64,000 nucleotides of DNA from Eledone cirrhosa (GCA_964016885.1 OZ024743.1:299646001-299710000), one strand, 5' to 3'; counted from the first letter of the stretch, positions 1-64,000 are shown. Numbers and translations: made by a program. Notes: generated from the letters alone by a model not told the origin.

Positions 1-31439: not shown

Positions 31440-31441
<2 letters not shown>
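30871..31441. mobile_element. Small element with ~95 bp inverted termini and a decayed HHR (31146-31224, minus strand)
   Basis: AGTAAAGCATG.CCAGAGAATTATTT...AATTAACCACA is inverted at the other end. Minus strand reads ATCCC-CGGAAGA-...-GAAAC-CAAAGG-GTC-GGGAT. Confidence 0.7.
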
Positions 31442-31490
<49 letters not shown>

Positions 31491-31504
31491 TAGAGAGAGA
31501 GAGA

Positions 31505-32132
31505 ATTACTAACACAACAGTTAGTTCACCATACCGAGAACAATTGTTTCACCTTATGCAGATCTTCATCTCGGGCTGATAATGGCTATACGGAATAGGA
31601 AAAAAAAGAGAAACGACCGTACGAACGCGTATGCGCAAGAAACGGTCACTTCTTCCAAGCGATAAATAATCACGGTCGAAATGTGTAAGGGAGATAACTG
31701 CGAATGTACGGAATAAATTGTTCGAGTTGATTATAATATAGAATGTTGATGTTATTCAATCCGGAGCTTTGTAGTTATGCAAGAGATGTTTGCAGACGTG
31801 TGGACAACGGGAGGAGAGTTCATTTTTTTTAATTTAGGCAATCGCTATTGCTTAATCTCAGAATATTGATCCTTTCTTCAATACATAGTCCACAAGATGG
31901 TTTACCCCTTGCGTATGGCTTGGACTTAGTGATAGCCTTCTATTGAATGGAGTTGTCTATACCTGAGTCATTGAGGGACTATAGGTGGCTCACGGATTTT
32001 GGACATTCGCAGTTATCTTCCTTGCACCTTTCGACCATGGTTTTTTATCGCTTGGGAAAAGTGACCGTTTCTGCGCATGCGCGTTCACATGGTTGTTTCT
32101 CTTTTTCCTGTTCTGTATAACCATTATCAGTC
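31505..32132. mobile_element. Element with ~130 bp diverged inverted arms and a decayed HHR (31534-31574, minus strand)
   Basis: 31576-31710 versus 32001-32131. Minus strand reads CCGAG-ATGAAGA-..-GAAAC-AATT-GTT-CTCGG. Confidence 0.65.
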
Positions 32133-32557
32133 GTGTTATATAAGTGAGTAATATAAGAGCTAATTCTTTTTTAAAATCACAGCTATATATTTTGTGAACA
32201 AGAATGACACATGTTTATTTGTTCATGACATTTCTCCCTTGGCTATAGACAATGTACAATATTATTGTCGGCGCTGGATATATGTGAAGAACTTCTTTTT
32301 TCTATATTGTAATATGTCTTTTGTAACTGCTCTAGGCACACACACTCACTGTCAAACAGAATTATGGACAGGTGCATGTACGTATACCATTAGATTCCGA
32401 CAACAAATTCCGGAGATAGTTTCCACATAAACCACTCCGAACTATTATGAAGGAATCATTACACATCCAGAATATGATCATGCAAAAGTTTAAATAGTCT
32501 AGACAATTTATAGTTATAAACGACATGTAAGCCACGCATAGAAAAATATTAAATCAT

Positions 32558-32660
32558 GATTTCTAATTTAGGTAATAGGCCAGGAATTTATGGGGAAAGG
32601 AAAGATGTTTTATCCGCATCAGTACTGAACTCGTACTTTATTTCATCGACCTCAAGAAGA
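32558..32660 (-). mobile_element. Partial diverged SINE 3' part
   Basis: AGGCCAGGAATT...GTACTTTATTTCATCGACC resembles the other copies. Confidence 0.55.
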
Positions 32661-32906
32661 AATCCTAACAATGGTGATTAATGTCTTATATAAAACGTTA
32701 TTGCTTTAACTGCTGCCGCAGTGTCCACAGATAAGTACAGAATCGATCCAAATTCATACGAAATATATTAGTGAATTAACAAAGCGGAATATACAACATT
32801 TCTTGGGGGGTACTTCAAATATGGTATCAAGTGCTACTATTCGTTGTCTACGCCATCTGCCCAAGCAATCCGAAGACACTGGTTTCAAAGTCACGATCAT
32901 AACTGT

Positions 32907-32944
<38 letters not shown>

Positions 32945-32988
32945 ATATTTGAATATAGGAATACATACATACAGTTCGGATCTAGCTG

Positions 32989-33109
<121 letters not shown>

Positions 33110-33327
33110 TTCAATTAGAAGCTATATAACCAAAATAGGCATATAGAGATATTGATAGGGATATACCAAATTAGACGAGTACAACCAAGTACAGCTAAGT
33201 AGTCGATCTTGGGAAAGTAGAATGTATGCATGGTGTAAAACTAGTGCCCGATGGCTCAGCTCAGGTCATTTGAACGGTGAGTGGACAGCTCGCTGCTGAA
33301 ACGGCGTGACCGCAGATGTCGAAACTA

Positions 33328-35870
33328 CATTATTATTATTATTAATATTGTTCTTTGTTTCTCAGTCATTGATGATAGTTAACTGGAAAGTTTGTTGAAA
33401 TGAATATCAAGCCACTACCTGCAGCCTCAGATATTCAGGACGTATCGGAGGGTTCTTGCTGTTCCCAGCAAGCATGCCTTTTGAAGTGTTGCAAAAATAG
33501 GGGCGGGGCCAATTGTCGTTAACCATACCTGAAAACCTTTTGAGGAACTAATGCGCTTATGACAATCGCTTTGACTTCATGGCAGTTCCAAATCATTTTT
33601 ACTTCCCACTTTAAGTCCTGGTAACGGTTAATTTTCTCCCTCTCCTTCTCTTGCACTCTCGTGTCGAATGGGCAGGCCACATCCACAATCGGGCACGATC
33701 TTTTTTCCTTGTCTAAAACCACAAGATCAGGTCTATGGTGTTCCAGTTTGTTGTCCGTCTGTATCCTAAAATCACCTGATCGTTTTCTATCTCCGACTCC
33801 GCCTTATGCTCATACCACTTCTCAGAATGTGGTAAATTGTTTACTTTGCATAGGTGCCAGTGGATCACCCTGCCCATCACATATGTCTCCAGCCTTTATA
33901 GTGAGTCTGAGCTAGGTGTTTACACTCGGATACATTGTGAGTCACAGTCTCCTCTCTCTCTCCACAGATCCTGCACAGTAGGCTAGCCTCCTCCTTGTAA
34001 ATATGGTGTTTCAGCCACTTCGTTTTGAAGGCCTGCTCTTGCGCAGCCATTAGCATTCATTCTGTAGCCTTTTTAAGGTCTCCTCTTTTCAATTCCATGT
34101 CTGTGGATCTCTGAGTTCCGTTTTCTCAAAGAAGGTAATATGAAGGCATTATTCATGGAGGCTGCTCTTTCTCCTTGTTGTTATTTCCTCCTTGGACATC
34201 CCCTGGTCTATTGTCCTCTCCTTCAGTACAATTCTGAGCATTGGCTCCTTACTATCGGTCACGTATTTGTGTAGGTTGTTTTTCTCCATCTGAAGACAGT
34301 CCTCTATGCTGATAAGACCTCTACCCACATTCAGATTTCCTTAAGTAGAGTCTATCGACATCACTTCTCTTGTGGAACATGATGTAGATAGTCAATAGCT
34401 TCCTAGTCTTCCTATCAATTTCTTTTTGTTCAGCAACATTCCATCTCAGAATTCCCGCATTGTACCTAATAATAGACACAGCTCTGTCATTTACTGCACT
34501 TATGGCATTCCTACTGTTTAGATGTGACTTTAATACGCTCCTTATTCTCCGAATGTATTCAAATCTTATCAATTCCCTCATGTTTTTGTTCTTGATGTCA
34601 TCAGTCTCCAGAATACCCAAATACGTGTATCCATCTTCAGTATCAATTTCCTTTATCATCTCACCTTTTGGTACCTGTATTCCGTTGCTTCTGCTCGATT
34701 TACCCCTCTTCATCACAAGGACTCCACACTTACTAATACCAAATTGCATACATATATCATTGCTGAAAATACGGACAGTGTCAACAAGCACATACAACTC
34801 CTTTTCACTCTTCCCGAAGAGCTTAAGATCGTCCATGAAGAGGAGGTGATTGATGGTAAGCTCTCCCTTTCCCAACTTGTATCCTGCTCTCACATTTCGC
34901 AGTATAATGGTCAGGGGCATCAGGGCAAGGACAAACAACAGATGGGACAGACTACCCCCCTGGAAGATACCTCTCTTGATCTTCAGGCCTCCGAAGGATT
35001 CTCCAGCTGATGTTAACTCTGTTTTCCAGGACTTCATACTTTTGCTCAACAATTGTCTGATGTTATCTGCCACCTTGAAGATCTCTAGGATTTTGGGGAT
35101 CCAAGAATGAGGCACTATGTCAAATGCCTTTTTGTAATCTATCTATCCCATGGCAAGACCAGTGTGTCTCCTCTTGCAATTCTTCATTACCATCTTATCA
35201 ATAAGTAACTGGTCCTTTGTACCACGGGACTTCTTTCGGCATCCTTTCTGTTCGTCCGGTAACAAGTTGTTTGTGTGGTGGTGATGGTAGATTTCCTCAG
35301 TAACAATGCTTGTCAACAGTTACCACATTACGGACAGACATGTGATAGGTCTATAGTTGATAACATCATTACCCTTGATTCGGTCTTTCATTACCAGAAC
35401 TGTGGTACCTTTTGTCAACCACTCTGGTACCTCACCTGACATCAAGCAGTCATTGAACATGGTTGTCAGTTTCGGTTGGAGGGATGTTATATTTTTAATC
35501 CAATACCCTGCACACCATCTGGGCCCGGTGATTACAAGTTGGTTAGTTTTTTGGCCTGCCCCTTAAGAGTTTCAACTGTGATACTAAAATCAGTTTGTTG
35601 GTGTGCCTGTTCACTAATCTTGTCCTAGCCCATCGGCATTCATCTCCTCAATGGCCGTATCTTTGTTCTAGATCATTGTCTGGTTCGGGTGGTTCCTCCG
35701 TTCTCTCAACCTCTTCACCTTCATTTCCCACTGGCTCGTTTGCCTGGCATACTCCACCCTCCATTTCCAACCTAATTTCTCTACTCAGTTCCTCCAGTTC
35801 CAGCTCGCTTATCCACCCATTAGTTCTTATTACCCGAGCCTGCCCGGCAATTTTTGTTCATCTAATTTAA
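33328..35870 (-). mobile_element. Decayed R4/Dong-like non-LTR retrotransposon (RT, CCHC, RLE) with (AAT)n tail
   Basis: DYKKAFDIVPHSWI, GIFQGGSLS, HLLFMDDLKL, CRICGEREETVTH, RPDLVVLDK..IVDVACPFD..EKINRYQDL; tail at 33328-33342. Confidence 0.88.
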
Positions 35871-36839
35871 ATAGACCAATCTCGTTCCAGATGTTATGCA
35901 TCCGTTTCCTATAGCCTTTCTCCTTGGGGTTACTCTTCAGGTAACATTGCATAACAGTTCTATTCAATTATTTCTTCCAGTTGGTTCTGGTCCCTTTCCT
36001 TCTTCTTCTTACTCCGACACCAGCAGTATTTGGTTGACAGCCAGGTCCCTGCTGCTGAGCCAGGGAGCACCTGCTGGGTGAGAGTCTGTCACATGACATT
36101 CTAGTCTCCACTTCACCGTTATTCGAACTGTTTAGGTTCGACTTTTAAACGCTCTTATCGAGGATTGGTGAATGTATGGCTACCTAACCACCGGTGATTT
36201 CATGACCTCCGGTGATTTCATCACTCCCGGTGATTTTTGTGTGGTACTATCACGCTGTAGACGAACATAAATAAACAAACAAACAAATAGGAAAAAACAA
36301 AACAAAAAAGAATAAGCATAAGTTTCATTGTAATATAATGTTTGAATGTCTGACTTAGTTTTTCCCTTCCCTTCTCTGTCCGTCTGTTTGTTTTTCTTTT
36401 CATTTTTCTTTTCTTTACGTTTTTCATTGTTGCTGTGCTGCTTTGATTTTGATTTTGATTTTGATTATTATTCTTCTGATTATTATTGGCGACCTACGTA
36501 GTAAATCGTATCATCGTGAGCTCCGCAAAGGTTTGTTGTTTCCGTTTGTTAAAAATTGCCATTTATGGACAATTTTTATTGTTAACTGTATATAAGCGCA
36601 CCCAAAAAGATTGGGGCCTTGTGCCCAAAATTTAAACTTTTATGATTATCAAAAAATTTCTTTAAAAAATCATGACTGATCACCTCTGCACCAAGCAGCT
36701 GAGAGCCTTCCTCACAAACTAATACCTCACACCGACACCACCATTGTAAATATTACTACGTTTGCCAACACTAAAAATTTAAGCAGTAGCAATATTTTAA
36801 ATTTGTCTCTGGGAGACATTCATTTCCCGCCATTACCAA

Positions 36840-38594
36840 TGACTGCAGGTGTTACATCCGCCACCACCACCACACCACCACCGCGACAACAGAAACAAAA
36901 CAAAAAAATAAATTAACTCGTGATGTCGAAATGAATTCAACCAAAATGAACTCTTCCACACCGAACACCACTGACCCCACCACCACCACAACTGAAACTA
37001 AAATTAATAATAACAAAAATAACGATAACAACAACAGCAACAATGACATTAAGAAAACCACCCTGAGTTTTGCCAGAGTAGCAAAACAGTGCGAAGCATT
37101 TCAGGTAACTCAGGAGGAATTAGAAGAGCCAAAAAAATGGTAAAGAGAGATGGGTACAGGGTCAGCCCCCCCATACCTAATAAAATGGAGCATCGGCGCC
37201 TATGCACCGTGTCTTATCGAACAATTAATGTAAAATCGCGCCGAGTGGAACGGGCATCCGAGTCCCAAATCCAAAAAGCTTTGGGACATGTGTGGGCCAG
37301 AAAAACCCACATCAGACGTGGGCAGAAGTATGGAACCGTGGACGTGTTCTTTGAAACACCAGAGGAGGCTAGAGAACACTCCATCGCCCCATTAAAAAGT
37401 GACGACTTCACACTCGTCCCAAGCTATTGTGGCCAGAGACTCGTGAAGATCAGGGTCACCCACGTTCCACCGGCCATCGAAATTCCCTCGCTAATAGCTG
37501 CCGTCCTCGCCGGCATCGAAGCCAACACCAAGATAATAGCAATAGCGAAAGAAAAGCAGGAGAACTGGTCCGGATCTGGGATGGAGCTCCTGATCCAAGC
37601 GGACCAAAAAAGCATTGAGGAGATCCCAGAGGTAATAGACCTCACTGACAGCAGCCACCTCACCGTAATTATCGAGGGCAGAAGGCCTAGCTGTGTCGTT
37701 TGTGGTGAAGGAACCCACCTAAGGGCTTTCTGCCCTCAGGCTAAAAGGTGGAGGCCACCTCTCGAACCCACAACAGTGACTCAACCATCAACACCACAGC
37801 AGCAGAGATGGCAGCAACAACAGAAGCAACTATAACAGCAACAACCCCAGCAACAGTAGCAAAACCAACACCACCACCAGCCAACGCTTCACAACTAGCA
37901 CCAGCGCCTACACCATCCACCACGCCACAATCAAAACTAACGCCAGTGGAGGATTTTCGACTCCCCGGCCTATCACAACTGGAGACAGATTGTGACGACG
38001 AGGAGTGGGAAACGGTATCAGGAAAAAAGAAAAAAAGAAACCAAAAAAAGAAAAAAAATCTCTTCCTTCCCCCTCCAAAAACAAAATACAGAGGGAAACA
38101 AATAAACTATCAAACAAAAAAGTTAGGACAGACATGCCACCATCCACACCAGCATCACCAACCCCATCACCCCAAACACCAACACCATCACCATCATTAA
38201 CCCCAACACACCATCACCTACACCACAAAAGTCACCAAAATGCGAAACAGAAACAAAACCACGACAAACGCAAACAAAACAAAACAACCAAAACGATACA
38301 CACTACACAACATTAAATTTGAACAACAACCAATTATTACACTACATCCAACACAACACCAGCATCACAGAAAAAGACTACACAACAACCCCAAAATTCA
38401 CACCACCGCCACACATACAAATCACTCGCATCACACAGAAAACGTACATGATACTAAAACATAAATTCCCCAAAAACATCGGAGACTTCCGACAAGCACT
38501 CTCCAGGAGGATTTATAAGGACATCCTTCCTGAGGAGGCCACAATCAGTGAAAAGGATGGAGAAACCGTCCTTCCTCTACGAGAAGTAAGGTAA
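36840..38594 (+). pseudogene. Tx1-like ORF1 (gag-like, zinc knuckle), frameshifted
   Basis: EGRRPSCVVCGEGTHLRAFC, EWETVSGKKKKR and a Pro/Thr-rich linker across several frames. Confidence 0.8.
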
Positions 38595-38628
38595 GTGGTC
38601 TTTCCCATCTTTTCCACTCCATTTGAAC

Positions 38629-41600
38629 ATGACCTCACTCAGAATAGGCAGTATAAATGCGCGTGGCTTGGGGGGTCGTCATTGAAGCAGGGCCACCTGC
38701 TCAACGACCTCAGGTCACTAAACATAGATGTAGTGGCCATCAGCGAGACCAGAATCTCCGAAGCACGGGCCTTCGCACCGATCTTCGGCGGCTACGATGT
38801 GTACGCATCTCCCAGCCGTCCGGGATCGGGGGGAGGAGTTGCTGTGCTTTTTCAGAGAGGTTTGGATCTTGCCGTACGGGACATCTTCCTGCACCCAGAA
38901 GGTAAGTTGGTGGTGCTGGACGTGACCAGGGGACAAGGGCATGCTTTCAGGTTAGTGGCCGTCTATGCCCCGACAAGAGCAGGGCCGCCTGATTTCTTCC
39001 GGCCTCTGGACACCTTTCTTGGAACGTCCCGCTCTTTAGTGTTAGTGGGCGACTGGAACGGGACCATAGATGCACGCTGGGACTGTGTGGGATTAGCGGA
39101 TAGGGGAGGAGGGTGCAAGAGCCTCACCAACCTGCTCAGGTGTTTTGAACTGTCTGACAGGTAACGATCGGATTTCCCGAATGTGCCAATGTGGACTTGG
39201 ACAAATCGCATAGGGTCATCCAGATCATATCTAGTTAGAGTATTTTGTAGGGAAATAGATAGGTCTAGCATAGGCTGTCCACAATTCAAGATAGTCAGCT
39301 ACACGGACCACAAATTCGTATTCTGTGTGCTTGACTTAGATAGGCTTCATAGACGAGAACCCGGCTATTGGAAGCTAAACGCTTCCTTACCAGCGCGCAA
39401 GGCCTACAGAGACCGGATTAGCGAACTAGTTAAGCGGGCGTTGATGGGGGCCATCATCAACAATAAGTGGTGGTTTGCTCTGAAAAGAGCAATTAGAATA
39501 GAGTCCATTAGGTTTAGTAAGGCAAAAGAAAAAAATTGTGCAGAGGGAGAATTAGCTGAAAATTAGGCGAGACGCTTAGCAAAGGCATCTTGACCGACGT
39601 ACTTGCGGCGAAATTGGCCCTTGACCAATTCTTCAATGCAAAGCACGAAGGTTGCGTTGTCAGAGCTAGGGTGCGTGCTCTCAGACACGAGGGGACGAAA
39701 GCCGTTCAATGGGCCCGAGTGGCGGAGGCGCGTCGTGGCAACAAAGCCACGATCCGGTCTTTGGTGGACCACGACGGGCGCATGCTACTCGATCCCGGGC
39801 AAATGTGTGAAGCTTTTCGGCGACACTTCGCACAGCTGTTCGGGGGCAGCGGCAGGCCGGATCGAGGGATGGACTTTAGTGTCTACCTCGACGGACTGTA
39901 GCGGCTCTCGGCCACTGAGGCGGAGTGTTGCGAAAAGCCGATAACAGCCGCTGAAGTACGGGGGACAATTACTGGCTGCACAAGGGGTAAATCGCCTGGT
40001 TTGGATGGTCTGCCCTATGAACTTTACGTACAAATGCCAAAATTGTTCGGAGGCCTCTTGGCGGACGTCTACTGCAACTGGCAACAGAACGGGAGAATTC
40101 CCAGCTCTGTGAGCCGAGGAGCTGTGGCGGTGCTGAGAAAGGATCCGAACAAGGGGGATAACATAAATAATTTCAGGCCCATAACTCTGCTAAACTCAGA
40201 GTCCAAGATTTTGGCGGAGGTGCTAGCAAAGAGGTTGGCGCTTGTCGTTGGTGGTCTGGTGGGAGAGGCGCAGAGATGTGCCATTCACGACAGATCCATC
40301 CACGACAATCTCCACCTAATGAGATACATCGTAGAGAGGGTAGCTAGGGAACCTGGCACGGGTGGAGCCTTGATCAATTTAGATCAGTCGAAAGCTTTCT
40401 ATAGGGTCGACCATCGTTACATAGCGGCAGTCCTGATGGAAGCTGGTTTTGCGCCATTCTTCAGAGGCTGGATCATTGCCATGCACAGCGACAACTGCTC
40501 TGTGGTGAGAGTGAACGGTCAGCTTTCGGAACCGTTCAACATCATGCGCTCGCTCCGCCAAGGATGTACCCTGTCGTCCCTCTTGTACGTATTGACACTC
40601 GATCCATTACTGCACAAACTGGAGACGTTGAGGGGGGTCCCGCGCGAACTAGGATGCGGAAGATCCGTGTCAGCATATGCGGACGATGTCACCGTAGTGG
40701 TGTCGAACGCCAAACACATCGAGGTGATCGGCACTACACTAAGAGAATACGAAGCGGTGACAGGAGCAATGATCAACCAGGAAAAGTCAGTGGTCCTGCA
40801 GCTCGGCACCTGGAGAGGCAGGTCCATGTCGTCCAACAGCAACGTCGGACGCTGGACGGACGGACCGGTTAAATTGCTAGGGGTCTGGTTCGGTCCGGAC
40901 CTCCAGACGGACAAAATCTGGGACGAGGTGACGAGCAGGGTGGCTTCTCTCACCCAGAAATAGGCGGATAAGGAAGCTATCCCTGAAAGGTCGAGCGGAG
41001 GTGGCTAACGCCTACATCGCCTCCGTCATCTACTACCGCCTGACCGTCGTACCTTGTCCTAAGCGCCGCCTGACTGCGCTGGAGCGTTTGCTCTTTCGCT
41101 CTTTGTGGAAGGGACGCGCTCCGATGGTCAGGCGGTCCATCTGCTGTCAACACCCGCTACGTGGAGGGCTGGGCATGCCGTGGCTGATGATGCGCAGATA
41201 CGCGCTCAGGCTACGACATCTCCACCTCTTATTCGACGGTGATCAGGTGTGGTCGCCGTTTGCTAGACACGTATTTCCCCAGCTCGTCTCCTTGACGGAG
41301 CTGCAGTCCTGGGTCAAGCGAAGACCGAGAGGGAGCGCTTGGAGACTGGAATGTCTTCAGGCGCTCACAGCCCTCGACCAATCGGGCAATGTGGTCGGTG
41401 GAAACTCCACCTTGGCGTTCTATAGAGGATTAGTGGAGGGGAAGAACGACGACGTACTTGGAGAAACTCTAGGCGTCGACGAAAATCAACTAGCCAATCT
41501 CTTCGGAAGTACTTTCGGGCCGGGGCCTATGGACAACTTCCAGAAATCCCTGGCCTGGCAGTACTACCGAGGAGCTTTGCCAGTTCGGGATAAACTCTAC

Positions 41601-42044
41601 AGGCATGGAGGTGCCGTCAGCCGGGCATGTTCGAGATGCGCGCAGGGCGACGTAACCGTCCTGCACGCACTCGTACAGTGTCCGAACATTGCTGACTTGT
41701 GGGTTTATGTCGAACACCTGCTGTCACGTGTAGGACGGATCCAGCTATCAGCTGAGTCCATCGTGAGGATTGCCCCGGCCTCTTCCTTTAGCCGGGAAGG
41801 GCAGGTAGTTTTTATCTGTCTGGTGGCCATGGCGAAAGAGATAGTTTGGTGGATACTTTTGAAAGGTCTGAAGACGAGCACTTACCTCTTCGGTGATGCC
41901 CTGATTAACTTTTTCAAATTTCATTTGAAAAGGAAAATAAGGGGAGAGAGGGAAGTGCTCTCTTCCCAGCATTTTGTTAAAAGATGGGTGAGAGAAGCAA
42001 GTAAGGCCCGAGCGAATGGGCCTACTCTGAGTATCTGTCTGTAA
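38629..42044 (+). pseudogene. Tx1-like ORF2 (APE endonuclease, RT, C-terminal Zn motif) with stops and frameshifts
   Basis: AISET, GGVAVL, VYAP, GDWN, YTDH, PGYWKLN, SPGLDGL, FRPITLLN, LDQSKAF, LRQGCTLS, YADD, CSRC...HALVQC. Confidence 0.92.
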
Positions 42045-42531
42045 ATTAAAGGTGGAAAACTGGGAGAGGGTACTTGCCCTCGTGGTCAGGGTCACTCTGG
42101 CCTTTTAATGGGCTTTCTCCACAAATGTCCCTCGGAAGTCTCCCCCCTATTGGGGAATTTTTCATTGTTATTTTTTATTACATCCTCTGTTTTTTTTACA
42201 CGCAGAAATGCCCATTTGTACCGTCCTGTATTGTCATGTACTGTCATTAATGTCTACTTTATGTAAACCCTTGTGGTTAATAAAGAAAGCATTATTATTA
42301 TTATTATTATTATTGAATGCTATGGTTGACGGAGGCTCGGCTCTGTAAGGTATTGTAAATTTTGAACACTATAACAATTGTAAATTGTTTAAAACTTTAA
42401 CGAACTTGTAGACAAAAACACCCTCCTCCTCGTGAGAGGGGTCTTTCTGCCCGTTATTTGGCCCTTCGGGGTTAAATAACTGCTTATTGGGGTTTTGTAC
42501 CGAATATTTATTTTAAACAAAAAAAAACAAC

Positions 42532-44612
42532 ATGGCTACGAAAAAGAAATTTCATAGGTCACTCCCACTCATTCCGTCTTCTTCTTCCTCAATCATCACT
42601 ACAGCAGAGAGAAGATTGTCTCTCTCCCTCCCTTCCTTAAATGTGTCTCTCTCCCTCCCTTCTCTTTCGCAAGCGACGAAAGAAAAGAAAAGTCTCGTGC
42701 AAAGCGTGCAAGGTTTTTCCACAACGACGACGACAGCGACGAAACAGGTGTGCGGGAAATACGAAAACCCAGTTCATTCGTCTGACGTCAGGAATAATAG
42801 CAGTAGCAGCTGTAATAACAACAGCAACAGTGACAATGAAAACAACAGTAGCAGCCGCAACAGCATCACCAGCAGCATAAACAACAACAGCATTAGCAGC
42901 AGCAACACCAACAACAACCACAGCAACAGCGGCGGAGGCAGTAGTCGTAATACCTGCAGCAACAACAAAAGTAACAGCAGCTCTGACGACAACAACAACA
43001 ACAGCAGCAAAGAAAAACCAATCTCATTTGCAGGTATTGCGAAAAACTTGGAAACAATCCTCATAACAAATGAGGAATTAGAGGAAGCGAAGAAGATGGT
43101 GACAAAGAATGGACACCGAGCAATCTGCAAGGCAGCGGAAAACATTTTCGAAACCCAACGGCACTGTACGGTCACGTACCGTACAGTAAGTACAAAATCC
43201 CGCAGGGTGGAAAGAGCCACAGAGGCTCAAATACAAAAAGCCTTGGGGTCTGTGTGGCAGCGGAAAACGCACATCACCCGAGGCCAAAAATATGCCACCG
43301 TAGACGTACTTTTTGCCACACCCCAGGAGGCAAAGGCCCAATCCGTAGTGACCCTAAGGAGCGAGGAAATGATGTTGGTGCCCTCCTACTGCGGGCAAAA
43401 AATTGTGAGGGTCAAACTGACCTACGTCCCCCCCGGGATGGCCCCTTCTTGGCTGGCCGCGCCTGTCCTCGTCGGAATCGAGACAAAACAACTGTACTGC
43501 AAGTACAGAAAAAAGTAAGAGAAGATTGGGTCGGCACCTCCATTGAGATGCTAATCCAAACCAACCAGGAGTGCATCGAAGCTATCCCGGATGTGATAGA
43601 CTTCGATAACGGCACTCAACTGCCTGCCCATAAGTGTTGAGGGCAAACGCCCGAAATGCTTTCGCTGTGGATCGAAGACTCACCTCAGGGCCTACTGCAA
43701 CGAGAAGACCCTGAGAAAGGAGAAAACCCCCCTCCTTCCGAAACCGGCTCCACGGCTACCAGCAACAGGACAAGCGGCAACCAGGAACGATAGGTCCGTG
43801 GCACCCATACCCACGCCACGGAAATCAAAAACAGCAGCAGCAGTGGAAATATTAACAACAACAACAGCAATACCAAATGCAGCTACAACAGAGACTCCAG
43901 TGCAAACATCACCAACAACAACGAGTGAAAGAGTGGAGCTGGTACCCCTCCCCGACCTCACAGAATCAGACATGGAGTGTGAGGTGGGAGAGGGATGGCA
44001 AAAGGTCGTAAGAAGGCACAAACGCAGAAGCAGCGCATCGTCGCCTTTGAAAAGGGAGGAAAGAAATGAGAAAAGGGTAAAGTCTACTGCAAAGAGACCC
44101 ACAGCAGCAACACCACCAACACCATCACCACCGGCGACAACCCCACCGCCAACAACACCTTCAACACCACCACCACAAGCACCAACATCGCAAACACAAC
44201 AAAAAACACACACACCCAGCAACAACGACAAGAAAATAGCAGAACCACACCCCACCCCCAGAAAAACAAATGCACGGCAATAAATACACACAACAAGAAA
44301 CTAATGACTTACATAATTGAACACACAGACATTTCACAACACGACTACATAATACCAGCACCAATCAAAACGCCAACTAGCATAAGACTGCTAAACATAG
44401 CACAGAAACAATACACAAACATTAAAACAAAATTCCCCAACGCAGTTGGTGATTTCAGGGACCTAGGAGGAACTATCAATCGAAGAGTATATTCAGACAT
44501 TCTCATAGAAGAGCCGACGACCAGCCGAAGGGACGATTCAACGGTCCCTTCACCAGACGATCAAGTGAAAAGGGATGTAAAAACCATCCCTCCTCTACGA
44601 ACAGTACGGTAA
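42532..44612 (+). pseudogene. Tx1-like ORF1, frameshifted
   Basis: HCTVTYRTVSTKSRRVERATEAQIQKALG; EGKRPKCFRCGSKTHLRAYC at ~43638-43700; WQKVVRRHKRR. Confidence 0.8.
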
Positions 44613-44647
44613 GTGGTCTTTCCCATATTTTCCACTCTATTTTAAAC

Positions 44648-47600
44648 ATGACCTCACTCAGAATAGGCAGCATAAATGCGCGTGGCTTGGGGTCGTCATG
44701 GAAGCAGGGTCACCTGCTCAACGACCTCAGGTCACTAAACATAGATGTAGTGGCCATCAGCGAGACCAGAATCTCCGAAGCACGGGCCTTCGCACCGATC
44801 TTCGGCGGCTACGATGTGTACGCATCTCCCAGCCATCCTGGATCGGGGGGAGGAGTTGCTGTGCTTTTTCGGAGAGGTTTGGATCTCGCCATACGGGCCA
44901 TCTTCCTGGACCCAGAGGGTAAACTGGTGGTGCTGGACGTGACCAGCGGAGACGGGCAAGCTTTCAGGCTAGTGGCCGTCTATGCCCCGACAGGAGCAGG
45001 GCGGCCTGATTTCTTCCGGCGTCTGGAGACCTTTCTTGGAACGCCCCGCTCTTTAGAGTTAGTGGGCGACTGGAACGGGATCTTAGATGCACGCTCGGAC
45101 TGTGTGGGATTAGCGGATAGGGGTGGAGGGTGCAAGAGCCTCAGCAACCTGCTCAGGCGTTTTGAACTGTCTGACAGGTACCGATTGGATTTCCCGAATG
45201 TGCCAATGTGGACTCGGACAAATCGCATAGGGTCATCCAGATCATATCTAGATAGAGTATTTTGTAGGGAAATAGATAGGTCTAGCATAGGCTGTCCACA
45301 ATTCAAGATAGTCAGCTACACGGACCACAAATTCGTGATCTGTGTGCTTGACTTAGATAGGCTTCATAGACGAGGACCCGGCTACTGGAAGCTAAACGCG
45401 TCCTTACCAGCGCGCAAGGCCTACAGAGACCGGATTAGCGAACTAGTTAAGCGGGCGTTGACGGGGGCCATCGTCAACAACAAGTGGTGGTTTGCTCTGA
45501 AAAGAGCGATTAGAATAGAATCCATTAGGTTTAGTAAGGCTTTAGCAATAGAGAAAAATAGAGCAGAGGGAGAACTAGTTAGAAAATTAGACGAGGCGCT
45601 TAGCAAAGGCATTGCGACCGACGTGCTTGCGGCGAAATTGGCCCTTGACCAATTCTTCAATACAAAGCACGAAGGCTGTGTTGTCAGAGCAAGGGTGCGT
45701 TCTCTCAGACACGAGGGGACGAAAGCCGTTCAATGGGCCCGAGTGGCGGAGGCGCGTCGTGGCAACAAAGCCACGATCCGGTCCTTGGTGGACCATGACG
45801 GGCGCATGCTACTCGATCCCGGACAAATGTGTGAAGCTTTTCAGCGACACTTCGCTCAGCTCTTCGGGGGCAGCGGTGGGCCGGGTCGAGGGATGGACTT
45901 TAGTGTCTACCTCGACGGACTGCCGCGGCTCTCGGCCAATGAGGCGAAGTGTTGCGAAAAGCCGATAACAGCCGCTGAAGTAAGGGAGGCAATGACTGGC
46001 TGCACAAGGGTTAAATCGCCTGGTTTGGATGGTCTGCCCTATGAACTTTACGTACAGATGCCAGACTTGTTCGGAGGCCTCTTGGCGGACGTCTACTGCA
46101 ACTGGCAACATAACGGGAGAATTCCCAGTTCTGTGAGCCGAGGAGCGGTGGCACTGCTGAGAAAGGATCCGGACAAGGGGGATAACATAGATAATTTCCG
46201 GCCCATAACTCTGCTAAACACAGAGTTCAAGATTTTGGCCAAGGTGCTAGCAAAGAGGTTGGCGCTTGTCGTTGGTGGTCTGGTGGGAGAGGCGCAGACA
46301 TGCGCCATTTCCGACAGATCCATCCACGACAACCTCCACATCATGCGATGCATCGTAGAGAGGGTAGCTAAGAAACCTGGCACGGGTGGGTCCTTGATCA
46401 ATTTAGATCAGTCGAAAGCTTTCGATAGGGTCGACCATCGTTACCTAGCGGCAGTCCTGAGGGCGGCTGGCTTTGGGCCCGTCTTCAGAGGCTAGATCGC
46501 TGCCATGCACAGCGACATCTCCTCTGTGGTGAGAGTGAACGGTCACCTGTCGGAACCGTTCAACATCATGCGCTCGGTCCGCCAAGGATGTCCCCTCTCG
46601 TCTCTCTTGTACGTATTGACTCTCGAGCCATTACTGCACAAACTGGAGACGTTGAGGGGGGTCCCGCGCGAACTAGGATGCGGAAGATCCGTGTCAGCAT
46701 ATGCGGACGATGTCACCGTAGTGGTGTCGAACACCAAACACATCGAGGCGATCGGCACTACACTAAGAGAATACGAAGCGGTGACAGGAGCAATGATCAA
46801 CCAGGAAAAGTCAGTGGGCCTGCAGCTCGGCACCTGGAGAGGCAGGTCCATGCCGTCCAACAGCGTCGTCGGACGCTGGACGGACGGACCGGTTAAATTG
46901 TTAGGGGTCTGGTTCGGTCCGGACCTCCAGACGGACAAAAACTGGGACGAGGTGACGAGCAGGTTGGCTTCTCTCACCCATAAATGGGCGGAGAGAAAGC
47001 TATTCCTGAAAGGTCGAGTGGAGGTGGCTAACGCGTACATCGCGTCTGTCATCTGCTACCGCCTGACCGTCGTACCTTGTCCTAAGCCTCGCCTGACTGC
47101 GCTGGAGCGTTTGCTCTTTCGCTTTTTGTGGAAGGGACGCGCTCCGATGGTCAGGTGGTCCATCTGTTGTCAACACCCGCTACGTGGAGGGCTGGGCATG
47201 CCGTGGCTGATGATGCGCAGGCACGCGCTCAGGATACATCTCCACATCTTCCTCGACGGTGATTAGGTGTGGTCGCCGTTTGCTAGACACGTATTTCCCC
47301 AGCTCGTTTCCTTGACGGAACTGCAGTCCTGGGTCAAGCGAAGACCGAGAGGGAGCGCCTGTAGACTGGAATGTCTTCAGGCGCTCACAGCCCTCGACCA
47401 ATCGGGCAATGTGATCGGTGGAAACTCCACCTCGGCGTTCTATAGAGGATTAGTGGAGGGGGAGAGCGACGACGTACTTGGAGAAACTCTAGGCGTCCAC
47501 ACAAATCAACTAGCCAATCTCTTCAGAAGAACTTTCGGGCCGGGGCATATGGACAACTTCCAGAAATCTCTGGCCTGGCAGTGCTACCGAGGAGCCTTGC

Positions 47601-48064
47601 CAGTTCGGGATAAACTCTACAGGCATGGAGGTGCCGTCAGCCGGGCATGTCCGAGATGCGCGCAGGGCGACGAAACCGTCCTGCACGCACTCGTCCAGTG
47701 TCCGAAAATTGCTGACTTGTGGGTTTATGTCGAATACCTGCTGTCGCGTTTAGGACGGATCCGGCTATCATCTGAGTCCATCGTCAGGATTGCCCCACCC
47801 TCCTCCTTTAGCCGGGAAGGGCAGGCAGTTTTTATCTGTCAGGTGGCCATGGCGAAAGAGATAGTATGGTGGACACGTTTGAAAGGGCTGAAGACGAGCA
47901 CTTACCTCTTCGGTGATGCTCTGATTGACTTTTTCAAATTTCATTTGAAAAGGAAAATCAGAGTAGAGAGGGAAGTGCTCTCTTCCCAGCATTTTGTTAA
48001 AAGATGGGTGAGAGAAGCAAGAATGGCCCGAGTGAATGGGCCTACTCTGAGTATATATCTGTAA
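44648..48064 (+). pseudogene. Tx1-like ORF2 (APE-RT-Zn), collinear but with two in-frame TAG stops
   Basis: ORFs 44648-46495, 46505-47266 and 47267-48064 share one frame; SINARGL, ISET, GDWN, YLDR, TDH, VRQGCPLS, YADD, CPRC..ETVLHALVQC. Confidence 0.93.
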
Positions 48065-48319
48065 ATTAAAGGTGGAAAACTGGGAGAGGGCACTTGCCTT
48101 GGTGGTCAGGGTCATTGTGGATTTTACTGGTCTTTCTCCACAAATGTCCCTCCGAAGTCTCCCCCCTATTGGGGAATTTTTCATTGTTATTTTTTGTTAC
48201 ACCCTCTGTTTTTGTTTTTACACGTAGAAATGCCCATTTGTACCGTCCTGTACTGTCCTGCACTGTCCTTAATGTCTACTTTATGTAAACCCCTGTGGTT
48301 AATAAAGAAATCATTATTA

Positions 48320-48386
<67 letters not shown>

Positions 48387-48390
48387 TAAT

Positions 48391-48790
48391 TAATTAAGTC
48401 AGATATGTAAATTTTGGCATTGTTTATCATATATTATAGATATACTGCTATATATATTTCGATGACAGCCATCATTGGCTGTGACCTCTTCAGGGAGTCC
48501 GAATTGTTGTGGGAAAGACAGGTACACATGTTGGTGAAGTGTGTTTTACTCCGTCAATACATCGATATGTCCAGCTCCTGGTTGTGTTGTTATTTCTTTG
48601 AGGAACTGGAATCATATGCATTGACGGAATAAAACTCACTTCACCAACACGTGTACCTATCTTTCCAAAACCAATTCGGACTGCCTGAAGAGGTCACATC
48701 CAATGATGGCTGTCACCTAAATATATATATAGCAGTATATCTACAATTCATAATAAACGAAGCCAAATTTTACATATTTGACTTAATTAT
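48391..48790. mobile_element. Head-to-head inverted HHR element, same family as 61939-62300
   Basis: ~190 bp diverged arms; HHR on the minus strand at 48444-48498 (core intact) and on the plus strand at 48680-48736 (GAAA changed to TAAA). Confidence 0.85.
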
Positions 48791-48890
48791 TTTACATTAC
48801 TCCGAAGTAAACAAATCAAATTGCCTACCTCGTCGAGTGCTCCAACTTGCATACTTAGGTGTCGGTAATTAACCAACATATACCCAACAT

Positions 48891-49780
<890 letters not shown>

Positions 49781-51200
49781 ACTTTGAATAACTTTGAAAT
49801 GTTTTGGCCAGTATTGGCCGAGGCCATCTCTAACTTAATAGCACCACCTGGCGAAGTCTTTCAATTCAGGATTTGGGCACCATGGCCCATTCGAGAAGAG
49901 AATTACTGTTTGCGGAGACATATCCGGGTGTGGGTGGTTTGTCCGGGATTACTTGGAGGAATTTGTCCAAAGACTTCTTGAATTTTGTGTGGTCAGTTTC
50001 TGTTTTGACGTGTCCTGGTGTGCTGTTGAAGAGAGCAGGGCCGATTGAGGTGAAATAATTGTGCCGTATTGTTGTTATGAGTTGCGATTTAGATTTTTGA
50101 ATGGGACTGATAGCACGGGGCCCAAGCCTTGGGTGTATCTTGAAGGCGATGCCAACATCATTTGGGCAGTGATGATGGAACATTTTCCACATCATGCAGA
50201 TAATATAACGCTCACGGCGACGTTGGAGTGAGTAAAGTTTCAGGTTTTCTAGTCGACCCCAGTAGTCAAGGTCTGACATGCCATCTATCTTTTTCGTGAT
50301 TGCCCTTTGAGGAGCTTCAAGTTTCATGATACTTTGTTTCGTGTGGGGAGACCACAGTGGACAACAGTATTCAAGGTGTGGTCGGGCAAAAGTAGAGAAG
50401 AGAAGGATAATGGTGTGGGAATCTCTCGACTAGAAGGTTCTGAGGTTCCAGGAACACATTCTGCGTGCCATGTCAACTTTACTGCTTATATGCGTGGCCC
50501 AGCTATGTTGCTGTCCACGGTTACTCCCAAGTTTCTGATTTTGTTAGATGCCACGAGAGTTTCCCCGGAGGGAAGGGAGTACGGGAGTTTCAGAGCATCC
50601 TCTTTTCCAAAGTGGATCAGTTCGAATTTGTCTTCGTTCAGTAACATGTTGTTCTTTTCCACCTATTGGGTAACAGCCAGTAGGTCTGACTGAAGGCTTA
50701 TCCGGTCATCCACGCCAATGATGACCTTTTGGAGCTTGGAATCATCAGCGAAAATTTTAATGTTGCTGTGTTTGATGATGTCAGTGATGTCATTAATATA
50801 GATAATGAAGAGAAGTGGGCCCAACACAGTGCCTTGTGGGACCCCACTACTGACTTTGGCTGGGCTGGATTTGACTCCTTCAACTACAACATGTTGGGTT
50901 CTATTTGACAGGAAGCTCTTGATCCACTGCAGCAGCTTTCCAGTGACACCAATATTGGACAGCTTTCTCAGTAGAATGTTATGATCAACCCTGTCAAAGG
51001 CCTTGCTGAAGTCAAGGTAGATAACATCAGTGCTGGAACCCTCTCCCAAGGCTCTCAAAATGTCAGCAAAGTGATGCAGTAGCTGCGTCAGGCAATCCCT
51101 TCCATTACGGAATCCATGCTGGTTGGAGTGCAGCATATTGTTACTCTCAAGGAAGTGGGTCATTCGCGATCTCACCACTCTCTCAAATACCTTAATGAGA
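49781..51200 (-). mobile_element. 5'-truncated CR1-group LINE (RT to 3' UTR)
   Basis: NQHGFRNGR, YLDFSKAFDRVDH, SGVPQGTVLGPLLF, FADD, LYSLQRRRER; contains stops and frameshifts. Confidence 0.9.
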
Positions 51201-51511
51201 TAAATATATATATATTAAAACAAATAACGAAACGAAATTAAATTTCGTTTCGTTTGTAACTCACTTTTGTATGACTGACGCTTAAACAATTAAGTTAAAA
51301 AAATGTACATCTACATATGCATACTGAAATACTAGTGTGCATATGAATACACACACGTATATATATGTAGATGTAACAAGTCTTTCACTGGTTGCTTTAC
51401 TGTGAGCAACCCAGCTATTCTGTATGTAAACACACAGACAAACCGGTTTTTAGAGTCATACTGGTTTTCGAGGAAACACCTTCCCTCTATTCTCCAGAAA
51501 GCCAGACAAGG

Positions 51512-51556
51512 AATATTGAACTAGTTTCGTTGTTGTTACAACTCATCAGCAATATT
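51512..51556 (-). ncRNA. Minimal type I hammerhead ribozyme
   Basis: AATATTG-CTGATGA-GTTGT-AACA-ACAAC-GAAA-CTAG-TT-CAATATT on the minus strand. Confidence 0.92.
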
Positions 51557-51979
51557 TACATATCTACCGGCCTTTCTGGAGAATTGTAAAAGCACATATC
51601 GTTATATGCTTTTTCTATGAAAATTAATAGTGGGCAGACTAATTTGCATGGAGTGTGAGTACGCACCGGTTCAGCGGAGACGATAAAAACAAATAACGAA
51701 ACGAAATTAAATTTCGTTTCGTTTGTAACTCACTTTTGTATGACTGACGCTTAAACAATTAAGTTAAAAAATGTACATCTACATATGCATACTGAAATAC
51801 TAGTGTGCATATGAATACACACACGTATACATATGTAGATGTAACAAGTCTTTCACTGGTTGCTTTACTGTGAGTAATCCAGCTATTCTGTATGTAAACA
51901 CACAGACAAACCGGTTTTTAGAGTCATACTGGTTTTCGAGGAAACACCTTCCCTCTATTCACCAGAAAGCCAGACAAGG

Positions 51980-52024
51980 AATATTGAACTAGTTTCGTTG
52001 TTGTTACAACTCATCAGCAATATT
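51980..52024 (-). ncRNA. Minimal type I hammerhead ribozyme
   Basis: Identical 45 nt motif. Confidence 0.92.
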
Positions 52025-52447
52025 TACCTATCTACCAGCCTTTCTGGAGAATTGTAAAAGCACATATCGTTATATGCTTTTTCTATGAAAATTAGTAGTG
52101 GGCAGACTAATTTGCATAGAGTGTGAGTACGCACCGGTTCAGCGGAGACGATAAAAACAAATAACGAAACGAAATTAAATTTCGTTTCGTTTGTAACTCA
52201 CTTTTGTATGACTGACGCTTAAACAATTAAGTTAAAAAATGTACATCTACATATGCATACTGAAATACTAGTGTGCATATGAATACACACACGTATACAT
52301 ATGTAGATGTAACAAGTCTTTCACTGGTTGCTTTACTGTGAGCAACCCAGCTATTCTGTATGTAAACACACAGACAAACCGGTTTTTAGAGTCATACTGG
52401 TTTTCTAGGAAACACCTTCCCTCTATTCTCCAGAAAGCCAGACAAGG

Positions 52448-52492
52448 AATATTGAACTAGTTTCGTTGTTGTTACAACTCATCAGCAATATT
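52448..52492 (-). ncRNA. Minimal type I hammerhead ribozyme
   Basis: Identical 45 nt motif. Confidence 0.92.
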
Positions 52493-52776
52493 TACCTATC
52501 TACCAGCATTTCTGGAGAATTGTAAAAGCACATATCGTTATATGCTTTTTCTATGAAAATTAGTAGTGGGCAGACTAATTTGCATAGAGTGTGAGTACGC
52601 ACCGGTTCAGCGGAGACGATAAAAACAAATAACGAAACGAAATTAAATTTCGTTTCGTTTGTAATTCACTTTTGTATGACTGACGCTTAAATAATTAAGT
52701 TAAAAATGTACATCATAGAAAAAGCATATAACGATATGTGCTTTTACGATTCTCCAGAAAGGCCGGTAGATTGGTA

Positions 52777-52821
52777 AATATTGCTGATGAGTTGTAACAA
52801 CAACGAAACTAGTTCAATATT
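52777..52821 (+). ncRNA. Minimal type I hammerhead ribozyme
   Basis: AATATTG CTGATGA GTTGT AACA ACAAC GAAA CTAG TT CAATATT. Confidence 0.92.
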
Positions 52822-53243
52822 CCTTGTCTGGCTTTCTGGAGAATAGAGGAAAGGTGTTTCCTCGAAAACCAGTATGACTCTAAAAACCGGTTTGTCTGTG
52901 TGTTTACATACAGAATAGCTGGATTACTCACAGTAAAGTAACCAGTGAAAGACTTGGTACATCTACATATGTATACGTGTGTGTATTCATATGCATACTA
53001 GTATTTCAGTATGCATATGTAGATGTACATTTTTAACTTAATTGTTTAAGAGTCAGTCATACAAAAGTGAGTTACAAACGAAACGAAATTTAATTTCGTT
53101 TCGTTATTTGTTTTTATCGTCTCCGTTGAACCGGTACGTACTCACACTCTATGCAAATTAGTCTGCCCACTACTAATTTTCATAGAAAAAGCATATAACG
53201 ATATGTGCTTTTACGATTCTCCAGAAAGGCCGGTAGATAGGTA

Positions 53244-53288
53244 AATATTGCTGATGAGTTGTAACAACAACGAAACTAGTTCAATATT
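53244..53288 (+). ncRNA. Minimal type I hammerhead ribozyme
   Basis: Identical 45 nt motif. Confidence 0.92.
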
Positions 53289-53710
53289 CCTTGTCTGGCT
53301 TTCTGAAGAATAAAGGAAAGGTGTTTCCTCGAAAACCAGTATGACTCTAAAAACCGGTTTGTCTGTGTGTTTACATACAGAATAGCTGGATTACTCATAG
53401 TAAAGTAACCAGTGAAAGACTTGGTACATCTACATATGTATACGTGTGTGTATTCATATGCATACTAGTATTTCAGTATGCATATGTAGATGTACATTTT
53501 TAACTTAATTGTTTAAGCGTCAGTCATACAAAAGTGAGTTACAAACGAAACGAAATTTAATTTCGTTTCGTTATTTGTTTTTATCGTCTCCGTTGAACCG
53601 GTACGTACTCACACTCTATGCAAATTAGTCTGCCCACTACTAATTTTCATAGAAAAAGCATATAACGATATGTGCTTTTACGATTCTCCAGAAAGGCCGG
53701 TAGATAGGTA

Positions 53711-53755
53711 AATATTGCTGATGAGTTGTAACAACAACGAAACTAGTTCAATATT
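53711..53755 (+). ncRNA. Minimal type I hammerhead ribozyme
   Basis: Identical 45 nt motif. Confidence 0.92.
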
Positions 53756-54010
53756 CCTTGTCTGGCTTTCTGGAGAATAGAGGAAAGGTGTTTCCTCGAA
53801 AACCAGTATGACTCTAAAAACCGGTTTGTCTGTGTGTTTACATACAGAATAGCTAGATTACTCACAGTAAAGTAACCAGTGAAAGACTTGGTACATCTAC
53901 ATATGTATACGTGTGTGTATTCATATGCATACTAGTATTTCAGTATGCATATGTAGATGTACATTTTTAACTTAATTGTTTATATATATATATATATATT
54001 TATATATATT

Positions 54011-54041
<31 letters not shown>

Positions 54042-54080
54042 ATATATATTTATGTATATATATATTTATATATATATATT

Positions 54081-54114
<34 letters not shown>

Positions 54115-54123
54115 TATATATAT

Positions 54124-56448
54124 TACTCTTTTACTCTTTTACCTGTTTCAGCCATCCGGCTGAGGCCATGCTGGGGCACCGCCCTTGTTGCTACACATTT
54201 TATCTCCAGCCTGTATAGGTTGGCCACTGGTGTAGGAGGGAGTTTGTTGCTGCTGCCCTTAGGTTTCCCTCGTGTCTTGCTGTGGGCTCATCCGGGATCC
54301 TGGATAACAAGGTGTCGAGATGTTTCTTAAAGACATCCACCTCCACGTCATGCAAGTCTCGCAGATGCCTCGGCAGCCTGTTGAAGCGTTGAGGGCCCTT
54401 GAATCCCAGGCTATTGCAATACCTGCTCCTTATTCTAGATGTGGAAGACGGGACCTTTGGCACCACACAGTGACGTCCTGTTCGACGGTTGGTCCAGCTC
54501 CCAATGCCAAAGTTTGGTGCTAGTCCCTCCAGGATTTTCCACATGTCGATCACTGCGTATCTCTCCCGTCTTCGCTCCAAGGAGTAGAGGTTCAGTTCCT
54601 TCAGCCTCTCCCAGTAGCTTGTCTCCCTCATCTTGGCAATCCTCTTGGTGTAGCTTCGCTGGATTGCCTCAAGCTCCGTGGTTAGTTTGACACTATGGGG
54701 TGACCACAGCTGGGAGCAGTAGTCCAGGCGGCTTAGGACAAAAGTCCTCCACAGTGTCAACATGGTGTCTCGATCTCTTGTAAGGAAAGTCCTCAAGATC
54801 CAGCCAGCGAATCGTCTACATGCTGTCGCCACCTTCATGATGTGTGAAGAAAAAGATGCATCATCGCTCATGTCTATGCCCAGGTCTCGTATCGATTTTG
54901 ACACGGGGATATCGGTCCCTCCTGGTCCTGTGTAGCTGTGTTCCGCTATATTTGTGTTTGTGTTTGCAGGTTTGTATTGTAGGGCTTGGAATTTGCCAGC
55001 ATTAAATTGCATGTTGTTTTCTTCCGCCCATCTGTATATAGCAGCCGGGTTTTTGATTGCCTGTGCTACCTTAGTGTCATCAGCATAGCTAGTGAGGGAT
55101 GTTGTTGTATGCACCACAGAGGGCATGTCCGAGAGAGCCACCAAAAACAGTAGTGGTCCCAGGACTGTCCCCTGAGGCACCTCACTTGTTATCGGTGTTT
55201 CCCTCGAGAGGGCCCCATTTGCTGCGGCTGCCTGGCTTCTGTCCCTTAGGAAGCCATGCAGCCACTCACCTACTTTTCCAGTTATGCCGAGTCCGTGTAG
55301 TTTGTGACATATCATTCCGTGGTCGACCTTGTCAAAGGCCTTCGCAAAGTCAAGATATATCACGTCTACATGTGAGCTGTCTAGTAGTTGTCTCAGTACC
55401 CAGTCGTAGTGATGTAGCGGCTGTGTAAGGCAGCTTCTTCCTGAGCGGAAGCCATGTTGCGTGCTAGTCAGGCGGTCATTTTCTTCGAGGAAAGTGATTA
55501 GTTTCTTTCTGATGACTCGCTCCATGACCTTACTGATATGCGACGTCAGGGAGACTGGCCTATACTTCTTGGCCTCCGCTCTACTACCTCCTTTATGGAT
55601 AGGGCATATTGTGCCTTCTTTCAGCTCCCTGGGTAGTACACCGCTAGCCAAGGAGCTTCTGAAGAGCATCTTCAGTGGAGTTGCTAAGGCCCGCTTACAT
55701 ATTTTTAGGAGAACTGCTGGGAATCCATCAGGTCCAGCAGCAGAGTCTGTTCTAATTTCATCAATGGCGTACACCACATCCTCCTCCGTTATGTCTATGT
55801 GGTTGATGGTTGCCATTTCTTGATGTAGTGTTGTGGCATCAAATAACTCCTCTGGCTTCGTTATTTGCATGTGCCTCAGTGGACATGTGAAGACACTTTT
55901 GTACTGTTCCTTCAATATTTCACATATCTCTTGGGGATTTTCGGTTAATGAACCGTACGTGTGGAAGAGTGGTCCAATCTTGCAGTGTACTGAGGCAGTT
56001 TCTTTTGCAAATTTAAAGAAGGCCTTAGGGTTTGTTTTAATGTTTTCTATGGCCCTGTTCTCTTTCCTTGCCCTCTCATTCTCATGTGAAAGCTTGAGTG
56101 CAATCTCGGTGTCAAGTTGTGCACGTTTCAAATAGGATTCCTTCTTGTTTTGGTTTTGTTGACTATTCAACTGGTTTGAGAGTTTAGTTCTACGTCTCAT
56201 AAGGATTTTCCTATCTCTGGGAATAAGATTTTTGTGTCTGTTTGCCTCTTTCTCCGGGACACACTTTTTGCATATGGTGTGTATCGTTGTCATGAAGTGT
56301 TGAAATTGTGTGTTAGTGTCTTGTGTGGCGATGTTTGCACTCCATGTTTGCTTCCGGATTTCACTCTTAATCTTCTTCCAGTCAGCCCCGTAGAAGTTAA
56401 GGCTGGATAGCGTCCCGGAGCTTCTTGGTGGTTTTGTCTCTATTTTGT
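54124..56448 (-). mobile_element. 5'-truncated CR1-group LINE with a long open RT frame and (GAGTAAAA)-type tail
   Basis: ORF 54200-56293: SAAGPDG, YRPVSLTS, QHGFRSGRSC, YLDFAKAFDKVDH, VPQGTVLGPLLF, YADD, LDYCSQLWSP, LYSLERRRER. No endonuclease domain; inserted in (TA)n. Confidence 0.92.
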
Positions 56449-56451
56449 CGC

Positions 56452-56921
<470 letters not shown>

Positions 56922-56975
56922 CCTTTTGATAACCCTGTTTCTATTATACAAATTGTCTGTGTTAAAATGTTTATA

Positions 56976-57011
<36 letters not shown>

Positions 57012-57236
57012 AATTGTTTATATTTATCTTCCATTATACTTTTGTGTAAGAATCTTTTTCAAGTTATGTTCCAAACACCATCTTAATTGAGACCAACCCA
57101 CCTGTATGATATGCCCGTTACTAAATACATTGATTTATTAACATTTTTCTTTAAATCATGTTTTAGTTAATTTATTTAGAAAAAAAATAGATGCACTAAC
57201 ATCTATACATACCCAACATTATTTCTAACATCATAG

Positions 57237-57430
57237 GGCGGTGGATTGGCAATATCGGTAGAAGATCGGACGCCGTGCTTCGACGTATAGAGTTATGGCC
57301 CTTTCCATTCTGAGTTCAAATCCCGTTGAGGTTAACTTTGCCTTTCATCCTTACGGGGTCGATAAAATAAAGTACCAGTAATGTATTGGATAATTGCTGA
57401 CCTTGTGCCAAAAGTAGAAACAATTATTTC
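57237..57430 (+). mobile_element. tRNA-derived SINE copy with 16 bp target-site duplication
   Basis: GGCGGTGGATTGGC head, GAGTTCAAATCCC B box and conserved core; ATTATTTCTAACATCA on both sides. Confidence 0.88.
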
Positions 57431-57759
57431 TAACATCACATTAAATATTAAAATCTTTACTCCAATACTACAAATTTTCATTACAGTCTGTCTACCAGTA
57501 GAGATACTGTAAACATTTGAATTAACAAACATGTTTTCTATATGTTTACTGCTAAATCATTACTGGATGTTAGGAGTTAATTTAACTCTTTAGTGTTCAA
57601 AGCAATTATTTCCCCTTCATTTGTTCAATCCGGCCGAAACCAGCCGATTACACCCACACTAAAATTATTAGTGGGAAATAGTATATATATAGGTTTCAAG
57701 GAACATAGAATATTAATCTGCAGTTAAATCATAATATGTGTTTACATAGTTGTGTCAGT

Positions 57760-58720
57760 ATTAGGAAATGGTATTTGTAAGAAAGAAGGCTAAATTATGC
57801 ATTTTAATATAAGTAGACTATTAATTATAGGTTAATTAAAGTAAAAATAGTTAATATATTAATTTCTAAGGTGTATACTACTTAGGTTTATAATATTTAA
57901 AGCGGAATTTTGAAGTTAAACAGTAGTAGAGTATTAATTATAGCATAACTAAATTAAAAATAATTACATATATTAACATGATGGTATCAATTTTAGGAAA
58001 TGAATTTTGTAATAGGGAAAGCCAAATTAAGTATTTCATCGGTAGTAGAATATTAATTATAGGTTAACTAAATTAAAAATGATATATTAATTTCTATAGT
58101 ATATGTTAATTAGGTTTATAATAATTAAAGCAAAATTTTGTATTTTATCTATAGTAGAATATAATAATAGGTTAACTAAATTAAAATTAATCTATATATT
58201 TATTTGTAAAGAGTATATTAATTAGGTATATATTTAAAAGTTTTTCTCAGTTTATGATTACACGATATTCTGCAATCCATCTGTATTAGAATTTTAATTA
58301 TAAGCTAACTAAATTAAAATTATAGGTTAACTAAATTAAAATTAATTTATAAATTCATTTCTAAATTATATATTAATTAGGTTTATAATATTAAAAAGTA
58401 TTTCTCCGTTATTAATTACACGATATTTTGTTGTATTTCATCTGTAAAGAATTTTAATAAAAGGTTAAATAAACTAAAATTAATCTATATATTAATTTCC
58501 AAAGAATATATTAATTATGTTAATAATATTTAAATGTTTTTCACAGTTTATTATTATATGATATTTTTTAATTTCATCTGTAGTAGAATTTTAATTAAAT
58601 TAAAATTATAGGTTAACTACATTAAAATTAATTTATATATTAATTTCTAAAATATATATTATTAATTAGGTTTATAATATTTAAATCTTTTTCTCAGTTT
58701 ATGATTACACGATATAATTA
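57760..58720. repeat. Degenerate AT-rich tandem repeat (~140-160 bp) built from the 3' end of the adjacent GIY-YIG ORF
   Basis: TTTTCTCAGTTTATGATTACACGATAT-like blocks at ~58241, 58401, 58537 and 58689; ATAGGTTAACTAAATTAAAA recurs. Confidence 0.75.
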
Positions 58721-59085
58721 ATTCCTGTCGCTTATTTAATAGGATATCCTTAGATTTCATTATTTCAAATAGTTCTTGGGAACACAATCTACATTCATTT
58801 CTATTATTTTGATAAGGGGTGGCTCTTTTGAGCACACTCCAGGTCATATCATATTCTATATTCTTATTTCTATAACTATTAATTTTTTCTGCTAGAGATA
58901 TTGTATTAGCCAGTGCGGCATTTTTAAAACTATGTTTGTGGGTATTAAACCTTACCTTAAAATTGTTAGAATTAGCTCCTATATATGAGCAAATAGAATC
59001 TTTAGTTTTAACTTTACATTTATAAACTATGTTGTTAACAAGACAATTTCCTTTTAATGGGCAGTTTGCTTTGTTTCTACAGAAT
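58662..59085 (-). pseudogene. GIY-YIG endonuclease end of a Naiad-like Penelope element
   Basis: CRNKANCPLKGNCLVNNIVYKC...YIG...FKVRFNTHKHSF...CRLCSQE...LLNKRQE...CNH. Confidence 0.85.
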
Positions 59086-60830
59086 AAGTCCTTGCACGCT
59101 GCTTTGCGGTAGAAGGTGGTGTTTATATCTCCTTCTTCCGAGATGTTGATACGGAAGTCGAGGAGGGCGAGTGACCCGTCTTCTCCTGGGTGTTCGATGG
59201 TGAAATCGACGTGATGGTCAGTATCGTTGAAGATTTGGTGAATTTCATTCGCCATCTCCCGGGAAGAAGTAAGGACTTATTTGTGCAAGGACTTATTTGT
59301 GCATTACAACTCAGCCCTCCCCAACAACGCTAAGAGAGGCTATGTCCTAAATGAACTGACACGGATCACTAACAGATGCAGCGAGCCGATGGGTGGTCTC
59401 ACCCATACCACGCAATTCCGTAATTTACTCAGGTCTAATGGATATCCCAAGCGACTGATTAACGGAATTAGAGACCCCAGACCCAATAGACAGACACCCA
59501 CTAGAAACTTAAATAAAAGCAGGTGCTTCTTTAAAATCCCCCACCTGAGTGAATATACCACGAACGCCATCCGCAGGGCCATACGGACGGAGGGACTTGA
59601 CATACATTTGGCCCACACAGGACCTTCGCTGCGAAGATGCCTCTCCTACAAACCCGACGAGTCAGATGGGACGTGTTCCCTCAGCAACTGCCCGATACGG
59701 GGGGCAGATTGCCTACGCACCTATGTCGTATATAAGATTCAATGCGATAAATGTAACAAGTTTTACATAGGTAGCACCATCCGACCCCTACATGTTCGTA
59801 TCAAGGAACATATCAACACCAACGCATCTTCCTTCCGTAAACACATCCTTAAATGCGGAAACCCACAGGGTAGACCCTTGGTCACAGTCCTAGCGACTGA
59901 ACGCAGCATCGGATCCTTAAGGATAAAGGAATCACTTGTTATTAAGAACCTCAGACCCCCACTTAACAACCGGGCTGAGAGAAATGAGCTGACATGGCTA
60001 ACTTAACCATAGTGACCATTCACAGCCCTTCCGGCCTGCTATTTTCACACACACGCACGTATATGCATACCCATAAGCATACACACACACATCTATATTT
60101 ATACACGCACACATGTTTTTACAACCTACCACCTTTCACACCCTTTGATTTCCAGCTTCTACAGCCCACTATCTTTCACACACACACGCACTCACACATA
60201 TACACACACATGTATACCCATACGCTTACACACACACACATCTATATTTATACACGCACACATGTTTTACAACCTACCACCTTTCACACCCTTAGATTTC
60301 CAGCTTCTACAGCCCACTATCTTTCACACACACACAAACTCACACATATACACACTTACACATATACACACACAGTTACACACACATATATATTTACACA
60401 CACATATTTTACGGCTTTCACACGCTAGCGCACCCTCTTGATTTAACCCATTTGGTCAGTAGCTTTTGCCACAGCCTATCACGCGCACGCGCATTCTTTC
60501 CCTCATTTAAATTTTAAATAATTTTTATCCCCATAACGGCATTCCTGTTTTAACGACATCACAACTTTCTCCGCTTAGCCTGTTTCCCCCCCTTTTGGAA
60601 CTTTCCCCCGTTGATGGGCGTGAGCCCGAAATATTGGGATTAAATCTCCACTACGGTAACCCTTCTACCTTTGTTTTGTTTTCATCTTTGTCTCTCTCAA
60701 TTTTCACTTTATCCTATTTCTCCTATCTATCATTCACTTCCTACCTCGAGATTTCCCTCTGCATTGTTGTGGCTTTCTAAACTACGTATTTTACACATTT
60801 CACAATGCTTCAAGCAAACTTTAACACCCT
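59086..60830 (+). mobile_element. 5'-inverted Penelope-like element (RT thumb, GIY-YIG, pLTR)
   Basis: ORF 59281-60006 has VVYKIQCDKCNKFYIGSTIRPLHVRIKEH...RKH..C...LRIKES...PPLN. The upstream RT segment (FTIEH..SLALLD...FYRK) is inverted at 59086-59270. A decayed HHR lies at ~60604-60640. Confidence 0.88.
60045..60345. repeat. Two ~148 bp direct copies inside the PLE 3' region
   Basis: CATCTATATTTATACACGCACACATGTTTT..ACAACCTACCACCTTTCACACCC occurs twice. Confidence 0.85.
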
Positions 60831-60832
60831 CT

Positions 60833-60892
<60 letters not shown>

Positions 60893-60897
60893 TATAA

Positions 60898-60981
<84 letters not shown>

Positions 60982-60987
60982 ATATAT

Positions 60988-61134
60988 TTATTTCTGAAGA
61001 CGGCATATATATGTGTTGGGTATGTATATTTAATTTTGATAGTTTGTATAATTTTGTATAATTTTGTACATAGATCTGTTGAATATGCATGCCAATTCTA
61101 ACACATATATATCCTAGAAACGATCGTTAAATAA
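60988..61134 (+). ncRNA. Hammerhead ribozyme with ~115 nt stem II extension
   Basis: TTATTT-CTGAAGA-[..ATATATATGTGTTGG...CTAACACATATATAT..]-GAAAC-GATC-GTT-AAATAA. Confidence 0.65.
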
Positions 61135-61335
61135 TGAACTTTTTTTGTTTAATATAAGGAACTGTTTCATTGTTTTATTCATTATTTTTTTAATATTTTA
61201 TCTTGACTCTGTATTCCGTTTATCTTTCACCGAATGTGATTTTTCATTGCATCTCTTCTTTCCATGATATCCGGATTACATTGAGTTCTTCATACGGATT
61301 GGACACTACCGTAAACTCTTGGTAGATTTATCTAC

Positions 61336-61703
<368 letters not shown>

Positions 61704-61719
61704 ATATATTTATATATAA

Positions 61720-61841
<122 letters not shown>

Positions 61842-61938
61842 TTTGAGTTTATGTTGGTTGTATACCAACACATCAGTATGCAGGCTGGAGCACTCAACGA
61901 AGTGCGCAGGTTGGTTTGGTTACTCCGGAGTAGTGTAA

Positions 61939-62417
<479 letters not shown>

Positions 62418-62525
62418 TATATATATATATTTATATATATATATTTATATATATATATTTATATATATATATTTATATATATATATTTATATATATATCT
62501 TTATATATATATTTATATATATATA

Positions 62526-64000
62526 TTTCGTTTCTGAATTTGTTTAGCAAGATTCTTTATCTGAAATCGTGTGTTGAAACCGATATTGTTATACTTTGGG
62601 AGGGTCATGTTGCCAATAAGAAACACACGCACCAGTTGCTTTCACTTCAATTTTATTTATTAAATATTTATAAATTTCTGGTTGGTTGGTTGGTTCCACA
62701 ACCAGATAGTTGTTTATATATATATAGTCATAGTTCTTTCGTCACACACTCTGTGACCTCTTCAGTGACTGGGGATTTATTTCTTCGTTTCTGTGCCTTT
62801 CCTTTCTTCTATCCTACGCCATTTTGTTTGTGTGTGGGTTGCGTGCTCAGTTTGCGCATGCGCCACATCCGGGTGTCTGTGTGTGTTTGTGTTCATTTTT
62901 CTATTTTTCTATTTATATTTTTCTATTTGTTTGTTTATTTATTTATTGTTGGTTGGTTGTTTGTTCTATGTGTGTGTGTGTTTTCATTTTGTCTTGTGTG
63001 TGTTTTCATTTTGTGTGTGTTTTCAATTGTAAGTTGTTTGTTCTATGTGTGTGTTTTCATTTTGTCCTTAATTGTAAGTTGTGATGTTGCTGTTCCACTC
63101 ATATTTTCTATTTAATTTTGGTTTTAATTCTTTTATGCTTACTGCCTCTGTAATTTGCCTAAACATTGCGTCTTTCTTGTGTGTGGATTCTATTTTTATT
63201 TCTATGCTCTCTAATTTACCCCTGTGTTCTATCTTAGCATGTTGGTAGAGCACAGATGATTCTTTACTATCTTGGAGGTCTCGCCAGTGTTCATTTATTC
63301 GTTCCCCTATACTACGAGCTGTCTCACCTATGTACACTATATTTTTGTTTCTACATTGTCCTTCAGTACATCTTATGCTATATACTACATTTCTAGTTTT
63401 ACAGTTAATATGGGGGCTTATTTTACAGGTTATACATTTCTTATCTATACATGAGGGTCTTTGGAACGGGTATGTCTTGCTAATAAGTGTTTTTACGGAG
63501 GTACCAGGTCTTTCTACTATCTTAATATTGAGATTATGTTTCTTTAGGGCCCTTCTAAATTTGTAGGCTAGTTCGCCTCTAGGGGTTGTATTGATGAACA
63601 TTACACTCTGGTATTTATTGCTATCATACCATGAGTTTATTCTATTGGCCTTGTTCTTAGTTCTTTCTATTCTACCAAAATTTGCTCCTATACAAGGGGC
63701 AGGTCCCATTTATGTCATTATTTACCATTTTTTCCCATTTGGTTCTGGCTCCTTTATACACTCTGATTCTATCTCTCTGATTGTAGCCAGAGAACTGCAT
63801 ACGGTGGATGAAGTGTTGTATGTGTCTCTCTAGTTCTTCGGGGTTGCACATGCGGGACACATTTCTCATCACCCGTACCAAATCCGCAATCAGTATGTTG
63901 ATTTTGGTATGGTCCGAAATGGCCGAGTTTCGGTGGATCAGATGTTTGGAAGTCATGGGTTTGGCATAATGGGAATGGAGGATTTGCTTTTGGTTGTTAA
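62526..64000 (-). mobile_element. Penelope-like element (RT thumb, Cys-rich linker, GIY-YIG, pLTR with HHR), continuing beyond the window
   Basis: HSHYAKPMTSKHLIHRNSA; CIDKKCITC...CKTRNVVYSIRC...YIGETARSIGERINEH...ITEAVSI..LKPKLN; frameshift near 63700; HHR at 62726-62770 on the minus strand (CTGAAGA...GAAA-GAAC-TA). Confidence 0.9.

Follow-up and report, generated by a model that had tools for sequence, protein, structure and literature searches.

Inverted two-armed arrays of a young hammerhead retrozyme in TA tracts of Eledone cirrhosa, likely copied by a PLE enzyme

We describe in Eledone cirrhosa a young hammerhead non-LTR retrozyme family that is inserted as two inverted, 5′-truncated arms in (TA)n and is likely copied by a PLE reverse transcriptase-endonuclease. 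The family was recognized in a window, by which we mean the whole analysed stretch of 64,000 nucleotides (GCA_964016885.1 OZ024743.1:299646001-299710000), in which positions are counted throughout. The architecture of the insertions, their recurrence across the genome and the covariation of the ribozyme stems are demonstrated. The initial annotation had already proposed a young non-LTR retrozyme copied by PLE enzymes, and this proposal is supported by the inverted arms, the one-sided tail, the TA target and the TSDs reported below.

The element had been read as one tandem array of about 5.9 head-to-tail units, a description that has to be abandoned. Tandem Repeats Finder resolves two inverted arrays, not a single run: a minus-strand array at 51217-52714 (period 468, 3.2 copies) and a plus-strand array at 52713-53982 (period 467, 2.7 copies). 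The two arms of the insertion at 51214-53982 are inverted copies of each other whose 5′ ends point inward and meet within a (TA)n tract at 52713-52714; each outer end likewise runs into (TA)n (Table 1). The TA target blurs the exact base of the left boundary, which lies at 51214-51217, and leaves no readable TSD at this locus. The 467-468-nt non-coding unit itself stands, with periods of 467 and 468 and no ORF of at least 120 aa within 51214-53982, where the RT + GIY-YIG ORF of an autonomous PLE is accordingly absent. The GC content of 0.34-0.37 lies below 50%, as is usual for a retrozyme, and the element belongs in this class by its tandemly repeated units, which are several hundred bases long and contain one type I hammerhead apiece. 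Only two whole monomers per arm could be released at this locus. The insertion is flanked by two LINEs, both 5′-truncated and each ending in a TA tract, which lie side by side with the retrozyme in a TA-rich zone (48892-56921). That the element interrupts one LINE was considered and rejected, as the flanking LINEs belong to different families. TA tracts in this genome are insertion hot spots. Transcription through the retrozyme would yield double-stranded RNA over about 1.27 kb.

Table 1. Features of the two-armed insertion in window coordinates; unit positions are counted from the ribozyme cut.
Feature	Position	Strand	Basis or remark
Whole two-armed insertion, inverted, 5′ ends inward	51214..53982	.	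repeat finding and arm comparison
Left arm: 3.2 units of 468 nt, minor subfamily haplotype	51214..52714	-	
Left arm ends: 5′ truncation at unit position 208; long 3′ end at unit position ~303	51214..52714	-	
Right arm: 2.7 units of 467 nt, major haplotype	52713..53982	+	
Right arm ends: 5′ truncation at unit position 366; short 3′ end at position ~234	52713..53982	+	
Arm junction, 2-nt overlap (microhomology)	52713..52714	.	
One-sided tail, ~70 nt between two fixed 3′ ends	51214..51284	-	
13-bp hairpin within tail	51226-51254		
Cut-to-cut monomer, 467 nt, strongly self-paired as line or circle	52815..53281	+	
(TA)n target, left remnant	51200..51216	.	direct reading
(TA)n target, right part	53981..54123	.	
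Type I hammerhead	52777..52821	+	predicted cut after 52814
Type I hammerhead	53244..53288	+	predicted cut after 53281
Type I hammerhead	53711..53755	+	predicted cut after 53748
Type I hammerhead	52448..52492	-	predicted cut between 52455 and 52454
Type I hammerhead	51980..52024	-	predicted cut between 51987 and 51986
Type I hammerhead	51512..51556	-	predicted cut between 51519 and 51518
ATGCAAAT, octamer-like motif	53151..53158 (+); also 53618 (+); 51642, 52110, 52578 (-)		once per unit

The six type I hammerheads are as earlier described in their stems, core, AACUAGUU palindrome and GUU triplet, and the plus-strand cuts predicted after 52814, 53281 and 53748 fall at the positions given before. 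All six 45-mers are identical; the right array carries three of them, on the plus strand, and the left array the other three, on the minus strand. They show the CUGANGA and GAAA core, an NUH triplet (GUU, GUC or GUA across subfamilies) and stems I-III of a type I hammerhead. Comparison with Rfam bears this out in part: Hammerhead_HH9 (RF02275) matches with an E value of 3.4e-8 but at 38.6 bits falls short of the gathering score of 52, and no Rfam family matches at gathering level, so that the relation to HH9 is that of a clan fold in common and not of membership in RF02275. The contrast drawn previously between an invariant ribozyme and a varying remainder is literally correct, with none of 26 variable sites in the 45 nt, but it does not exceed chance (about 2.5 sites expected, P of about 0.07); changes in the core number 0 of 1,161 compared with 2.2% elsewhere, an invariance due in part to our choosing loci by the core pattern.

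Selection on the ribozyme as RNA is instead apparent from its stems, which compensatory changes preserve across subfamilies and a sister family. In 14 ribozyme variants 97% of cells are paired, against 35-52% in slid controls, and 6 of 16 pairs have changed on both sides, although the rows are kin and the changes thus count lineages, which amount to few events and not to 24 independent ones; the measure of pairs with change was equalled in 106 of 500 shuffles. Stem III consists of one pair and a palindromic tetraloop, and its two-molecule duplex folds at −7.2 kcal/mol. A dimer-type ribozyme is predicted, which fits the amphibian type described in PMC7229834. The zero probability of stem III in single-strand folding was rejected as evidence of dimer dependence because the program forbids 2-nt loops. 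Self-pairing of the monomer is strong (z of −10.4 as a line and −11.1 as a circle), part of which is plain palindromy given the z of −8.4 for the minus strand, and the predicted monomer fold is retained in the sister family.

Searches of the 3.0-Gb genome for the exact ribozyme core returned 5,310 copies with the stem II of the window and 4,196 with other first letters, about 9,500 in all, and none in reversed controls; a compensated GAUGU/ACAUC stem was found in 100 of 100 of the other-first-letter matches listed. A looser ribozyme pattern gave 1,570 further matches, most of which belong to a second retrozyme family and not to a PLE. The unit of this sister family measures 424 nt and is about 65% identical to the 467-nt unit over the aligned part (z of 12), with the same core, both end sites and a branched predicted fold; one copy, at L058:897-1320 (minus), illustrates it, the units ranging over about 414-434 nt with a mismatch at the stem II base. 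Subfamilies of the 467-nt family in the position-ordered set differ by up to 12%. Long ends running into TATAT occur 2,535 times genome-wide and short ends about 2,100 times, of which 1,052 are on the forward strand, the reverse-strand count being inflated by overlapping matches; reversed controls gave 0 for both. The genome thus holds at least 2,500 insertion events of the repeat. Contigs under two other organism labels (runs X4 and X6) match the monomer at low depth, one of them a 496-nt contig from X4 with 11 differences; these contigs may derive from a relative, from contamination or from environmental DNA.

Each unit also carries ATGCAAAT, which resembles an octamer and is a possible promoter element. 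It is present in 11 of 11 cluster representatives, the sister family included (shuffle chance 1.4%). Newt satellite 2 reportedly has an snRNA-type promoter, a parallel to this motif. ATGCAAAT is mutated in the young long-array haplotype of L160, found at 7 places, and is therefore not essential.

We analyzed 85 stretches, namely the 38 best matches to the window monomer, window included, and 47 from among the first exact-core matches along contig 1; five long or later arrays were left out, three of which entered the analysis of long arrays. These stretches hold 86 insertions, of which 59 are two-armed and inverted with 5′ ends inward and 27 are one-armed at a 35-nt threshold, about 6 of the latter carrying a tiny partner stub by eye. 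Outer ends are nearly fixed: 78 of 145 lie at unit positions 299-305, 62 at 226-236 and 5 elsewhere, so that 140 of 145 occupy two sites about 70 nt apart, and TA adjoins 133 of them. In all 55 two-armed insertions with standard ends, a long end is paired with a short one, while long with long and short with short never occur (binomial P of 3e-17 against free pairing); the other 4 two-armed insertions have a non-standard end. Inner 5′ ends are, on the contrary, scattered along the unit, and 3 of 106 at positions 1-5 is no enrichment at the cut (P of 0.11). The 53 junctions comprise 31 overlaps of 1-10 nt, 3 longer overlaps, 3 blunt joints and 16 inserts. At L067, L132, L137, L148 and L049, whose targets are more than a plain TA repeat, TSD-like words can be read; at about 9-13 bp they exceed the 4-bp lower bound of retrozyme TSDs. 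An adjacent inverted 5′-truncated copy (59/86), a tail at one end only (55/55) and a microsatellite target (133/145) are together what distinguishes PLE-mobilised insertions. The one-sided tail with the inverted copy is the known PLE signature, here on a non-LTR retrozyme.

The two arms of an insertion nearly always descend from a common template lineage. Between-arm difference amounts to 0.65% compared with 0.71% within arms (41 loci), and in the position-ordered set no more than 6% of foreign arms match an arm as closely as its own partner does, which holds at 25 of 25 loci. Fixed differences between arms occur at 1 of 24 testable loci, which is the window locus itself: 7 of its variable differences separate left from right, the arms come from two subfamilies, and alleles of both arms are present at other loci. 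Two RNAs were therefore used at this locus, which a fold-back cannot give; such priming on RNAs of two subfamilies is rare. Arm lengths are uncorrelated (rho of 0.18, n = 54), and this combination of one template lineage with independent lengths is in keeping with a PLE enzyme that primed twice on a single RNA. Arm identity could in part come from arm-to-arm gene conversion.

The rival that a single priming sufficed, the first cDNA folding back and priming itself so that the second arm would be copied from the first at the DNA level and cut at the other site, appears unlikely to us. Such self-priming has been proposed for rotifer Penelopes (PMC3846280), it agrees with the near-constant likeness of the arms and with the junction microhomology, and one arm is contained in the other at 39 of 52 loci. 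Containment nevertheless runs in both directions (25 and 14), and neither arm contains the other at 13 of 52 loci, where 14.5 are expected under independence (range 9-20) and 0 under simple fold-back; the 7 fixed differences of the window arms, matching haplotypes at other loci, are equally hard to reconcile with it. Later gain or loss of units could have made some of the 13 non-contained loci. Indeed, 3 of 5 long arrays contain shared variants that recur periodically, which implies duplication after insertion, and this growth weakens the containment test. Granting two primings, the template may have been a circle or an uncut linear multimer transcribed from a long parent array, the ribozyme then merely trimming or being dispensable and no circle being formed. 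We lean slightly towards circles, and regard the linear template as a serious contender that is nonetheless the less probable of the two. In its favour, insertion did not depend on cleavage in the sole in vitro PLE system (PMC11167929), unequal exchange can restore array length, and the haplotype of the zero-variation array L160 recurs in 69 copies at 7 places, mostly in long arrays, as would follow from long linear parents producing long daughters. The same recurrence defeated a private-variant test for rolling circles. Linear templates sit less well with the retention of the ribozyme by compensatory changes, with the lack of 5′-end enrichment at the cut and with the circles published for coral, mussel and axolotl retrozymes (PMC7229834). 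A cut linear monomer primed at 303, moreover, could not rebuild a whole ribozyme, and selection for cutting would be easier to account for with circles. Rolling-circle copying is plausible by analogy. At least one cut site is read through in 93 of 104 arms and two are passed in 46, figures biased by the way the loci were found; units are directly consecutive in up to 30 copies, two 22-piece arrays show essentially no variation over their two arms, and array size does not correlate with within-locus divergence (rho of −0.09, n = 71).

Two further readings fare worse. That the unit is a mere pseudo-LTR of an autonomous PLE, the arrays being its truncated copies, would be in line with the type I hammerheads and same end structure of PLE pLTRs (PMC4209133, PMC8557442) and with the relation of frog retrozymes to pLTRs (bioRxiv 10.64898/2026.07.22.740005). 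We hold it very improbable given the lack of a 120-aa ORF in the insertion, the long runs of directly consecutive units, the subfamilies and sister family that evolved as closed units, and the result of four protein queries on the 85 stretches, which found no PLE ORF leading in sense into the unit. An ordinary satellite, a fold-back DNA transposon spreading as DNA or an assembly artefact, with the ribozyme incidental, is largely refuted and hardly credible. Some arrays do grow through unequal exchange and inverted arms do resemble fold-back elements, but fixed 3′ ends, random 5′ ends and unequal termini at thousands of sites scattered over the genome, every one with a junction of its own, contradict this reading, as does covariation at the RNA level; short-read contigs from other runs also contain joints between opposite-strand unit positions. 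Copying by a PLE enzyme, which we prefer, has points against it as well: no PLE with a related pLTR exists among the three families compared, the tail measures about 70 nt against a published 30-40, and 27 of 86 insertions are one-armed.

The three active PLE families compared were a 1,027-aa type and a Hydra-type (DKT and CxCX5C motifs), both from the window, and a Neptune-type; none of them resembles the monomer (z of −1.2 to 0.3). The Neptune-type, an autonomous hammerhead-bearing PLE with a 992-residue frame and a CX4CxxC linker, follows the long/short rule in 11 of 11 informative pairs and has the target and a tail of about 60 nt in common with the retrozyme, while the Hydra-type resembles it in its U-rich end and in a stem III that is palindromic and ends in GUU. 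For one PLE protein of this genome the best named match is from Octopus vulgaris (72%). Mixed insertions, in which a retrozyme arm is joined to the 3′ end of another PLE, occur at L036 and L173 (Neptune-type) and at L054 and L055 (Hydra-type), and at L110 an arm of the sister family is joined to a Hydra-type end. We rejected them as a means of identifying the partner, since they involve two clades, L036 pairs long with long, and deletions between neighbours at TA hot spots are possible; they may represent template mixing or neighbour deletion.

Other PLE remnants are present in the window. At 57600-60832 lies a chimera in which a Hydra-type 3′ end (minus) is fused in line with an inverted segment of a different PLE; the plus arm of that second PLE follows and ends at TA. 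Intact long ORFs of the two families are present elsewhere (the 14,054 and 47,745 first-look candidates). The Hydra-type hammerhead at 60988-61135 (+), seen also as L119, has about 114 nt between CUGAAGA and GAAA, a very long stem II that would escape standard descriptors, and a palindromic stem III; in the few copies available, this PLE ends 71 and 208 nt past the cut. A further two-armed stub in TA (61843-62300) has a minimal hammerhead in each arm (62036 minus, 62203 plus), and a two-armed Neptune-type stub at 24967-25672 has its short end left, its long end right and a hammerhead at 25408. A 545-residue open frame at 17243-18880 (+), with 52-58% GC, has no Pfam match.

These observations can be assembled into a scheme. 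An array would be transcribed, adjacent ribozymes would pair their palindromic stems III and excise monomers, and a host ligase would close circles. A PLE protein, probably a dimer, would bind the RNA near the tail hairpin and place a nick in each strand of (TA)n, with about 9-13 bp between them. From either nick, reverse transcription would be primed on a single shared RNA, starting at unit position ~303 in one case and at ~229-234 in the other. The two cDNAs would stop independently and be joined via a few bases of microhomology into head-to-head arms, whose number of units may afterwards rise or fall through unequal exchange; at the window locus, the two primings would have used RNAs from two subfamilies. 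In its most specific version, which we put forward tentatively and think somewhat less probable than not, a dimeric PLE enzyme sits on one ribozyme-made RNA circle, starts cDNA synthesis from the two strands of a TA cut at points about 70 nt apart, and has each of its subunits travel round that circle. In PLEs and animal retrozymes alike, such double rolling-circle reverse transcription, if true, would account at once for the inverted copy, for the tail at one end and for the tandem arrays.

The mover of animal retrozymes has hitherto been argued from co-occurrence and motif likeness, and the origin of the inverted copy and one-sided tail of PLEs is unsettled. Thousands of young insertions with a strict one-long-one-short rule constitute direct genomic evidence for PLE mobilisation, and the common template with independent arm lengths argues for double priming over fold-back. 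The 467-nt unit offers a minimal RNA with mapped start sites, and the genome contains three candidate intact PLE enzymes. Retrozymes and the PLE footprint are each already known separately; our searches of the open literature found no report of their combination as two-armed tailed retrozymes or of the 467-nt family, and preprint supplements could list related families.

Comparison with published retrozymes places the repeat among the metazoan non-LTR type (PMC7229834), with which it has in common non-coding tandem units, one type I hammerhead each, low GC, a self-paired monomer and thousands of copies, its 467-nt unit being longer than the ~170-400 nt given there. Its one-pair stem III with palindromic tetraloop resembles HHR_Amex1 of axolotl, a type that needs dimers (PMC7229834); among frog retrozyme dimers only 1 of 9 cleaved (bioRxiv 10.64898/2026.07.22.740005). 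Cervera and de la Pena (2020, PMC7229834) reported circular RNAs of coral, mussel and axolotl retrozymes. The accessible text of that article lacks the word “inverted” and names PLEs only as candidates, as do the corresponding parts of PMC4209133, PMC7761336 and PMC8969392, whereas here the insertion ends are mapped and bear the PLE signature. Li et al. (2026, bioRxiv 10.64898/2026.07.22.740005) argued from co-occurrence and pLTR homology that retrozymes derive from PLEs. Our unit length falls inside the 51-972 bp range of their vertebrate retrozymes and PLE machinery is likewise the mobiliser; their preprint, in its accessible part, is without mention of tail, orientation or molluscs, while here the integration footprint is direct and pLTR homology was not found in three families.

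Known PLE insertions provide the closest structural counterpart. They comprise a 5′-truncated copy in inverted orientation and a tail of 30-40 bp that is frequently confined to one end; (TA)n is targeted by Naiad and Hydra elements (Craig et al., PMC8557442) and by the Neptune and Hydra clades of EN+ PLEs (PMC8557442; PMC3846280); rotifer PLEs have the same inverted copy and tail with 8-10-bp TSDs, for which self-priming was proposed (Arkhipova et al., PMC3846280). The retrozyme is like EN+ PLE insertions in its head-to-head 5′-truncated arms, one-end tail, microsatellite target and TSD of about 9-13 bp, and unlike them in lacking an ORF, in its tail of about 70 nt and in its multimeric arms; the tail termed “optional” in the PLE literature is here on exactly one arm in every standard pair. 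Non-autonomous Chlamys such as MRC1 (PMC8557442) are likewise PLE-mobilised repeats. In vitro, the PLE protein Poseidon of Anolis (PAc) cleaves AT-rich DNA on both strands and extends them (Frangieh et al. 2024, PMC11167929); it is a predicted dimer, two internal RNA start sites delimit its tail, and ribozyme cleavage is not required. According to the available text of that study, its sites have no strand preference and the pairing of both sites in one event was outside its tests. As in PAc, two internal start sites downstream of the hammerhead define the tail of the retrozyme, but those of PAc lie in an AC-rich stem-loop inside the ORF (PMC11167929), whereas ours are U-rich and flank the hairpin.
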